IMG/VR virus record: IMGVR_UViG_3300025129_000005
Reading direction: 5' to 3' (one strand)
DNA from: a virus
Taxonomy: Duplodnaviria; Caudoviricetes
DNA length: 64,000 nt
In this document: positions 1 through 64,000 of the stretch, one piece after another
Numbering within the stretch: position 1 is the stretch's first letter
How the letters are laid out: each line of letters starts with the position of its first letter
The notes under the pieces: generated by a model
The model's input: only the letters and a program-made list of their open reading frames with translations
Told to the model about the DNA's origin: nothing
Database searches by the model: none
Translations under genes and position numbers: made by a program

Positions 1-2
1 AT

Positions 3-383
3 GATTCTTTTGAGGAAATGATTTATCAGGGTGGATGGTATAAATACGGAAAGTCCAGACGAACAAATGGTCTAAATTATATTATGTCTAACTGGATGAC
101 TCAGTTATTAAGATATCAATTAGATGATGTAAACGTGATACAAAAAGAACGTCATGATCAGTTTTTAGTATATTCAGATAAATTTAATTTATTTAGATAT
201 GAATCTGATAATAAATATTATTCACCAAGTTACTACTGCTACAGACAGAAGGGGATATCAAAGAAGATCCTTGAAAGGGTGCCTAGTCTTGAAATGCACC
301 GATATAGGAATCATGACTCTCGTTGCACTGTTGGTGGGATTCTAGAGGACGAACTTGTATATCTCCCCATGGAGTATAAATGA
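3..383 (+). CDS. Hypothetical protein, 5'-truncated by window edge
   Basis: Frame is open from position 3 (DSFEEMIYQ...) to the stop at 381-383, which overlaps the next start (ATGA coupling). Confidence 0.6.
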   Translation, partial: DSFEEMIYQGGWYKYGKSRRTNGLNYIMSNWMTQLLRYQLDDVNVIQKERHDQFLVYSDKFNLFRYESDNKYYSPSYYCYRQKGISKKILERVPSLEMHRYRNHDSRCTVGGILEDELVYLPMEYK

Positions 384-1690
384 AAGTATTACTTATAGAT
401 CTACCATTATTAAACTTCAAAACAGATGACTATAATATTGGGTTGTGCTATCTATTGGGGTACATGAAGCATAACAACGTGGAATGTGAGTCAATAGATT
501 TTCGTTATAGTGATTATGTGCAGAGTCATATAAAGAATCCAACCGTATACACTTCCACAGAAAAGTATGAGAAGTTTAGAAACGACAAGAAGAGGGCTGA
601 CTGGTTTAGAGAGACAGTAGAAAAGCCTAGATTATATGTTGAGTTTTGATGTTATAGCGTTCAGTATATTCTTTGAACTAAACAAGATACATTTTGATGA
701 AATGTATGAGATAATAAAACCTCATCTAAAACCACACCACAAGGTTGTGGTTGGTGGTAATTATCTCAGCCACTACGACCATCATCTTGAATTCGAAGAC
801 CTTGATGTTGATGTTGTTGTTGGACCCGGCGAACCCTACTTTGAGAAATTATTTGATCTTCCACATATAGATCTATATTCGTATAACCAAGTTCTGCCTA
901 GACACCTTCCAGCAGCATCTATGCCCGTTTTAGTGGGTTTGGTTGTATCCATAAATGTTTGTTCTGTACTCACAGAAGACAGAAATTCTTCTACAGGAAG
1001 GTTGACTACATCATCAAGGAAATGTTGTACTGGAAACGCACAACAGGTCGGTTCAGATTTAACATCAGAACAGATAATATATTCAATAATTATAAGTACT
1101 TAAATGACCTAACAAAAAAGTTGACCATAGTCAATAGATCATGGGATGGTGAAAAACTCCAATGGTCTGCCAATGCGACACTATGGGATTTTGATGGATT
1201 CATGAAGAACGTTAATAAGAATGACTTCATAAAGTCTGGATGCAGGATATTAAGTGTAGGTGTTGAGTCTTTTAATAAAGAAGTTCGTGACTCTATGAAT
1301 AAGCCTGAATATGAGAATGAAGAGTTAGCTAAATGGTTTGATTTTGCGTTGGAGAACGATATAAAAATATATGTGTATCTTATGGTTGGTTATATAACAG
1401 AAACGGATCAACAGTTTGATGATGGTTTGATCGCTCTCAAAGGGTTTTTTGACAGGTACAGTGCTTGTATAGGGGATGTTGCTATCTCTTTTTATACGAT
1501 TCATAGCGAATATAATTATATCGGATATGAGGATCAAATAACATTTGATAGTGATGGTAATTGGATATACAAAGATAATATACATGAGAAAAGAGTAGAC
1601 AGGGTTAGAAGGCTTAAAGAACTTTCGATGAACTATGATGTTCATCCAAGATTAATGGGTACAGATGATAATGAAAAAAATGAGGTATGA
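380..1690 (+). CDS. B12-binding (cobalamin-dependent) radical SAM protein, split over three frames
   Basis: ORF380 has the N-terminal B12-domain-like IGLCYLLGYMK..ID; ORF636 has DVIAFS/VVVGGN/DVVVGPGE; the frame of ORF959 carries GCIHKCLFC (CxxxCxxC, 944-967) and SVGVES/YLMVGY. Joining needs +1 at ~644-647 and -1 at ~928-931. Confidence 0.75.
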
Positions 1691-1693
1691 ATA

Positions 1694-2817
1694 ATGTTAT
1701 ATTATAATCCGTTTGCTATAGATAAACTTCTACGAAGGAGGGATGAGGCGTATGGATTATTCCATCTTAATAGAGCCGCCGCGCATAAATTTGATAGAAC
1801 TGGCCTTTTTACCATGTTTGATGTAGGAGATAAAATCAATTTCAAATCAATGTTTGGTCTGCCTGATTTCTCTACACCATATAACAAGAACTTCGAAGAC
1901 ACTGCTATGGCAACGGCACAAAGAATTGTCGAGAACAACGAACCATTTAACCTTTATTGGTCTGGTGGTTTAGATTCAACAACCGTTCTGATATGCCTCC
2001 ATCAGTGGTGTGACCGCATAAAAAACCGAATGAAGGTTATAATGACAGAGGCTTCTATAAGAGATAATAAGTATGCTTATGATACTATAATTAAGCCTAA
2101 TTATGAACACGTGGTCTGTGAGGATTTCGGTGGAGCGCAGAATAATTATTCACTGGATTATATGAATGTGACTGGTGATGCTAGTGAAGCCATTTATGGA
2201 TGGTCTGGTATTCTCCAAAACTTCATGAAGGAACTTGGGGTGAAAGGTTTGTATATAAAGCTCAAAGATATCCCCAAATTAAAGAGCAGATTAAGTCCAG
2301 ATAATTATACAACATTTGAATATTATTTGAAATTGTATGAACTGATCAAGGTGACCCTACCAGCATGTCCTATTGATATTGTTGATATTCAGGATCTTAA
2401 CTGGTGGTTCGTGTTTAATTTCTGCTATCAATATGACGTGTTGAGGTTCATGGTTCCTTATTACAGGAACTATGAAAAGTGTTGGGCGAACATGAACGCT
2501 TTTTTGCTAATGATGACTGGCAGTTATGGATATATAACACATACGAATCTACCATGAAGGGCGTAACCGACTTCAACTATATGAAGAAAGATGAGATTAA
2601 TTTCATAAAGAGACATTATCCGAAGATTGATCTGTCTCATACGTTACCAAGAAAGACAAACGTTCATCTGAAATACCTAGCACCAAAGGACTTCTTACTG
2701 ATAGGTGATGACTATAACATTGTTGATTGTCCTGGCTATCTAGAGACGACAAAAAAGGAAATGATGGAGAATTATAAGAACAAACCACTAGAAGAAGTGC
2801 AAATGTTGTTTGATTGA
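1694..2817 (+). CDS. PP-loop ATP pyrophosphatase (asparagine-synthase-C-like), split by a -1 frameshift at T6 2500-2505
   Basis: YWSGGLDST PP-loop; the C-terminal FFANDDWQLW continues MNA in the -1 frame. Confidence 0.7.
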
Positions 2818-3638
2818 TGAGAACTACTACGCTTGTACTGACAACGGATTGTAACTGGAATTGTAGCTACTGTAACGTGGCAAAGTTCGGTAAATATATG
2901 ACCAGTAGAGAGAAGATTGATCGCCACCTTCCCTATATTATGGAGTTGATAGGAGACTATAACTTCGTTTTAGCGGGGGGTGAGATTGGTCTGGTAGATC
3001 CTGATATCATTTCTAATCTGATGGTATCCATAGGAAAGCCAGTTACAATCAATACTAACGGGTTGTTTATGGAAATGGGGTATCACAATATACCAGAAAT
3101 ACGTAATAATATCGACAAGATATACTACCATGTTAATGATAGACCAAATACTGCCCCGATCTATATCGACAAAGACCTTGATATACTGTATGGTATAGTT
3201 AGTGATAATATTGAGACTATAATAAGTTTTATATCAGCCAACAAAAACCTTGATATCTCGTATATAGGTCTGGATAGTGCTTTCGATGATACACACATGG
3301 ATTACTTCAAGTTATTGCTATTGGCTAGAGAGTTTTTTAATGTGACCGATGATGCTGTACGTCAATTAGAGCATTACTGTTTAAAATACAACCACTTAGG
3401 GAAGTATCGCAGGTACTGCAAGGCAACCAGTTTCACCATTGATCTAGCTAAAGAGGTCATATGTCTCTGTGCTTTTAGGAACAAGCATATTGATATTCCT
3501 CTGACCAGAGACAATTTGAAGAAAGTTATATCGCAGACGAATGTCTTTCAAGGTGATGACAGTTGTGACACATGCACCAGAGTGTGTCTGGATACAAACA
3601 TAGAGGTAAACATTAGAGATATGTTGAGGAGACGATGA
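2814..3638 (+). CDS. Radical SAM protein with C-terminal Cys-rich (SPASM/twitch-like) domain
   Basis: CNWNCSYC, GGEIGL, TN; C-terminal YC...CLC...CDTCTRVC. Confidence 0.9.
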   Translation: MMRTTTLVLTTDCNWNCSYCNVAKFGKYMTSREKIDRHLPYIMELIGDYNFVLAGGEIGLVDPDIISNLMVSIGKPVTINTNGLFMEMGYHNIPEIRNNIDKIYYHVNDRPNTAPIYIDKDLDILYGIVSDNIETIISFISANKNLDISYIGLDSAFDDTHMDYFKLLLLAREFFNVTDDAVRQLEHYCLKYNHLGKYRRYCKATSFTIDLAKEVICLCAFRNKHIDIPLTRDNLKKVISQTNVFQGDDSCDTCTRVCLDTNIEVNIRDMLRRR

Positions 3639-4567
3639 AGAAGACAACCTTTGCTGATTTTAAAAAACAATGGTATTTCAGTTTAACCGAATATTGTAGT
3701 TGGAAGTGTTCTTATTGTGACTTTCCATGTAAAACTGACCCAAAAGTTGCTCCAATTGAATATGTAGAGGAAGTATTTGACCGCATCAAGAGGATCACCA
3801 ATTATGACCAATCCATAGAGTATTGCCTTGAAGGTGGAGAGATTGGGTTGTTTGATCAGGATTATCTCGATAGAGTGTTTAATAGTGGTCTTTCTGAAAC
3901 ATACAACGTTGCTACTAATGGTCTGTTCATGGAGAAAAGTTATCATAAGAGATATTCCGACAAAATCCATTATATTCTATATCACATTGCTCCTGAGATA
4001 TATGACGGGGTGAAGTATAAGGAGTATGATTTTGGTGATATTCTGTGTTACTATACCTTTGTTATAAACAAAAATAACCTACCTATTTTGGATAAGTTTC
4101 TAACGGATAATCTTGATTCTAAACACCGGTTTCTGCCTCATATACTTCAACCAAGAACACCCGGTTTGGATCTGTTGACCTATGATGACTTTATACAAAT
4201 GTATGATATCATTAAGGATAAATCGAATGTGAAACCAGATTTCATTGAGAGAGTGGTGAGGATTATTGAACGGCACAATGATGAACCGTGGTTGGACTCT
4301 CACAGAAAAATTTGTGCCAGTGTGTATACACAACCTATCTTTGATTTACCAAATAAGAGGGTTAACCGATGTTGTATATCAATCACTGGTGATTCAGTTG
4401 ATATTACAGATGATAATTTAGAAAGGTTGTATAAAAATAAAATAATGTTTAGTTCATTGAAAGATTCTGTGTGTGATGGGTGTATTGCTAATTTTTTATG
4501 GCACGATTGGAGACACAGGAGATATATGAAAGAGATTATTAAGATACATAAGGGTTTTAGTTCATGA
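3635..4567 (+). CDS. Radical SAM protein with SPASM/twitch-like domain
   Basis: CSWKCSYC, GGEIGL, ATNG; C-terminal IC...RCC...CDGC. Confidence 0.9.
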   Translation: MKKTTFADFKKQWYFSLTEYCSWKCSYCDFPCKTDPKVAPIEYVEEVFDRIKRITNYDQSIEYCLEGGEIGLFDQDYLDRVFNSGLSETYNVATNGLFMEKSYHKRYSDKIHYILYHIAPEIYDGVKYKEYDFGDILCYYTFVINKNNLPILDKFLTDNLDSKHRFLPHILQPRTPGLDLLTYDDFIQMYDIIKDKSNVKPDFIERVVRIIERHNDEPWLDSHRKICASVYTQPIFDLPNKRVNRCCISITGDSVDITDDNLERLYKNKIMFSSLKDSVCDGCIANFLWHDWRHRRYMKEIIKIHKGFSS

Positions 4568-5520
4568 AAGCTTATGTCGGGATAACAAACAATTGTAATG
4601 CCAAGTGTTTCACCTGTAATAGACAAGTTCTTAAAGGATACAGGCATAATGGTGAAATGACCATAAATGTTATAGACAAGATCCTTGATGCGTCAAGTAC
4701 TATCGCATATATAGGTGAAATGGGAGACTTTATTTTTCACCCCAAAAGTCTTGATATAGCCCGAAGAACAGTAGAGCGTGGGGTTGATATGGATGTGGAT
4801 ACCATAGGGAGCATTCATGGCGAGGATTACTGGACGGTGTTGGGTAAGATATGTAACAAAGAGAACACTGTTATACGTTTCGTGTTGGATGATCTTATCA
4901 CCGATCCACACAGACAGGTGGATACTGAAAAGGCGTTAAAGAACCTACAGACATTCATTGATGCTGGTGGTAACGCCCATGTCAAGACGATTCTATTCAA
5001 TTTCAATCAACACATAATTGAAGATATGGCTGATTATCTCAAGAACATGGGAGTAAATCACTACGAGACGATCAGGTCACGGTTGTATATGGACGAAGGA
5101 CCACTTTCAGCACCAACGGTTAATTATAAGTCATGTCTGGATCTATTAGAGAATGTTCAACGCAGGGCACCAAAGGATTGTATGTGGCACAAGTACGAAA
5201 TGTACTATGTTAATGAGTTAGGAGAGGTTAAGATTTGTTGTCATTTGCCTTTTGAGGGTATACGTAACGCAGATTCCATAGAACCCTTCATGGAACCATA
5301 TGTTGGTATGACTATGTTTGGTGATATAATGGATGTATATGACAGGGGTAGAGAGGACATGAATTTGAACAACGATTGGGTGACAGTAGAGTCGGCTTTG
5401 AACAGTGAATTCAATCAGTACATGTTGAATAACAAACACAAGAACACGATATGTCGATTCAGGTGTAGTGACCAAGAACAGGTGAGAAACCTCATGTTCC
5501 AACACACAAGGATATTCTAA
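4564..5520 (+). CDS. Radical SAM protein with SPASM/twitch-like domain
   Basis: CNAKCFTC, GEMGDFIFHP; C-terminal CMW...GEVKICC...CRFRC. Confidence 0.9.
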   Translation: MKAYVGITNNCNAKCFTCNRQVLKGYRHNGEMTINVIDKILDASSTIAYIGEMGDFIFHPKSLDIARRTVERGVDMDVDTIGSIHGEDYWTVLGKICNKENTVIRFVLDDLITDPHRQVDTEKALKNLQTFIDAGGNAHVKTILFNFNQHIIEDMADYLKNMGVNHYETIRSRLYMDEGPLSAPTVNYKSCLDLLENVQRRAPKDCMWHKYEMYYVNELGEVKICCHLPFEGIRNADSIEPFMEPYVGMTMFGDIMDVYDRGREDMNLNNDWVTVESALNSEFNQYMLNNKHKNTICRFRCSDQEQVRNLMFQHTRIF

Positions 5521-6503
5521 TGTACGAGAATGTTAACATAGGTATAGTTTCATATTGTAACGCTAAATGTTACCTTTGTAACAGACAGACCGTACCAGAA
5601 TTCCCACGTGTCACCATGTCCATAGAAACCTTCCGAAAGGTCATTCCTTATGCAAAAAAGATGTCCTTTATCGGCGGGTTTGGAGATTTCATAAATCACC
5701 CACAAAGCCTTGATTTTGTTAGAGAGATAGGCGACAAACCTTTCATGATAGAAACCAATGCAGGTATTCGTGATGAGAGCTACTGGAAGGAACTTGCATC
5801 TATGGCCAATGATGCCGATCATTATGTACAGTTTTCTGTTGATGAAGTGTTTGAAAGTCAGAACCCTTACCGTATGGTAGACACAAAAATAGTGTTACAT
5901 AACCTCAAGACGTTCATTGACGCCGGTGGATATGCTGTTGTTAAAACTATCAGATTTAATTTTAACGAAGATAAAATACCTATTATGACTGAGTTTTTTA
6001 AGAGCATTGGAGTTAAAGAGTATCACACACAATTGTCGATATATTATCCAGATAAAGGTGATTCCATTTTATCCGCACCACATGTACCGGGTGTTTTTGT
6101 AAATGGAACGTTACCACTTGTTTACAAAATTAACGAAAAGTTCAGCAAATCAGGGGTGAAATGTGGGTGGAAGGAAGGTCGATGGTTGTACATAGTCGAG
6201 AATGGAGAAGTTCACAGGTGTTGTAAATTATCGATATATATCAATGGTATGCAGGATAACGCCCCTGCCCCTATATCGAAGTACACACAGGATGAGTATT
6301 ATGATGATATATCTGAAATTTATTATCGTAACAAGGAATTAATAAACCTTAACACCGATGGTGTTACTATGGAAACTATACAGAATAACGAGTATTTCAG
6401 ATACATTGAAGAGAAGTTTAAGCACGTTAAAAGATGTAAAATATCTTGTGCTTTAAGGTATGATATTGCCAATAGAATGCTAGGATTAAAGAGGATATTT
6501 TGA
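5520..6503 (+). CDS. Radical SAM protein with SPASM/twitch-like domain (paralog of 4564..5520)
   Basis: CNAKCYLC, GGFGDFINHP, NLKTFIDAGG, GEVHRCC. Confidence 0.9.
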   Translation: MYENVNIGIVSYCNAKCYLCNRQTVPEFPRVTMSIETFRKVIPYAKKMSFIGGFGDFINHPQSLDFVREIGDKPFMIETNAGIRDESYWKELASMANDADHYVQFSVDEVFESQNPYRMVDTKIVLHNLKTFIDAGGYAVVKTIRFNFNEDKIPIMTEFFKSIGVKEYHTQLSIYYPDKGDSILSAPHVPGVFVNGTLPLVYKINEKFSKSGVKCGWKEGRWLYIVENGEVHRCCKLSIYINGMQDNAPAPISKYTQDEYYDDISEIYYRNKELINLNTDGVTMETIQNNEYFRYIEEKFKHVKRCKISCALRYDIANRMLGLKRIF

Positions 6504-7375
6504 ACGTATTTTTTGTAGAGTTTCTTGCCACATATAACTGCGACCAGAACTGTTATTACTGTGATATAATAAACAAGGGTATAAACACTTATACAGAAAT
6601 GGATATGGATAAGTTTAAATGGACTATTGATATCCTTGGATCTGAGACGAAGAATCTCATGGTCGAGATTTGTGGTGGCGAGACAGGTCTGATTAGTAAC
6701 GTGGAAGACGTGATAAGGTTTTTGAAGGACCATAAGTCAGTCAAGAAGACTCAGATAATGTCCAACGGTCTTTTACGTGTACAACACCCTGAAATTATTA
6801 AGGAATTTGATTATTACAATGAACATCTTGTCAGGGATATCATAGGAAGGGATGTACAGAAATTCCATGATATAGAATTTTGTAGTGATGATAACGCTAA
6901 AACCGTCATTGTCATGACAGAGAACACAGTAAGATCATTATTAGAGAATGAAGAATATTATAGAGATATTATCGAATCAGAATCATTTTGGTTCAAAATA
7001 TTCATTGAGAGAAGTGTTGATATCTCTACCAATCATTTAGATATGATGAGGGAGTTTTATAATAAATATAATGTGATGTTTTGTGATTTTTATATGAATA
7101 AATTGGAGATGAAGAATGATTCATTTTCTAAAAGTTTGTGTACAAAATATCCATTTTTACCGGTTATAGATATGGAGAATAATGATATAATTCATTGTGC
7201 ATATTATAATTTTACCAATAAAGTGACTAAAGATTTGAACGAAAACAATCTAAGGGATTTGGTTAACAAAAAACTATTTATTACGGAATCACCTGATTAT
7301 TGTTGCTCATGTTATGATTATTATCAAGATCCTCATTTTCTTATAAGAAGGAATAAAAGTAATAAACAATTATGA
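6500..7375 (+). CDS. Radical SAM protein with SPASM/twitch-like domain (paralog of 2814/3635)
   Basis: CDQNCYYC, GGETGL, SNG; C-terminal LC...HC...CCSC. Confidence 0.9.
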   Translation: MNVFFVEFLATYNCDQNCYYCDIINKGINTYTEMDMDKFKWTIDILGSETKNLMVEICGGETGLISNVEDVIRFLKDHKSVKKTQIMSNGLLRVQHPEIIKEFDYYNEHLVRDIIGRDVQKFHDIEFCSDDNAKTVIVMTENTVRSLLENEEYYRDIIESESFWFKIFIERSVDISTNHLDMMREFYNKYNVMFCDFYMNKLEMKNDSFSKSLCTKYPFLPVIDMENNDIIHCAYYNFTNKVTKDLNENNLRDLVNKKLFITESPDYCCSCYDYYQDPHFLIRRNKSNKQL

Positions 7376-7938
7376 TATTTCAGATAAATTACAAATCAAA
7401 TGGTAAGTATGATGAGTATTTTGATAAGAATAGATCCATATCCAGTAAACTCAATCATGTTATATACGAGGATGAATTTATTGATGATTTTCTTGATTCT
7501 TATGGATACAGGGAGTGGGTCGAATCTGTCAAAATAACAAGGAACTATAAACATTTAAGGATTCCTATCATATGTGATCTTATACGACTATTGATTTTGT
7601 ATGAAAAAGGTGGCATATATATTGATGCTGATACTATATTCAAAGATAAAATGTTAGAACTTGAGAGTAATATGGAGAAATATGGAAATAGAAATGTATT
7701 TCTTGATAACAAAAACTTAGGATTCGTGAGAGGTATAAAGCACTCTGGTTATTTAAAGAAAGTATTAGCCGCATATAAAGCTAAAGAATTGACTGTTGAT
7801 AAATTTATGGTTTATGATAGAAAGTTGTCGAACAATCATAAGGAGTTGTTTCTGCTGCCCTATGATCATGTAAATAGGTACTTTACCCATTTATATGATC
7901 ATAACAATAGCACTAAAAATGAAGATAATAACCTTTGA
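7372..7938 (+). CDS. DXD-motif glycosyltransferase (GT32/OCH1-like sugar-binding region)
   Basis: CDLIRLLILYEKGGIYIDAD motif. Confidence 0.8.
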   Translation: MIFQINYKSNGKYDEYFDKNRSISSKLNHVIYEDEFIDDFLDSYGYREWVESVKITRNYKHLRIPIICDLIRLLILYEKGGIYIDADTIFKDKMLELESNMEKYGNRNVFLDNKNLGFVRGIKHSGYLKKVLAAYKAKELTVDKFMVYDRKLSNNHKELFLLPYDHVNRYFTHLYDHNNSTKNEDNNL

Positions 7939-8746
7939 TATGTCAATAAACGGTAATATGTTGAATGCCGTTGATATGCAGAATTATTTTGGGTGTGATC
8001 TGATTGTATTGGAACAAAAACCAATACGTTATTTCAATGTAAGTAAAGGTATATATAGACCTTTCAGGTGCTTTATAACCAACAAAATACCTGATGATGA
8101 TGTTTTTATTATAGATTATAAGGCATTTTTGTATATATTAGAAAATAGTGTATCTTTTGGTTGTGATAAAATGATAGTTATGGACTGTCTTGAGCTAACA
8201 CTACAACAATTAGATATGACCTATCATAAATATTATAAAAAAATATCTAATATGGAGTGTTTGTTTGAGGGTCTATTCCCCAAAACGGAAATTCAGTTTT
8301 TAATGCCCAAAAACAATTTTGATATATTTGATTTAGGGTTTCCTTGTGACGTGTTTCATAAGAAAATAAATTTTGATATTATGAATTTTCCTTCATTTAT
8401 GGATGATAATTTTGTATATAGACCCGATGTTGATAATAGTGTTTTATTGTCATGCTATTCAGAAGCGAATGAATGTGATCTAGGTAAAGACTTATTTAAG
8501 TCAAAAAATTTTATATATCAGAGGCGAAGTACTCTTGGATTCATTGAACAATTTGGTAGAATGGTGTTCGAATTATATTATACAAATCGTGACATATGGA
8601 CTGTCGGTGATATTTTTGATGGAAATGATGGTCTGACAGAGCATTTAAGATTATTAGATGCCAGTGTTATTGACAGTAAATTATATATTCCTAACATAGA
8701 AGACATCAACATGAATAACTATAACTATATGGATAAATACTTATAA
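7919..8746 (+). CDS. Hypothetical protein, last gene of the modification cluster
   Basis: Long ORF coupled to the GT gene; no motif recognised. Confidence 0.6.
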   Translation: MKIITFDMSINGNMLNAVDMQNYFGCDLIVLEQKPIRYFNVSKGIYRPFRCFITNKIPDDDVFIIDYKAFLYILENSVSFGCDKMIVMDCLELTLQQLDMTYHKYYKKISNMECLFEGLFPKTEIQFLMPKNNFDIFDLGFPCDVFHKKINFDIMNFPSFMDDNFVYRPDVDNSVLLSCYSEANECDLGKDLFKSKNFIYQRRSTLGFIEQFGRMVFELYYTNRDIWTVGDIFDGNDGLTEHLRLLDASVIDSKLYIPNIEDINMNNYNYMDKYL

Positions 8747-8779
8747 TAGTTTGTAACTAAAAGGATTATAGGAGTAAAA

Positions 8780-11539
8780 ATGACAAGAATTTCTGAAAAG
8801 TTTAACACTGAACTTTATTTATCGGGTGCTAATGCTGGGGTTATAGAAGTACCGCCAACGTTCACAGATAATAATAACGGAACCTATGATATTAGTGATT
8901 TCACGTGTCTTTTATATGACAATGATTCACATGCGAACAGTTTATACACATATAATATAAGCACTGCAAATGGGTTTACCATGATAGGTAGGGATATTTC
9001 TGACACTCCTAACGAGGTTCGTTATTTGGTTGTAGATAATACTATCGCTGGATCTCCTGTTCTTAGAGATTTGACATATGCCGAACTATCATTGATCAAT
9101 GAATCGGATATTATTCCTGTTATAACAATGTATAACGAAGATAATACATTGATTCATTATATAGGTTGGGATACTTTAGGTAAGGGTCTCTCTAATATGA
9201 TTCATAAGAGACTTGTTAAAACCGATAGATTTAAAAGGGAATCAGGTCTCGCTTTATCTGTCACGGATCCCACAAAGTCAGTTCAAATTGGTTCAGGTCT
9301 TGTCTGGATTGGTGCCGTAGAAAATACTTTGGGTGCTTTTAGTTCGGCAACAGCCACATATAGATGGTATCATTGGCATAATAGTGGAGTAAACTTAACC
9401 GTTAATATCACTACAGTTGGTGGTGGTGGGGATGTTACTGCCGCTGCAATTAATACCGCAGGAACAGGTTATATGGCAGGTATGGATTATCCTGTTCTTG
9501 GTGGAACTGGTACAGGATTTGTAGTTACCATTGATACTGTTGGTGCCACAGGAAACGTTACGGCAATTTCAATTTCCGCTGCTGGTACTGGATATCTTGA
9601 TACAGATGATAACCTTTCTGTATACCAAGGTTGGCAGAGAATGTTGTGGACTGATGGTTCTGGAACATATAATAACTCTCACTATGATGGTGGTTCTGCT
9701 GTTGGTGTTCTTCCATTAACTAACAACTATTACACGGTCAATTGGGTATACCGTGACCTTGAAAATAGCCCTCATGCTGGATTTGTTCTTGGTGGCAACT
9801 ATCAGACGTATGCTGAGGCGCTTGCGTCACAACCAAGAACCGACCTTCCAAATGAATTTCATGTTATGTCAACTCTTGTTGGTCGTATTATTACACAAGA
9901 AGGTCTTACGGTTGCAACAAGTACAAGTTCCCTAGTAGAGAGTGCTTATGAAACTATATATTCAGGTCAACCAGTATCATTTCATAACGATTTGGGTGAA
10001 TTACAAGGTGGTACTACAAACGAGTATTATCACGTAACATCAGCACAATCCACTGGTATTGTTGCACAAAACCCAACAGTTCTTGGTGCCGATTGGCTTC
10101 ACGGTATGGGTGATGTTGCCACAACACTCGCATTTGATAATGTTACCCATATTTTCACACTATCAGGAACAAACTTCAAGTATTACTATCAAGGTAAAGA
10201 GGTAACTGTTGCCTCTTCTGTCACGATAGATTTGGATACTGCTGGTGGAATTACCTTCCCTGTACAGGGGGAATCATATTTCATCTATTTCGCTGATACT
10301 ACAGGTGTATTAACCGCATCCGAGGGGCCTTGGGATTTGAACATACATGTTCCTGTTGCACTTATTACATGGAATAGTGCCACCACAACTGGTACCGCCG
10401 CTGTATTTGATGAGAGACATGGATATAGACGTGACCTTCAATGGCATTTATGGGCACACTCAACCGTTAATACAAGGTACTTGAGTGGTTTTGTTAAGAC
10501 ACTACCTACAGGTGCTACACCTAATGACCTTAGTATAGGTGGTGGTTCGATTGCTGATGAAGATATTATTCACACTATTGGTGCCAAGACTACCGCAAGG
10601 ATTTGGTATGAGGTTTCTGCTGGTGTTTGGACGTTCAAAGATGACGTTCTTCCTTACTACGATACAACGACCCCCGGCGGTGGTAGTCCTGAATGGCCTT
10701 TGACTACTTCAGCGTATGCGTTAACTCCATTAGCCGCAGCAAAATATATGCCGACTTGGTGTTATGCTTCTCCTGATATCACTGAGCCAATATATATTAT
10801 TGTTCCGTCAATGACCTCAACAGGACTTTATAATAGTGCTACAGAGGCACGACAAGCCCCTATACCTTCTGTTCCAGAAATACAAGAAATGAAATTGTTG
10901 TATAGGTTCGTTTGGAGTAATACTGGCGCTTTAAGTTATGACGCAACACAGGATGACTTTAGAACCAGTGGTTTGATTGCTTCTGCTGGCGTATCTCAAA
11001 ATGTCTCCGCTTCACAAGTTTCTTTTGCTCCTACTGGAAATGTAACATCCATAAGTGTACAGGGTGCAATAGAAGAAATAATCAGTGATATTAGACCTAC
11101 TTATTCTGAACTGGTGATGACCACTACAGGTACCTTGACCGTGACTACCGCTGGTACATACTACGTAATGAACGATACAAACGTGACAGGCACAACCAAC
11201 TTCGTATTAGGACAAAGTGTTAATGTAACCACTAACGCAAATGCTTGTACGTTTACGATTGTTGATGCTGGTGTTTATGAAGTTATTTTTAATGCTTCAT
11301 ATAATAACACTAACGTAAACAGAGTCAATAGAGGTAGATTCTATGTAGATACAGTACAACAAACAGGTGGATTTAATAATTCTGGTACCAATACTGCTTC
11401 CGCATCACAGAATGTTATGGCGAGTCAGTATTTGAGTTTGACGGCAGGACAAGTCATTGATTTTAGATTGACTGCTGACACGTCAGGTACGGTTCAGAAT
11501 TTCACGATGGTTAATTTCAGAATCAGAAGAATCGCATAA
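8780..11539 (+). CDS. Virion fibre/spike-like structural protein with C-terminal C1q/BclA-like domain
   Basis: 919 aa, Thr/Gly/Ser-rich; repeated AGTGY motifs; HNDLGELQGG..EYYH fibre motif; C-terminal FTIVDAGVYEVIF...LSLTAGQVIDFR; SD AGGAG. Confidence 0.65.
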   Translation: MTRISEKFNTELYLSGANAGVIEVPPTFTDNNNGTYDISDFTCLLYDNDSHANSLYTYNISTANGFTMIGRDISDTPNEVRYLVVDNTIAGSPVLRDLTYAELSLINESDIIPVITMYNEDNTLIHYIGWDTLGKGLSNMIHKRLVKTDRFKRESGLALSVTDPTKSVQIGSGLVWIGAVENTLGAFSSATATYRWYHWHNSGVNLTVNITTVGGGGDVTAAAINTAGTGYMAGMDYPVLGGTGTGFVVTIDTVGATGNVTAISISAAGTGYLDTDDNLSVYQGWQRMLWTDGSGTYNNSHYDGGSAVGVLPLTNNYYTVNWVYRDLENSPHAGFVLGGNYQTYAEALASQPRTDLPNEFHVMSTLVGRIITQEGLTVATSTSSLVESAYETIYSGQPVSFHNDLGELQGGTTNEYYHVTSAQSTGIVAQNPTVLGADWLHGMGDVATTLAFDNVTHIFTLSGTNFKYYYQGKEVTVASSVTIDLDTAGGITFPVQGESYFIYFADTTGVLTASEGPWDLNIHVPVALITWNSATTTGTAAVFDERHGYRRDLQWHLWAHSTVNTRYLSGFVKTLPTGATPNDLSIGGGSIADEDIIHTIGAKTTARIWYEVSAGVWTFKDDVLPYYDTTTPGGGSPEWPLTTSAYALTPLAAAKYMPTWCYASPDITEPIYIIVPSMTSTGLYNSATEARQAPIPSVPEIQEMKLLYRFVWSNTGALSYDATQDDFRTSGLIASAGVSQNVSASQVSFAPTGNVTSISVQGAIEEIISDIRPTYSELVMTTTGTLTVTTAGTYYVMNDTNVTGTTNFVLGQSVNVTTNANACTFTIVDAGVYEVIFNASYNNTNVNRVNRGRFYVDTVQQTGGFNNSGTNTASASQNVMASQYLSLTAGQVIDFRLTADTSGTVQNFTMVNFRIRRIA

Positions 11540-11541
11540 AG

Positions 11542-11570
11542 TTTACATATCACATTTAATACGTTATACT
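11542..11570 (+). promoter_or_regulatory. Sigma70-type promoter upstream of gp47
   Basis: TTTACA-17-TATACT. Confidence 0.6.
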
Positions 11571-11606
11571 CCCTATATGGTAAAAACTGTATAGGGAGTT
11601 TTATTT

Positions 11607-12647
11607 GTGAAGAGAATTTTAGTAACTGACACCCACTTGGGTCATAAGAAGGCAAATCAGAGATATCTTGATTTAACCCTTGAATTGTTTGAAGACATAG
11701 GTAACTATGCAGAAGAGCATGACATTAAAGAGTTAATACACCTTGGTGATTTCTTCGATAATCGTAGAAATATGTCATTGATGACGCTTCATTACGCACG
11801 TAGAATTGGTCTAAACTTGCGTCATAGGTTTGACAGGTCTTATTTTATTTTAGGTAATCACGATCTTTATTATAAAGACAGATATTTGCCCAATTCCCAT
11901 GAAATTTTCTACTCCATGCCCCATATTCAAGTGGTAGATGAACTGACTGAGGTTGGTAATATGCTCCTTGTACCTTGGATTGTAGAGGGTTCTGATTGGA
12001 TTGACCCTGTAGAATTCTTAAAACCTCTTCATGAAACCACCAAAGAATATTGTCTTGGTCATTGGGAAATCAATGGTGCCAAGATGAACGTATCAGGTCG
12101 TGTGGCAGAGGGAAGTAAGTTCAGTTGTACCGATTTTAGAAAGTTTAAGAAGACCTTTTCTGGTCACTTTCATACCCCCGGCACATATCCCATGAATATT
12201 CAGTACTTAGGTGCATCACACCACATGGATTTTAACGATTCAGGTCCGAGGGGGTGGTATGTATTTGATGATGAGGATGGTTCCCTTGAGTTCATTCGTT
12301 GGGATAAATCCCCGAAGTATATCAAATGGAGAGCATTACCTGACAATATCGTTCAGGGTGAATTTACCGACCAAATTGTTAAGATTGTCTTTGATGAGGA
12401 TTATGGCACAACAATAAATAACCAAATAATTTCAGATGTTTATGGTACCAATCCCCTACAGGTATTCACTGAGTACAAGTTTACGAAAGTGACCACAGAT
12501 GATACAGTAGAGGAAGAATTGGAATTGTCTGGTCCTGTAGAGGTCCATAAGGGATTTGTTGAGAAGTCAGAGGTTCCTAAACACCTTAGTAAAAAGATTC
12601 TATCTAAGTTTATCGACCAAATTTATGAGGAAGTCAATGCCCAGTAG
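11607..12647 (+). CDS. gp47: Recombination endonuclease subunit (Mre11/SbcD-like, T4 gp47)
   Basis: DTHLG, HLGDFFD, LGNHD, GHWE, FSGHFH metallophosphoesterase motifs; gp46 lies downstream. Confidence 0.9.
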   Translation: MKRILVTDTHLGHKKANQRYLDLTLELFEDIGNYAEEHDIKELIHLGDFFDNRRNMSLMTLHYARRIGLNLRHRFDRSYFILGNHDLYYKDRYLPNSHEIFYSMPHIQVVDELTEVGNMLLVPWIVEGSDWIDPVEFLKPLHETTKEYCLGHWEINGAKMNVSGRVAEGSKFSCTDFRKFKKTFSGHFHTPGTYPMNIQYLGASHHMDFNDSGPRGWYVFDDEDGSLEFIRWDKSPKYIKWRALPDNIVQGEFTDQIVKIVFDEDYGTTINNQIISDVYGTNPLQVFTEYKFTKVTTDDTVEEELELSGPVEVHKGFVEKSEVPKHLSKKILSKFIDQIYEEVNAQ

Positions 12648-13266
12648 AATGATACACGATATTTTACATCAAATTCTTGAGACAAGTGATGTGGAAATGC
12701 GTCACGAATCACAACGAACAACACGTACAAGTGGTGATTATTTTCAAAATTTGTATATGGGTGCATTTAGACCCCAATTGATATTGAGAAGGGTGGTCAG
12801 ACATAGTGAAATTAAAAACCTTCCCGCAGATGTGTACACGGAATTGTTAGATTTGTTTCAAAGAATGGTCAGAACTGGCGAACCAGTTAATATCAGTAGA
12901 AGATTCCGTGATGTGAGACTTTCAAGAGCGGAAATGTTACCAAACCAACATTCATTCGAATATGATATACGACTTGAATTTGTGTTGAGTGATTTGGATG
13001 AAGACCATTGGCGTAATGAATTAGAAGAAGACTCACGTTATGTGCCGGATTGGGGTGGCCGTAGACGTAGCGCACAAGTTCAACTTGACGGTCAGGGTAG
13101 GATACACCCACGTTATTTTGGTGAATCAACAGGTGGTATTGAACCTGTTTATAATACTAAGCACCGCTACCGTGCCGCGTGGCCCGATGATGTTGAGATT
13201 TTCGGTCAAAAACCTGTAAAAAAGAAACAAGAGAAACACTTTGAGGATGACCTGTTTGAATTATGA
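12637..13266 (+). CDS. Hypothetical protein
   Basis: ATG at 12637 after GAGG; ends with the HFEDDLFEL tail shared with several ORFs here. Confidence 0.6.
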   Translation: MPSRMIHDILHQILETSDVEMRHESQRTTRTSGDYFQNLYMGAFRPQLILRRVVRHSEIKNLPADVYTELLDLFQRMVRTGEPVNISRRFRDVRLSRAEMLPNQHSFEYDIRLEFVLSDLDEDHWRNELEEDSRYVPDWGGRRRSAQVQLDGQGRIHPRYFGESTGGIEPVYNTKHRYRAAWPDDVEIFGQKPVKKKQEKHFEDDLFEL

Positions 13267-13838
13267 AAAGATATGTATACAGAAATCACCAACAATGTAC
13301 ATGTCCTACCAGACGTGAGATACGGGAAGCAGTTCATAATGATATGAACGAAAGACCACAACCGATGAGTCAGATTGTGGTTCCAGTTATACCGAGTATG
13401 CCACCCGCTAGTCTTGAACATATGAGATATGATGTTGGTGACTCGTTCAGGATGACAAGATATATTTTTGAAACAGTGTGTTTCACAACTGCTATATGGG
13501 TAGAAGAACATGTAGAGAACGGTGTTTCATGTGGTCATTACACTACACACCACAGTTACTTTCAGGTTCCCGAAGGGGTGGAGTTACCACAAACAGAGTT
13601 GTTGAATGAAGGTCATTCTTTTCATGACGAACATATTGAAGTATACCGAGGGTTGGATGGCGAAGCATATTATAGATACAGAATGTTTGAACTGGAAAGA
13701 CGATTAAGAGAACTGGAAGATACAAGAGTTATACTTCCTAGAGAAGATATTGATGATATACACGCAGGTAGAGCGATTATTGATAATCAACCTGTACGTC
13801 TGGAGTATTTTGAAGATGATGAAATTTTTAACATCTAA
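13263..13838 (+). CDS. Hypothetical protein
   Basis: Coupled ORF; ends YFEDDEIFNI. Confidence 0.6.
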   Translation: MKRYVYRNHQQCTCPTRREIREAVHNDMNERPQPMSQIVVPVIPSMPPASLEHMRYDVGDSFRMTRYIFETVCFTTAIWVEEHVENGVSCGHYTTHHSYFQVPEGVELPQTELLNEGHSFHDEHIEVYRGLDGEAYYRYRMFELERRLRELEDTRVILPREDIDDIHAGRAIIDNQPVRLEYFEDDEIFNI

Positions 13839-14022
13839 AAGATGGCAAACAATTAAAGATTGGTGTTGGTGGAAATTTGTGATTAAGGAAGATGAATTTC
13901 ATCACAGTTTGAGTATAGACATGATTAAGGTCTTAAATGGTAAGACGACATTAGATGCAGAGTTAAAACGTATCGAGCCTCTTCGTGAGAGGGCGCATAA
14001 ATTAGATTTAAAATGGGGTTAA
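13816..14022 (+). CDS. Hypothetical protein
   Basis: MMKFLTSKRW start with upstream GGAG. Confidence 0.5.
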   Translation: MMKFLTSKRWQTIKDWCWWKFVIKEDEFHHSLSIDMIKVLNGKTTLDAELKRIEPLRERAHKLDLKWG

Positions 14023-14024
14023 TA

Positions 14025-14363
14025 ATGACAGATAATGTGAGTTGTGACGTATGTGGTGCCACAGAAGACATTGAGTGTGAGATTCTATTGAAAGGTGAAC
14101 AGGTAGATAGAATTTATCACCTATGTCCTGAACATTGGATTAAGGTTTACAGGAAAACTTTGGAAGATTTTTTGGAAGCAAACGAGTATAAATGTAATTC
14201 GTATATTAAAATGGCGGTGGACAAGTTGATTTCTGATGCAGTAACCAGTACAAAAATTAAGCAATTTTCCGATGAAGATGGTTTGGTTGATGTTGCACGT
14301 CTTGACCCACAAGAACTAAGAAGATTGCGTCCATATGAAATTGATGATGAGGATGATATATGA
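14025..14363 (+). CDS. Hypothetical Zn-finger protein
   Basis: CDVC...LCPEH. Confidence 0.55.
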   Translation: MTDNVSCDVCGATEDIECEILLKGEQVDRIYHLCPEHWIKVYRKTLEDFLEANEYKCNSYIKMAVDKLISDAVTSTKIKQFSDEDGLVDVARLDPQELRRLRPYEIDDEDDI

Positions 14364-14863
14364 GTAATTATCATAAACATGCAATAGAGGAAATGAAGAG
14401 GATAGGATTCAGGTTTGTTGAAGATGGCTATCCAATTCAAGACCCAAATGAAGAATTTGATGTGAATGCGGAAATGGCTATGTGTGTCTTGGATATTCTT
14501 GATGTGTTTGGTAAACAAGGTCATTCAGGTATGTCAGCGTCATATTGTTTGCAGATTCTTGAGAAGGTCATGAAGTTTGAGCCTATAACACCCCTAACAG
14601 GTGATGATGATGAGTGGAATTGTATTGCTGATGAACGTACCAATGGTGAAGAGATTTATCAAAATAAGCGATGTTCACACGTTTTCAAAAGGAACGGACA
14701 AGCGTATGATATAGATGGTAAGGTGTTTTGGGAATGGTATACTGATGGGGTAACTGGCGAGAGACATAAAACTTATTATACCTGTTCAGAGAGTCATGTA
14801 GACATAGAGTTTCCGTATACACCAACAAGAGTTGAAGAATATATGGAGAGTGGTTGTGAGTGA
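14360..14863 (+). CDS. Conserved phage hypothetical protein
   Basis: QGHSGMSA, PITPLTGDDDEW, YQNKRCSHVFK motifs seen in many phages. Confidence 0.65.
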   Translation: MSNYHKHAIEEMKRIGFRFVEDGYPIQDPNEEFDVNAEMAMCVLDILDVFGKQGHSGMSASYCLQILEKVMKFEPITPLTGDDDEWNCIADERTNGEEIYQNKRCSHVFKRNGQAYDIDGKVFWEWYTDGVTGERHKTYYTCSESHVDIEFPYTPTRVEEYMESGCE

Positions 14864-15047
14864 AGATGTTCAAGTATTTAAAATATGTGACAACGAAGGA
14901 TCAACAGTTTATCTTGAGCATGACGAAAATGTTATGAGAATACTGCAAGGTTTTGTTGACTGGGCCGAACCAAAACAAAAAATGATCGTTGAGGTTGTCG
15001 TGGTATCCAGAGAAGATTTGAATAAATTGCCAAGGAGTATGATCTAA
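14856..15047 (+). CDS. Hypothetical protein
   Basis: GTG start after GGAG, coupled to gp46. Confidence 0.5.
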   Translation: MSEDVQVFKICDNEGSTVYLEHDENVMRILQGFVDWAEPKQKMIVEVVVVSREDLNKLPRSMI

Positions 15048-17263
15048 TGGGCAAAATAAACGTTGATAAGGTTGAATTAAAAAATTTCCTGTCATATGGG
15101 AATCAGTGGACAGTTTTTGATTTCCAGACAGGAATTAACGTTGTTCTTGGTCACGATAAAGATAAAGAACGATCAAATGGTGCTGGTAAGACCAGTTTTC
15201 TAGAGGCTATTCCCTTTGCTCTGTTTGGTCAGATTAATAAAGGTATATCATTACCGAAAATTGTGAATTGGCGAAACGGTAAACAATGTGAGGTAAAACT
15301 TCACTTCCGTAAGGATGGTGTGTCTTACATGATCCACCGTGGAATTAAGCCCGGAATCTTAACATTGTTTAAAGATGGTGTTGAGGTTCCAAAATTATCC
15401 GATAAGAGGTTGTTTCAGGCAGAACTTGAAGATGATTTGATTGGTATGGACTTTAAAGCCGCACAAGCACTCTTGTTTCAGAATGCTAATAACATGGTTT
15501 CGATGTTTAATACTCCAAAGGCAGACAAACGTAGATTTGTTGAGAAGTTCTTTAATCTTGAGATTTATTCTAAGGCAACAGAGGTCACCAATAAGAAGCT
15601 GAAAGGTGTTGATGACAAGATTTCAGAGATTAGGGTAGATGTGTCATATAAACAGAAGTCAATAGATGACCTCACCGCTAAGATAGAGTCATTTGTGGCA
15701 CCTGATTTGGATGTATATCAAGGTAAAGTGGTATCTATTCAAACATTATATGACACATTCACGGAAAATAATCCAGACCTTGAAGAACGTTTGAAAAATT
15801 TAAACAATTTATGCACAGAGTTGACCAAGAAGCGAGATGAACTGAATACTAAGGTTTCAAAAACCAAAGAGAAGCTTGGTGATGTGCGTCTTGAGGTTCG
15901 AGCATTAGAAACGGAAGCAACAACGAAACGTCAGCGTATAGAAAAGATCGGTGATTTATCGGAACAGACAGATAAACTTATTAGGGTTAAGAGTGAGTTA
16001 ATTAAGCTTTCAGACCTTAATAGAGAACCCACTAAAACTGAAATTGATAATCTTCTTGATGAATTGGGTAAACAAAAACAACTTCTAACGGAATGTAATA
16101 CTTACATTCGCCAATACAAGAATGAGATTGAAAGCTTTGAAAATATGGAGACAACATCTGAATCGGTATGTCCCACTTGTTTTCGAGAAGTTGATCATGA
16201 ACATATTAAAAACCATATCGAGTCACAAGTTGCGGGACTGAAACAAGAATTAGTTATTAAAAATGGTCATTTGTCTAACATTGAAGAGAATATCATCGAA
16301 CTTAGCCACAAACACAAAGAAAAAAGTGATCTTCTTGATGGTATAAACTATAAGATTGAACAAAAAAATAAGTTAGAACAAGCACTTGCAAAACTATCAG
16401 GTGTTGAAGAAAAAGAGATAGAACTATCAGAGTTAAAAGTTCGTATTGATGAGATTGACACAGTTATTCTACCAGAGTATCGTGATAAAGAATCTGCGTT
16501 GGTTGCTCAGATTGAAGCGGAAGATCTGGAATATAAGGATTCATTACTTGAAGTTAACAATAACAATGCACTTATTGATAAATGTAAAGACACTATAAGA
16601 GAACGAGATAAGTTGTTGAATGAACTTGATACTGCTACGAGTATCCTTGATAATCAAAAGGAAATCCATGACAGGTTGATTGGTGAAAATGAAGCAAATA
16701 TTGCGACTAAAGTAAAACTTGAGTCCGAGATTGTATCTACCCAAGCCGAAGTTAGAAAATTAGAAATAATGAAGGATTACCTAGAGCATATCAAGTTCAC
16801 CTTAAAAGACGAGAATGTTAAACAATATGCTATTAGTAGTATTATCCCGTACTTACAGCAACAGATGAACCATTATCTCTCCGAGACAGGGAATTACTAC
16901 GTTGAGTTGGATAACTGGTTGGACGGAACGATTAAAGGTTTTGGTGTCGGTGAATGTGACTTTGGAAATATGTCAGGTGGAGAGGGTAAGTCTATTGACC
17001 TCGCGTTAAAATTCGCTATGATGGATGTTGCACGTAGACAAGCTGGATCATATCTTGATATTCTAGTACTAGATGAACTATTGGACAGTTCTATAGATAG
17101 TCATGGTTTAGATAAAATGATGGATATTGTCAGAATGAAACAAAGAGAAGACAACTTGAAGGTCTTTATCGTCTCTCATAGAGAGGAAGTTGCATCTTTT
17201 GATGCCGACAGAACATTTGTTGTGGAAAAAGAGCAAGGAATGTCCAATATTAGGGAATTATAA
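15047..17263 (+). CDS. gp46: Recombination ATPase subunit (Rad50/SbcC-like, T4 gp46)
   Basis: KNFLSYGN, NGAGKTS Walker A, coiled coil with CPTC zinc hook, MSGGE signature, LVLDELLDSS, VSH. Confidence 0.92.
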   Translation: MGKINVDKVELKNFLSYGNQWTVFDFQTGINVVLGHDKDKERSNGAGKTSFLEAIPFALFGQINKGISLPKIVNWRNGKQCEVKLHFRKDGVSYMIHRGIKPGILTLFKDGVEVPKLSDKRLFQAELEDDLIGMDFKAAQALLFQNANNMVSMFNTPKADKRRFVEKFFNLEIYSKATEVTNKKLKGVDDKISEIRVDVSYKQKSIDDLTAKIESFVAPDLDVYQGKVVSIQTLYDTFTENNPDLEERLKNLNNLCTELTKKRDELNTKVSKTKEKLGDVRLEVRALETEATTKRQRIEKIGDLSEQTDKLIRVKSELIKLSDLNREPTKTEIDNLLDELGKQKQLLTECNTYIRQYKNEIESFENMETTSESVCPTCFREVDHEHIKNHIESQVAGLKQELVIKNGHLSNIEENIIELSHKHKEKSDLLDGINYKIEQKNKLEQALAKLSGVEEKEIELSELKVRIDEIDTVILPEYRDKESALVAQIEAEDLEYKDSLLEVNNNNALIDKCKDTIRERDKLLNELDTATSILDNQKEIHDRLIGENEANIATKVKLESEIVSTQAEVRKLEIMKDYLEHIKFTLKDENVKQYAISSIIPYLQQQMNHYLSETGNYYVELDNWLDGTIKGFGVGECDFGNMSGGEGKSIDLALKFAMMDVARRQAGSYLDILVLDELLDSSIDSHGLDKMMDIVRMKQREDNLKVFIVSHREEVASFDADRTFVVEKEQGMSNIREL

Positions 17264-17325
17264 TGGGTGTGGATAAAAAGACCATAGATGCAAAAAAATG
17301 TTGAGTGGGAGGATCTATTTGAGAT

Positions 17326-17591
17326 ATGAATAACTTCAAGAATGAAGATGATTGGGATTTTTTTTTAATAACATCTTTGATAGTTACACAGAAGATGATT
17401 GGGGGATAATAGATAAAGTTGAGTATGGTAGCTGTTGTCTTAGAGAGTCACCGTTTGTCTCTATTGAGGGTATTCAGAAACAAATTGACAGTATCGAGTG
17501 TCCAACTGCTTTGGTATACTATGTACTTGTTGAAAATGGGGAAGTGTACATAAAACATCGTGCATTGGAGGTAGAATTATATCATGAGTGA
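17326..17591 (+). CDS. Hypothetical protein broken at a T9 run (17358-17366)
   Basis: ATG 17326 frame (MNNFKNEDDWDFF) joins ORF17352 if one T is added. Confidence 0.45.
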
Positions 17592-17745
17592 AGAAGAGAG
17601 ATTATTAAGAGAGTTGATGTATACAATACGAATTGCACATCTTGATATGTCAGGAAAACACAGATATGCTCTTAACCACAAATCACATCATTTGATTAAT
17701 GAAATTAAAATTTATCTTTATGAGAAGGATACGAAAAAAGAGTGA
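17584..17745 (+). CDS. Small hypothetical protein
   Basis: MSEEERLL..., 53 codons, overlaps the previous stop. Confidence 0.45.
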   Translation: MSEEERLLRELMYTIRIAHLDMSGKHRYALNHKSHHLINEIKIYLYEKDTKKE

Positions 17746-17903
17746 GTTCTACCAATAGAGGTGGTGCTACTGACTCCATTGAATATCAACATTGTGTATG
17801 ACAAAAAGGGTATCATCCAGAATTTACATAATTAAAGATTTTATGGGGATTGTATTAACAAACAATCTATTTTTTGGTATTATGGTTTTGAGAGGATAGA
17901 ATA

Positions 17904-18170
17904 ATGTATACAGCACTGTATTTACCCGCAAGTTATGACTATGACCCTACACGATCAGGATTTATTTCAGAAGATAAAGCTATTGATTTTGTTGTAAAAA
18001 ATCACCTATGTCATTGCTGTGAAGATGAGGGGTGGGGGTCTGCGTGTGCATCAGAATGGATTATTATCAAAACCGATGAAATGGGAATGTGTGAGACTGT
18101 CGGTGATATTTTTGATGCAGCAGGATATACGAGAGTGGAAAACTGTCTTGATGTTAAGGATCGCGAATGA
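17904..18170 (+). CDS. Hypothetical protein
   Basis: SD GAGGA; ORF track. Confidence 0.55.
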   Translation: MYTALYLPASYDYDPTRSGFISEDKAIDFVVKNHLCHCCEDEGWGSACASEWIIIKTDEMGMCETVGDIFDAAGYTRVENCLDVKDRE

Positions 18171-18589
18171 AATGTGTAATTGCCGGAAGTAGAGATTTAG
18201 GAACTTATCGTGATAAGGAAAATCGAAGAATTCAGATGTCTTTGATCGATTGTCCTTGGTTTGAAGAGGCCATGGGACAGTTTGATTGGAAAGACCGTAT
18301 CACAGAAATAGTTAGCGGTGCTGCACTTGGTGTTGACACTTTGGGTGAACAATATGCCGATAAGTATGGTATAGAGAAAAGTATTTTTCCTGCTAAATGG
18401 TCAGAATTTGGTCGTCGAGCAGGATCGCTTCGTAATGAAGATATGGCAAAGTATGCAGATGTGGCAGTTGTCATGATGGTCAAAGGTGGTTCTACGGGTT
18501 CCAAGGATATGATTGATCGAATGATGCGAAAAAATAAACCTTATATGGCATTTGAAGTAATAGGAGGAGTTCCTTGTCAAGTCAAATAG
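18167..18589 (+). CDS. SLOG-superfamily protein (DUF2493/YspA-like)
   Basis: VIAGSR, IVSGAALGVD, AGSLRNEDM, GSTGSKDMI. Confidence 0.8.
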   Translation: MKCVIAGSRDLGTYRDKENRRIQMSLIDCPWFEEAMGQFDWKDRITEIVSGAALGVDTLGEQYADKYGIEKSIFPAKWSEFGRRAGSLRNEDMAKYADVAVVMMVKGGSTGSKDMIDRMMRKNKPYMAFEVIGGVPCQVK

Positions 18590-18966
18590 AAGAATTGGCC
18601 GAATATGATGATGGTAGTAAAGTATGGAGAACAAGTTGTTCTTGTATGGGTGATGACCATTTAACGTTTACCGTCGCCACAGATGACGAATATCCAGAGG
18701 TCTATTTGGAGTTTTGGGTGGATGTTGGTGACAGCTATCGTGTATGGGAAAATGATAAATCTTTCCGTTGGTTCAGGTGTATGTTGGAGAGGATTAAGGT
18801 TGCCTGTAGGGTTATTTTCCAAGGTCATGTAAAGATGAATGGTGCCTTTATATTTCGTGGTGCCAAACAAATTGATGAACTTACTGAAACTATTCAAACA
18901 CATAAAGAGTTTCTAATTAAAAAACTTAAAGAAAAAAACTATAAAACCGTAACAAAGGAAAACTAA
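18574..18966 (+). CDS. Hypothetical protein
   Basis: TTG start with AGGAGG SD. Confidence 0.6.
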   Translation: MSSQIEELAEYDDGSKVWRTSCSCMGDDHLTFTVATDDEYPEVYLEFWVDVGDSYRVWENDKSFRWFRCMLERIKVACRVIFQGHVKMNGAFIFRGAKQIDELTETIQTHKEFLIKKLKEKNYKTVTKEN

Positions 18967-19277
18967 TGGAACAAAACCCATGTAAAGAAATAAACCTTGG
19001 TGACAAGACTGAGGTGGTTGCCGAGAAACATATCATTGAAGTTATTGGTCAGATTTCTCAGAAAGATTTGGATGATGGAACAGTTTTGATATTCCGTATC
19101 GATGATAGAAAATATTCAAGTGCTGTATTGAATAGGGTTGCTGAGAGCATCAAAAAAGCATGTATTGATACGTTTCAGGGACAAATTAAGGCTATGATTC
19201 TACCTTCATCGATAGAAGTTCAAATATTAAGAGATATTTTAAATCATTCCATAAAACAAGGAGAAGATAATGAGTAG
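18966..19277 (+). CDS. Hypothetical protein
   Basis: Coupled ORF. Confidence 0.55.
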   Translation: MEQNPCKEINLGDKTEVVAEKHIIEVIGQISQKDLDDGTVLIFRIDDRKYSSAVLNRVAESIKKACIDTFQGQIKAMILPSSIEVQILRDILNHSIKQGEDNE

Positions 19278-19737
19278 TCGATTTGAAGAAGCAACAACAG
19301 ATGTGATGGATAAGGTGCAACAAGTTATTCGTAATAAGTTCCCTCAGTTGAATGGTTGTCATATTGAGGTTGTAATGGATACAAAGAAGCGCAAGTCAGG
19401 TGGTAAATTCGTCTTGGTAAAACTTGATAAAACATCTCCTATTTTACGTCACATTTCTGCAACAAATGCAAACCCAGAAGGTGTGGATTATATTCTGTAT
19501 CTTGACAAGACAGTTTATGTTGAAATGAGTGATACTGATAAAGAGCGTATTATAGCACATGGTTTGTATCACGCGGATACCGATTTCGAGAAAGAAGTTC
19601 CTTATGGTATACGTAAACCTACCGTACAGACGTTTTATGAAGAAATCGCTGACAATCAAGACGATGCTCGTTGGGCGGAACGTCTCGATATAATGGCGGA
19701 GGGTATTTATGAAAGAGATGCAGAAGAATCAAATTAA
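19270..19737 (+). CDS. Putative phage metallopeptidase-family protein (HExxH degenerated to HGLYH)
   Basis: DYILYLDK..., ERIIAHGLYH. Confidence 0.55.
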   Translation: MSSRFEEATTDVMDKVQQVIRNKFPQLNGCHIEVVMDTKKRKSGGKFVLVKLDKTSPILRHISATNANPEGVDYILYLDKTVYVEMSDTDKERIIAHGLYHADTDFEKEVPYGIRKPTVQTFYEEIADNQDDARWAERLDIMAEGIYERDAEESN

Positions 19738-20227
19738 TCCTTATGAAGAGGAAGTTCCTCAGAAAACTTTTGATTCTGTTCCAGTAGCACCAGAAGATAT
19801 TGAAAAGTTGCAGGGATGTTTTTATTTCGATGACCTGTCAGGTGGACTCCAAAATGTTCAGGTTTCGGATGAAGAACTTGAGCGTCAAAATGAACAATGG
19901 GAATATGCGAAATCCTTTATAGATATGAGGGATTTGCGCAACGTTCCATGCTATCAAACCGATTTGGTAAGTTTTAAGTTAACCCCTGAACAATTGGTGG
20001 TATTGAAACAGTCCCTTGAAGTTCTTAGTCTTAATATGAGTGATGTTAATTATTTGAAATGTGAGTTAAAACATGAATCTCTCTACCAACAGCAATCATA
20101 TATTCGATTATTACATGATATTGTTGATAAGACCTTGGATGATTATGCATATAGTAGACCATATTCACCATTTTTGCCAAGTTGGTTAAAAAAAATAGGA
20201 AAATATGATGTGGAAAAGACTATTTAA
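19709..20227 (+). CDS. Hypothetical protein
   Basis: ORF track, within the operon. Confidence 0.55.
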   Translation: MKEMQKNQINPYEEEVPQKTFDSVPVAPEDIEKLQGCFYFDDLSGGLQNVQVSDEELERQNEQWEYAKSFIDMRDLRNVPCYQTDLVSFKLTPEQLVVLKQSLEVLSLNMSDVNYLKCELKHESLYQQQSYIRLLHDIVDKTLDDYAYSRPYSPFLPSWLKKIGKYDVEKTI

Positions 20228-20414
20228 TCGAAAATGTAATCACTTATGGTTGGAATATCGTAGAAAGTGGGTTGAATATATTCCTCATGAACAGAATCCA
20301 AAGTTTAACCGTGAAGGTGCTTATATATTATCGCATGTATATTGCGCGGAATGTGGTGAGGTTAGAGAGGTTGTGAATGATGGAAACCGGATTAAATTCA
20401 GAACAATTCCATAA
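20205..20414 (+). CDS. Small Zn-finger hypothetical protein
   Basis: CNH...CAECG. Confidence 0.5.
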   Translation: MMWKRLFNRKCNHLWLEYRRKWVEYIPHEQNPKFNREGAYILSHVYCAECGEVREVVNDGNRIKFRTIP

Positions 20415-20907
20415 TCTAATAGTAAAAAGTAGTGGTAATACTATGATTTGGGCACCAAGACAGTCAGGTAAAACTACGGCTTTGGTTAGAGAGTTTTTGA
20501 CTACACCCAATTCCCTTTTTTATACTGTAAATTATGGACAGAAAAGGAGTGTGGAACGAATTTGTTATGAGTTGGATGTGCCATTCAGACGAAACGATAT
20601 ACGTATTATGAATGAAGAATCTATAAGATCTTATAACACAAGAACATTTTTTATAGACGAAATTGATCATTATGATGGAGATTTATATAGGTTATTGGTA
20701 CCCATAAGCTTGACGAGTACGAGAATGATTGCTATATCTACTCCTCATCGACCAAGGTTGAAGGGAACTTACGCCAGTATATTTGAAAGTGAGTATAAAT
20801 TAAACCATGAAGGTCTGACCGATTGGAGATGCCCAGAATCGGATATAGTTATAACGATAAATGTGAATAACCATTTCGAAAGAGAAGGAGAATTATTTAG
20901 AATATGA
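20377..20907 (+). CDS. Small P-loop NTPase (SF2/terminase-like ATPase domain only)
   Basis: APRQSGKTT Walker A, FFIDEID Walker B, ISTP. Confidence 0.65.
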   Translation: MMETGLNSEQFHNLIVKSSGNTMIWAPRQSGKTTALVREFLTTPNSLFYTVNYGQKRSVERICYELDVPFRRNDIRIMNEESIRSYNTRTFFIDEIDHYDGDLYRLLVPISLTSTRMIAISTPHRPRLKGTYASIFESEYKLNHEGLTDWRCPESDIVITINVNNHFEREGELFRI

Positions 20908-21401
20908 GTGATTGTATAGCAAAAGACATATGTAATTGTGATAGAGATAGTAATGAAACATTACAATGTTTTGAGCATAGCAAACAACTGGCAACATCAG
21001 AACGTGAAAAACAGTGGTTAGAATTTTCAGAAAGGGTGGCAAAACACCTAAGAGAATATACAGTTCCACAGTATGGTGATGTTGGAGAAGATGAAATTAC
21101 CAACTATGCAGTCGAAGATTGTGTCAAACAGGTAGAAAAGTATGCCAAAAGGTATGGAAGCCAGTCGAGAGAAGGTCAACAAGAGTTGGATTTCGTTAAA
21201 ATGGCTCATTATACTCAGTGTGCGTGGGAGAAGTATGAGGAACCACTAACACCACATGAAACTGGTGAATACAATTTAAGAGTTTTTTACGTCAAACTTG
21301 ACGGTAAAGATGGATTTGAATATATGGGTATGGCAAAAGACCAGAACGGTAAAACAATTTATATCTATAGGGAGATCTTGACTTATGAGTACGGAGTTTG
21401 A
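20904..21401 (+). CDS. Hypothetical protein
   Basis: ORF track; YTVPQYGD...RYG motif. Confidence 0.6.
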   Translation: MSDCIAKDICNCDRDSNETLQCFEHSKQLATSEREKQWLEFSERVAKHLREYTVPQYGDVGEDEITNYAVEDCVKQVEKYAKRYGSQSREGQQELDFVKMAHYTQCAWEKYEEPLTPHETGEYNLRVFYVKLDGKDGFEYMGMAKDQNGKTIYIYREILTYEYGV

Positions 21402-21675
21402 AAGTATACTACAAGATTATTTCCATCGTGAAAACGTTGATGAGATGGAGTTTGAAAGGATTAATGATAAATTATGTCGCATTACCGCACATCTTAAAGG
21501 GGGTAATACATTTACCTACACAGATGATATTCATTGGGGTGTAACCTTATCGGATTTTTATGATACATTGGATCGTTTTACCAATGGAGTTTCGTATACT
21601 TTTAACAATTTTGATCCTCAAGATGAGATAGATCACTATCAAGAGAACTCAAGTAACTTTTACGGGGATTATTGA
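21385..21675 (+). CDS. Hypothetical protein
   Basis: ORF track. Confidence 0.55.
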   Translation: MSTEFESILQDYFHRENVDEMEFERINDKLCRITAHLKGGNTFTYTDDIHWGVTLSDFYDTLDRFTNGVSYTFNNFDPQDEIDHYQENSSNFYGDY

Positions 21676-21732
21676 TTTACATATATAGTATAAATGTGTA
21701 TTATAACATAAATAAAATGTGAGGTATGAAAT

Positions 21733-22809
21733 ATGTCAGATGTTTTTGAAGATATCAAAAAGAAACTCATGGATGCCAGTAAAGGCAAAAGAGTCATGGT
21801 TCTTTCTGAAAGTGAGGTTGCACAGATAAATACATGGCTGTTTACTCCAACATATGACCTGAATAGAATATTGTCGGGTTCTTTATATAAAGGTGTCGCT
21901 GAAAAGACACACACGCTTCTTGTGGGACCAGAGGCGTCAGGTAAATCATCATTTATGTGTTTGAACCTTGCCGCAGCACAGAAGCTTGGATATACCCCCA
22001 TCATCATTAATGCGGAAGGTGCATGGACAGCGGAGTTCGTTTCGCGTTGGGGTCTTGATGCAACTAAGGCTATGGTTATTAACTCTTCCAGTGTTGAGGA
22101 TATTCACCGTGATCTTGCCAATATTAAATCAGAAGGGTTCACAAAACTCGCCATTGCTTTGGATTCCATAGGAGCATTGAGTTCTAACAAGGTCGTAGAT
22201 GATGCAGACAAGGGTGATATTAAAGCCGACCAAGGTTCCTTGCAGAAGAAAATCAAAGCCATGATGAAGACAATGGTTGATATTGTTAAATTCCAAGACA
22301 GTATCGCTTTTTCTGCTGGTCATTATTACGGCAATCCAAGTGGTTATGGTGACCCTGAACAGATTGGTGGCGGTAAGTATCCGAGACTTGCTGCAGACTA
22401 TATTATAACCCTAAAGAAATTCCTTTTATATGAAAATCCAAACGCAAAGGCCGCTGCGCGTGGAGCAGTTTTGGGTACGGAGATTCATGCCGCAACTATC
22501 AAAAACCGTTTTGCACCCCCATTCCAAGAAGCATTATTTGAAATAAACTACCAGAATGGTGTTAATAAAATGGCAGGTATCGTGTCCGTTGCTACTGAAA
22601 TGGGTCTGATCGAGAAGGGTGGGTCGTGGTATACAATTCCGTGTATGGATATTAAGGCACAAGGCGAAGGTAAACTATACGAAGCAATCCTTCAACAAGA
22701 CCCAAAACCTTTGTTGGAGGGTATAGAAAACGTGTTAAAAACAAAGGGTTATAGTACACAGAATGCACAACTTGAAGACGAATTAGGTAGTAGTGAGCCA
22801 ATAGAATAA
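21733..22809 (+). CDS. uvsX: RecA-like recombinase (T4 UvsX)
   Basis: DLNRILSG, GPEASGKS Walker A, ALDSIGAL, IGGG, KNRFAPPF, GSWY. Confidence 0.9.
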   Translation: MSDVFEDIKKKLMDASKGKRVMVLSESEVAQINTWLFTPTYDLNRILSGSLYKGVAEKTHTLLVGPEASGKSSFMCLNLAAAQKLGYTPIIINAEGAWTAEFVSRWGLDATKAMVINSSSVEDIHRDLANIKSEGFTKLAIALDSIGALSSNKVVDDADKGDIKADQGSLQKKIKAMMKTMVDIVKFQDSIAFSAGHYYGNPSGYGDPEQIGGGKYPRLAADYIITLKKFLLYENPNAKAAARGAVLGTEIHAATIKNRFAPPFQEALFEINYQNGVNKMAGIVSVATEMGLIEKGGSWYTIPCMDIKAQGEGKLYEAILQQDPKPLLEGIENVLKTKGYSTQNAQLEDELGSSEPIE

Positions 22810-22979
22810 TCCGAGTGGATTAAGGAGGTAATATATGGCTCAATTTAAAATGATAAAAGAGGAAGAACAAAAAGAGAAGTTGTTGGAAGAGTTATACACT
22901 TTGAATGATGAGTATAATCAATTTGTTAAAAAGATGGATAAGAGGTTAGATTTAATTATAAGCAAAACGGAGAATTTAA

Positions 22980-23195
22980 ATGAGATCGATGATTTTCAGT
23001 GAATTAATTGAAATTCGAGATTTAACGAAATATAAATTAAATCCGGGGGATAGATTTCTTACTGGAAATAGCATCTTATCCCAAAAAGATTCAAAGAAAG
23101 TTGGTGATTTAATTACATATTATTTGGTTACTGATGTTAATGATGAGACGGGTGTTGTTAATTACAGACCTGTATATGAAAAACTGGAGGAATAA
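22980..23195 (+). CDS. Hypothetical protein
   Basis: ORF track. Confidence 0.5.
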   Translation: MRSMIFSELIEIRDLTKYKLNPGDRFLTGNSILSQKDSKKVGDLITYYLVTDVNDETGVVNYRPVYEKLEE

Positions 23196-23196
23196 A

Positions 23197-23538
23197 ATGC
23201 AAGTATTTGTGGTAAACTATGAGACTGATGATTCAACTTATAAGTTATATTTGTTAGGTAAGGATCAAGCTGATGCGATGACGTATGTGAAAATGAGGGT
23301 AGGCAATCTACCGGGATATAGGATGAATAATTTTGAAAGCCGTGAGGAGATTCACGCTGTAACCCCTCAACTCCTTGAAATGTTAACTCCACCACCACCA
23401 GAAGAAAAAGTTGTTCATAAGATGTTGTGTCCGTGGTGTGGTGCTGATCATTACGAAACTTTACATGCATTAAAGATGCATATTTGTAAAAACCATGCAA
23501 CTTCAAATAAGGATAATCCGAAAAAAAAGGAAAAATAA
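23197..23538 (+). CDS. Hypothetical protein with C-terminal C2H2-like zinc finger
   Basis: CPWC...LKMHICKNH; SD GGAGG. Confidence 0.6.
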   Translation: MQVFVVNYETDDSTYKLYLLGKDQADAMTYVKMRVGNLPGYRMNNFESREEIHAVTPQLLEMLTPPPPEEKVVHKMLCPWCGADHYETLHALKMHICKNHATSNKDNPKKKEK

Positions 23539-24380
23539 TGAACATAGCGGTGAACAATATTGATGATGGGTTGACTGTTGAGTTATCAAAAATATGTGAT
23601 GTTGTTGACGTTGTTGACAAACCTAAAGGTGTATTTATACAATGGTCCACCCCTGACAATAAAAGTCTATTCGTCAGACAGACCAATATGATAGAGAAGT
23701 GCATTAAGAATAAATTACCCATGATCATATTTGATGGAGACCAGAAGATTAGTCCTGATGAAGCTAGTTTTCTGGTGTCCGAGGGCGCATTTTTATGGGA
23801 ATCATCCGTTAGTGATAGAATGTTTTTTTCATACCAGCCTGTATGGGGTGAAATAAAAACTCCTGATAAAATACCGTTGATAGATAAGCCAACTGGTGTT
23901 GATTTAGTGTATATGTCACCTTTGACAAAAAAGTTATCTACATTTAAAAGATACTATCAACCAATGTCAGAGTTGGGTGGATATGATGTTTTGTTTTTTG
24001 ATTCAGTTGGAAATCAGACAATCAATCGAAAAGTTGAGGAGATGGGTATTAATATCACATCAGAATCAATAAACTTTGATATTAAGTCACTGATACTACT
24101 TGGAACCGATCATGAATATCAAACAGGTAGACTTGATCCCTATCTATTCAATTATCTGGAAAGTGGTATTTTACCGTTGTTACCGATAGAACATAGATGG
24201 TATCATTCGGTATTTGATGGTATGGTGGTGGGTACCGATTTTGATGTGGAATATATATTGAAGACATGGGATAAGATATCTTTTGGTTCTATATGTGATA
24301 TATATAAAAATTTGGATATATATCTCCCTGAATGTAATGTTAAGAATGTAGCAAAAAGAATAGTTAATTACTTTTCATGA
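23538..24380 (+). CDS. Hypothetical protein
   Basis: 280-aa coupled ORF. Confidence 0.6.
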   Translation: MNIAVNNIDDGLTVELSKICDVVDVVDKPKGVFIQWSTPDNKSLFVRQTNMIEKCIKNKLPMIIFDGDQKISPDEASFLVSEGAFLWESSVSDRMFFSYQPVWGEIKTPDKIPLIDKPTGVDLVYMSPLTKKLSTFKRYYQPMSELGGYDVLFFDSVGNQTINRKVEEMGINITSESINFDIKSLILLGTDHEYQTGRLDPYLFNYLESGILPLLPIEHRWYHSVFDGMVVGTDFDVEYILKTWDKISFGSICDIYKNLDIYLPECNVKNVAKRIVNYFS

Positions 24381-24423
24381 GAGATGCGTTAGAATTATTA
24401 CCATGTAAAATATGAGGAGATGT

Positions 24424-24732
24424 ATGAAGTTTGAAATAACCAAGAATGGTACTGGTATTATTAGGATAAACAAAGATACATATCTATCATTCGGTTCAAA
24501 TGACAATATAAAAATGGTGTTGATTCGATATAATAATGGTCATAACATTGAGAGTAAATTTTTTCCTATCTCGATGCTAAAGCTTCCCAGAATGACAACT
24601 AAATCTATAGGTCTTAAAAATATTAAAATAATTCGGGATTTAGTGAGAGATAAGTTGGTGGATGGTGTGTTACCCCTAAAGGCTGTATCATTAATAGGCG
24701 AATCTATTAATAAAAAAAGCGACTCTCAATAA
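24424..24732 (+). CDS. Hypothetical protein
   Basis: SD GAGGAG before the ATG. Confidence 0.55.
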   Translation: MKFEITKNGTGIIRINKDTYLSFGSNDNIKMVLIRYNNGHNIESKFFPISMLKLPRMTTKSIGLKNIKIIRDLVRDKLVDGVLPLKAVSLIGESINKKSDSQ

Positions 24733-24906
24733 ATTTACCTTGCATCCCTGATCGAATTTTGGTATATTAAATCGTAACCGATTGACGAAAGGAAAAAATC
24801 ATGGGATACCGTTCTGACGACTTAAAACGACCATCATACGTTCCTCGTAAGCAACAAGATTTCCTTGTCATTAAACCTAATAAAATCAAGAAAGGTTCTC
24901 CGAAAA

Positions 24907-25143
24907 ATGATCAAGTATAAAAGGAATCCCAAATATATTGAAATATATTCATCGGGATCCCTTGATGATGCAAATGTTTTGTTGGATATTGCTCAAAAAA
25001 TAGGCAGACAAATTGGTTTTGACAGGGATGATATTAATCTTATTCTTGATGAGATGAAATCTGGTGATCATGAGAATCTAGTTCAAATTTTTAATGATCA
25101 TTTTGAGGATTATTTTTGTAATTGTGTTGTTATATATCGTTGA
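24907..25143 (+). CDS. Hypothetical protein
   Basis: MIKYKRNP start; ORF track. Confidence 0.5.
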   Translation: MIKYKRNPKYIEIYSSGSLDDANVLLDIAQKIGRQIGFDRDDINLILDEMKSGDHENLVQIFNDHFEDYFCNCVVIYR

Positions 25144-25151
25144 TTTTTTTG

Positions 25152-25180
25152 TTGACAACGTGCATTCTCACTGTTAGGAT
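25152..25180 (+). promoter_or_regulatory. Sigma70-type promoter of clpB
   Basis: TTGACA-17-TAGGAT with extended TG. Confidence 0.65.
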
Positions 25181-25216
25181 AAATTTCATTGTTAATTGAA
25201 ACGAAAGGGAATTATT

Positions 25217-27460
25217 ATGGTTTGGTCCACAAATATTGAGAATGAAAGAACTTTTGATAATAATTTTATTGGTCGATTGTCAGGTGATCAACGACAAGTA
25301 TCAAGACCTGATCATTTCCGTGTAGAGGTGGCTGATGCCCCTGTAGATGATCGTCTTATCAATGATAATATGTTGATTTTTGGGCGTGATCTTGTCGAAG
25401 AATCCCGTCAAGGTCATCTTGATCCGGTTATCGGTCGTGATGATGAAATCCGCCGTATGATTCGCATTCTATCTCGCAAAACAAAAAACAACCCTGTCCT
25501 CATTGGTGAGCCGGGTGTTGGTAAAACTTCCGTTGTTGAGGGTCTGGCACAACGTATTGTTTCTGGTGATGTTCCTGATGGTCTAAAAGAAAAGGTTATT
25601 TATTCTTTAGATCTTGGTTCTCTCATGGCAGGAACTAAACACCAAGGTGAACTCGAGGAACGGGTGAAATTTGTCCTTGATGCGGTTCGTGAGCGTGAGG
25701 GCAAAGTCATGTTGTTTATTGATGAAATTCACAACATGGTTGGTATGGGTTCCTCTAATGGCGTTGACTTTGGTAACATGCTGAAACCCATGCTGGCTCG
25801 TGGCGAACTCCGTTGTATTGGCGCTACTACTTTGGATGAGTATCGTACCGGGGTAGAAAAAGACGCCGCTTTATCTAGGCGTTTTCAGACTATTTTGGTC
25901 GATCAGCCTAATGTCGATGATACTGTTAGCATTCTTCGGGGGTTGAAAGAGACTTATGAGATTTATCATGGGGTCACGGTTCGAGATAACGCTTTGATTG
26001 CGGCCGCCAAACTAAGCCATCGATACATTAGTGATCGTTTTCTCCCTGATAAAGCTATTGATCTTGTGGATGAGGCATGTGCCCAAGTTCGAACTGAACT
26101 TGATTCCTCTCCAGCAGAACTTGATGGTGTGACTCGTAGAATTCAACAACTTACCATCGAAGAAAAATCTTTAATGAAAGAAGACGATGGTTTGTCTGTT
26201 GTTCGTCTTGGCAAAATTCGTGAAGAAAGAGATCTTTTGTTAATCGAACAAAAAATTCTTCAAGATCAATGGAGTGAAGAAAAAGATAACATTAAAAATC
26301 TGGTCGAACTTCGCTCTAAATTGGAAACCGCTCGTAAAGAGTTGGAAACTTGTGAACGTCTTAATCAATTAGATCGAGCCAGTGAATTGAAGTATGAAAT
26401 TATTGTTCAGATAGAATTCGAACTACACAACTACATCAAAAACATCGGTGATATGAGTATTCTTCATGATTCTATTGATGAGGCTGAAATTGCTAAAGTA
26501 ATTAGCCGTTGGACTGGAATTCCTGTAGATCGTATGACTGAGGATCAGAGTTCTAAAATCCTCAATCTCGATGTTGAATTACATAAACGTCTCGTGGGTC
26601 AGGATGAAGCTGTGCAATTGGTTAGTGAAGCTATGATTCGCAGTCGTAGTGGGATTAAAGACCCTAACCGTCCCATTGGTTCTTTCATTTTTCTTGGACC
26701 AACAGGGGTCGGTAAGACTGAATTGGCTAAAGCACTTACCGAAGTTATGTTCGATACTGAGCAGAATATCATCCGTATTGATATGTCTGAGTATATGGAA
26801 AAACATAGTGTTTCCCGTATGATTGGTGCCCCTCCGGGTTACGTCGGATTTGATGATGGGGGTCAATTGACTGAGAAGGTTCGTAGAAAACCGTTCAGTG
26901 TCATTCTTTTTGATGAAATTGAAAAGGCTCACCCTGATGTTTTTAATGTTCTTCTTCAAGTTCTGGATGATGGTCGTATTACTGATGGTCAAGGTCGCAC
27001 TGTTGATTTTAAAAATACTGTTATTATCATGACAAGCAATATTGGAAGTCAACATTTGCTTACAGGAATTGACGGTTGGGGTGAGATTAAAGATTCTACT
27101 CGTAATCGGGTATTTGAAGACCTTAAAAGGGGGTTTCGACCTGAATTTCTGAACCGTGTTGATGATATTATTTTGTTCAAACCTTTAACTAAAGATAATG
27201 TCAAGATTATCGTTGGATTTCTTCTGAGTGATATTCGTAAGCGTTTGGAAGATCGACAAATCAAACTGGAAATCACCGATGAGGCTAAAAATTATGTAGC
27301 AGATGTTGCGTATGACCCTATCTACGGGGCAAGACCTCTCAAACGGTATTTGAGTGGCACTCTCGAAACTCAGATCGGTAAAGCCCTTCTTAGTGGCCAA
27401 ATTAAAAACGGTGATACTATCACTGTAACCGCTGATCAGAACGGTCTGATTGTTCAATAA
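25217..27460 (+). CDS. clpB: ClpB Hsp100 disaggregase lacking the canonical N-terminal Clp domain
   Basis: [28 protein letters not shown]-domain coiled coil, [50 protein letters not shown]. Confidence 0.93.
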
Positions 27461-27496
27461 AAGTAAGGGGTGACCAGAAGGTCACCCCTTACTTTT
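27461..27496 (+). terminator. Intrinsic terminator after clpB
   Basis: AAGTAAGGGGTGACC/GGTCACCCCTTACTT hairpin plus T run. Confidence 0.85.
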
Positions 27497-27510
27497 ACAA
27501 GGAGAAAAAC

Positions 27511-27759
27511 ATGGAACCCAAATCATTCGAAGTAGTTACACCGTCACCATATTTTAAGATTACTTTTGGTTGTGGTAACCGAGCGTTCTATAAGGATGGA
27601 TATATCGACGAAACTTGTGATTACGAGGGTGACTTGGAAGAAATTCTTATATACAATCAGGAAAGAGCCGAACTCCTTATTAAAAAGGTTTTAGAGTTTT
27701 ATGGCGTACCCGAAACGGATCTACCAGAAAATATGAACGTTGCTTTGACAATTTATTGA
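27511..27759 (+). CDS. Hypothetical protein
   Basis: SD AAGGAG. Confidence 0.6.
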   Translation: MEPKSFEVVTPSPYFKITFGCGNRAFYKDGYIDETCDYEGDLEEILIYNQERAELLIKKVLEFYGVPETDLPENMNVALTIY

Positions 27760-27775
27760 TAAAGGGGTATTAAAA

Positions 27776-28258
27776 ATGGTAGGAATTAGAAGTCGTGGAA
27801 TGGGCGGGGGTCAATGGACTGACCATGAAGATTTGGATCTATCGAAACCTTTGACAATTATTTGTCATGAAGGGAATCTTCAAGTTGACGTAACTGATGC
27901 AATTGAAATCAATTTTGATTACACTCGTTATCATGGTAATCGTGTTGTAAAAATTGATCCTGTGGCGAATGCATGGATTGAATATATACTTGGGTATCAG
28001 ATTGAGCGTGATCTACAGCCACAAGACCGTCCAGACTCTATGGCACATGTTATTGGTTTATGTGACCTTCCGATTAAGTTGATGCAGAAGGCTGGTCAGG
28101 GGTTGCCAATTTTCATTAGAGAACCAGAAGTATCACTTCATCCAAGTCAACAGAGACGTGTTTCGGACTTTTTATCCGCAATTTCTCAACATACTGATAA
28201 TGCAACTGGAAGTTTCACTGAACTACCAAGAGGCTATAAAAATGGTTGGAGTGTATAA
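27776..28258 (+). CDS. Hypothetical protein with an ABC/AAA_21-like EPExxLHP..Q motif
   Basis: IFIREPEVSLHPSQQ; no Walker A. Confidence 0.55.
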   Translation: MVGIRSRGMGGGQWTDHEDLDLSKPLTIICHEGNLQVDVTDAIEINFDYTRYHGNRVVKIDPVANAWIEYILGYQIERDLQPQDRPDSMAHVIGLCDLPIKLMQKAGQGLPIFIREPEVSLHPSQQRRVSDFLSAISQHTDNATGSFTELPRGYKNGWSV

Positions 28259-28266
28259 TAAAATCC

Positions 28267-28295
28267 TTGACACTCACCCCATATTTGGATAGTAT
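28267..28295 (+). promoter_or_regulatory. Sigma70-type promoter
   Basis: TTGACA-17-TAGTAT. Confidence 0.6.
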
Positions 28296-28327
28296 GGGGT
28301 TATCTCGTTCTACAAAAGGAAAATGTT

Positions 28328-28600
28328 ATGGCGAAACTATTTAAAAACCTCACCCTCAAAGAACAATACAAAATGTATTTTGAGTCTGTCCGTGGTGCTA
28401 AAGAAATTCCTTCCAAAAACAAATATTCTGTGTTAGAATGGGTTACGTCAAAAGGCGATAAAAAGTACATTCTTTTGGGGTCTTCTGGATCAGTAAGGGC
28501 TAATTCCAAACCAGTTGTCGCCAATTCATTCTCTATCGCAAGTAATGCGTTAAAAGATGATGTTAAAAAATGGGCAATCGACAAAGGTTATGAACTTTAA
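28328..28600 (+). CDS. Hypothetical protein
   Basis: SD AAGGA. Confidence 0.6.
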   Translation: MAKLFKNLTLKEQYKMYFESVRGAKEIPSKNKYSVLEWVTSKGDKKYILLGSSGSVRANSKPVVANSFSIASNALKDDVKKWAIDKGYEL

Positions 28601-28618
28601 TTAATAGGAGATATAAAA

Positions 28619-29473
28619 ATGCAGTTTCTTAATCAATTGAATCCTTTTTACCCTGTAATCCGAAATAAACTTTTCACCCCTTTCACCTATGAAGGTGACG
28701 AAACTCCTACAGATTTGTATGTTGACCGTGATGCACTGTTGAATGGTGAAAACGGTAAAGTTCTTGGTACTGTTGGTCCTCACTACAAACTTATGTTGAA
28801 CGAAGAGGTTTTTGATATTTTCTCAGAAGCCTTTGCCGATCTTCCGATTGAATCAGTTTGTGACCACCTGAACTGGAAACAGAACCGTTGGCAACGTGAT
28901 TTTATCCTCGATGGTGATCAGTTCAATATGTCAATTGGCGATGAAATTATTAAAACCAAGGTTTCAATTTTCAACGGGTACGATGGTAAATCCAGTGTAG
29001 GTTTCACTGTTGCCGCATACCGTGATAACGGAAATGTTACTTTCTTGAACAATATGTTCACTCAGACCTATTCGCACGTTCAACGCGGTCTGGTTGCCCG
29101 TATCCGTGAAGACTTTGCAGCAAAACTTGAACTTTTCCGTCAAACCGCTGAAATGTTTCGCCGTTTTGATCAAGAGGTGTTTACGGGTGAGCAATTTGAG
29201 TCTTTTGTTAATGGCCTGGTCGATGAAAGTGGTGGTCGCAATGGCTATTTGTCCGAAAATCAGGCGCGGTTAATTATCAACTCTTATAATCAACTATTTA
29301 CTCGTCTCGGAGTTCGACAAACGCGCTTCGGTGCATATACGGTTCTTTCGGCAATCGCATCCGAACGACCGGGACGCGGTAACAGTTCTCCTATTTTCAC
29401 GGCCGCTCACAAACGTATCGAAAAAGTTGTCGATGATTTCTTTTCTGATGCCGGAGATTTGTTCATCATCTAA
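28619..29473 (+). CDS. DUF932-like protein
   Basis: LGTVGPHYKLMLNEEVF, IFNGYDGKSSV pattern. Confidence 0.65.
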   Translation: MQFLNQLNPFYPVIRNKLFTPFTYEGDETPTDLYVDRDALLNGENGKVLGTVGPHYKLMLNEEVFDIFSEAFADLPIESVCDHLNWKQNRWQRDFILDGDQFNMSIGDEIIKTKVSIFNGYDGKSSVGFTVAAYRDNGNVTFLNNMFTQTYSHVQRGLVARIREDFAAKLELFRQTAEMFRRFDQEVFTGEQFESFVNGLVDESGGRNGYLSENQARLIINSYNQLFTRLGVRQTRFGAYTVLSAIASERPGRGNSSPIFTAAHKRIEKVVDDFFSDAGDLFII

Positions 29474-29480
29474 ATCAAAT

Positions 29481-29507
29481 AAAGGGGGTGGCTTATGTCA
29501 CCCCTTT
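29481..29507 (+). terminator. Intrinsic terminator
   Basis: AAAGGGGGTG/CACCCCTTT hairpin. Confidence 0.65.
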
Positions 29508-29522
29508 CTATAGGGGTTTATA

Positions 29523-29819
29523 ATGTCGTATATACCAAGATGTGTAAAATGTGGTAGTGATAAGATTGATATGATGGTTGATATCACCATTGTTTTACCT
29601 GCTAAATACCAAAGTCAACTGACCAAGAAAGTTCTGTATTCAAAAGAGTGTGAAGTATGGGGTGCGAATTGGGAAAGAGCGTCATACTTCTGTAAGAACC
29701 CTGAATGCGGTCACAATCGTCTTGCACCAAACCCGAAATGGGTAGAAAGTATGAAGGAACTTGAAGAGGAAAATCGTCAGTTAAAACAGCAACTTGAATT
29801 GATTAGTGGTTATAATTAA
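29523..29819 (+). CDS. Zn-finger hypothetical protein
   Basis: CVKC...CKNPEC. Confidence 0.55.
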   Translation: MSYIPRCVKCGSDKIDMMVDITIVLPAKYQSQLTKKVLYSKECEVWGANWERASYFCKNPECGHNRLAPNPKWVESMKELEEENRQLKQQLELISGYN

Positions 29820-29861
29820 CACAAATTAATATTTTTTTTTTGCAAAAAAAATGAAATTTTT

Positions 29862-29869
29862 TATAAATA
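29862..29869 (+). promoter_or_regulatory. T4-type late promoter upstream of the leader peptide
   Basis: TATAAATA; the same motif recurs at 41029, 42998, 43913, 46877, 50748, 59560, 61889 and 62524, each just upstream of a gene or RNA. Confidence 0.65.
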
Positions 29870-29902
29870 ACTTATAAGAAGATTATGGAGATGTCAATTT
29901 CA

Positions 29903-30004
29903 ATGAAAAAATCACGGATACATATTAGTTGGTCGTTTAATATTAGCGACATGAACCCCATGGCGTGTTTTGTTACACGTGATGAGTATCAGGGGGTAGT
30001 GTAG
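29903..30004 (+). CDS. Putative attenuator leader peptide (33 aa)
   Basis: GGAG at 29887; MKKSRIHISWSFNISDMNPMACFVTRDEYQGVV*; the stop lies within the antiterminator strand. Confidence 0.55.
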   Translation: MKKSRIHISWSFNISDMNPMACFVTRDEYQGVV

Positions 30005-30073
30005 GTGGTTTAATTATTGGTATACATATATTAATAAAAACCACCTACAGAAAATTTTGTAGGTGGTTTTTTA
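30001..30073 (+). terminator. Terminator with an alternative antiterminator strand
   Basis: AAAAACCACCTACA/TGTAGGTGGTTTTTT hairpin at 30036-30072; upstream copy GTAGGTGGTTT at 30001-30011. Confidence 0.8.
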
Positions 30074-30106
30074 GTTTTATGATCCTTGACAATTAAATAT
30101 TTAGTA

Positions 30107-30135
30107 TTGACAAGTTAATGTCCTTGGTGTAAGAT
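30107..30135 (+). promoter_or_regulatory. Sigma70-type promoter of the tRNA array
   Basis: TTGACA-17-TAAGAT. Confidence 0.6.
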
Positions 30136-30158
30136 TTTATAAAACTTAAGGAGATTAT

Positions 30159-30229
30159 GCCCCTGTTAGTGGATTAAACTCTCGGCTACGAACTGAGATG
30201 GCAAGGTTCGACTCCTTGCAGGGGTGCCA
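30159..30229 (+). tRNA. tRNA-Arg(ACG)
   Basis: CTCGG-ctACGaa-CTGAG arm, GTTCGA T-loop, CCA end. Confidence 0.8.
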
Positions 30230-30240
30230 ATTTTAAACCC

Positions 30241-30555
30241 ATGGATGTATGCTTTTGGTGTAGACAGGCTAAAGACGAAACAGATACGACAGGTGTTCCT
30301 GAATTTTTTGATTATGATGCGTGTGATCGATGTCAATCTAAAATGGATGAAGGTATAACGATCATTCAGGTTGATATTGTAAGGAATGAAAATCCTGCAA
30401 TAAAAGATAACATCTATCCTACGGGAAAATGGGTCGTTGTTAAAGAAAACAGAATTCTTGAAGATTTTAAAGAATGGAAATCTTTAACGGAAGTTATACA
30501 AACTCGATGCATGTTTATGAACAAAGCAACATGGGATTCATATGGGTTATCGTGA
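30241..30555 (+). CDS. Zn-finger hypothetical protein
   Basis: CFWC...CDRC; ORF between tRNAs. Confidence 0.55.
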   Translation: MDVCFWCRQAKDETDTTGVPEFFDYDACDRCQSKMDEGITIIQVDIVRNENPAIKDNIYPTGKWVVVKENRILEDFKEWKSLTEVIQTRCMFMNKATWDSYGLS

Positions 30556-30565
30556 TATTTTTGTA

Positions 30566-30638
30566 GGGGATTGGTGTAATGGTAGCACACCTGATTTTGA
30601 GTCAGGCAATATCGGTTCGATTCCGTGCTACCCCACCA
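30566..30638 (+). tRNA. tRNA-Gln(TTG), imperfect acceptor stem
   Basis: CCTGA-ttTTGag-TCAGG, GGTTCGATT, CCA. Confidence 0.75.
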
Positions 30639-30713
30639 AAATTTTAAAGAGTCCTCAAACTCGGCGACTACCTCGACAAGTCTAAGGGATACGGTGCGAG
30701 GACTCGATATTTT

Positions 30714-30788
30714 GCTCCGTTCGTCTACTGGTTAGGACAGTGGGTTTTCAGTCCACTGAAAGGGGTTCGATTCCCCTACGGAGTACCA
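30714..30788 (+). tRNA. tRNA-Glu(TTC)
   Basis: GTGGG-ttTTCag-TCCAC; cloverleaf; CCA. Confidence 0.85.
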
Positions 30789-30796
30789 ATTTATGT

Positions 30797-30871
30797 TCCA
30801 AGTTAGTTCAGAGGTAGAACGTCTGGCTGTTAACCAGAATGTCGCAGGTTCGATCCCTGCACTTGGAGCCA
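30797..30871 (+). tRNA. tRNA-Asn(GTT)
   Basis: TCTGG-ctGTTaa-CCAGA; CCA. Confidence 0.9.
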
Positions 30872-30886
30872 AAATTAAATGGTTAT

Positions 30887-30962
30887 ACCCTGTAGATCAT
30901 CTGATGGTGATACCTGACTGTCACTCAGGATTTGGCGGGTTTGATTCCCGTACAGGGTGCCA
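30887..30962 (+). tRNA. tRNA-Asp(GTC)
   Basis: CCTGA-ctGTCac-TCAGG; CCA. Confidence 0.85.
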
Positions 30963-30970
30963 ATTTTATA

Positions 30971-31053
30971 TAGGCGTAAGTTAACGTGTATCTGGTGAAC
31001 ACACTGGCCTCCAAAACCAGCACTAAGGGGTTCGATTCCTCACGTCTATGCCA
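30971..31053 (+). tRNA. tRNA-Trp(CCA), enlarged D region
   Basis: CTGGC-ctCCAaa-ACCAG; TAGGCGT/ACGTCTA acceptor; CCA. Confidence 0.75.
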
Positions 31054-31057
31054 ATTT

Positions 31058-31133
31058 GTCTCTTAAGCTAATCTGGTGAAAGCGTCTGTTTGAAGAACAG
31101 AAGAGTCGGGTTCGAAACCTGAAAGAGACACCA
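31058..31133 (+). tRNA. tRNA-Phe(GAA)
   Basis: TCTGT-ttGAAga-ACAGA; CCA. Confidence 0.8.
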
Positions 31134-31210
31134 AGTTTGGGTTGACCGTGTATATCGGCTTCGGGGGGTTATCAAAACCCTCACCCAAGAAAAATCAAAA
31201 AAAAAACATC

Positions 31211-31239
31211 TTGACAATTCAAAACGAACCTGATAAGAT
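31211..31239 (+). promoter_or_regulatory. Sigma70-type promoter preceding an unidentified ncRNA
   Basis: TTGACA-17-TAAGAT. Confidence 0.65.
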
Positions 31240-31244
31240 GTTTT

Positions 31245-31592
31245 CACGGTTGAGGGAAAAAGGGTAGTGAAAAGTAGGGTCTGACGAAGAACATCAATGG
31301 TGTATGAATGCACGTCCCCTTTAGTACGGGGAAAGAACGGTTCAATTCCGGCGGTGATGACAAGTAGTGATCCGAATATCTTGAAACGTAGGAAAGTCCG
31401 AAGTAGTGTCCTGAAAGAAGTATTCTCAGAATTCACTGAGACTTCAATAGTAAGGTCTGACGAAATAAGAGACACCTTAGATTTCATTTGAGACTCACCC
31501 TTTACTCTAACAAAAGACGGATGAACCCAAACGACCCCGTGTGCAGGTGAGGGTTTTCGTTTCAGAATGGAACAAACGAACAAATTCCATTC
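31245..31592 (+). ncRNA. Unidentified ~350-nt structured RNA
   Basis: Own promoter; no convincing + strand ORF with an SD; 5' AAAGGGT pairs with ACCCTTT near 31497; repeated GGTCTGACGAA; several hairpins. Confidence 0.45.
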
Positions 31593-31655
31593 AAATTTTA
31601 AGGTAGATGGGTATAAGTTGATGATTTACCTCCTTGTACACTCTACCGGAAGTTT

Positions 31656-31731
31656 GCTCCCTTGGTGAAATTGTTTATCACATTCGCCTGATTAGCGAAA
31701 GTTCAGGGTTAGAATCCTTGAGGGAGTACCA
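31656..31731 (+). tRNA. tRNA-Ile(GAT)
   Basis: TTCGC-ctGATta-GCGAA; CCA. Confidence 0.8.
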
Positions 31732-31986
31732 AGTTTACACAGTTAAGGGGAAAGATGAGGTATCTTTCCATAGAAGACCCCCAACGGCCAAGTGGGAATA
31801 AGAATATGATACGGCGCTTTCCAATAGTATCATGAAACCTTGTCTTCGTAGCTTTCCCCTTTTTAATTTACAAGTTGTCAATGGCTCGGTGAATCATACT
31901 ACATCGGAACAGGTATCCGATAGTCCAGTAACCTGAATGTATGAGTGACAACGATTTAGTTAACCTTCTTGCGGATTGGAGAAATA

Positions 31987-32361
31987 ATGTTAAAAGCATA
32001 TTCTGTCTTTGCTGAGGGATGTCGGCAGGAACATGCTGAACTGGTATTCCACAGATCATCAAAAGAAGCGCGGTCATTGGCGTGGAAACGCCCGCACGGT
32101 AGTTTCTGCTGCGACTGGATCGACCTACGAGTTAATCGAGTAAAAGAAGTTGACCATTTGACCGACGGCAAAACAGAACCATTTGTTTGCCACGATAACG
32201 CGATGTTTCGTGAGGCTGGGTGGAGGAGTGAAGATTGCTCGTCGTGTGCCAGTTGTGGATTGACCGACTTTTCGGACGGAGAAAACAGGCAATGGGCAGT
32301 TTGCCTTGAGTGTGGGCAGTGTGGCGAGTGCGGACACGACGACGAGTGTATAAGCGCCTAA
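31987..32361 (+). CDS. Cys-rich hypothetical protein in a GC-richer insert within the tRNA array
   Basis: SD GGAG; CASCG...CLECGQCGECGH. Confidence 0.65.
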   Translation: MLKAYSVFAEGCRQEHAELVFHRSSKEARSLAWKRPHGSFCCDWIDLRVNRVKEVDHLTDGKTEPFVCHDNAMFREAGWRSEDCSSCASCGLTDFSDGENRQWAVCLECGQCGECGHDDECISA

Positions 32362-32371
32362 CAAGTATTAT

Positions 32372-32445
32372 CGCGGAATAGAGAAATGGCATCTCGTAAG
32401 GTTCATATCCTTGAGTTACGGGTTCGAATCCCGTTTCCGCTACCA
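32372..32445 (+). tRNA. tRNA-Met(CAT), initiator-like
   Basis: Starts CGCGG with a 1:72 mismatch like fMet; ttCATat loop; CCA. Confidence 0.75.
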
Positions 32446-32604
32446 AGTTCTGAGAGTGTCAGAGTATGTGTCATACAAGATCATATGCAATACGTGTAAA
32501 TAGCATATTGAGTTGTCACAGGCTCGGATACATGAACCGAAAGTTCCTTTAAACACGTCAAAAGGGAACACTGACACTCTCAGTTAGTCTTTTATGATTT
32601 ATAT

Positions 32605-32681
32605 CTGTCGGTACGCAAGTCTGGTATGCGACCTGCCTTGGACGCAGGAAATCGTGGGTTCAAATCCTACCCGGCAGACCA
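32605..32681 (+). tRNA. tRNA-Pro(TGG)
   Basis: CCTGC-ctTGGac-GCAGG; CCA. Confidence 0.88.
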
Positions 32682-32861
32682 TTTATATAGACGCGACACT
32701 TAGTTAGTGTCTAGTCAGGTGGCGATACCCTGATGATTGAAGGGGCTGACTATCCCAAAAAGCGCACTTTACACTCGTATGAGTATGTCCCTGTGGTGAC
32801 AGGGTTAGTGTTACGGTGGAGATTAATTTCTGTGAAGCTGACGCACATCACCAAAATTTAA

Positions 32862-32937
32862 GGGGGTAGGCAATGGGGTTGCGGCTTTTCCTTGCAAGGA
32901 AAGTGACTGAGGGGTTCGATTCCCCCTACCTCCACCA
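32862..32937 (+). tRNA. tRNA-Ala(TGC)
   Basis: ctTGCaa loop; G3:U70 identity pair; CCA. Confidence 0.82.
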
Positions 32938-32951
32938 AATTTATGAATTTT

Positions 32952-33029
32952 GACCCATTACTCCACGATGGCAGAGAGAACACGTTTAGACCGTGTACAG
33001 GGAGAGTTCGACACTCGCATGGGCTACCA
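32952..33029 (+). tRNA. tRNA-Leu(TAG), short variable loop
   Basis: ACACG-ttTAGac-CGTGT; CCA. Confidence 0.7.
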
Positions 33030-33037
33030 AAGTTTAA

Positions 33038-33109
33038 GCTCGTCGAAGGTCTGATGACCTAGTATCTCTTACAAAGAGACTGGATGGTTTGATTCCATGG
33101 CGAGTACCA
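33038..33109 (+). tRNA. tRNA-Val(TAC), divergent
   Basis: ctTACaa loop; GCTCGTC/GGCGAGT acceptor; CCA. Confidence 0.65.
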
Positions 33110-33115
33110 GTTAAA

Positions 33116-33191
33116 TCAGGAGTTAAGATAGAGGTAAATCGTGTTGGCTGTGACCCAGCAAACAAGGGTTCGAATTCCTTACTCCTGACCA
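33116..33191 (+). tRNA. tRNA-His(GTG)
   Basis: GTTGG-ctGTGac-CCAGC; CCA. Confidence 0.82.
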
Positions 33192-33194
33192 TAA

Positions 33195-33268
33195 GCCGGA
33201 TTAGTTAAATGGTATAACTTCTGTTTTGTAATCAGAATTTGCGGGTTCGATTCCTGCATCCGGCTCCA
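33195..33268 (+). tRNA. tRNA-Thr(TGT)
   Basis: ttTGTaa loop in TTCTG/CAGAA stem; CCA. Confidence 0.82.
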
Positions 33269-33281
33269 AGTTTAAAGTTTT

Positions 33282-33355
33282 GCGGGTATAGTTAAAAGGT
33301 ATAACTACAGCCTTCCAAGTTGTAATTGTCGGTTCGATTCCGTCTACCCGCTCCA
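33282..33355 (+). tRNA. tRNA-Gly(TCC)
   Basis: ACAGC-ctTCCaa-GTTGT; CCA. Confidence 0.88.
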
Positions 33356-33392
33356 ATACATAAGTTGTCAATATTTTAAATTGAATATAGTG

Positions 33393-33421
33393 TTGACATA
33401 GTTACATAAAGACTGTAGAAT
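33393..33421 (+). promoter_or_regulatory. Sigma70-type promoter within the tRNA array
   Basis: TTGACA-17-TAGAAT with extended TG. Confidence 0.7.
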
Positions 33422-33447
33422 ACTGATTAGTTTGTTTGAGAATTTAA

Positions 33448-33532
33448 GCCCCTTGCCCCGACAACAGACTTCTAATCTGTTCCTTAAAAGTTGGATGGAA
33501 GGTACGAGGTTCGATTCCTCCAAGGGGTTCCA
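33448..33532 (+). tRNA. Atypical tRNA-Arg(TCT): rudimentary D-arm, long extra region
   Basis: GCCCCTT/AAGGGGT acceptor; ACAGA-ctTCTaa-TCTGT; GAGG-TTCGATT-CCTC; CCA. Confidence 0.65.
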
Positions 33533-33545
33533 GAATATTAAATAT

Positions 33546-33620
33546 GCTCCTGTAATTCAATGGTAGAATAGGCGACTTATAATCGCTCTATAGTAGGTTC
33601 GAATCCTCTCAGGAGTACCA
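33546..33620 (+). tRNA. tRNA-Ile(TAT)
   Basis: GGCGA-ctTATaa-TCGCT; full cloverleaf; CCA. Confidence 0.82.
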
Positions 33621-33760
33621 GTTTTATAGAGGAAGTCTGATAGGCGTCATCCCAAACCTCTTTAAAAAAGTCGTGGGTGTCCGTTCCCTAAGAAGGTATG
33701 GGAGGACGAACTTCTCAAGTTTACAAATCGCTGAATATAGTGTATCATGTTTATATGTAT

Positions 33761-33836
33761 AGGGGTGTAGCGCAAAGGCAGAGGCATCAGGTTTAAGCCC
33801 TGATTAGTGGGAGTTCGAATCTCCTCACCCCTACCA
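33761..33836 (+). tRNA. tRNA-Leu(TAA), short variable loop
   Basis: TCAGG-ttTAAgc-CCTGA; CCA. Confidence 0.75.
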
Positions 33837-33849
33837 ATTTTATAGTTAT

Positions 33850-33925
33850 GGGGGCGTAGCCAAGTGGAATGGCAACAGACTTTTAATCTGTATATCGGTG
33901 GGTTCGAATCCCCCCGCCCTCACCA
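33850..33925 (+). tRNA. tRNA-Lys(TTT)
   Basis: ACAGA-ctTTTaa-TCTGT; CCA. Confidence 0.88.
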
Positions 33926-33940
33926 TTAGCGAGGTAATCT

Positions 33941-34295
33941 ATGGATGATAAACTACATACCTTAGAAATAACTGGCGGTGAAACGATAGAATTCAGAGAT
34001 AAATTATCTGGTTTTTTATCAAGAGCCACTCGGAACCTTTGAGCTTACGGATAAAGAAAAATATCTGCACAGTTTGGTTAAAGAGTACCACACCCGCTGC
34101 GAGGAATACGACAGGACGGTATGTACAGACCCGGTAGAGCGAGATGGGATTCTCCCCGCGAATGGTTTTGAGGTACGCCAAATCAACCTAAACGCCATAG
34201 AAGTGCGAAAAAATTTACAAGATCGAGCCTACAGAGAGCGTGGGATCTCGCCCGGCGAGGTGAGCAGAGCCATTTCGGACTACAGAGCCAGATAA
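33941..34295 (+). CDS. Hypothetical protein, apparently frameshifted at T6 34012-34017
   Basis: SD GAGGT and ATG 33941; the downstream frame is open from 33990 without its own ATG; removing one T fuses the two. Confidence 0.45.
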
Positions 34296-34356
34296 CCGGG
34301 TTGTCGTAGGTGAACCAACCATTAAAAAAGAAGCAAAAAAATGTTTAAGTTTTATG

Positions 34357-34385
34357 TTTACATACGGTAAACAAACTGGTATAGT
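34357..34385 (+). promoter_or_regulatory. Sigma70-type promoter of the giant ncRNA
   Basis: TTTACA-17-TATAGT. Confidence 0.6.
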
Positions 34386-34391
34386 GGTTAA

Positions 34392-35735
34392 GTAGTCACA
34401 ATCACCCATCACAGATAACCAAGAGAGATACTTGGTGTCCAGAGATAATATCAACGGGGTAAGGGATTGTGTCAAGTTCTTTGACAATTGAAAGTAAAAA
34501 CGGTTGACGGAATAATGGTTGCATGACCATAACGTACCCTGATAGGGGTTGAAATACCCAAAAGCCCGATGCGGTATATCTAAAGGGAGTGGTTAGTAAC
34601 GTCATCCTGAACAATGAACAGAACAGACCGAGGTAACGTAACCTAGTGTGGTCGCAATAAGGTCAAGGTTCTGGTTCTCCTGCTGAAATCCACACGATAG
34701 CCTATTATAGAATCAATGCCAGTGGGAGTTGGGGGTAAGGAAATTCCCCTCATCCAATGAACCCTTCGGGGGAGGTAAACAATAGGACTTGCTACCCTAT
34801 TGGGATGTGTCAGAATGTTTGGGTTGTCGAGAAATCTTGGATGATTGATGTTGTCATTCACCGTTTTTACTTTCAATTGCTAAAGAGCAATAAGTTCTTT
34901 CAAAATCAGAATATGGTCGCTTGAGGTCATAGAAATAAACCACGGTAACGTGGGGAAAGGGATGTACTTCTATCAGTCTCCCGCCCTATAAAAGGGATAA
35001 TCAAGCAAGCCTCGTCTTCACCCGTAATGGGTGAGTTCATCTTACCAAGGGATGGACTTGAGTAAGGACGGTAGAGTAGGACAAATAAACCAATGGGTAA
35101 CTCTGGTTGGTTTATCTTTCGGGTGGTACCGAATTACTGCATACCAAATCTACTTAATTACAAAAGATAAGGGGTAATCAACTCAGTCCGAGAGTAGTGT
35201 CAAGGGCGGTTGGTAGTTCGATAGGGAACGGATACCTACGGTAGTAGGTGGACGGAATCTTGACAAACCATTGAGTACCAATACAAACGGGAAAGATACT
35301 AGGTGTGTGGTATTTCGTAGTCGCAAGATTATGAATCCACAGGGGTCACACATCTTCGATAGTTAATTGACAGCCCTTGAAAGCTGTTGATTATTGGTTC
35401 AAATCCAATATTAATACTCAAACGCAAAGTTGACCCCGCTGTATGATGAAAGTGGCTTAATCCCCAACATGTTATGTGAATTGGGGTACTCAAAACCCGC
35501 AAGGTGGAGAGTATTGATAGGGAGTCGCACTTAGGGTGTTCGCTACACACTAGGGTAGACAAAGTATTGAATAGTCATACAGGACAGTGTTAAAGCAGAC
35601 ACTTTAATAATGCAGTCACGTTGGGATACATGAATGAGTTTCATGTGGACACGTGAGGAACCAAAGGGAATAAGTCCCCTACGGATAATCTCACAAAAGT
35701 CTTGACAACGAAGGTCTTAGTCTCAAACCTTCATA
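34392..35735 (+). ncRNA. GOLLD-like giant structured ncRNA (~1.35 kb)
   Basis: No credible ORF; GC-richer; dense hairpins with GNRA/UUCG-type loops (CGCAAG, CTTCGG, GTAAC); 19-bp long-range helix; located in a phage tRNA array. The GOLLD assignment rests on recalled 3' motifs and is not computed. Confidence 0.55.
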
Positions 35736-35829
35736 CTTTTTAAAAAAAAGTATACAATGATTTACAAAGTAAATAATAAGATACACTTTTCCTGATATCT
35801 CTAAGAGGTATGAGGAAAAGTGTATATTT

Positions 35830-35913
35830 GGCGGGTAGCGTCAAGGTGACAAAAGTGGCTTGAACCCACTGCCACGGTAAAACGTGAGAGTTCGATTCTT
35901 TTACCCGCCTCCA
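35830..35913 (+). tRNA. tRNA-Ser(TGA)
   Basis: AGTGG-ctTGAac-CCACT; long variable arm; CCA. Confidence 0.82.
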
Positions 35914-35918
35914 TTCAC

Positions 35919-36008
35919 GGAAAGCTAATCAGTAAGGTACTGACACCACCTGCTAAGTGGCTGGTTCGTGGTAACACGGATGGATTTCGAATATCCAGCT
36001 TTCCTCCA
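35919..36008 (+). tRNA. tRNA-Ser(GCT)
   Basis: CCAC-ctGCTaa-GTGG; long variable arm; CCA. Confidence 0.8.
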
Positions 36009-36026
36009 TTAAACATAAGGACTCTT

Positions 36027-45171: not shown

Positions 45172-45387
45172 ATGGAACCAGAAATGGTAAAATGTGGTAA
45201 CTGTGAGAGTGAGGCATGGAACGAGATTATCATGTTTGCTAAGGTGTCAGCTGTGGTTAGTCAGACAGGTAAAGCGGGGATTGCTCCTGTAGGAAGTACT
45301 TATATTTGTATGAATTGTGGTACCAGTATTGAAGAATCCGATGCAGTAAAATCGTTATCCGATAAAGAATCGACCTTGATTGTTTAA
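45172..45387 (+). CDS. Zn-ribbon hypothetical protein
   Basis: CGNC...CMNCG; SD AAGGAG. Confidence 0.6.
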   Translation: MEPEMVKCGNCESEAWNEIIMFAKVSAVVSQTGKAGIAPVGSTYICMNCGTSIEESDAVKSLSDKESTLIV

Positions 45388-45431
45388 GGTTTTTGTGATA
45401 CTATTTAGTTGAGGTCGGGATAGAGGAGTCT

Positions 45432-45962
45432 ATGATGGTACTTAGGGCAAAAAAATTCGCATTAAAGGCTCATGAGGGCGATACATACGGGAAAAACTAT
45501 CCCTACTCTAAACATTTGAATGATGTTTACAACGTTTTGGTGACATTTGGAGTCTTTGATGAAAAGGTTCTCATGGTAGCATGGTTACATGACACCATTG
45601 AGGATACAATGGTTGTTTTTGAGGACATAGAAGGTGAGTTTGGTACTCAAATAGCAAATCTAACTTATCTGTTGACCGATAAACAGGGAAAGAATCGTAA
45701 GGAACGGCAAGGACTAACATATCCCTTATTGGCAGAAGATCATTATGCAAGGTTGGTAAAACTTGCTGATCGTATTGTTAACGTCACTATGACAATGCAT
45801 GATAGCCAAGAAAAATTTGGTATGTATGCCAAAGAATTTCCTTATTTTATGGAAACCTTTATACCTAAAATGAAACCCGCTGATGAATATCATGACGTTG
45901 AAGTTCATATGTGGGAACATCTTAAAAAATTGATGGTGGTTGGACCTTTTATCGAATACTAA
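45432..45962 (+). CDS. RelA/SpoT-type HD hydrolase (small alarmone hydrolase/Mesh1-like)
   Basis: AH...PYSKHL, WLHDTIEDT, LLTD, LVKLADRIVN. Confidence 0.82.
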   Translation: MMVLRAKKFALKAHEGDTYGKNYPYSKHLNDVYNVLVTFGVFDEKVLMVAWLHDTIEDTMVVFEDIEGEFGTQIANLTYLLTDKQGKNRKERQGLTYPLLAEDHYARLVKLADRIVNVTMTMHDSQEKFGMYAKEFPYFMETFIPKMKPADEYHDVEVHMWEHLKKLMVVGPFIEY

Positions 45963-46046
45963 ATTTTACCCTTGACGTTGACATAAATGCCGTGGTACAA
46001 TTCCTTGTAATGAGGTTCTATCACGGCTTTTTTATTGGAGGAAGTT

Positions 46047-46250
46047 ATGAAACGGAGATATTTTTTCGAAGAAACGAAAGGACTCAAGGCTGACATTAAA
46101 CGTCACCGTGAGACTGAGCAAGAACTGCGTGACAAGATTTCCGAATCCGAGGCAAACGATCAAGAAGCATTCGCCCGTTCCTATCGTAACCTTCTGGACA
46201 TTCTTCTGTGTTCCAAAGCACAAGTTGTTGGTAAGATTGGAAAAAAATAA
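46047..46250 (+). CDS. Small coiled-coil hypothetical protein
   Basis: SD GGAGG; TTGAC..-TACAAT promoter upstream. Confidence 0.55.
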   Translation: MKRRYFFEETKGLKADIKRHRETEQELRDKISESEANDQEAFARSYRNLLDILLCSKAQVVGKIGKK

Positions 46251-46308
46251 CTAAAGAGAATGGAGTGTTCTTTGGGTCATTACTCTAAAGATAGGGTATA
46301 TAAAAATC

Positions 46309-46881
46309 ATGGTTGAGTGTTTTTTTAGTTCTGATCATCATCTATTCCACACGAATATTATCAAGTATTGCAACCGAACCTTTGCTAATTTGGATGAAAT
46401 GCACCAGTTTGGTATTGAAGAGTGGAATAGTGTAGTAACACCTAATGATATTGTTATCCATTTGGGTGACTATATCTGTGGTGGTACGAAAGAACAAATT
46501 ACCGAAATTACCCAACAATTGAATGGAACGAAGATTCTCATTATGGGTAACCATGACCGTAAAGGAAAACAATGGTTCTTGGATGTAGGATTTACACGTG
46601 TATTCAAACACAGGTGGTCAATGGGTATGTACTGTTTCAGTCACAGACCCCAAGAAGCCGAGTATTTGACTGCCCTTGGAGTACGATATAATCTACATGG
46701 TCATTCCCATAAACATGATTACGGTGACCCATATTACAATTTCGGGGTTGATGTAGTGGGTTGGAGACCAAAGAAAGTGAAATTAAATTTAGAAAAGGAT
46801 GATTTATTAAATGGCGAAGGTATAACCGCCCCTGATGAGTTGATTGACTATAAACACGGTAAGAAAAGGAACTATGTATAA
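46309..46881 (+). CDS. Calcineurin-like metallophosphoesterase
   Basis: SDHHLFH, HLGD, MGNHD, SH.P, NLHGHSH, GVD. Confidence 0.85.
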   Translation: MVECFFSSDHHLFHTNIIKYCNRTFANLDEMHQFGIEEWNSVVTPNDIVIHLGDYICGGTKEQITEITQQLNGTKILIMGNHDRKGKQWFLDVGFTRVFKHRWSMGMYCFSHRPQEAEYLTALGVRYNLHGHSHKHDYGDPYYNFGVDVVGWRPKKVKLNLEKDDLLNGEGITAPDELIDYKHGKKRNYV

Positions 46882-46889
46882 ATACAGGT

Positions 46890-47567
46890 ATGGATATCTT
46901 TGACTATGAACATACAGGTATAATTTACAGGGTCACTAACTTGACCAATGGTAAACTATATGTGGGTCAGACCACCAGACCACTACGCCAGAGGTATAGT
47001 CAACATAGAAGGTTTAAGAATGGCACGTTGTATCCTGTCATACAGAAGTATTCAGACGAAGAGTTGTTGTGGGAAATAGTTTGTGAGTGTTCTAATATTG
47101 ATGACCTGAATTATTGTGAGGATTTTATAATAAGACGATATGTGTCTGATGGATATACCTTATACAATAGAACCGTTGGTGGTGGTCTTAATGCAGAACA
47201 TACCGATGAGGTTAAAAAGAGGATAAGTGATTCGTTGAAGGGTAGGTTTACTGGTGAAGACAATTCCATGTATGGATGTATAGGTGCCTATCATGGAAAA
47301 TCTCTATCAGAAGAACATAGAAGGAAGATGAGTGAATCCCATAAGGGTAAACCATTAACCAATGAACACAGAGCATTGATAAGTGATGGTATGAAATATT
47401 CGTATTCTGTTTACTTTGATGATGGAAGTGTGAGAGAATACATAAATGCCGACCAGAGGGATATTTGTAAAGAAATTGGACTTGGTTCAGCGGTAACGTT
47501 CCGTTCCTTTTTTGGTGACAGAAAACCCTTTAAAGGTATAGTAAAGATAGAAAAAATGAAATTGTGA
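46890..47567 (+). mobile_element. Free-standing GIY-YIG homing endonuclease with NUMOD3 repeats
   Basis: GIIYRVTNLTNGKLYVGQT; YN...GG; SEEHRRKMSESHKGK; own late promoter at 46877. Confidence 0.85.
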
Positions 47568-47575
47568 GGTAGTAT

Positions 47576-47875
47576 ATGGCAAAGGTAAACTTAAGTGTCA
47601 CAAGGACGCTTACTATAAACACGGGAAATTACGAAAGTATTAAACCATCGGTAACATTAACTGTTGTTGATGTTGACCCTGATAATGTGAGTGATGCCTA
47701 TTTAGCAGTAGAAGAGGCAATCAGCGGTTTAATTAAGATGGAAATCTTGAATTGTTATAGTGATGGGAAGAAATTAAGCGAAGGAATTGATCGATATTGT
47801 CGTGACGTTAACAATAATATGGCAGAAATTGGTACAAACATTGAGAAATCTCTTCATGAACTGAGCAAATTTTAA
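47576..47875 (+). CDS. Hypothetical protein
   Basis: SD GAGGT; TINTGNYESIK. Confidence 0.6.
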   Translation: MAKVNLSVTRTLTINTGNYESIKPSVTLTVVDVDPDNVSDAYLAVEEAISGLIKMEILNCYSDGKKLSEGIDRYCRDVNNNMAEIGTNIEKSLHELSKF

Positions 47876-47911
47876 TAAATAAAAGAAATATGTTAAAACA
47901 GGAGAACGTTT

Positions 47912-48184
47912 ATGCCCCGTTGCGTAAAATGTGATAAATATTTTCATCCAGATTTCAGTGTTTTAATGGAACCGAACACCGGAAGCAAGGCATGCAAATG
48001 TGTATTTTGTTATACAGAAAAAAATGAAGTAACTGTTGCCAGTGAAGAAACAGGTAAACCAGACTATGTAGTAACCAAACAACAAGCAATTGAAAATTAC
48101 AGAGTTTATATTGCAAAATTAAAAGATGATCCGAAAGTTGCAAAAGTGTTAACCGGAAATGAATCAAATAAATTTTCTATATAG
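47912..48184 (+). CDS. Zn-finger hypothetical protein
   Basis: CVKC...CVFC. Confidence 0.6.
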   Translation: MPRCVKCDKYFHPDFSVLMEPNTGSKACKCVFCYTEKNEVTVASEETGKPDYVVTKQQAIENYRVYIAKLKDDPKVAKVLTGNESNKFSI

Positions 48185-48204
48185 AAGGATAGGTGGTGTG
48201 AAAA

Positions 48205-48723
48205 ATGGAACCAGTGATTGTGCTTAATGCAGATTATTCATTCCTAAGTGTTACTTCATGGCAAAATGCTATTTGTCTTTTGTATGAAGGAAAGGCTCAT
48301 CCCGTTGAAGAATCAGACCGAGTTGTACGTAATTTTGACGGAACAGTTAAAATGATTGTTCCTATGATGATTCGTGTGATTACGTATATTCGTAAAAGAT
48401 TTGGTCAAAGTGTGCCGTACTCAAAAAGAAATGTTTTTATGAGAGATGACCAAACCTGTCAATTCTGTGGGACATATATTGAATATGAATCAGATTGTAC
48501 TATCGATCATGTGATACCTAAATCAAGAGGAGGAAAGTCAACTTTTGAGAATTGCGTTACTGCATGTAAACCTTGTAATCATAGGAAAGCTGACCGCTTA
48601 TGCTCTGAATCCAAAATGTTTTTGAGACGAAAGCCATTTAGACCTACGATTGGGGAATATGTTCAATATTGGACTAAAAAGTATAGAATTCATGAAAGGA
48701 TTGAAATGTCAATGAAAGATTGA
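48205..48723 (+). CDS. HNH endonuclease (McrA-like, HNH_5)
   Basis: VLNADY, RNVFMRD..CQFCG, TIDHVIPKSRGG, NCVTAC..CN. Confidence 0.9.
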   Translation: MEPVIVLNADYSFLSVTSWQNAICLLYEGKAHPVEESDRVVRNFDGTVKMIVPMMIRVITYIRKRFGQSVPYSKRNVFMRDDQTCQFCGTYIEYESDCTIDHVIPKSRGGKSTFENCVTACKPCNHRKADRLCSESKMFLRRKPFRPTIGEYVQYWTKKYRIHERIEMSMKD

Positions 48724-49493
48724 TAACAAGGGGTGGTTTTCTTTTAAATCACCTCTTTTGTCATTTACATATCTCAAATTTTACATTATATTGTCACTCG
48801 TATAAAATTAATAATATAAATGATGGAGTATATTTAGTGATTACAAATAAAGATGTGTATATTTCCTTTAGAAGGGCACAAGGAAACTCAAGTGGTAGAG
48901 GATTTCGTATTCCGAAGGATTGGGATCAGTTCCTTGAAAAGATGAATCCTAATAACCTTAAATGGTTGAATGATGCTACTATGTACTTTAACACAACATA
49001 TTCTAATATCGATCTTGATGTATATATGTCATGTGGTTTTGAGTTATGGAAAGGGTTTACATATAAACACCTTCTTAATGAAAAGGTTATTAATTTATAT
49101 ATCCATAAAGATAAAGTTTGTAAAAGAAAGATTGAAGTTACTCACCAAGAAATCAAAGATTCATTTGACAATATTTTTGATTACATGTTGGATAAACCTA
49201 TCAGACCCGGATATAGTGAATTACAGAATTTTTGCAAATTCCGCGACGGTGAGATAAGAGTCTGTGTGAATATGTATGTACAGGGAAATATTGACTCAAT
49301 AACATTAGCTTACTGTGTTAATAAAGGGTATATAAATCTCACTGATGATGAACGCGCACTTTCTCCCTACCTTGTGAAGCGATACAGGGAAATATTAGCG
49401 CAACTTGAAGACATAAAACCATTTATCATACAAAAGGAGAATGAATTGAATGAAAAAGTCAGAGGACAAACCTTATCTCGAGAAACCTCTTAA
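48720..49493 (+). CDS. Hypothetical protein upstream of gp32
   Basis: Long ORF in the position of T4 gp59; no motif confirmed. Confidence 0.55.
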   Translation: MITRGGFLLNHLFCHLHISNFTLYCHSYKINNINDGVYLVITNKDVYISFRRAQGNSSGRGFRIPKDWDQFLEKMNPNNLKWLNDATMYFNTTYSNIDLDVYMSCGFELWKGFTYKHLLNEKVINLYIHKDKVCKRKIEVTHQEIKDSFDNIFDYMLDKPIRPGYSELQNFCKFRDGEIRVCVNMYVQGNIDSITLAYCVNKGYINLTDDERALSPYLVKRYREILAQLEDIKPFIIQKENELNEKVRGQTLSRETS

Positions 49494-49734
49494 AAAAGAG
49501 ACAACCAAAGAACAGCTTATTTATGGTACAGGGGAAACTTTAAAGGAAAAAGAGGAAAGATCTGAGAATCAAAAAAAGATTTTGATTACCGAATAAACAA
49601 GTTAAAAAATAAATGTATTATTTGTGCTAAAAATATCAGATAGGGTTTACATAGCAACACAAAAACCTTATAATTCAGTAACCGTTAAAAGAACGGAACA
49701 GACATTAATTTAATCTACAGTATAGGAGACAAAC

Positions 49735-50709
49735 ATGAGTAAATGGCTAAGAAAAGACGATTATGATGATTTTGCTAACCAAAAAGCGAAAGAGGCAGAA
49801 AACAATAAGGATGATTCATCTAATCACTTTTTTCGAAAATGGAAAAACCCTCAAATGGGTACAGTGGATCGAGCCAAGGAATATAAAATTCGACTTTTAC
49901 CTGATCCAGTAAAGGGATTTTATAAGGAATATATGTATCACGGTTTTCGTGTTGGGGAAAAATTCAAGTATTTCCTTTGTAATAAAACCTACGGTCTTGA
50001 GGAATATTGTCCATTTTGCGAAGCTACCAAGATTCTTTATCAAGGCAACGACACAGACAAACGTAAGGCAAGTCAGTACAAACGTAACACACGTTATGTG
50101 TCTAACGTGTATGTCATTGAGGATCCTCGAGATGTAGATGTCAAGGATGAGGCATACAAAGTGAACAACACTGTTCGTTTGTATGAGTTCCCCTCTACAG
50201 TGGAATCAAAAATTTCCAATGAAATCAATGATAAAGATCAGGGATACGGAATGAAAATTTTCGATCCAGAAGATGGATTTGACTTCATCTTGAAGGTCAA
50301 AGCGAAGCCCAAGGACAAAAATGGTAAAGAATGGCCCGATTACGGTGATACAATTTTTGCCCGTAGAGCAACTCCAATTGCTGAAACAGAGGAAAAAATA
50401 TCTGAGATTATGGCGCAATGTATTTCTCTTGAAGAGTACATCAAATCTTTGGTTCTTTCTGTGGATGAGATGGAAACACTTTTGAAATCTGAGATGCTGT
50501 GGGATGATGTGGGTCATAACTTCGAGAAGTATTATAAACGTGGGACTTCGGATACCGTTATGAGTTCTTCTGATACTAAAATGTCATCAGAAAGCCCCGT
50601 TAACGCGAATACAACTCAGGAATCTCAAGCATCATCAAACGTTGCCGAATCAAATGATAATGATCAAGATGATACTGATGCATTGTTGGCAGAATTACAA
50701 AAAATGTAA
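49735..50709 (+). CDS. gp32: Single-stranded DNA-binding protein (T4 gp32-like)
   Basis: IRLLP, CPFC, YVSNVYVIEDP, FDP..GFDFILKV, acidic tail DDTDALLAEL. Confidence 0.85.
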   Translation: MSKWLRKDDYDDFANQKAKEAENNKDDSSNHFFRKWKNPQMGTVDRAKEYKIRLLPDPVKGFYKEYMYHGFRVGEKFKYFLCNKTYGLEEYCPFCEATKILYQGNDTDKRKASQYKRNTRYVSNVYVIEDPRDVDVKDEAYKVNNTVRLYEFPSTVESKISNEINDKDQGYGMKIFDPEDGFDFILKVKAKPKDKNGKEWPDYGDTIFARRATPIAETEEKISEIMAQCISLEEYIKSLVLSVDEMETLLKSEMLWDDVGHNFEKYYKRGTSDTVMSSSDTKMSSESPVNANTTQESQASSNVAESNDNDQDDTDALLAELQKM

Positions 50710-50817
50710 TCATTATAAAATCATTTAAATGTGAAAGGGTTCTTTAGTATAAATACTATTGAACCCTTTTTATTAGATTTAAAATTTATATTACTACAAG
50801 GACTGTATATTAGAGTC

Positions 50818-51372
50818 ATGACACAATTTAAAGTTTATTTGAATGAAATCACAGGAACTGTTGCTTATTGGATATCACCGAGAGGTGAAGTTCTTCCTGT
50901 ATCAACTAATCACATCGATGTTGTTATTAAAAACCCCAAAAAGTTTGGATTAACCACTGATGTGATTGAGAAGACGTATGAAAAATACAATGAACGTATG
51001 GGACAAGAAGGTAAAGCTAGAGAAGAGATAATCATTAATTTATTAAATAAAGGATTTATTCGTATTCGAAGATACAAGAATCAATACTCATTAAACATTG
51101 GCAAAATGACAAAAAAGATTAAAGATATTCTATTTGATTGGGCGGATAAACTTTTAAATACTGGTATTAATGGAATGAGGGAACGAGATAAATATATGCC
51201 CATTAAAATACTTGGATTTGGTGATAATTTTCAAAAAACCTTGACTATTCAGGATGTGGCTAATGATAAGTTATATGAAGGGGACGAGTCATTTGACATA
51301 AGCAATGCAGTAGTCATAGTCGAGTCTTCGGAGGATTTTATGTATGAACAGAAATTATTGGACAATCTATGA
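50818..51372 (+). CDS. Late hypothetical protein
   Basis: TATAAATA at 50748; MTQFKVYLNE start. Confidence 0.6.
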   Translation: MTQFKVYLNEITGTVAYWISPRGEVLPVSTNHIDVVIKNPKKFGLTTDVIEKTYEKYNERMGQEGKAREEIIINLLNKGFIRIRRYKNQYSLNIGKMTKKIKDILFDWADKLLNTGINGMRERDKYMPIKILGFGDNFQKTLTIQDVANDKLYEGDESFDISNAVVIVESSEDFMYEQKLLDNL

Positions 51373-51587
51373 TGATGATAGTAGAAAATTTCAACGAAAA
51401 TTGATAGATACTTATGCAGTTGATGTAGACTTTGATCACACATTAACAAAAGTTTTAAAGATAGTGTCTATGGGACAAGGCACGTTAGATCATTTCGATA
51501 AAGAATCCGATTTATTTGAAGTATAATTATAGATATTAATGAGAAAATAGAAAAGTAGAAACCGAAGTTTAATTGGAGAAATAATCT

Positions 51588-52109
51588 GTGGCGAAAGGAA
51601 AAGGTAAGGGTGGGACATGGGAACGTGATGTTGCTAAAACATTAACTAAATGGTTGACAGGAGTAGAGAAACCCTATGTCTGGTGGAGAGCGCCGGGTAG
51701 TGGTTCCGTGGCAACCGTGTCCATAGAAAACAAAGAACTTTCTGGTGATATAATATCATTAAGACCAGAGGGAACATTTCTTACCTCAAAGTTTAGTATT
51801 GAATGTAAGGTAGGTTACCCTAATAGTAATTTTCATAAGCATCTGAAAGGCGTTAAGAATGACGAAATCCGTCTATTCTGGGAGCAATGTTGTAACGACG
51901 CCTGTAGAGCAGATAAATTACCTATGTTGATATATAAGAAAAAACAATTTAACGCTTTGATTGGCATATCTATAATAAACGACGATTTACGAAAAATCCC
52001 TTCTATTACAATGACATGGGGCGAATGTAATAATTTATCTATATGTCATTTTTTTGACATGACAGAGTTTTTAAATACAGTAACTCCAGAGGATATTAAG
52101 ATTTTATGA
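51588..52109 (+). CDS. Holliday junction resolvase (PD-(D/E)XK, Hjc-like)
   Basis: KGKGGTWERDVAK, GDI, FSIECK. Confidence 0.78.
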   Translation: MAKGKGKGGTWERDVAKTLTKWLTGVEKPYVWWRAPGSGSVATVSIENKELSGDIISLRPEGTFLTSKFSIECKVGYPNSNFHKHLKGVKNDEIRLFWEQCCNDACRADKLPMLIYKKKQFNALIGISIINDDLRKIPSITMTWGECNNLSICHFFDMTEFLNTVTPEDIKIL

Positions 52110-52375
52110 ATACAGAGATGACGGTAGATGAGTTTCATGAGCTATTAACAGTATATATTGTTCAGTTATCTCGTGAAACCAGAGGAATGTTAAGTGATCC
52201 TAATAATACAGTATTTACTCCAGAATTTGATGATCTGTTGAGATATATTCAATCAAAAAGTTTGGGCAAAATAAAAACAGTTTACATGAGAGAAAGTGCG
52301 GCTACAAAATTAAGATATAATCGATTAAAGAAGTCCATTAAAAATGCAAATAATATAAGATTGACGGTGATATGA
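52106..52375 (+). CDS. Hypothetical protein
   Basis: Coupled ORF. Confidence 0.55.
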   Translation: MNTEMTVDEFHELLTVYIVQLSRETRGMLSDPNNTVFTPEFDDLLRYIQSKSLGKIKTVYMRESAATKLRYNRLKKSIKNANNIRLTVI

Positions 52376-52809
52376 GTAGTATAGGTGTACATTCAGATGA
52401 ATTTTGTGATATTGTCATGATATATCTATTTGATATGTTACGTGACGAAGGTCTTTTGCCTGAAAATATAAGATTTGTCGATTTTATTAAAAAAATGGAA
52501 GGGAGAGGAGCAAAAGCAATACTTTATGGAAAGTATTTGGATATGAATACCAATACCAGAATAAAGTACAAGATGATCAAAGATGCTCTACAGGGGACAG
52601 GTGTCGCCAGAATTGAGATAAATAAAGGTGAAACGGAATATATAAACGAAGATGTCCCATTTGATCGCGAACTATGCAAACAAATATTCAGGACGATAAA
52701 AGATGTGCGTATGAAGCATCCTTCCAAGATATTACGAGAGGATAGGATAGATAAAATAATAGATTATTGTGTGGAACAAAAAAAGAAAATGGAGGCACAG
52801 AATGGGTGA
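52372..52809 (+). CDS. Hypothetical protein
   Basis: Coupled ORF. Confidence 0.55.
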   Translation: MSSIGVHSDEFCDIVMIYLFDMLRDEGLLPENIRFVDFIKKMEGRGAKAILYGKYLDMNTNTRIKYKMIKDALQGTGVARIEINKGETEYINEDVPFDRELCKQIFRTIKDVRMKHPSKILREDRIDKIIDYCVEQKKKMEAQNG

Positions 52810-53164
52810 ATTTATGGGTGATAGTGGTGCTAATCACGCCAATGATAATAGAAACGTTGTAACTATGGGTGGAGAAAATCAAAACACCAATGCATCGGGA
52901 ACGGAATCACAACCTTCAGGATATGAGACTGATGTTGATGGTGTTATGGCTAATGATATCATAAAACAAGGTAAGGATGAGTTTCCTTGTTTTGATGTAT
53001 CTCCCGAAGAATTTAATCAGAACATGCAAGACGGTCGTAGACGTTTGCGTTGGAAGTCGGAATCTCCTGCACAGAAATATATGTCAGGAACAAAATATAA
53101 TCGACCTTTTTATGTTAGAACAACTGATGATTCTGGTAAAAAGTATGTCAGAAAGATTAAATAA
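52802..53164 (+). CDS. Hypothetical protein
   Basis: SD GGAGG. Confidence 0.6.
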   Translation: MGEFMGDSGANHANDNRNVVTMGGENQNTNASGTESQPSGYETDVDGVMANDIIKQGKDEFPCFDVSPEEFNQNMQDGRRRLRWKSESPAQKYMSGTKYNRPFYVRTTDDSGKKYVRKIK

Positions 53165-53217
53165 GTTTACATTTCATATTACATAACATAATATAAAAGA
53201 AAAATTGGAGTAATAAT

Positions 53218-54114
53218 TTGAAAAAAACAATTTGTTTCGACGTGAATAACCTTGCTATGAGGAATTTATTCGGTCAAGATGTTTTAAAGTACGATCCTGA
53301 TAATAGTAAGAAAGTGGTTGATATGGATACGGAAACATTCAAATTTCGTGTCTTTGATTCTATCTACAAGTCTTTGTTAAACGTTCACGGGGTCAATGAA
53401 ATAGTTTTGGCTATGGATGATAGACATTCGTGGAGAAAACTTTATTGGTCTAAATATAAATCACATCGCAAAGAATCCAGAGATAAATTAGAGTTTGATT
53501 GGGATGGATATTATGATATGTATGAAAGTTTCCTTTTGGAAATCAAAAATCATTTTCCATTTAAAGTCATTAGATGTAAAGACACCGAGGCTGATGATGT
53601 TATAGGTGTGTTATGCCTTGAAAAGCAACAGGAATGGTATATTATTTCTAACGATAAAGATTTTTTGCAATTATGTAAAAAGAATGTTACTATATATAAC
53701 CCTTTAAAAAAGACTCATGTAGCACATCCAAACCCCGAACTTTTCTTGGTAGAGGAATGCATGAAGGGTCAGGCAAAGGATAACATTTTTAATATTAAAA
53801 CGCCTTTGGAGCATCCAGATGACAAAAGAAAGCCGGGGTTTGGTGACAAAGCATTCGAAAAGGTGTTATCATATGCTGGTGGATGGGAAAAATGGTTAGA
53901 AGATAACAATTTACGTGAACGTTATGAATTTAATCGTAATTTAATGGATTTTTCTCGTATTCCCTCAGAAATAAGAAGACGTGTTCTTCGTGACTATGAC
54001 GAATATATTAAACCGAATCCTGATAATATATTAAGTTTTTTTAAGAAATATAAATGGCCGGATTATTTGGAAAATTTCACCCAAGTAGAGAATAAAATAT
54101 TGAACGTGTATTGA
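53218..54114 (+). CDS. rnh: T4 RNase H-like 5'-3' exonuclease
   Basis: FDVNN, WRK..W..YK.HRK, EADDVIG, ISNDKDFLQL, G..KDNIFN, RN..L.DF..IP. Confidence 0.88.
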   Translation: MKKTICFDVNNLAMRNLFGQDVLKYDPDNSKKVVDMDTETFKFRVFDSIYKSLLNVHGVNEIVLAMDDRHSWRKLYWSKYKSHRKESRDKLEFDWDGYYDMYESFLLEIKNHFPFKVIRCKDTEADDVIGVLCLEKQQEWYIISNDKDFLQLCKKNVTIYNPLKKTHVAHPNPELFLVEECMKGQAKDNIFNIKTPLEHPDDKRKPGFGDKAFEKVLSYAGGWEKWLEDNNLRERYEFNRNLMDFSRIPSEIRRRVLRDYDEYIKPNPDNILSFFKKYKWPDYLENFTQVENKILNVY

Positions 54115-54190
54115 CACAATACGATGAACTTGGTAATATTAATCATACTGAGTTTCCTAACCTATAACCACTAACAAAAAGGATTAATCA

Positions 54191-54394
54191 ATGAACAACT
54201 ATGACGGGGCTTACAAGGTAGTCAACAAAGAATGGCATCAATCACTTCCTCAATTTTTTGATACGTTTGAAGAAGCACTTTTGGCTCTTAACAAATGGGA
54301 TAAAGGTGCTTGTATCGAACAGATTGTTGGGGATTCCGTTGATGTAGTCTGGGAACCGAAATATGTGTTATTCATAAGTAATGTCGATTTTTAA
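54191..54394 (+). CDS. Small hypothetical protein
   Basis: SD AAGGA; TTGACA promoter near 54112. Confidence 0.5.
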   Translation: MNNYDGAYKVVNKEWHQSLPQFFDTFEEALLALNKWDKGACIEQIVGDSVDVVWEPKYVLFISNVDF

Positions 54395-54488
54395 ATAATA
54401 ACAATATATGTAAAAATTATTAAGGGTCTTAATTGACCCTTAATTTTTTTATTTACAGTTATGTTGTTGTAAAAAGGAGAAATTTGTT

Positions 54489-55028
54489 ATGAAAAAAGAA
54501 GAGTATGTTAATATGTTCTCTAACATTGCCGGACACATTTACGATACATTATTTAAGTCAGATGTCGAGATCCCGGTAAAGATCGTTTATCTTGATACTT
54601 ATAATGGTGGTGAGGACAATCAAAAACTTTTGTACGCTAAAGAAGGTGATAGTGGATTTGACCTGAGAGCATCCACAAATGAACAAGGTGGATATCAGAT
54701 TGCCCCCGGTGGTACGATTGTTGTACCGACAGGCATCAAGGTGGCTACACCAAAAGGTACAGAATTACAGGTAAGAACCCGTTCAGGTTCACCCCTTAAA
54801 AGAGGATTTAATGTCGCTAACTCTCCGGGCACAGTGGATTCTGGCTACACTGGTGAAGTTGGGGTGTTGTGTCATAACCTTTCCGATAAAGTCATTGAAA
54901 TTGAGTGTGGCGAAAGAATTGCCCAAGGTGTTATTTGTCCTGTTTATAAAGCCAACTTCGTTGAAGTTGATGAACTTGACCAGACAGAACGTGGTGAAGG
55001 TGCATACAACAGTACAGGAGTTAAATAA
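54489..55028 (+). CDS. dut: Trimeric dUTPase
   Basis: SGFDLRA, RSG, NSPGTVDSGYTGEV, ERIAQ, RGEGAYNSTG. Confidence 0.93.
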   Translation: MKKEEYVNMFSNIAGHIYDTLFKSDVEIPVKIVYLDTYNGGEDNQKLLYAKEGDSGFDLRASTNEQGGYQIAPGGTIVVPTGIKVATPKGTELQVRTRSGSPLKRGFNVANSPGTVDSGYTGEVGVLCHNLSDKVIEIECGERIAQGVICPVYKANFVEVDELDQTERGEGAYNSTGVK

Positions 55029-55088
55029 CGGACGAAGGAATTGTTGGGAATATTACGTTTAATCTAACACAAAAAATGTGAGGTAATT

Positions 55089-55427
55089 ATGGTAACTATA
55101 GACGGAAGAAAAATTCAAGAGATTAAAGAACATTATCAAGAAATGGCAAAAAAAGAGATTGATGGAGCGAGAAATGACCCTGAAACTAAAGAATTAAAAG
55201 AAGATGATATTCAGGCGATTGAGAGTAAATATCAGTTTAAAGCAAATTCTAAAATTACAGAACTTAAAAAATTAGGTCCAGAAAAATTGTTCAAATTGGG
55301 ATATGCTCATGACCTTAGTGGGTGGAGATCTGGGTACACAAAACCTACCATTGAAGCCCGAAAAGAAAAGAATCGTGCCAAAAATAAGCTGTCACGTAAA
55401 GCAAGACGATCACAGAATAAAAAATAA
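55089..55427 (+). CDS. Basic hypothetical protein
   Basis: SD GAGGT. Confidence 0.55.
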   Translation: MVTIDGRKIQEIKEHYQEMAKKEIDGARNDPETKELKEDDIQAIESKYQFKANSKITELKKLGPEKLFKLGYAHDLSGWRSGYTKPTIEARKEKNRAKNKLSRKARRSQNKK

Positions 55428-55493
55428 GATATTGTAATAAACACCGCTGCTCTGGCGACCTTATTAGAGTAGTGGTGTTTTTTGGGAGGAAAA

Positions 55494-57407
55494 ATGTCAT
55501 TAGAAAACTTAAATACAGCAGAATATTCTAAATTTATCCATAAGAGTAGATATGCTCGTTGGGATGATAAAATAAAAAGACGTGAAGAATGGGATGAAAC
55601 TATTGACCGTCTTATAAATTTTTGGAAAGAAGAAAAGCCAGAATTCAATGAAGTCGCAGATGAAATTCGAGAAGCGATTATAAACACTAAAGTTATGCCA
55701 TCTATGCGAAGCATGATGACCGCAGGCAAAGCACTAAATCGTGACAATGTTGCTGGTTACAACTGTTCAGCGGTGGCAGTAGATCATCCGAGAGTTTTTG
55801 ATGAGACTATGTTTATTTTGATGTGCGGAGTTGGTCTCGGGTTCTCTGTAGAGCGTCAATATATTAATCAGTTACCTGAAATCGCGGAGGAAATGCATAA
55901 AACTGATACAACCATCGTGGTCGCAGACTCTAAAATTGGTTGGGCATCTTCATTTCGCCAGTTAATCTCCTTGTTATATCAAGGCATGATCCCTAGATGG
56001 GATGTGTCAAAGGTTCGTAAAGCAGGTGAGAAGCTGAAAACTTTTGGTGGTCGTGCGTCAGGACCAGATCCATTGGTTGATTTGTTCGAGTTTACCGTTA
56101 AACTGTTTATAGATGCTCGTGGGCGCAAACTTAATTCTATAGAATGTCACGATCTTATGTGTAAAATTGCCGATATCGTGGTAGTAGGTGGTGTTAGACG
56201 TTCTGCCCTTATCTCTTTATCTAACCTAACAGATCAGAGGATGAGGAATGCAAAACAAGGACAATGGTGGATATCCGACCCACAAAGAGCGTTGGCAAAT
56301 AATTCTGTCGCATATACAGAGAAGCCTGATATGGCTATTTTTATGGATGAATGGAAGGCTTTATATATGTCAAAATGTGGCGAAAGAGGTATTTTTAATC
56401 GCGTTGCCGCTATAAAACAACAACCAAAAAGACGTGCTGATCTGGGATATGTTGACTATCTAACCAATCCATGTTCCGAAATAGTTCTAAGATCAAAGCA
56501 ATTTTGTAATCTAACGTCTTGTGTGATAAGATGTGATGATACACTAGATGATTTGTTGGAGAAGGTCAGATTAGCAACAATTTTAGGAACTTTCCAAAGC
56601 ACATTAACCAGATTCCGATATCTATCATCTGCTTGGACAAAGAACTGCGAAGAAGAGAGATTATTAGGGGTATCCATGACAGGTATTATGGATCATCCTG
56701 TAATGAATGGCAGTCAAGGGTACGATGTTTTGAAAAAATGGTTGAATGAGTTAAGGGAGTGTGCTAAATCGGTAAATGCAGTTTGGGCGAAAAAATTAGG
56801 CATTAATCCATCTACCGCGATAACATGCATCAAACCAGAAGGTACAGTATCACAATTGGTTGATTCCTCAAGTGGTATACATCCTAGATACAGCCAGTAT
56901 TACATACGTACAATCAGGGCTGATAAAAAAGACCCTTTAGCCCAATTAATGGTTGATAAGGGGTTTCCTGTAGAAGATGATGTAATGAAGCCTGACACTG
57001 GTTATGTATTCTCATTTCCAATAAAAGCACCAGAAAGTTCGGTATTTCGTAATGATATGAATGCCATACAACAACTTGAATTATGGAAGATTTACCAAGA
57101 AGAGTATTGTGAACATAAACCATCTATTACAGTATACGTTGAGGATCATGAGTGGATGGAAGTAGGTGCATGGGTGTATAGTCACTTTGATATTCTTAGT
57201 GGGGTTGCGTTTTTACCAAAAGAAAGTCACTCTATACCACAATCACCATATCAAGAGATAGATAAAGAAAAGTATGACATGTTTTTAAGTAAAATGCCCG
57301 CCAATATTGACTGGACAGAACTTTCAAACTATGAAAAGGTTGATACAACAGAAGGTATGAAGGAGTATGCATGTACTGGTAATTCGTGTGAATTTGTGGG
57401 AGTTTAA
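55494..57407 (+). CDS. nrdJ: Ribonucleotide reductase, class II (B12-dependent, monomeric type) likely
   Basis: MPSMR..AGYNC, GGVRRSALISL, TNPCSEI, FCNLT, CIKPEGTVSQLV, C-terminal C...SC; no nrdB in the window. Confidence 0.8.
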   Translation: MSLENLNTAEYSKFIHKSRYARWDDKIKRREEWDETIDRLINFWKEEKPEFNEVADEIREAIINTKVMPSMRSMMTAGKALNRDNVAGYNCSAVAVDHPRVFDETMFILMCGVGLGFSVERQYINQLPEIAEEMHKTDTTIVVADSKIGWASSFRQLISLLYQGMIPRWDVSKVRKAGEKLKTFGGRASGPDPLVDLFEFTVKLFIDARGRKLNSIECHDLMCKIADIVVVGGVRRSALISLSNLTDQRMRNAKQGQWWISDPQRALANNSVAYTEKPDMAIFMDEWKALYMSKCGERGIFNRVAAIKQQPKRRADLGYVDYLTNPCSEIVLRSKQFCNLTSCVIRCDDTLDDLLEKVRLATILGTFQSTLTRFRYLSSAWTKNCEEERLLGVSMTGIMDHPVMNGSQGYDVLKKWLNELRECAKSVNAVWAKKLGINPSTAITCIKPEGTVSQLVDSSSGIHPRYSQYYIRTIRADKKDPLAQLMVDKGFPVEDDVMKPDTGYVFSFPIKAPESSVFRNDMNAIQQLELWKIYQEEYCEHKPSITVYVEDHEWMEVGAWVYSHFDILSGVAFLPKESHSIPQSPYQEIDKEKYDMFLSKMPANIDWTELSNYEKVDTTEGMKEYACTGNSCEFVGV

Positions 57408-57441
57408 AAATCACTTGACTTCATTTTTCATTTAAGTTAGG

Positions 57442-57693
57442 ATGAACCATTACATAAACCCATATGAGAAGGAGTATCCAATGAAAATTGAAGTAGGCGA
57501 AGAAGTTAAAGATGTTGTATATAATTTCCCGGTAACACTGGATGAAGAAGCTAGAGCTTTACTGGTAAAGTCAGCAAAAGATAAGATCACTTTTGAAGAA
57601 CTCGAAAATCTTATGATTGAATGGTATATGGTAAAGGTTGTTTGTGAAAAGGCAGAAGAAATGGTAAATTCATTGCCCAAAGAGGATAAATAA
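57442..57693 (+). CDS. Hypothetical protein
   Basis: ORF track. Confidence 0.5.
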   Translation: MNHYINPYEKEYPMKIEVGEEVKDVVYNFPVTLDEEARALLVKSAKDKITFEELENLMIEWYMVKVVCEKAEEMVNSLPKEDK

Positions 57694-57694
57694 T

Positions 57695-57991
57695 ATGGAA
57701 CGTGTTAGATCGAAGACGGGATCTGAAATTGCACGTGAAATGGGTATTTCACGACAGGCGGTTAGCCAAACACTCAAACGATCAATCAAAAAGATTTATG
57801 ATGGTTTGCTTGAGAGAGGTATTACAGATAATCCAACACAAACATTGATGTATATGATGGAGTGGTTTGGTTTGACTGATGACGAAGACATTCAGCAATT
57901 TTATGATATGTTCCCCAAAAAAATAAAGGATGAAGTTAAGATGCATGCAAGAACTTATACTATTGGAGAATATAGAGACTCTTTACACTAA
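57695..57991 (+). CDS. Helix-turn-helix DNA-binding protein
   Basis: SEIAREMGISRQAVSQTLKR. Confidence 0.75.
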   Translation: MERVRSKTGSEIAREMGISRQAVSQTLKRSIKKIYDGLLERGITDNPTQTLMYMMEWFGLTDDEDIQQFYDMFPKKIKDEVKMHARTYTIGEYRDSLH

Positions 57992-58227
57992 ATTGTGCAG
58001 GGAGTGTGTATATTGTATCATTTTAGATGGCATTAGAGAATGTGAATGGGATCTTTTTGAACCTGTTTGCAAAATAAAATCCGAACTTTATACACCAATT
58101 GAGTTTGATTGTATAAATTTCATACAAAGATAACTGTCAAGAAATGGTTTATTCTAATCATGAATATCAATGAATTTGTAGTTAAAAGTTGGGTAAATAT
58201 CAATAATAATTATGTTACTATTCACCC

Positions 58228-58530
58228 ATGACAACAGTAATACATATCAATTGGGCACCGAAAGGTTGGGAAGAGAATCCCGAATATGTTTACATTGGTC
58301 GTTCCGGTAAAGGGATGAGTGGTTACTTCGGTAACCCATTTCCCATACAGACAGGACGGAAACGTGGTTCTACGCTTGAAAAGTATCGCAAATATCTTGA
58401 ACACAGACTTATGACTGACACTGAGTTTTATCGAAGGGTTAAAGACCTCAAAGGTAAGACTTTGGTGTGCTTCTGTAAACCGAAACCTTGTCACGGTGAT
58501 ATCCTGATCGAATATATTGAGAGAATTTAA
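58228..58530 (+). CDS. DUF4326 protein
   Basis: VYIGR...FGNPF, LKGKTLVCFCKPKPCHGDIL. Confidence 0.88.
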   Translation: MTTVIHINWAPKGWEENPEYVYIGRSGKGMSGYFGNPFPIQTGRKRGSTLEKYRKYLEHRLMTDTEFYRRVKDLKGKTLVCFCKPKPCHGDILIEYIERI

Positions 58531-59564
58531 TGAGTGTTGAGCAATATAAAGTCGAAGATTTTGTTTATTCAAGACTACAAAAGTCTAAAAAAAGGGGGAG
58601 TGGGTATATAGCCCGTTGTCCCATTTGTGGTGATTCTCAAAAAAATCCCAATATGCGTAGATTGAATATTGACTTTTATCCAAGGTATGATGAATGGATT
58701 TATAAGTGTTACAATGGTGGATGTCCTGAGAACTCAGGGAATATACAGTCGTTATATTCTCGCGTTGTTGGTTGTACTTGGAAGGAAGCGAATGATGCTC
58801 TTAGCGAAAGCAAGACATACCATTCACAGGAATTACTCGATAAATTGGATGGCAAGAAGAAATATGAGGATTCTAATGATGAGCAGGGTGTTCTAGACCT
58901 TGATTTTAATGATTGTATATCGCTTAAAGATGAACCAGATGGAAGAATAGAAAAACGTTACCATGATGAACTCAAAAAGTTCATTGTAGATCGAAAAATC
59001 CCCATTAGAAGGGAAGTTACAGTAGCGTTTAGGGGTAAGTATAAAAATAGATTTATTTTACCTGTATATGATGAATTAGGGCGTATGACATACTTTCAAG
59101 GTCGTGCTATGTCCAAAGACATATTACCGAAATATAAGAATCCTAAATTCATTAAGAAAGATATTGTGTTAAATAGTCATTTGTTTGACCCTGATAAGTA
59201 TATTATCGTATGTGAGGGTCTAATTGATGCTTGGATGATTGAAGGCAACCAAGGCACCTCATGTTTAGGCGCATCAATTGATGATGATTTTCTAGAAAAA
59301 GTAATACATTTATCTAGAAAAGGTGTCATATGTGCATTAGATAATCCCAGAATTGATACATCGGGGTATGAGAACTATAAAAAGCTATTAGAAAATTCAA
59401 AGTATAGACAACAATTGAAGTATTTCTATATGCCCACTGATACTGACAAAGATCTTAATGATATAAGGATTAGGATGGGAAATCAGTTCAACATATATAA
59501 TTTTATTATAGAAAATTCATTTAATTCCTTTAAAACCTCCATGATTATGAAAAAGGTTGTATAA
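58530..59564 (+). CDS. gp61: DNA primase (T4 gp61-like)
   Basis: RCPICGDS, YKCYNGGC, YFQGRA, KY, CEGLIDA TOPRIM, KDLND. Confidence 0.85.
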   Translation: MSVEQYKVEDFVYSRLQKSKKRGSGYIARCPICGDSQKNPNMRRLNIDFYPRYDEWIYKCYNGGCPENSGNIQSLYSRVVGCTWKEANDALSESKTYHSQELLDKLDGKKKYEDSNDEQGVLDLDFNDCISLKDEPDGRIEKRYHDELKKFIVDRKIPIRREVTVAFRGKYKNRFILPVYDELGRMTYFQGRAMSKDILPKYKNPKFIKKDIVLNSHLFDPDKYIIVCEGLIDAWMIEGNQGTSCLGASIDDDFLEKVIHLSRKGVICALDNPRIDTSGYENYKKLLENSKYRQQLKYFYMPTDTDKDLNDIRIRMGNQFNIYNFIIENSFNSFKTSMIMKKVV

Positions 59565-59586
59565 ATATAATTAAATTGTATATTTA

Positions 59587-60057
59587 ATGGAGGAAAGTGT
59601 AATGAAAATAACAACTATGGGGAGTGATTATGTTCGTATAAATGAATTAAATATGACAGATCAAAAAATTCAGTCAATACCACGTATTCATTTAATAAAA
59701 TTGGAATTTAAAAATCCTTCCCTTGAAAAAGTAGAGTATGTATTAAAGACATTCAAATTAACAAATAGATTCGTAATTGATAGTAATGTAAAATTTTATA
59801 ACGACATTTTACGGAACACAAACAAAAAATATTATATATCCAATGTTGAAGGTGATAAACTGATTACATTTTTTAAAAGAAATAATAAAGTTTTATTGGA
59901 TACAACAAAATTGAGTATATTAGAAAAGGCATTTGTGTTTTCTGTGTCACTAGAAGATATTCTACTAAACACCGAAGTTATGATTGTCGGTCATAAGTTT
60001 TACAAAGAGAACCCGGCTCCTTATAACAATTGGTCAGGAAATCTTATATTAGTGTAA
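59587..60057 (+). CDS. Hypothetical protein
   Basis: TATAAATA at 59560; SD GGAGG. Confidence 0.6.
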   Translation: MEESVMKITTMGSDYVRINELNMTDQKIQSIPRIHLIKLEFKNPSLEKVEYVLKTFKLTNRFVIDSNVKFYNDILRNTNKKYYISNVEGDKLITFFKRNNKVLLDTTKLSILEKAFVFSVSLEDILLNTEVMIVGHKFYKENPAPYNNWSGNLILV

Positions 60058-60068
60058 AAGGGTATAAT

Positions 60069-60905
60069 ATGGATAGAAGAATTCTCGCTTTAGGTCCATT
60101 TATTGGATCGTTTGAACAGGAAATATTGACATTTAGACCTCATATGAGATGGATTGAGTTAAATACTGAAAGCAAAACGGTATTCTATTCATCTCATTTT
60201 AATAGAAAATTTCTTTATCCGCAGATTTCCAATAAGAAGTTTATACCTGTATACAAACAGATTACGCGGCAAGAAATTCATCATAATGGATATTCTCATA
60301 AAGATGTAGATCAACGTGATTTTATGTCAATTGTTAAAGAATATAAGGATGATATTGTTGAGCAGATAGGTTGTATTAAAAAAGACATTAATCACCAATC
60401 ACTACCATATGTCAAATACATATCACCTATATCAATGTATCATAAGGTTTTTGAACCAATTAAAGTTTCCATTTCAAAGAAGAGAGGGAACATTGTTTTT
60501 ATTCCAGATGAATGTATGTCACCCGCTGATGCCATTCATATATGGGACTTTTTACAAAAAAACTACAGAGTATCGTTGATAGGTGATATGAAGTGTCACT
60601 TACCAGATGATAATGAAATTTTAAAAAATGTTGATTATTTACGGAATGGTTATAAAAAAATTGTAACAGCAATCACAAACGCCACCGCTGTCGTGTGTCC
60701 ATGTTCTCATTGGGCAGTTATATCTAACCTACAAGGCGCTCCTTGTATATCATGGGGTGAGAATGTAGGACAATTCAAAGAGGGTGGTATCTACAATTTC
60801 GGTAATAAAAAATCATCATCCGTTTATTTCGACAGTGATGGTAATGTAAAAAATTTAATCAATAATATAAGAAACTTTTTGGAGAGAATAGATGCCACTA
60901 CTTGA
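60069..60905 (+). CDS. Putative GT-B (GT9-like) glycosyltransferase-fold protein
   Basis: AITNATAVVCPCSHWAVISNLQGAPCISWG resembles the GT9 C-terminal motif. Confidence 0.4.
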   Translation: MDRRILALGPFIGSFEQEILTFRPHMRWIELNTESKTVFYSSHFNRKFLYPQISNKKFIPVYKQITRQEIHHNGYSHKDVDQRDFMSIVKEYKDDIVEQIGCIKKDINHQSLPYVKYISPISMYHKVFEPIKVSISKKRGNIVFIPDECMSPADAIHIWDFLQKNYRVSLIGDMKCHLPDDNEILKNVDYLRNGYKKIVTAITNATAVVCPCSHWAVISNLQGAPCISWGENVGQFKEGGIYNFGNKKSSSVYFDSDGNVKNLINNIRNFLERIDATT

Positions 60906-60994
60906 TACGAGTTTAAGTGTCATAAATTTTTTATATACAATAAAAGCAACATCTTACAAACTTAAATATTTGTGTGAGATGGAGGAGGTGTGTC

Positions 60995-61180
60995 ATTCCT
61001 ATATATGAATTTAAATGCAAGGTATGTGGATGTGTTAAAGAAAATCTCATACCAATGAGTCACTCTTATATTAATAAAATGAAATGTTCGGATTGTGGTG
61101 GTGATGCTATAAAAATACCTAGTGTGTCATCATTTGAATTGAAAGGCGGGGGTTGGTATGATAGTGGTTATTCAAAATGA
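60995..61180 (+). CDS. FmdB-family zinc ribbon protein (start codon apparently ATT)
   Basis: PIYEFKCKVCG...CSDCGG...SFELKGGGWY; SD GGAGGAGG at 60981-60988. Confidence 0.7.
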   Translation: MPIYEFKCKVCGCVKENLIPMSHSYINKMKCSDCGGDAIKIPSVSSFELKGGGWYDSGYSK

Positions 61181-61204
61181 TATTAATAAAAAGAGAGGAG
61201 TGAT

Positions 61205-61474
61205 ATGTCTAAAAAAGTGTTGATAGATATAGTTTGTGTGAATTGTGGGATTATTAAAGAAGATTTATGGCTTTCATATGGAGAAGATCCAAAAGATGTC
61301 TGTCCTGTGTGTGGGAAACAAATGACAAAAAAACCTGATTTCGGTTCATTTGAGTTGAAGTATAATAACAAGACTGATATGTGTGATTGGACAGGTGAAA
61401 CGTCACAGTATTGGAGAGCATTTAAAGAGGCAAAAGGTCGTGGTGAAAATGTTAAACCTGTTAACGAGGATTAA
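61205..61474 (+). CDS. FmdB-like zinc ribbon protein
   Basis: CVNCG...CPVCGKQMTK. Confidence 0.65.
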   Translation: MSKKVLIDIVCVNCGIIKEDLWLSYGEDPKDVCPVCGKQMTKKPDFGSFELKYNNKTDMCDWTGETSQYWRAFKEAKGRGENVKPVNED

Positions 61475-61725
61475 TGTTTACATCTTATATGAAACATGGT
61501 AGTGTGTTTTATACGAGAAAGGGGCTACTAATGGAAAAAGTTGAGATTAAATTTTGTGTAAGACCTTATTATCACGATGTTGTGAAAAAAATCACAAGGA
61601 AACCAAAGCATAACAAGACCCTGAACAAACATTTTGTAAGATATAATGGGCAGGATTACATCCTACAAAAGAGTTCTGATGGTTTTGTTGTCTGGATTGA
61701 TGAAGATGATAGAGAAAAATACTAA
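61474..61725 (+). CDS. Hypothetical protein
   Basis: Coupled ORF. Confidence 0.45.
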   Translation: MFTSYMKHGSVFYTRKGLLMEKVEIKFCVRPYYHDVVKKITRKPKHNKTLNKHFVRYNGQDYILQKSSDGFVVWIDEDDREKY

Positions 61726-61897
61726 TTATGCCAGTGATAGTAAAATCGTTGTTATTGAGGGTGAACGATACCCCTTATTGAAAACTACAGAGAAGATGGT
61801 CTTCTATATGTGTGAAGACGAAGTTAAACGTACCAAAATTGATAAGGTTGAGGAAGTTTTATAAAAATTTTATTAGAAGTCAAGATTTTATAAATAC

Positions 61898-62097
61898 TTT
61901 CGGATGGTTCGGGGGTTTTCCTTAAAAATCCCCCTTATACACGGTCTGTAAAGGTAACATGCTCAGACCAACCTATAGGGTGAGAGGTTACTTCGCCCAT
62001 CCCCTCTTTAACAGCGGATTCGCTGTTGATATATAAGGTTTTTCTTAGGGCTTTTTCCTCAGCAATGAATAAAAGCCCTTCTTTTTTGTCCAAAGGG
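61898..62097 (+). ncRNA. Putative late-expressed ~200-nt structured RNA ending in a terminator
   Basis: TATAAATA at 61889; GGATGG/CCATCC outer stem; GGGGG/CCCCC, GGTCTG/CAGACC and AACAGCG/CGCTGTT hairpins; AGGGCTTTT/AAAAGCCCT plus T run. Confidence 0.45.
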
Positions 62098-62563
62098 GTT
62101 TACATACCCATTCCTATTTGATATTCTATAGACTCTTAAAGGGTGATGACCGACACATTAGCGATGATGATGAAGGAATCCTCCTAGCTTGCGGCCACAG
62201 GTTGAAAAACGTTACTGAAAAGTGTATAACTGACAGGAGAACGTATGATTGGAACTAGACTAGTAAAAATCCGAGGTTCGCCGTAGTAGAAACACTAATT
62301 AAAGAAACTTAAAGAAGATAACTTAACGATGGTAGTATATCCTTGTTCGTAATTCAAGGGTTAGGAGATTACAAGGACACAAATCTAAAAAAATTCTTGC
62401 CCTCCCGTATGATCTAGACTTATATAAAGATTATACATTATACTAGAGACTATATAACTAGAGAAGACGAAGGGATACTACACTCACATTGTGGCATCCC
62501 TTCAATTTTTTTGTGTAAAATTTTATAAATACTCTTGTAATAAACACAACAGGAGTGTATAAT

Positions 62564-62812
62564 ATGGATTTACTAGAAAAGATTGACCTCTTCCTTGGTG
62601 AAGGGGGGAGTGACGGTAAAAATTTCCCGGCAAAGAAGAAGAATGATGATAAAGATTCTGATGAACAGGCATCAGATTCAGAGTCTGATACCGATGAAGA
62701 GGGTGACGATCCATATGACCCTGAAACGGATTCGGATAGAGAGAAGAAACAAAAAGAACTTAAGAAAAAATCTGTAAACACATCGTATATCCCTGTTTAT
62801 CAAACAAAATAA
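62564..62812 (+). CDS. Acidic low-complexity late protein
   Basis: TATAAATA at 62524; SD AGGAG; MDLLEKIDLFLGE then a D/E-rich tract. Confidence 0.6.
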   Translation: MDLLEKIDLFLGEGGSDGKNFPAKKKNDDKDSDEQASDSESDTDEEGDDPYDPETDSDREKKQKELKKKSVNTSYIPVYQTK

Positions 62813-63008
62813 TAAAGGTTCGTTGCCATGAAAAAGAATAAAAATAAATCAGTTTTTGATAAAATTAGGAAACCTATCGCACCTCCTACTCAAAGACATG
62901 GTGATAAGAAATATTCACGTAAAGAGAAACATAAAGGTTTACATTTACAGTAAAATTCAATATTATTGATAGTAAATAATTTGTTGAAGTTGAGGAGAGT
63001 TTAAATTT

Positions 63009-63281
63009 ATGAATAAAGCAAAGCTAGTAGAATATGTTGCAAACCAAACAGGAACATACAAAAAAGATGTAAAAATTTTTGTGGATGCTATTTTGGAAGG
63101 TATTGAATTTGGTATGAAAAAAGACGGTAAGGTGACTTTGGTTGGTTTTGGGAACTTTATTGTAAGACAAAGAAAACCTAGATTGGCACGTAATCCGCAA
63201 ACTGGTACTCCGGTTCGTGTTCCACCTAAAAGAATTCCCACGTTCAAACCATCTCAACAGCTAAAGGATACAATCGAATAA
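63009..63281 (+). CDS. hup: HU histone-like DNA-binding protein
   Basis: MNKAKLV, LVGFGNF, R..RNPQTG, PTFKPS..LK. Confidence 0.92.
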   Translation: MNKAKLVEYVANQTGTYKKDVKIFVDAILEGIEFGMKKDGKVTLVGFGNFIVRQRKPRLARNPQTGTPVRVPPKRIPTFKPSQQLKDTIE

Positions 63282-63375
63282 TTATCAAATAATCTATTAT
63301 ATTAATGTCATAAAAGGATGGTTTACATTCCACCCTTTCGCTTTAATGTCAATAAAAACAAAAAAAGGATTATCT

Positions 63376-64000
63376 GTGAATACTACTCCCTATGAATTTA
63401 AATACATGCCAAAATCATTTGAAGAAATGATTGTGTCGGAAGAACTCAAACCGGTTTTAAAGAAAGCACTTGATGAATTACCTAACATGATACTTAGCGG
63501 ACCTCCCGGTACAGGAAAAGGAACATTCGTCGATGTTCTCAGGTCAACACATCCTGATATAGATATCCTTAAGATTAATTGTTCGGATTATACGAGCATT
63601 GATGATGTTCGTGATAAAGTTAAACCATTTGCAACATCCATCGGTTTTGGTGCCCTTAAGATAGTTTTTCTTAATGAGGTTGATTATCTTTCGCACAACG
63701 GACAGGCTATGTTGCGTGATTTAATTGAACAGACACAAAAATACACCAGATTCATTTTGGCATGTAACTATCCCCATAAAATTATGGATGAAATGTTTTC
63801 TAGGTGTCAGCACGTGGAATTAAACAATCCGCCAGCAGTCGATGTTGTTAAACGTTGTTGGTCTATTCTTGACCAAGAAGGGGTTAAGTATAACAAAAAA
63901 ACTGTAGTTGAAATGGTCAAGTCTATATGGCAGAAAAAGCCCGATGTCCGTAATACATTGGTAACATTAAGAATGAATGTTATTGATGGTGTGTTACGAG
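63376..64000 (+). CDS. gp44: Clamp loader AAA+ subunit (T4 gp44/RFC-small-like), 3'-truncated
   Basis: KYMPKSFEEMI, LSGPPGTGKGT, INCSD, FLNEVD, QAMLR, RFILACN, SRC. Confidence 0.88.
   Translation, partial: MNTTPYEFKYMPKSFEEMIVSEELKPVLKKALDELPNMILSGPPGTGKGTFVDVLRSTHPDIDILKINCSDYTSIDDVRDKVKPFATSIGFGALKIVFLNEVDYLSHNGQAMLRDLIEQTQKYTRFILACNYPHKIMDEMFSRCQHVELNNPPAVDVVKRCWSILDQEGVKYNKKTVVEMVKSIWQKKPDVRNTLVTLRMNVIDGVLR

What the first reader, a model, noticed from the sequence alone, without database searches (positions are those of the whole stretch)
29862..30075. Leader-peptide attenuator sampling nearly all amino acids in front of the tRNA array
Seen: late promoter TATAAATA (29862), then SD, then a 33-codon ORF encoding 19 of the 20 amino acids (no Leu). 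It includes a run of 14 consecutive different residues (NPMACFVTRDEYQG) and codons unusual in this AT-rich genome (CGG, TCG, AGC, CCC, GCG, GGG). Its TAG lies inside GTAGGTGGTTT (30001-30011), an exact copy of the 3' arm of the downstream terminator, which can pair with the 5' arm AAACCACCTAC. Established: this is the layout of ribosome-mediated attenuation. Inference: a ribosome reaching the stop masks the antiterminator, so transcription terminates; stalling on any depleted or cleaved tRNA allows read-through into 20+ tRNA genes. That would be a general tRNA-deficiency sensor suited to countering anticodon-nuclease defences. Caveat: a sigma70 promoter at 30107 can express the array independently, so the attenuator would mainly control late supply.
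Basis: partly seen in the sequence, partly recalled or inferred. Interest (0 to 1): 0.8.

Follow-up and report, generated by a model that had tools for sequence, protein, structure and literature searches.

The report
All-amino-acid leader attenuator before phage tRNAs
An uncultured giant phage and all 12 relatives examined place a tiny translated gene that uses nearly every amino acid, wired to a switchable transcription stop, in front of their tRNA genes; it looks like a sensor that lets extra tRNA transcription through whenever any codon is read slowly, a control I could not find published.

Summary
At 29862-30075 there is a TATAAATA box, a Shine-Dalgarno site, a 33-codon ORF with 19 of 20 amino acids, and a stop codon inside an exact copy of the terminator's 3' arm.

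The same cassette precedes the tRNA array in 12 other distinct loci from unrelated metagenomes. Their leader peptides are only 17-85% identical.
- Both the terminator and the competing antiterminator helix keep pairing through compensatory changes.
- The stop codon always lies in or right after the antiterminator's 5' strand.
- The ORF is always intact, with dN/dS of about 0.2-0.6.
- 12 of 14 leader peptides (33-43 aa) contain all 20 amino acids and two contain 19. Chance gives about 0.3-2% per peptide.
- Column shuffles never reach this (0 of 20,000), because Cys, Tyr and His change position between lineages without being lost.

Best reading: a trp-type ribosome-mediated attenuator whose leader samples all amino acids. 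A ribosome that finishes quickly causes termination; a stall at any codon allows read-through into the tRNA array. Function is inferred, not shown.

I found no published precedent. This scan has noted block-specific leader attenuators before phage tRNA arrays on other DNA, and this same leader in a near-identical genome.

The parts
29832..29851 (+). T10-GC-A8 palindrome just upstream of the promoter box. Relatives carry one or two TTTTTTCnGAAAAA copies at the same place. Role unknown (weak terminator or insulator, or a protein site).
   Evidence: sequence
29862..29869 (+). TATAAATA box, a T4-late-type promoter consensus; putative promoter of the leader transcript.
   Evidence: Exact in 11 of 13 loci, with one-base or two-base variants in 2, lying 19-40 nt before the leader ATG. 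The same box sits 28 nt before the endolysin gene at 41064 and before other genes. Promoter activity is inferred.
29887..29891 (+). Shine-Dalgarno GGAGA, 11 nt before the start codon.
   Evidence: an SD is present at 10-12 nt spacing in 12 of 13 loci
29903..30004 (+). Leader ORF: 33 codons, 19 of 20 amino acids, 28 distinct codons, TAG stop at 30002-30004.
30001..30011 (+). Segment 2: the 5' strand of the antiterminator. It is a copy of the terminator's 3' arm and contains the stop codon.
30014..30037 (+). Inner A/U-rich hairpin in the antiterminator loop. It extends the antiterminator stem to -23.8 kcal/mol and persists beside the terminator.
30038..30048 (+). Segment 3: the shared strand. 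It pairs either with segment 2 (antiterminator) or with segment 4 (terminator).
30059..30072 (+). Segment 4 plus T run: the 3' arm of the intrinsic terminator (whole hairpin 30036-30072).
30107..30135 (+). Sigma70-like promoter TTGACA-17-TAAGAT between the terminator and the first tRNA. It could give attenuator-independent expression of the array.
   Evidence: a TTGACA box lies 82-102 nt after the stop in all 13 loci
30159..40376 (+). Controlled unit: a tRNA array (23 tRNA genes seen) interspersed with small protein genes and large ncRNAs. It begins with tRNA-Arg(ACG) at 30159-30229.

Best explanation
This is a ribosome-mediated (leader-peptide) transcription attenuator placed between an upstream TATAAATA promoter and the phage's tRNA array. 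Its leader has been selected to contain every amino acid and an unusually wide set of codons.

Proposed working:
1. Transcripts from the TATAAATA promoter carry the 33-codon ORF.
2. If the ribosome runs through all codons and reaches the stop, it covers segment 2 (30001-30011). Segment 3 then pairs with segment 4, the intrinsic terminator forms, and transcription ends at about 30072.
3. If the ribosome is held up at any earlier codon (uncharged, depleted or cleaved tRNA, or missing amino acid), or never loads, segment 2 is free when segment 3 emerges. The antiterminator forms and RNA polymerase reads on into the tRNA genes.

The result is negative feedback on tRNA supply that is blind to which tRNA is short. 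A separate sigma70-type promoter after the terminator gives attenuator-independent (probably early) expression.

Shown: the anatomy, its conservation, covariation of both helices, the coding signature, and amino-acid and codon completeness.
Inferred: promoter activity and timing, ribosome masking, the kinetic race, and the physiological trigger.
For: 1. Anatomy in the window.

2. The same cassette lies in front of the tRNA array in 12 further distinct loci. They were reached through flanking genes and by peptide profile, not through the leader's own features.

3. Energies. The antiterminator is -13.1 to -23.8 kcal/mol before the 3' arm is made. The terminator is -15.8 to -23.4 kcal/mol when the stop-codon ribosome footprint is masked. 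This holds in all 13 loci.

4. Covariation.
- Antiterminator: 88% of cells paired, 8 of 11 pairs changed on both sides, and 0 of 500 shuffles reach the score. Slid controls pair 34-45%.
- Terminator: 92% of cells paired, 8 of 10 pairs changed on both sides.
- Each segment 2 pairs best with its own segment 3: -15.5 against -10.8 kcal/mol, permutation p<5e-6.

5. The stop codon lies 1-20 nt inside or just after the start of segment 2 in all 11 loci measured. The distance from the stop to the end of the T run is 56-70 nt.

6. The ORF is intact in all 13 loci despite synonymous divergence of about 0.5 per site. Indels are in whole codons, dN/dS is mostly 0.2-0.6, and an SD sits 10-12 nt before the ATG in 12 of 13 loci.

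7. Amino-acid completeness.
- 12 of 14 peptides hold all 20 amino acids and 2 hold 19.
- The null for 33-43 aa windows is 0.3-1.9% for 20 of 20, with a mean of 15.4-16.7 kinds.
- Column shuffling, which keeps site conservation, gives 1.8 complete peptides on average and at most 7. Zero of 20,000 shuffles reach 12.
- Cys sits at 4 or more different alignment positions, Tyr at 3 or more, and His at 2, yet each is kept once per peptide.
- Three leaders (L023, L030, L031) are only 17-43% identical to the rest and are still complete.

8. Codon diversity is 28-34 distinct codons against a null mean of 22.6-26.9.

9. In 7-8 of 11 loci all 20 amino acids are encoded upstream of the zone where a stalled ribosome would itself mask segment 2.

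10. This is the only such three-segment motif on the coding strand of the 64-kb window, and the covariance model finds one hit per locus.
Against: - There are no expression or termination data of any kind. The RNA contigs available do not cover the leader.
- No convincing anti-antiterminator (a trp-style 1:2 hairpin) or pause hairpin was found, so an untranslated leader would read through by default. This differs from classic attenuators and leaves the synchronisation of ribosome and polymerase unexplained. A candidate hairpin inside the ORF is weak and is absent from this window.
- Each amino acid mostly occurs once, whereas classic leaders use runs. A single hungry codon may give only a weak signal.
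- In this window the match between leader and array is imperfect. The leader lacks Leu although two tRNA-Leu genes follow. It contains Cys, Trp and Tyr, for which no tRNA gene was seen in the window.
- A strong conserved promoter right after the terminator means the attenuator can control only part of the array's transcription.
- The main-group peptides share a motif (W-S-L .. K-P .. F .. R-H-E), so some selection acts on the sequence itself or on RNA structure.
Confidence: 0.75

Rival explanations
1. The switch works as a ribosome-dependent attenuator but reports only overall translation capacity or transcription-translation coupling (ribosome availability, initiation, global elongation rate). 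It would not report the supply of each individual tRNA, and the amino-acid completeness would have another cause.
For: The geometry only requires that the ribosome arrives late or on time. Single codons per amino acid give a weak per-tRNA signal. Default read-through without translation fits a 'translation is failing' alarm.
Against: It leaves the strongest signal unexplained: 12 of 14 peptides are complete, rare residues relocate rather than being lost, and codon diversity is extreme. A pure speed timer would not need all 20 amino acids.
Confidence: 0.12
2. The ORF is an ordinary small phage gene for a functional micropeptide with its own promoter and terminator. Pairing of the stop-codon region with the terminator's 5' arm would be incidental, or would serve mRNA stability.
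For: dN/dS is below 1 and the main group shares a motif. The ORF was called as a gene in several assemblies.
Against: The peptide evolves much faster than its neighbours: 17-60% identity where the flanking DUF932 protein is 54-84% identical. Three lineages have essentially unrelated sequences but keep the length, the completeness and the switch. The antiterminator helix covaries through 8 of 11 pairs. The stop codon is locked to segment 2 in all 11 loci measured. None of this is expected for a plain gene plus terminator.
Confidence: 0.07
3. Antitermination is controlled by a protein or small RNA that binds the alternative hairpin (a Bgl/Sac or TRAP-like logic). Translation of the ORF would be irrelevant to the decision.
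For: Alternative terminator/antiterminator hairpins are also used by factor-dependent systems. The conserved A/U hairpin in the loop and the palindrome upstream of the promoter could be binding sites.
Against: There is no repeated binding motif of the TRAP or RAT type. No Rfam family reaches its threshold. The conserved ORF, the SD and the locked stop-codon position would be unexplained.
Confidence: 0.05

Closest known systems
trp operon leader (trpL) attenuator of E. coli and other classical leader-peptide attenuators (hisL, leuL, thrL, pheL)
   Same: A promoter-proximal short ORF with an SD; an intrinsic terminator whose 5' arm can instead pair with an upstream segment; a stop codon placed so that a terminating ribosome masks that segment; efficient translation gives termination and a stall gives read-through.
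   Different: The regulatory codons are not a run of one amino acid but one or two codons of every amino acid. The controlled genes are tRNAs, not biosynthetic enzymes. No 1:2 anti-antiterminator or pause hairpin was recognised, so the untranslated state is predicted to read through. The element is carried by a virus.
Multivalent attenuators (ilvGMEDA leader sensing Ile/Leu/Val; thr leader sensing Thr/Ile)
   Same: One leader senses more than one amino acid through mixed codons.
   Different: Those sense 2-3 related amino acids with many repeats each. This one covers 19-20 amino acids, mostly as singletons, with 28-34 distinct codons.
pheST attenuator and T-box riboswitches of aminoacyl-tRNA synthetase genes
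   Same: Transcription attenuation is used as feedback on a component of the decoding machinery, in response to poor charging or decoding.
   Different: Each of those is specific for one amino acid or tRNA. T-boxes bind uncharged tRNA directly and need no ribosome. Neither controls tRNA genes.
Block-specific leader-peptide attenuators before phage tRNA arrays noted earlier in this scan on other genomes (AI notes, unpublished, not checked here)
   Same: A mini-ORF plus terminator/antiterminator in front of tRNA genes of giant phages, with the same proposed feedback logic.
   Different: Those are described as several cassettes per genome, each leader written in the amino acids of its own tRNA block. 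Here a single leader carries all amino acids and gates the whole array, and there is no sequence similarity to them that I tested.

Membership tests
Ribosome-mediated (leader-peptide) transcription attenuator | Short ORF with a ribosome-binding site near the 5' end of the transcript, shown to be coding | tested here: met
   There is an ATG with an SD 10-12 nt upstream in 12 of 13 loci. The ORF is intact in all 13 loci despite about 0.5 synonymous differences per site, and dN/dS is mostly 0.2-0.6. Translation itself was not measured.
Ribosome-mediated (leader-peptide) transcription attenuator | Intrinsic terminator between the leader ORF and the regulated genes | tested here: met
   A 16-pair hairpin plus T run at 30036-30072. 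It is conserved with 92% pairing, and 8 of 10 pairs changed on both sides.
Ribosome-mediated (leader-peptide) transcription attenuator | Mutually exclusive antiterminator that uses the terminator's 5' arm | tested here: met
   Segment 2 pairs with segment 3 at -13 to -24 kcal/mol in all 13 loci. Pairing is 88%, 8 of 11 pairs changed on both sides, and 0 of 500 shuffles reach the score.
Ribosome-mediated (leader-peptide) transcription attenuator | Ribosome position decides the fold: the stop codon is placed so that a terminating ribosome masks the antiterminator strand | tested here: met
   The stop codon lies 1-20 nt inside or after the start of segment 2 in all 11 loci measured. This is geometry only; the masking itself is inferred.
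Ribosome-mediated (leader-peptide) transcription attenuator | Regulatory codons enriched for the sensed amino acid(s) | tested here: not met
   No amino acid is enriched. Instead, all 20 are present in 12 of 14 leaders, mostly once each. This is the departure that defines the variant.
Ribosome-mediated (leader-peptide) transcription attenuator | Anti-antiterminator or pause hairpin (1:2) that synchronises the ribosome and the polymerase | tested here: inconclusive
   A hairpin between the W-S-L and N-N-D codons appears in most relatives. However, its consensus energy is only -1.3 kcal/mol, it has no favourable covariation term, and it is missing in this window.
Ribosome-mediated (leader-peptide) transcription attenuator | Read-through responds to translation of the leader | not testable with these tools
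   This needs reporter, in vitro transcription-translation or Term-seq data. The available RNA contigs do not cover the leader.
Rfam-curated leader or attenuator families | Score at or above the gathering threshold of a curated model | tested here: not met
   The best hit is the trpB motif at 31.8 bits against a threshold of 59. It is terminator-like only.

The most novel reading that the evidence does not exclude
The element is a universal tRNA-supply sensor. A stall at any one of about 30 different codons switches on late transcription of the phage's own tRNA set. The phage would thus replace tRNAs on demand when the host pool is depleted, whether by host shut-off, starvation or tRNA-cleaving defence nucleases. 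This would be the first feedback-regulated viral tRNA supply and the first leader peptide selected for amino-acid completeness rather than enrichment.
Probability: 0.45. Interest if true: 0.9.

Novelty: new variant of a known kind. Interest (0 to 1): 0.85.

Why it matters
Phage tRNA arrays are usually treated as constitutively expressed cargo. Why they are kept, and how they are used, is still debated; proposals include codon-usage matching, compensating for degradation of host tRNAs, and evading anticodon nucleases.

A conserved attenuator whose leader is under selection to contain every amino acid would show that at least one phage lineage measures decoding performance and adjusts tRNA transcription to it.

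It also extends the textbook attenuation mechanism in two ways. The sensing principle changes from enrichment of one amino acid to completeness. The class of controlled gene changes from biosynthetic enzymes to tRNAs.

The prediction is directly testable in a reconstituted translation system by omitting single amino acids or tRNAs. Such a compact all-codon sensor could also be useful as a synthetic-biology reporter of translational stress.

Tried and rejected
- blastn of the region against 50,697 phage records gave no match, so the phage has no sequenced close relative there.
- The search for related loci with the two upstream proteins in IMG/VR found nothing.
- An exact scan of IMG/VR with the conserved promoter block GAATATTGTTGACAAAC gave 10 hits, all unrelated coding sequence.
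- The metagenome scan with the 103-aa protein alignment gave only 4 loci. The species-genome scan gave none.
- No whole genome is held for the window. The records behind L017 and L018 are not held, so the more distant relatives whose loci stop before the tRNA array could not be examined.
- Metatranscriptome contigs from four aquifer RNA runs do not cover 29862-30075. One contig spans 30114-30348 and three start at 31254-31268. Contigs cannot show transcript ends, so this says nothing for or against termination or read-through at the leader.
- Rfam at permissive thresholds gave only sub-threshold, terminator-like hits (trpB motif 31.8 of 59 bits, rliG, RsaD).
- The search for a trp-style 1:2 hairpin or pause hairpin in the ORF was inconclusive.
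- PHROG scans of 29 window proteins found no gp55-like late sigma factor in this 64 kb. 'Late' therefore rests on the T4 consensus and on the same box lying before the endolysin gene.
- P0037 and P0038 from the peptide-profile search are translated repeat arrays, not leaders.
- The longer in-frame starts at 29885 and 29891 were rejected, because relatives have no ATG there and the conserved SD lies inside them.
- Literature searches on six term sets found no description of attenuators before tRNA genes or of all-amino-acid leaders. The library lacks most subscription journals.

Full report
**What the window is.** The 64-kb window is AT-rich (about 36% GC), with almost all genes on the + strand. 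It encodes gp46-like SbcC, a UvsX/RecA-like recombinase, ribonucleotide reductase, a ClpB-like ATPase, thymidylate synthase, an endolysin and homing endonucleases. The best phage matches are only about 25% identical, to T4-like and jumbo phages, and there is no DNA match among 50,697 phage records. The same DNA is present in about 20 aquifer and cold-spring metagenome runs. It is therefore an uncultured, distantly T4-like giant phage.

ARAGORN finds 21 tRNA genes between 30159 and 40376. Rfam and inspection add tRNA-Asp(GTC) at 30887-30959 and tRNA-Val(TAC) at 33038-33109.

**Check of the observation.** All items are present at the stated coordinates.
- TATAAATA is at 29862-29869 and GGAGA at 29887-29891.
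- The ATG is at 29903 and the TAG at 30002-30004, giving 33 codons with 19 different amino acids and no Leu.
- GTAGGTGGTTT is at 30001-30011 and 30059-30069, with its complement at 30038-30048. No other exact copy occurs in the window.
- There is a 16-pair terminator with a T run at 30036-30072, and a TTGACA-17-TAAGAT promoter at 30107-30135.
- The six codons called unusual make up 3-16% of their synonymous families in this phage's genes. The leader's codon score is in the lowest 4% of gene windows.
- Random 33-residue windows of the phage's own proteins reach 19 kinds of amino acid in 1.8% of draws and 28 distinct codons in about 1%.
- A scan for the three-segment motif (copy, complement, copy, T run) finds only this site on the coding strand.

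**Relatives.** Homologues of the upstream DUF932-like gene (28619-29473) exist in many metagenomes at 45-99% identity. I fetched their contigs. I also searched with the conserved 103-aa protein that follows tRNA-Arg and with a profile of the leader peptides themselves.

This gave 12 further distinct DNA loci: L001, L002, L004, L005, L016, L020, L023 (the same sequence as L019, L028 and L029), L024, L025, L026, L030 and L031. It also gave one more peptide (P0034) and one truncated copy at a contig end (L021).

In every locus the same cassette sits immediately upstream of the tRNA array. Its parts are:
- a TATAAATA box, exact in 11 of 13 loci, 19-40 nt before the ATG;
- an SD at 10-12 nt spacing in 12 of 13 loci;
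- a 33-43 codon ORF;
- a stop codon in or right after a copy of the terminator's 3' arm;
- the terminator;
- a TTGACA-type promoter 82-102 nt after the stop.

In most loci tRNA-Arg(ACG) comes next.

**The RNA switch.** I folded each locus twice.
- Without its terminator 3' arm, each leader forms a segment 2:segment 3 hairpin of -13.1 to -23.8 kcal/mol.
- With the footprint of a ribosome at the stop codon masked, the segment 3:segment 4 terminator forms at -15.8 to -23.4 kcal/mol.

The three segments differ between loci, and they change together. Examples are GTAGGTGG.., GAAAGTGG.., GTAAGGGT.., TGTGACC.. and TAAATGG.. .

I built a covariance model from the 13 sequences. It finds exactly one hit per locus and none elsewhere in 196 kb. 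Counts on its alignment are as follows.
- Antiterminator: 88% of cells paired, and 8 of 11 pairs with changes on both sides. The covariation score is 0.31 against 0.17±0.02 in shuffles (0 of 500 reach it). Slid controls pair 34-45% of cells.
- Terminator: 92% of cells paired, 8 of 10 pairs with changes on both sides, and 0 of 500 shuffles.

The alignment was fitted to the antiterminator structure, which favours that count. It also leaves three sequences out of register in segment 3, which works against it.

An alignment-free test agrees. Each segment 2 pairs better with its own segment 3 than with those of other loci: -15.5 against -10.8 kcal/mol, and no permutation in 200,000 does as well.

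The stop codon lies 1-20 nt inside or after the first paired base of segment 2 in all 11 loci measured. The distance from the stop to the end of the T run is held at 56-70 nt.

**The ORF is coding.** Synonymous differences are about 0.3-0.7 per site, yet the frame is open in all 13 loci and all indels are whole codons. dN/dS is mostly 0.2-0.6 within the main group. This constraint is looser than for typical proteins. The peptides are 17-85% identical, while the neighbouring DUF932 protein is 54-84% identical in the same contigs.

**Amino-acid completeness.** Of 14 distinct leader peptides (33-43 residues), 12 contain all 20 amino acids. The other two contain 19: this window lacks Leu and L002 lacks Cys. 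Each peptide has 8-11 residues that occur only once.

- For windows of this length the chance of a complete set is 0.3-1.9%, and the mean is 15.4-16.7 kinds.
- Because the sequences are related, I also shuffled residues within alignment columns, which keeps site conservation. Shuffles give 1.8 complete peptides on average and never more than 7. The total count of kinds is 278 observed against 254.5±3.3. Zero of 20,000 shuffles reach the observed values (11-sequence version).
- The reason is visible in the alignment. Cys sits before the conserved Phe in some lineages, after W-S-L in one, and in E-I-C-E-G in others. Tyr sits in D-x-Y-x-G, before R-H, or before Trp. His sits in R-H or near the N-terminus. 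Where one position has lost the residue, another has gained it.
- Three leaders (L023, L030, L031) are only 17-43% identical to all the others and are still complete.
- Codon diversity is likewise extreme: 28-34 distinct codons against 22.6-26.9 expected.
- In 7 of 11 loci (12-nt footprint) or 8 of 11 (9-nt footprint), all 20 amino acids are encoded upstream of the zone where a stalled ribosome would itself cover segment 2.

The column shuffle does not remove phylogenetic correlation. The real number of independent compensating events is of the order of six to ten, not thousands. Even so, the direction and consistency of the signal are clear.

**Mechanism proposed.** This is trp-type attenuation.
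- A ribosome that completes the leader sits on segment 2 while the polymerase makes segments 3 and 4, so the terminator forms.
- A ribosome delayed at any earlier codon leaves segment 2 free to capture segment 3, so the polymerase continues into the tRNA genes.

Because the leader samples every amino acid and about 30 codons, the switch would respond to a shortage of any charged tRNA. Its output, more tRNA, would relieve that shortage.

The TATAAATA box matches the T4 late-promoter consensus. In this window it also lies 28 nt before the endolysin gene and in front of several other genes. Late timing is therefore plausible but inferred; no gp55-like factor was found in the 29 window proteins scanned.

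**Weak points.**
- There are no transcript or ribosome data.
- No convincing 1:2 or pause hairpin was found, so an untranslated leader should read through by default.
- Codons are single rather than in runs.
- In this window the leader and the array do not match perfectly. The leader has no Leu codon although two tRNA-Leu genes follow, and it has Cys, Trp and Tyr codons without matching tRNA genes in the window.
- The anticodon-nuclease scenario is one of several possible triggers and is untested.

**Comparison with what is known.** The element meets the structural definition of a leader-peptide attenuator: ORF, terminator, competing antiterminator and stop-codon placement. It fails the usual criterion of enrichment for one amino acid and replaces it with completeness. 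It also controls tRNA genes in a virus. The closest systems are:
- trpL, hisL and similar leaders;
- the multivalent ilv and thr leaders;
- by logic only, the pheST attenuator and T-boxes.

No Rfam family reaches its threshold. Six literature searches found no description of attenuators in front of tRNA genes or of all-amino-acid leaders.

Earlier notes of this scan report leader-peptide attenuators before tRNA blocks in other giant phages. There, several leaders are each written in the amino acids of their own block. The same leader as here was noted, without follow-up, in a near-identical genome. Those are unchecked AI notes. They suggest that the single, complete leader found here is one design within a wider, unpublished class.

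**Verdict.** I file it as a new variant of a known kind and rate its interest high.

Noticed in passing
window 35300-35729: A GOLLD RNA (Rfam RF02032) scores 177 bits, above its gathering score of 150, inside the tRNA array.
   Followed up: partly
window 31211-31600: RNA contigs from three separate aquifer metatranscriptome runs begin at 31254-31268, just downstream of the sigma70-like promoter at 31211-31239. The unidentified RNA noted there is therefore present in RNA libraries.
   Followed up: partly
window 30887-30959 and 33038-33109: ARAGORN misses two tRNA genes: Asp(GTC) (Rfam tRNA 37.9 bits) and Val(TAC). Both have a short TGAT-type D-loop. No Cys, Trp or Tyr tRNA was seen in the window, although relatives carry them in the same array.
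   Followed up: partly
window 29832-29851; the same position in L001, L004, L005, L024 and L031: A T-run/A-run palindrome (T10-GC-A8 here; one or two TTTTTTCnGAAAAA copies in relatives) lies 10-30 nt upstream of the TATAAATA box of the leader. It could be a weak bidirectional terminator or insulator, or a protein site.
   Followed up: no
L021:1-170: One relative, at a contig end, keeps the terminator/antiterminator switch (covariance model hit at 95-169), but its leader ORF is cut down to about 14 codons. This is either a degenerate copy or an assembly chimera.
   Followed up: no
window 30241-30555; L001:6352-6663 and others: A conserved 103-104 aa protein with two CxxC pairs and an invariant P-T-G-x-W motif sits between tRNA-Arg and tRNA-Gln in every relative. 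It has no PHROG family. Several relatives also carry a gene with a weak Ribosomal_L12 (PF00542) hit inside the array.
   Followed up: no
window 41029-41036 and 41064-41642: A TATAAATA box lies 28 nt before an endolysin gene (phrog_315). Further boxes lie in front of the Hsp20 gene and other ORFs, consistent with a T4-late-type promoter in this lineage.
   Followed up: partly
window 30114-30348: A low-depth RNA-library contig spans the sigma70-like promoter's -10 region, tRNA-Arg and the start of the 104-aa gene. It begins upstream of the expected sigma70 start site. It is a contig only, so it gives no conclusion about transcript ends.
   Followed up: no

What the first reader, a model, noticed from the sequence alone, without database searches (positions are those of the whole stretch)
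31211..31592. Promoter-driven ~350-nt unidentified ncRNA with an internally repeated motif
Seen: a strong promoter at 31211-31239; the 5' segment pairs with ~31495-31507; GGTCTGACGAA occurs twice (31278, 31454); AGGAAAGTCC at 31390 (as in RNase P CR-I) without the rest of the RNase P signature; 3' hairpins including GAATGGAA/TTCCATTC. No family recognised, so it is a candidate novel phage ncRNA class.
Basis: partly seen in the sequence, partly recalled or inferred. Interest (0 to 1): 0.6.

Follow-up and report, generated by a model that had tools for sequence, protein, structure and literature searches.

The report
Modular folded RNA in phage tRNA island
The stretch is a real, conserved, folded non-coding RNA that an uncultured giant phage makes from its own promoter in front of a block of tRNA genes; it founds a small RNA family absent from Rfam, but it is one more example of the function-unknown RNAs already known from phage tRNA islands.

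Summary
The promoter (31211-31239) is letter-for-letter conserved in relatives. No Rfam 15 family matches. The minus-strand ORF is not a conserved protein.

The stretch is a composite:
- a body of about 260 nt (31249-31511), clamped by a long end-to-end helix;
- a degenerate tRNA cloverleaf (31290-31359) inside the body;
- a separate two-hairpin 3' module (31516-31592).

The whole forms the leader of a tRNA-Ile sub-operon.

I found five more elements of the same build in three related phage lineages. The clamp helix has a different sequence in each but keeps pairing: 52 of 60 cells, against 23-33 of 60 in slid controls. The arms are swapped between members. Two close relatives keep the promoter but lack the body, so it is dispensable.

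The internal repeat and the RNase P-like 11-mer carry no family signal. Function is unknown. My preferred reading is a stable RNA released by tRNA processing that acts as a tRNA-like scaffold or decoy; this is inference only. I could not obtain expression data.

It is a new family of a known kind (GOLLD, ROOL, T4 species 1 and 2 RNAs). This scan has already noted several unclassified tRNA-island RNAs in other phages.

The parts
31058..31133 (+). tRNA-Phe(GAA), upstream neighbour
   Evidence: ARAGORN and Rfam tRNA.
31164..31183 (+). Hairpin GGGGGTT-ATCAA-AACCCTC in the 78-nt spacer between tRNA-Phe and the promoter. It lies upstream of the RNA and is not part of it.
   Evidence: L062 has AGAGGTT/AACTTCT at the same place, with two compensatory pairs (alignment A1). 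The 12-nt long-range inverted repeat 31174-31185/31546-31557 is not kept in L062, so I treat it as chance.
31211..31239 (+). Sigma-70-type promoter with extended -10 (TTGACA-17-TGATAAGAT). The transcript probably starts near 31246.
   Evidence: The same 19 specified letters occur in L051 3225-3255 and in L056/L057. Near-identical copies occur in L062, L063 and L073. The start position is inferred from spacing only.
31249..31268 (+). 5' strand of the clamp helix (P0 31249-31256, P1 31259-31268)
   Evidence: It pairs with 31494-31511. In P0, G:C becomes A:U in L063. P1 covaries in six members.
31269..31283 (+). Conserved junction GAAAAGUAGGGU. It includes AGUA (31273-31276) and UAGGG (31275-31279).
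   Evidence: GAAAGTAGGG follows P1 in all six elements. UAGGG can pair with 31379-31383. Alternatively GGGUC can pair with GAUCC 31369-31373, flanked by AGUA and GAA, which would form a loop-E-like arrangement. The data do not decide between the two.
31290..31359 (+). Degenerate tRNA cloverleaf ('tRNA-Thr(AGT)'-like) with the T-loop TTCAATT. It has no encoded CCA.
   Evidence: ARAGORN calls it at 95% of its default threshold. The Rfam tRNA model does not, even at E<=10 on 86 nt. Its D-like and anticodon-like hairpins are homologous in L062 and in the second L063 element. It has no particular parent tRNA (best identity 58%).
31372..31493 (+). Conserved 3' arm of the body. It holds AGGAAAGTCCG (31390-31400), a hairpin (31417-31446) and the second GGTCTGACGAA (31454-31464).
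   Evidence: 31372-31505 is 92.6% identical to L063 7841-7975, while the flanking tRNA-Phe is 56% and tRNA-Ile 59.5% identical. It contains runs of 29, 25 and 22 identical letters.
31494..31511 (+). 3' strand of the clamp helix, preceded by the GA-rich junction UUUGAGA (UGAUGA in other members)
31516..31592 (+). 3' module: hairpin 1 (31516-31561, invariant lower stem and variable tip) and hairpin 2 (31565-31571/31586-31592, with conserved 14-nt loop AACAAACGAACAAA)
   Evidence: A profile of four copies finds it in the window, L063, L062 and L064 at E 1e-23 to 1e-25. In L064 it stands without the body. Hairpin 2 has one compensatory and one wobble change.
31598..31655 (+). Conserved leader of tRNA-Ile (GGTAGA...TCTACC stem)
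   Evidence: 72-81% identical in L051, L062 and L063. It is present in L051, which lacks the body.
31656..31731 (+). tRNA-Ile(GAT), first tRNA of the transcription unit
31068..31583 (-). 171-codon open frame on the opposite strand; not a gene
   Evidence: Among 5.8 billion proteins the only match is a 100%-identical fragment from the same phage. The indels against L063 are 7, 7, 1, 1 and 1 nt. The frame has stops in L063 and L062. There is no Pfam hit.

Best explanation
The stretch encodes a stable, folded non-coding RNA. It belongs to a small, unclassified, modular RNA family carried in the tRNA islands of a clade of uncultured giant phages.

Shown:
- A conserved host-type promoter stands directly in front of it.
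- The body (about 31249-31511) is closed by a helix of about 20 bp that joins its two ends.
- A conserved GA-rich junction (GAAAGUAGGG on one strand, UGAUGA or UGAGA on the other) sits on that helix.
- From the junction spring exchangeable arms. In this phage these are a degenerate tRNA cloverleaf and a 120-nt arm that is nearly invariant between two phages.
- A separate two-hairpin module follows the body, then the tRNA-Ile leader and tRNA-Ile.

Inferred:
- The RNA is made early by the host polymerase as the first part of a tRNA precursor.
- It is freed when RNase P cuts at tRNA-Ile. RNase P may also cut at the embedded cloverleaf.
- The end-to-end helix and the 3' hairpins protect it from exonucleases.
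- It then acts in trans as a scaffold that displays a tRNA-shaped domain to some tRNA-recognising factor, such as a host tRNA-cutting defence nuclease or a tRNA-maturation enzyme.

The confidence given is for 'functional structured RNA of a new family'. For the tRNA-decoy step alone I would give about 0.15.
For: 1. Homologs lie in the same place (after tRNA-Phe plus the promoter) in L063 and L062. Three further elements of the same build lie in L063 and L073.
2. A profile of the four 'type B' elements hits the L063 homolog over its full length at E=3.8e-7.
3. In the six-way alignment the clamp helix P1 is a standard pair in 52 of 60 cells. This compares with 23-33 of 60 when the partner is slid by 1-3 columns. 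Five pairs change on both sides. In 5 of 6 elements the best partner of the 14 nt before GAAAG is the site just after UGAUGA at the element's end.
4. Compensatory changes also occur in P0, in hairpin 2 of the 3' module, and in the anticodon-like hairpin.
5. The central arm is 92.6% identical between two phages whose neighbouring tRNAs are 56-60% identical.
6. There is no conserved reading frame on either strand.
7. The promoter is conserved exactly.
8. An embedded cloverleaf is found by ARAGORN just under its default threshold. Similar tRNA-like folds appear inside L062 and L073 elements at a laxer threshold. Kretsch et al. 2025 (PMC12286853) report that phage tRNAs sometimes sit in the GOLLD linker, so a tRNA inside a large phage RNA has a precedent.
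Against: - The folding energy of the single sequence is not better than shuffles (z = +0.85).
- The near-invariant central arm offers almost no covariation, so most of the body has no tested structure.
- Its high identity between phages with very different flanking tRNAs may reflect recent exchange of a module rather than selection.
- Relatives L051 and L056 keep the promoter but lack the body, so the body is dispensable.
- Only six elements in four lineages are known. No further copy turned up in IMG/VR or in GTDB genomes with four exact-pattern scans.
- The tRNA-decoy role has no direct evidence.
- The cloverleaf arm is absent from the closest homolog, L063.
Confidence: 0.68

Rival explanations
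1. It is a cis-acting leader. The folded RNA exists only to control or guide the making of the tRNAs behind it. It could do this as a processing platform (an rRNA-operon-like end-to-end stem for RNase III, with a tRNA-like fold to recruit RNase P) or as a sensor that gates read-through.
For: - It is the first element of a promoter-to-tRNA unit.
- The tRNA-Ile leader behind it is conserved with or without the body.
- Long end-to-end stems are typical RNase III sites in rRNA operons (established knowledge).
Against: - No terminator-like hairpin with a U run follows the body in any member. In L063 the 3' module runs straight into the next promoter.
- L051 and L056 make the same tRNAs from the same promoter without it.
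- In L073 two elements stand in tandem and precede tRNA-Asp, not tRNA-Ile.
- The three letters after the conserved GAA do not change with the downstream tRNA, so there is no T-box-like specifier.
- There is no T-box match.
Confidence: 0.15
2. It is evolutionary debris: a decayed tRNA gene plus spacer pieces, shuffled between phages by recombination at the repeated promoter cassettes. It would be carried along without a function of its own.
For: - A sub-threshold pseudo-tRNA lies inside it.
- The arms are swapped between members, and the body is present or absent among close relatives.
- Identity is mosaic.
- Homing-endonuclease-like genes sit in the same arrays in L063 and L070.
- Promoter-plus-stem-loop cassettes are known to drive module shuffling in T4-type phages (my own knowledge of the PeSL literature; not checked here).
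Against: - The clamp helix keeps pairing through five different sequences.
- The junction letters are kept in all six elements.
- Compensatory changes occur in four separate helices.
- Debris would not keep 29-nt runs identical while neighbouring tRNAs diverge to 56%, unless the transfer was very recent.
Confidence: 0.12
3. It is a protein gene on the minus strand (31068-31583, 171 codons), or a small one on the plus strand (31297-31491, 64 codons).
For: The frames are open in the window. One assembly's gene caller called the minus-strand frame (L058).
Against: - There is no homolog other than an identical fragment among 5.8 billion proteins, and no Pfam hit.
- Indels of 7, 7, 1, 1 and 1 nt against L063 break any frame.
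- There are stops in L063 and L062.
- The minus frame would run through tRNA-Phe and the promoter.
- The plus strand is purine-rich, which by itself keeps the minus strand free of stops.
Confidence: 0.02
4. It is a very reduced RNase P-like ribozyme encoded by the phage to process its own tRNAs.
For: AGGAAAGTCCG (31390-31400) equals 11 letters of the universal CR-I/P4 strand of RNase P RNA, as recalled from established knowledge. It lies in a 29-nt run identical in L063. The RNA sits in a tRNA operon.
Against: - No RNase P model (nor any other of the 4227 Rfam models) matches at E<=10 on 601 nt or in L063.
- The only P4-like partner near the 3' clamp strand (GAUUUC 31480-31485) is weakened by the U-to-G change in L063.
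- The type B members lack the string altogether.
Confidence: 0.01

Closest known systems
GOLLD RNA (Rfam RF02032) and ROOL RNA (RF03087), large phage RNAs of tRNA islands
   Same: - It is encoded by a phage among tRNA genes. A true GOLLD lies 3.7 kb downstream in the same array (35300-35729, 177 bits).
- It has its own promoter.
- It has conserved parts plus a variable part that can hold a tRNA. Kretsch et al. 2025 (PMC12286853) report tRNAs in the GOLLD linker.
- Its function is unknown.
   Different: - There is no match to either model.
- It is about 260-350 nt, against 600-830 nt.
- The junction motifs are different.
- There is no evidence of self-assembly.
- It is known from only four phage lineages.
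Small stable RNAs of the phage T4 tRNA gene cluster (species 1 and 2; rnaC, rnaD)
   Same: Both are non-tRNA stable RNAs made from a phage tRNA transcription unit and released by tRNA-processing enzymes, with function still unknown. This rests on my own knowledge.
   Different: The T4 RNAs are shorter (about 120-140 nt).
tRNA-like domains in other RNAs (tmRNA, bacterial Y RNA YrlA RF02553, viral tRNA-like structures)
   Same: A cloverleaf-shaped domain with a T-loop (GGTTCAATTCC) is set into a larger RNA held by a long stem.
   Different: - There is no tmRNA call and no YrlA or tRNA model match.
- It has no CCA end and no G18G19.
- The domain is missing from the closest homolog.
T-box leader RNAs (RF00230)
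   Same: Going up from a basal stem it has a GA-rich junction, then an AGUA...GAA arrangement like the S-turn of the T-box specifier loop, and then T-loop-bearing distal parts. The T-box side of this resemblance is from memory.
   Different: - There is no model match.
- There is no T-box sequence, terminator or antiterminator.
- The triplet after GAA does not follow the downstream tRNA.
- The AGUA/GAA pairing competes with an equally conserved alternative.

Membership tests
RNase P RNA (Rfam bacterial A/B, archaeal, nuclear, type T models) | Match to a covariance model of the family | tested here: not met
   No hit at the gathering score on the whole window or at E<=10 on 31100-31700. None in the L063 homolog at E<=5.
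RNase P RNA (Rfam bacterial A/B, archaeal, nuclear, type T models) | P4 helix: the CR-I strand paired with a CR-V strand next to the 3' strand of P1 | tested here: not met
   The CR-I-like AGGAAAGTCCG is present. The only nearby partner, GAUUUC 31480-31485, loses pairing in L063 through a U-to-G change. There is no CR-V-like string.
GOLLD (RF02032) / ROOL (RF03087) | Match to the family's covariance model | tested here: not met
   GOLLD is found only at 35300-35729. Nothing is found in 31100-31700 at E<=10.
GOLLD (RF02032) / ROOL (RF03087) | Location in a phage or prophage tRNA island | tested here: met
   It lies between tRNA-Phe and tRNA-Ile of an array of 21 tRNAs. This feature is shared by the kind and is not sufficient for membership.
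tRNA (RF00005) | Cloverleaf scoring above the detection thresholds | tested here: not met
   ARAGORN at default gives no call. At 95% of the threshold it calls a 70-nt cloverleaf at 31290-31359. The Rfam tRNA model gives no hit at E<=10 on 86 nt.
tRNA (RF00005) | Encoded CCA end, as in the tRNAs flanking this stretch | tested here: not met
   tRNA-Phe and tRNA-Ile end in CCA. The cloverleaf is followed by ACAAG.
T-box leader (RF00230) | Model match, and a terminator/antiterminator with the T-box sequence | tested here: not met
   No match. No terminator-like site follows on the + strand within 31134-31655.
tmRNA | tRNA-like domain plus tag reading frame | tested here: not met
   ARAGORN finds none in 28000-42000. 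A tmRNA is found in relative L064 at another place.
T4-type stable RNAs of tRNA operons (species 1 and 2) | A non-tRNA RNA inside a phage tRNA transcription unit | tested here: met
   The promoter at 31211-31239 is followed by the RNA and then by tRNA-Ile on the same strand. This is a functional grouping, not a homology family.
T4-type stable RNAs of tRNA operons (species 1 and 2) | Sequence or fold likeness to rnaC or rnaD | not testable with these tools
   blastn against 50,697 phage records, which should include T4, gave no match at all. This excludes only close sequence likeness. I held no model of these RNAs.
Protein-coding gene (minus-strand ORF 31068-31583) | Reading frame and protein sequence conserved in relatives | tested here: not met
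   as described under parts.

The most novel reading that the evidence does not exclude
The six elements could define an undescribed class of 'display' RNAs of phage tRNA islands. In this reading a conserved clamp (the end-to-end helix plus the GA-rich junction) presents exchangeable arms, among them degenerate tRNA cloverleafs. The cloverleafs would soak up host tRNA-cutting defence nucleases or other tRNA-binding factors, so the arms would be swapped between phages as the host's weapons change.
Probability: 0.1. Interest if true: 0.75.

Novelty: new member of a known kind. Interest (0 to 1): 0.42.

Why it matters
Phage tRNA islands are turning out to be dense with folded RNAs whose roles nobody knows. 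GOLLD and ROOL build RNA cages, yet their function is still open (PMC12286853).

This element adds a small, tractable family of 180-330 nt. It has a clear clamp helix, conserved junction letters and visibly exchangeable arms, one of them tRNA-shaped. It is also naturally present or absent among close relatives.

If the arms bind tRNA-recognising factors, the family would link these RNAs to the current idea that phage tRNA genes answer host tRNA-targeting defences. If not, it is still a useful annotation. The minus-strand 'gene' called here in one public assembly is spurious, and the promoter plus leader define a tRNA sub-operon.

Tried and rejected
- **Phage GenBank records:** blastn of the spacer against 50,697 records gave no match.
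- **Exact-pattern scans of IMG/VR:** the repeat motif gave 48 hits, all chance. The 43-mer motif found only L056/L057. The type-B core found one GC-rich chance hit, L074. The central 21-mer and the 3'-module pattern found nothing.
- **GTDB genomes:** the last two patterns found nothing.
- **Other collections:** the anchor protein found no relative in IMG/VR. It found five short contigs in JGI metagenomes, of which only L051 reached the region.
- **The genome search:** no genome is held for the window. Of the relatives, only the L056 record is held.
- **The look-up of sequencing runs:** No read mapping was possible, so expression and RNA ends are untested.
- **Contig L076:** this 529-nt ENA contig, which carries the spurious ORF, covers 31106-31632. 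It looks like an ordinary DNA assembly fragment and gives no help on expression.
- **Long-range inverted repeats:** 31174-31185/31546-31557 and 31135-31143/31524-31532 are rejected as structure. They are not nested, each arm is used in a local conserved hairpin, and L062 does not keep them.
- **Pairing of the two GGUCUGAC copies with each other:** rejected because L063 lacks the first copy.
- **boxA-type antitermination signal:** there is no match within 3 mismatches in the element.
- **Target for the conserved hairpin-2 loop:** no complementary site elsewhere in the window.
- **T-box-like specifier reading:** rejected, because the triplet does not follow the downstream tRNA.
- **Hammerhead reading of CUGACGA:** rejected. 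There is no model hit in the element, and the order of core elements does not fit.
- **RNAalifold on the variable arm of six members:** it gave no pairs because the arms are not alignable.

Full report
**Setting.** The window is part of an uncultured giant phage. All long ORFs are on the + strand and GC content is 32-45%. The finding lies in a + strand tRNA array of 21 tRNAs spanning 30159-40376. That array also holds a bona fide GOLLD RNA at 35300-35729 (RF02032, 177 bits). The flagged stretch fills the 522-nt gap between tRNA-Phe (31058-31133) and tRNA-Ile (31656-31731). The same DNA is found letter for letter in two public assemblies, ENA ERZ17986939 and JGI 3300008095.

**The observation.**
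- The promoter TTGACA-17-TAAGAT, with a TG extension, is at 31211-31239.
- GGTCTGACGAA occurs at 31278 and 31454, within 19-nt copies.
- AGGAAAGTCC is at 31390.
- The GAATGGAA/TTCCATTC hairpin is at 31565-31592.
- The 5' end pairs with 31494-31511.
- No Rfam 15 family reaches its gathering score, and at E<=10 only two chance snoRNA hits appear.

The folding energy of the single sequence is unremarkable (z = +0.85). The sequence alone would therefore not make the case.

**Relatives.** Phage GenBank records have nothing similar, and IMG/VR has almost none. I reached relatives through the DUF932-like protein at 28619-29473, using and then the encoding contigs.

Two close relatives keep the promoter exactly (CTTGACA-N12-CCTGATAAGATG) but not the body.
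- In L051 the promoter is followed by a 157-nt leader and then tRNA-Ile.
- In L056/L057 it is followed after 12 nt by tRNA-Pro.

Two more distant relatives have the element at the same place, after tRNA-Phe and the promoter.
- L063 7711-8069 is 86% identical over 232 nt.
- L062 8878-9355 has conserved ends and a replaced middle.

The central arm 31372-31505 is 92.6% identical to L063, whereas tRNA-Phe is 56% and tRNA-Ile 59.5% identical. The array is therefore a mosaic of exchanged modules. High identity alone cannot be read as purifying selection.

**A family.** L063 has a second element behind a second promoter (8180-8415). L073, which equals L072, has two in tandem (14655-14838 and 14843-15168). 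L062 has one nested in its composite.

All six share one build:
1. a closing helix (P1);
2. the letters GAAAGUAGGG;
3. a variable domain ending in ...CCGAA;
4. an optional further arm;
5. a GA-rich string (UGAUGA, or UGAGA in the window);
6. the 3' strand of P1.

A profile of the four 'type B' elements hits the L063 homolog of the window's element over its full length (E=3.8e-7). This ties type A (window, L063) to type B.

In a six-way alignment RNAalifold predicts P1 as a 10-bp helix. It forms standard pairs in 52 of 60 cells, against 23-33 of 60 when the 3' partner is slid by 1-3 columns. Five of its pairs change on both sides. In five of six elements the energetically best partner of the 14 nt before GAAAG is the site just behind the GA-rich string.

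Further compensatory changes:
- P0: G:C to A:U.
- Hairpin 2 of the 3' module: A:U to G:C.
- The anticodon-like hairpin.

The helix UAGGG (31275-31279) with UCUUG (31379-83) is kept in five of six elements, by one-sided changes only. It competes with GGGUC/GAUCC flanked by AGUA and GAA, a loop-E-like arrangement. The data do not decide between them.

**Anatomy in the window.**
1. The transcript probably starts near 31246. This is inferred from the promoter spacing.
2. P0/P1 is 31249-31268 with 31494-31511.
3. The junction is 31269-31283.
4. One arm holds a degenerate tRNA cloverleaf at 31290-31359. ARAGORN calls it at 95% of its default threshold. It has a T-loop TTCAATT but lacks CCA, lacks G18G19, and gets no Rfam tRNA score. 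It has no identifiable parent tRNA. Its D-like and anticodon-like hairpins recur in L062 and in the second L063 element, inside closing stems of different sequence.
5. The near-invariant arm is 31372-31493.
6. The 3' module is 31516-31592. It is an independent unit, because in L064 it stands without any body directly before tRNA-Glu.
7. A conserved tRNA-Ile leader (31598-31655) is also present in body-less L051.

**Not a protein.** The 171-codon minus-strand frame has no relative among 5.8 billion proteins except an identical fragment, and it has no Pfam hit. Indels of 7, 7, 1, 1 and 1 nt against L063 break it, and it has stops in L063 and L062. It stays open in the window because the + strand is purine-rich.

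**Not a known RNA.**
- RNase P: only the 11-letter CR-I-like string is present. There is no model hit, and the possible P4 partner is not kept.
- No tmRNA.
- No T-box, GOLLD, ROOL or Y RNA hit in the window or in relatives.

**How it most likely works.** What is shown is a conserved promoter, a clamp helix maintained by compensatory change, conserved junction letters, exchangeable arms that include tRNA-like folds, and a position at the head of a tRNA transcription unit.

What is inferred is the following. The host polymerase makes it early. RNase P at tRNA-Ile frees it. The paired ends and the 3' hairpins stabilise it. It then works in trans. I favour a scaffold that displays a tRNA-shaped arm to a tRNA-recognising factor, because tRNA-like folds recur in the arms and because GOLLD is reported to carry tRNAs in its linker (PMC12286853). 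This step has no direct support, and the closest homolog lacks the cloverleaf.

The main rivals are a purely cis-acting processing leader and recombination debris. The first is weakened by the lack of any terminator-like switch and by body-less relatives that make the same tRNAs. The second is weakened by covariation in four helices.

**Comparison and novelty.** The element works like, and sits like, the known function-unknown RNAs of phage tRNA islands (GOLLD, ROOL, the T4 species 1 and 2 RNAs). It is a member of none of the families that I could test. It is a new, small family of a known kind. Earlier notes of this scan describe several other unclassified tRNA-island RNAs in other phages, which lowers the surprise. 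None of them shares sequence with this one.

Noticed in passing
window 30649-30706; also L056 5186-5244, L063 5925-5984, L064 6068-6126, L073 14538-14597: A ~55-nt RNA motif with the core CACGGCGA-[hairpin]-CUAAGGGAUACGGUG, closed by a stem that differs in every copy. Nine of 16 predicted pairs change on both sides. A 43-nt stretch is 95% identical between phages that are otherwise about 75% alike. No Rfam family matches at the gathering score. It often lies next to the promoter or to the 3' module described here. Its class is unknown; it could be a processing signal or a small ribozyme or switch.
   Followed up: partly
window 31869-32365: A second ~500-nt stretch that is absent from relative L051, where tRNA-Ile and tRNA-Met lie 140 nt apart. 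It holds a 130-codon + strand frame (31969-32361, no Pfam hit).
   Followed up: no
window 31203-31244: The promoter sits inside a 10-nt perfect inverted repeat, AAAACATCTT/AAGATGTTTT, whose arms overlap the -35 and -10 boxes. The CATCTT/AAGATG core recurs in L056 and L062 but not in L063. It may serve as a recombination or processing cassette.
   Followed up: partly
window 34633-34643 and 34598-34618: The unclassified RNA just upstream of GOLLD contains GGTAACGTAAC. These are the same 11 letters as the conserved 3' core of the type B elements (GGTAACGTAACTCCCGAA). It also contains a similar string, AGTAACGTCATCCTGAACAAT. This may be a shared tertiary motif or a distant kinship. A type B profile did not reach significance on the window.
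   Followed up: partly
L064 1780-2104: ARAGORN calls a phage-encoded tmRNA (tag ADNNVTYALAA) about 2.2 kb upstream of the tRNA array in this relative. None was found in window 28000-42000.
   Followed up: no
L060 8532-8864, L063 5217-5681, L064 5227-5700, L070 11898-12407, L072 18318-18584: Small genes with weak or faint Ribosomal_L12 (PF00542) hits sit inside the tRNA arrays of several relatives.
   Followed up: no
L063 6506-7135 and 8654-9196; L070 15879-16526: Genes with faint GIY-YIG (SegE) or NUMOD3 hits lie between the tRNAs. An uncharacterised 180-codon gene separates the conserved tRNA-Ile leader from tRNA-Ile in L063. These are probably homing endonucleases, which would fit the mosaic exchange of modules.
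   Followed up: no
L062 14089-14143 and L056 11075-11143: The Rfam tRNA model scores 31-34 bits inside the GOLLD RNAs of two relatives. This fits tRNA-like inserts in GOLLD, as reported in PMC12286853 and in note e1-5379794.
   Followed up: no

What the first reader, a model, noticed from the sequence alone, without database searches (positions are those of the whole stretch)
34357..35755. Oversized (~1.35 kb) GOLLD-like giant ncRNA with its own promoter
Seen: TTTACA-17-TATAGT promoter, ~1.35 kb without a credible ORF, dense tetraloop hairpins, and a 3' AAGGT..ACCTT hairpin followed by an A/T palindrome. Established: GOLLD RNAs (~800 nt) occur in phage tRNA arrays and can form RNA-only cages. 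If this is GOLLD it is much longer than typical; otherwise it is a new giant RNA class.
Basis: partly seen in the sequence, partly recalled or inferred. Interest (0 to 1): 0.75.

Follow-up and report, generated by a model that had tools for sequence, protein, structure and literature searches.

The report
Normal GOLLD RNA plus companion RNA
The 1.35-kb gene-free stretch is not one oversized RNA: it is a phage operon, laid out like a ribosomal-RNA operon, that makes an unclassified ~360-base structured RNA and then an ordinary-sized (~800-base) cage-forming GOLLD RNA, and both are abundant in groundwater RNA samples.

Summary
The conserved TTTACA-17-TATAGT promoter, 1.35 kb without a credible ORF and the 3' hairpin are all there. 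The reading is half right. Window 35300-35729 is a true GOLLD 3' domain (Rfam RF02032, 177 bits, cut-off 150), but the RNA is not oversized.

A model built from 27 other phage GOLLDs puts the GOLLD 5' start at 34910. A boxA-like GTTCTTTCAAAA lies just before it, at the same distance from the 3' end as in 37 other GOLLD loci. Upstream lies a separate module: a second boxA and a 27-bp stem (34478-34504 / 34860-34886) enclosing a 355-nt RNA, here called X.

X matches no Rfam family. It is more conserved than GOLLD, and 17 of its 99 predicted pairs show compensatory changes.

Relatives show that X is a detachable module:
- X lies upstream of GOLLD in three phages.
- It lies directly downstream in one.
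- It is absent from two, where a promoter and boxA lead straight into GOLLD.

Four metatranscriptomes give separate X and GOLLD contigs and nothing on leader, spacer or flanks. One X contig is a closed 377-nt circle.

First readers of this scan noted the same layout on a near-identical genome (e1-5345623). Another agent reported boxA before GOLLD elsewhere (e1-5339394).

The parts
34357..34385 (+). Sigma-70-type promoter TTTACA-17-TATAGT with TG before the -10 hexamer
   Evidence: scores it 10/12 with TG. The same hexamers and spacing occur in L001 and L152. In L152 the promoter leads straight into boxA and GOLLD.
34418..34436 (+). Small leader hairpin (ACCAAG-AGAGATA-CTTGGT) inside an ~80-nt leader stretch that L001 lacks
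   Evidence: Read. The stretch 34392-34472 has no counterpart in L001. L158 has a GAACG-GAAA-CGTTC hairpin at the equivalent place before its boxA. The role is inferred.
34476..34487 (+). boxA-like element 1, GTTCTTTGACAA
   Evidence: One search finds 3 matches in the window against 0.16 expected. It shares 12 of 15 bases with the E. coli rrnH leader boxA TGCTCTTTAACAATT. It is conserved in L001 and weakly in L155.
34478..34504 (+). 5' arm of the 27-bp long-range stem that encloses X
   Evidence: repeat I1: 27 nt, 93% complementary, 355 nt between the arms. The arms are complementary in all three relatives that hold both (window, L001, L155), with changes on both arms at the same positions.
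34505..34859 (+). X RNA: an unclassified, highly conserved structured RNA of about 355 nt
   Evidence: No Rfam family at E<=10. It is 91.8% identical to L001, against 75.8% and 81.6% for the GOLLD domains. Of 99 predicted pairs, 98.7% of cells are paired and 17 pairs have compensatory changes, against 1-2 in slid controls. RNA contigs cover 34508-34823, -34836 and -34868 at word depth 99-399.
34860..34886 (+). 3' arm of the long-range stem
   Evidence: The circular RNA contig joins 34868 to 34492, both inside the stem.
34894..34905 (+). boxA-like element 2, GTTCTTTCAAAA, directly before GOLLD
   Evidence: It lies 806 nt before the 3' landmark, against 821-899 nt for GTTCTTTGAAAA in 37 IMG/VR GOLLD loci (27 distinct sequences).
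34910..35299 (+). GOLLD 5' domain
   Evidence: Model R1, built from the 5' starts of 27 IMG/VR GOLLDs, hits 34910-35024 at 29.9 bits, E 3.8e-6. It hits the same place in L001 and L016. RNA contigs begin at 34924-34936 and run unbroken across 35300.
35300..35729 (+). GOLLD 3' domain
   Evidence: Rfam RF02032, 177.2 bits against a gathering score of 150, model positions 1-416 of 416.
35357..35417 (+). Degenerate tRNA-like module in the variable GOLLD linker
   Evidence: Rfam tRNA scores 21.6 bits here, below its gathering score of 29. The same place scores 33.7 bits in L001 and 31.3 bits in L152. tRNAs in this linker are known (PMC12286853, PMC12990946).
35733..35753 (.). A/T-rich palindrome after GOLLD (ATACTTTTT / AAAAAGTAT), not a convincing terminator
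   Evidence: The terminator scan does not call it. Relative L158 has a proper GC hairpin plus T-run at this place instead.
35830..36008 (+). Two tRNA-Ser genes downstream (context; possibly distal members of the same stable-RNA unit)
   Evidence: ARAGORN. No RNA cover was seen.

Best explanation
This is a stable-RNA operon of an uncultured T4-like aquifer phage, organised like a bacterial rRNA operon.

The layout runs as follows:
- One sigma-70-type promoter (34357-34385) starts a single untranslated primary transcript.
- A boxA-like element (34476) is followed by a 27-bp duplex, formed by the sequences flanking a 355-nt RNA called X.
- A second boxA-like element (34894) directly precedes a normal-sized GOLLD RNA (about 34910 to 35730).

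The inferred mechanism has three steps:
1. The boxA elements recruit the host Nus antitermination complex, so that the long untranslated RNA is finished.
2. The long duplex is cut by a double-strand-specific RNase (RNase III type) and the ends are trimmed. This releases X and GOLLD as two separate stable RNAs, and leader and spacer are degraded.
3. GOLLD then assembles into its known RNA-only cage. This rests on homology alone.

X is a separate, highly constrained structured RNA of unknown class that travels with GOLLD as a movable cassette. I think it most likely acts together with GOLLD, as cargo or partner of the cage.

Shown here: the GOLLD identity, the GOLLD boundaries, the conserved fold of X, X as a detachable module, and separate accumulation of the two RNAs.

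Inferred: Nus binding, RNase III cutting, and any functional link between X and GOLLD.
For: GOLLD identity and size:
- Rfam RF02032 scores 177.2 bits at 35300-35729.
- My model R1 of the GOLLD 5' start hits 34910-35024 (E 3.8e-6). It hits the same place in L001 and L016.
- The boxA-like motif lies 806 nt before the 3' landmark. In 37 other GOLLD loci it lies 821-899 nt before it, and only the window and L001 have a second one about 1,230 nt upstream.
- The motif occurs 3 times in the window against 0.16 expected.

X as a separate module:
- L152 has TTTACA-17-TATAGT, then boxA, then GOLLD, with no X.
- L158 has promoter, hairpin, boxA, GOLLD and terminator, with no X.
- L155 has X with its own 26-bp stem starting about 5 nt after the GOLLD 3' hairpin.
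- X and the GOLLD 5' domain share no sequence similarity.

X as a functional RNA:
- It is 91.8% identical to L001, against 75.8% and 81.6% for the GOLLD domains.
- 17 of 99 pairs have compensatory changes, and 0 of 500 shuffles reach the observed score.

RNA evidence:
- In four metatranscriptome runs, each under its own study code and dated 2017 and 2020, X and GOLLD form separate contigs at word depths 32-399 and 16-272.
- Leader, spacer and flanking genes have no cover in those runs.
- One X contig closes on itself (34868 to 34492) instead of running into the spacer.

Co-transcription:
- Only 23 nt, all but a few of them boxA, lie between the stem and GOLLD in the window. About 5 nt lie between GOLLD and X in L155.
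- No promoter-like site lies between 34517 and 35366.
Against: - No raw reads were available, only assembled contigs. Contig ends are weak evidence for RNA ends, and the lack of cover on leader and spacer is not proof of cleavage.
- The only end pair seen inside the stem (5' at 34492, 3' at 34868) gives a 4-nt 5' overhang. RNase III leaves a 2-nt 3' overhang, so either trimming followed or another enzyme cuts.
- boxA function rests on sequence likeness and position only.
- X is known from just four sequences of one phage clade. Model R2 found no relative near 118 other GOLLD loci.
- No conserved X-GOLLD base pairing with covariation was found, so a functional link rests on adjacency alone.
Confidence: 0.78

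Rival explanations
1. One reading: the whole 1.35 kb is one mature giant RNA, a GOLLD whose variable 5' region has been enlarged by an extra stem-closed domain.
For: One promoter serves the stretch and there is no ORF. GOLLD 5' regions are known to vary (PMC12286853). X and GOLLD are almost certainly made as one primary transcript.
Against: - In L155, X lies after the GOLLD 3' end. L152 and L158 lack X but keep a full GOLLD.
- The canonical GOLLD 5' start maps to 34910.
- boxA stands between X and GOLLD at the canonical distance.
- RNA contigs are separate in four runs, and one X contig is circular.
Confidence: 0.05
2. X is not a functional RNA. It is a spacer or a small mobile element (MITE-like, with 27-bp terminal inverted repeats and boxA-like direct repeats at 34474-34488 and 34892-34906) that landed next to GOLLD and is simply cut out of the transcript.
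For: - Inverted repeats flank X.
- 15-nt direct repeats lie at both sides (repeat D2).
- X is present, absent or differently placed among close relatives.
- X is confined to one clade.
Against: - X is more conserved than GOLLD itself.
- 17 internal base pairs covary while loops and junctions stay invariant.
- X accumulates to word depths at or above those of GOLLD in four RNA libraries, while leader and spacer do not.
- Mobility as a cassette and function as an RNA do not exclude each other.
Confidence: 0.1
3. X is a self-splicing or self-circularising intron-like ribozyme (group I type). The stem arms are its exons and the circular contig is the excised intron circle.
For: T4-like phages carry group I introns (textbook knowledge), and a GIY-YIG/NUMOD3 homing-endonuclease-like gene is in the window. 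One RNA contig is an exact 377-nt circle.
Against: - No Rfam intron or ribozyme family matches X, even at E<=10 on X alone.
- The circle's 3' nucleotide is U or A, not the terminal G of group I introns.
- The flanks form a perfect duplex rather than a P1/P10 arrangement.
- No contig joins 34491 to 34869, which a spliced product would need.
Confidence: 0.04

Closest known systems
GOLLD RNA (Rfam RF02032; env-38 GOLLD, 833 nt, PDB 9MEE; S. agalactiae GOLLD, 700 nt, PDB 9L0R)
   Same: - The 3' domain scores above the Rfam gathering score.
- The 5' domain starts like that of 27 other phage GOLLDs.
- The length is about 800-825 nt.
- It is phage-encoded and lies inside a tRNA array.
- It has a tRNA-like module in the variable linker.
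   Different: - It shares its transcription unit with a second structured RNA.
- It is only 76-82% identical even to its nearest relatives.
- The host phage is a T4-like jumbo phage of aquifers.
- Cage formation was not tested.
Bacterial rRNA operon: leader boxA (NusB/NusE antitermination) and RNase III processing stems around 16S and 23S rRNA
   Same: - The order is promoter, boxA, long duplex formed by the flanks of a stable RNA, a second boxA before the next stable RNA, then distal tRNA genes.
- boxA 1 shares 12 of 15 bases with the E. coli rrnH boxA.
- The duplex is 27 bp and is kept by compensatory changes.
   Different: - The products are not rRNAs.
- No stem was found around GOLLD itself.
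- The ends seen in the stem do not show RNase III geometry.
- Nus binding and RNase III cutting are inferred.
Archaeal pre-rRNA processing (bulge-helix-bulge cleavage in the processing stem, then ligation to circular pre-16S and pre-23S RNA); from my own knowledge
   Same: A stable RNA enclosed by a long processing stem appears as a circle whose junction lies inside that stem. The excised piece has a 4-nt 5' stagger, as BHB cleavage gives.
   Different: The stem here is fully paired, with no bulges. The phage is T4-like, so its host is presumably bacterial. The circle rests on one contig from one run.
Stable RNAs of unknown function in the phage T4 tRNA gene cluster (species 1 and 2, rnaC and rnaD); from my own knowledge
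   Same: Non-tRNA stable RNAs that are co-transcribed with the tRNA genes of a T4-type phage and released by processing.
   Different: The T4 species are about 120-140 nt and unrelated in sequence. X is about 355 nt, is stem-enclosed and is linked to GOLLD.

Membership tests
GOLLD RNA (RF02032) | The conserved 3' domain (P14-P27) scores at or above the Rfam gathering score | tested here: met
   177.2 bits against 150, model positions 1-416 of 416, at 35300-35729.
GOLLD RNA (RF02032) | A 5' domain homologous to that of other GOLLDs, directly upstream of the 3' domain | tested here: met
   Model R1, from 27 IMG/VR GOLLD 5' starts, hits 34910-35024 (29.9 bits, E 3.8e-6). It also hits L001 and L016 at the equivalent place. 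Only the first ~115 nt were matched; the rest of the 5' domain was not modelled.
GOLLD RNA (RF02032) | Full length of about 700-850 nt | tested here: met
   The span 34910-35729 is 820 nt. RNA contigs cover 34924-35713. Published examples are 700 and 833 nt (PMC12990946).
GOLLD RNA (RF02032) | Phage or prophage location near tRNA genes, and a variable linker that can hold a tRNA | tested here: met
   The window holds 21 tRNA genes around the RNA. The linker tRNA-like module scores 21.6 bits here, 33.7 in L001 and 31.3 in L152.
GOLLD RNA (RF02032) | Assembly into an RNA-only homo-oligomeric cage | not testable with these tools
   This needs cryo-EM or mass photometry of the transcript.
rrn-type antitermination leader | A boxA sequence close to the consensus, placed before the stable RNA | tested here: met
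   - GTTCTTTGACAA and GTTCTTTCAAAA give 3 matches against 0.16 expected.
- 12 of 15 bases match the E. coli rrnH boxA.
- The same motif lies at the same distance in 37 other GOLLD loci.
rrn-type antitermination leader | NusB/NusE binding and antitermination activity | not testable with these tools
   Inference only.
RNase III processing stem | A duplex of 20 bp or more formed by the flanks of the stable RNA and kept in relatives | tested here: met
   The stem is 27 bp at 93% complementarity. L001 has a 16-bp perfect core and L155 a 26-bp stem, with changes on both arms at the same positions.
RNase III processing stem | Cleavage products with 2-nt 3' overhangs | tested here: inconclusive
   The only ends seen in the stem (34492 and 34868, from a circular contig) give a 4-nt 5' overhang. 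Most X contigs start at 34508, beyond the stem. Contigs cannot define ends.
Any Rfam 15 family, as the identity of X | A covariance-model match | tested here: not met
   No credible match at E<=10 on 34470-34900 alone. The best is a nematode snoRNA model at 20 bits against a gathering score of 70.
Group I intron, as the identity of X | The conserved catalytic core and a terminal G at the 3' end | tested here: not met
   No RF00028 match. The circle junction has U or A at the 3' side.

The most novel reading that the evidence does not exclude
X is a new class of phage structured RNA. It is cut out of the GOLLD operon at its processing stem and joined end to end into a 377-nt circle in vivo, and it works with the GOLLD cage as cargo or partner. 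That would be the first circular, non-intron stable RNA of a bacteriophage, made in a way that recalls archaeal pre-rRNA circles.
Probability: 0.15. Interest if true: 0.85.

Novelty: new variant of a known kind. Interest (0 to 1): 0.6.

Why it matters
GOLLD has had no known function since 2009, although it forms a 14-mer RNA cage larger than a ribosome.

This locus offers three handles on that question:
- A concrete way GOLLD may be made: rRNA-style boxA antitermination plus a processing stem.
- Evidence that GOLLD is among the most abundant phage RNAs in aquifer metatranscriptomes.
- A tightly linked, even more conserved companion RNA that relatives carry before GOLLD, after GOLLD or not at all. 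Such a natural presence/absence series gives an experimenter a defined candidate partner or cargo to test.

The possible circular form of X would be unusual for a phage.

For annotation, the result is a warning. The Rfam GOLLD model covers only the 3' half, so a gene-free stretch upstream of a hit need not all be GOLLD.

Tried and rejected
Searches for relatives that found little or nothing:
- BLAST of the region and of 14 kb around it against GenBank phages: no match.
- Neighbour proteins against IMG/VR: no relatives.
- A 17-mer of X in IMG/VR: none.
- A 17-mer of X in JGI metagenomes: 26 hits, of which only L016 is real. A group of marine contigs shares the 17-mer by chance.
- A 20-mer of X in GTDB genomes: none.
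- nhmmer with X or the GOLLD 5' domain against 118 IMG/VR GOLLD loci: nothing.
- Model R2 of the X core against the same loci and against L152, L154, L157-L159: nothing credible, best 17.7 bits over 39 nt.
- A screen for other long-stem-enclosed modules near GOLLD in 118 loci: none beyond the window and L001.

Ideas about X that were rejected:
- X as a duplicate of the GOLLD 5' domain: no similarity, z = -0.15.
- X as an rRNA mimic: only chance words against the E. coli rrnH operon.
- Conserved X-GOLLD base pairing: seven 8-mers are kept in L001, but they lie in stems or never vary, so they are not informative.

Other attempts:
- A sequence-only profile of full GOLLDs barely recognises the window, so a covariance model was used instead.
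- RNA ligase or RtcB: none among 33 window ORFs scanned with Pfam. tblastn with the Rnl2 of relative L157 finds nothing in the window.
- The whole genome is not held.
- Parts of the stretch without RNA cover (34386-34491, 34869-34923) count only as a weak hint, as the tool itself states.
- The Weinberg 2009 and Morgado 2020 papers are not in the library.

Full report
**What is in the sequence**

The stretch 34296-36026 has no ORF longer than 90 aa on either strand. It lies inside a tRNA array of 21 genes.

The window belongs to an uncultured T4-like phage. Pfam finds gp46/gp47-like, UvsX/RecA-like, gp32, T4 RNase H, ribonucleotide reductase, ThyX and a ClpB-like ATPase. Identical DNA occurs in aquifer metagenomes.

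**The GOLLD part**

Rfam's GOLLD model (RF02032) matches 35300-35729 over its whole length at 177.2 bits. The gathering score is 150.

That model has 416 positions and represents only the conserved 3' domain. Published full-length GOLLDs are 700 nt (S. agalactiae) and 833 nt (env-38, 5' region residues 1-420). [quoted passage not shown] A hit confined to the last 430 nt is therefore expected. The open question was how much of the 940 nt upstream belongs to GOLLD.

**Where GOLLD begins**

I fetched 118 other GOLLD loci from IMG/VR with a degenerate pattern on the 3' domain.

- In 37 of them (27 distinct sequences), a single GTTCTTTGAAAA motif lies 821-899 nt upstream of the 3' landmark.
- The window has GTTCTTTCAAAA at 806 nt (34894-34905). 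The relative L001 has GTTCTTTAAAAA at 821 nt.
- Only these two loci have a further copy about 1,230 nt upstream (GTTCTTTGACAA, 34476-34487).
- The motif is rare in the window: 3 matches against 0.16 expected.
- It resembles the boxA of the E. coli rrnH leader in 12 of 15 bases.

I then aligned the first ~170 nt after the motif from the 27 distinct loci (A3) and built a covariance model, R1.

- R1 hits the window at 34910-35024 (29.9 bits, E 3.8e-6).
- It hits L001 at 8267-8431 and L016 at 722-837. Each hit lies just after the second boxA and nowhere else.

The GOLLD 5' domain therefore starts at about 34910. The RNA is about 820 nt, an ordinary size.

**The extra module, X**

Between promoter and GOLLD lies a 27-bp inverted repeat, 93% complementary (34478-34504 and 34860-34886). 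It encloses 355 nt.

The pairwise alignment with L001 (A1) shows three things:
- Conservation begins exactly at the first boxA.
- The same promoter stands directly before boxA in L001. The window has about 80 extra leader bases.
- The enclosed 355 nt are the best conserved part of the locus. They are 91.8% identical, against 75.8% for the GOLLD 5' domain and 81.6% for the 3' domain.

X matches no Rfam family, even at E<=10 when searched alone. It is not a copy of the GOLLD 5' domain and has no rRNA-like stretch.

With four sequences (window, L001, L016, L155; alignment A5), the RNAalifold structure has 99 pairs in 16 helices.
- 98.7% of cells are paired.
- 17 pairs have changes on both sides, against 1-2 when partners are slid by 1-3 columns.
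- No shuffle out of 500 reaches the observed values.

Four related sequences give little statistical power. Still, the contrast with the slid controls is large.

**X is a detachable module**

I found further relatives through the neighbouring DUF6915 and ThyX proteins.

| Locus | ThyX identity | Arrangement |
|---|---|---|
| Window, L001, L016 | – | X upstream of GOLLD |
| L152 | 84% | tRNA, TTTACA-17-TATAGT, GATCTTTGAAAA, GOLLD; no X |
| L158 | 67% | TTGACA-17-TATTCT, small hairpin, GTTCTTTTACAA, GOLLD (152 bits), GC-rich terminator; no X |
| L155 | 87% | X (76% identical) begins about 5 nt after the last GOLLD hairpin, with its own 26-bp closing stem whose arms differ from the window's in matching positions |
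| L154, L157 | 65%, 71% | no GOLLD in the stretch fetched |

X thus lies upstream of GOLLD, downstream of it, or is absent. Wherever it occurs it keeps its stem and touches GOLLD.

Model R2 of the X core found nothing credible near the 118 IMG/VR GOLLD loci. Within the data I could reach, X is confined to this phage clade.

**RNA evidence**

Six metatranscriptomic runs hold the stretch. I laid the contigs of four of them on 33000-37500. Three are aquifer runs of 2020 and one is a groundwater run of 2017, each under its own study code.

| Run | X contig | Word depth | GOLLD contig | Word depth |
|---|---|---|---|---|
| X19 | 34508-34836 | 399 | 34936-35713 | 196 |
| X20 | 34508-34823 | 359 | 34926-35695 | 272 |
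| X21 | 34508-34868 | 99 | 34924-35582 | 76 |
| X23 | 34509-34722 | 32 | 34933-35083, 35147-35297 | 16, 15 |

Nothing was laid on any of these:
- the leader (34386-34491);
- the spacer (34869-34923);
- the flanking genes;
- the tRNA genes, apart from a short cross-match from another organism.

The flanks are silent in the same runs. DNA carry-over therefore cannot explain the cover.

Contigs cannot prove RNA ends, and a gap in cover is only a weak hint. One result is positive evidence, though. The X contig of run X21 is 407 nt long, which equals 377 + 30 (30 = k-1 if, as I take it, Logan assembles with k = 31). It joins 34868 back to 34492, the signature of a closed cycle in such an assembly graph.

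That RNA population therefore contains X molecules whose 3' end continues into X's own 5' end, not into the spacer. Both junction positions lie inside the stem: 34492 pairs with 34872, and 34868 pairs with 34496.

**How it most likely works**

Only 23 nt, nearly all boxA, separate the stem from GOLLD in the window. About 5 nt separate GOLLD from X in L155. No promoter-like site lies between them. The two RNAs must be made as one transcript and separated afterwards.

The order is promoter, boxA, duplex-enclosed stable RNA, boxA, second stable RNA, distal tRNAs. That is the order of a bacterial rRNA operon. By analogy, I infer three steps:
1. Nus-factor antitermination at boxA.
2. Cutting of the 27-bp duplex by an RNase III-type enzyme.
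3. Exonucleolytic trimming to the main 5' end at 34508.

These steps are inference. The stem ends seen in the circle have a 4-nt 5' stagger, which is not the RNase III pattern.

GOLLD presumably forms its cage, by homology only. The function of X is unknown. Its tight linkage to GOLLD, its stronger conservation and its comparable abundance make a joint role the best guess. I found no covarying X-GOLLD pairing to support this.

**The circle**

The circle may be real, formed by in vivo ligation of ends held together by the remaining 9-bp stem. It may equally be a product of ligation during library preparation, or a rare side product. The two runs with the deepest X contigs (X19 and X20) do not show it. 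I rate an in vivo circle at roughly one in five.

**Relation to earlier notes of this scan**

- An earlier agent reported boxA-like signals before GOLLD in a lake phage (e1-5339394). That note gave me the lead, and I confirmed it independently on other loci.
- First readers noted the same two-RNA layout on a near-identical genome (e1-5345623) and on this window (e1-5379780, e1-5379793, e1-5379795). Those notes were unchecked; the tests above support them.

**Verdict**

- The GOLLD assignment is confirmed as a new member of a known family.
- 'Oversized' is refuted.
- What is new is the operon design and the companion RNA X.

Noticed in passing
window 35781-35825: A perfect 13-bp inverted repeat (ATACACTTTTCCT / AGGAAAAGTGTAT, 19-nt loop) sits between the end of GOLLD and tRNA-Ser, 5 nt before the tRNA. 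Rfam gave only a weak, meaningless U5 match on the minus strand. It may be a processing or termination signal.
   Followed up: no
L157 54-1001: A more distant relative (ThyX 71%) encodes a T4 Rnl2-type RNA ligase directly upstream of its tRNA array. tblastn finds no homologue in the 64-kb window. This bears on whether such phages could join RNA ends.
   Followed up: partly
L155 5916-6262; L154 11397-11754; L159 6379-6704: Three relatives carry a phage tmRNA gene a few kb downstream of ThyX. Neither Rfam nor ARAGORN finds one in the window.
   Followed up: no
L016 1-55: The end of this 1,216-nt public metagenome contig repeats 55 nt of the GOLLD 3' domain (96% identical to window 35439-35493) right after the GOLLD 3' end. 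It is probably a chimeric assembly of two strains.
   Followed up: no
L001 9146-9292; L158 4600-4761; L155 726-896 (all minus strand): Relatives have a called gene of 48-56 aa, on the opposite strand, just downstream of the GOLLD/X unit. The window has no counterpart of that size.
   Followed up: no
window 43361-43372: A third boxA-like match (GTTCTTTCACAA) lies inside the ORF 43006-43506 and is probably chance.
   Followed up: no
window 2814-7375: Three of four consecutive ORFs (2814-3638, 5520-6503, 6500-7375) give weak radical-SAM matches below the Pfam cut-off.
   Followed up: no
window 46890-47567: A GIY-YIG plus NUMOD3 homing-endonuclease-like gene. L159 and L155 carry GIY-YIG or HNH genes at other places near the same gene block.
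   Followed up: no
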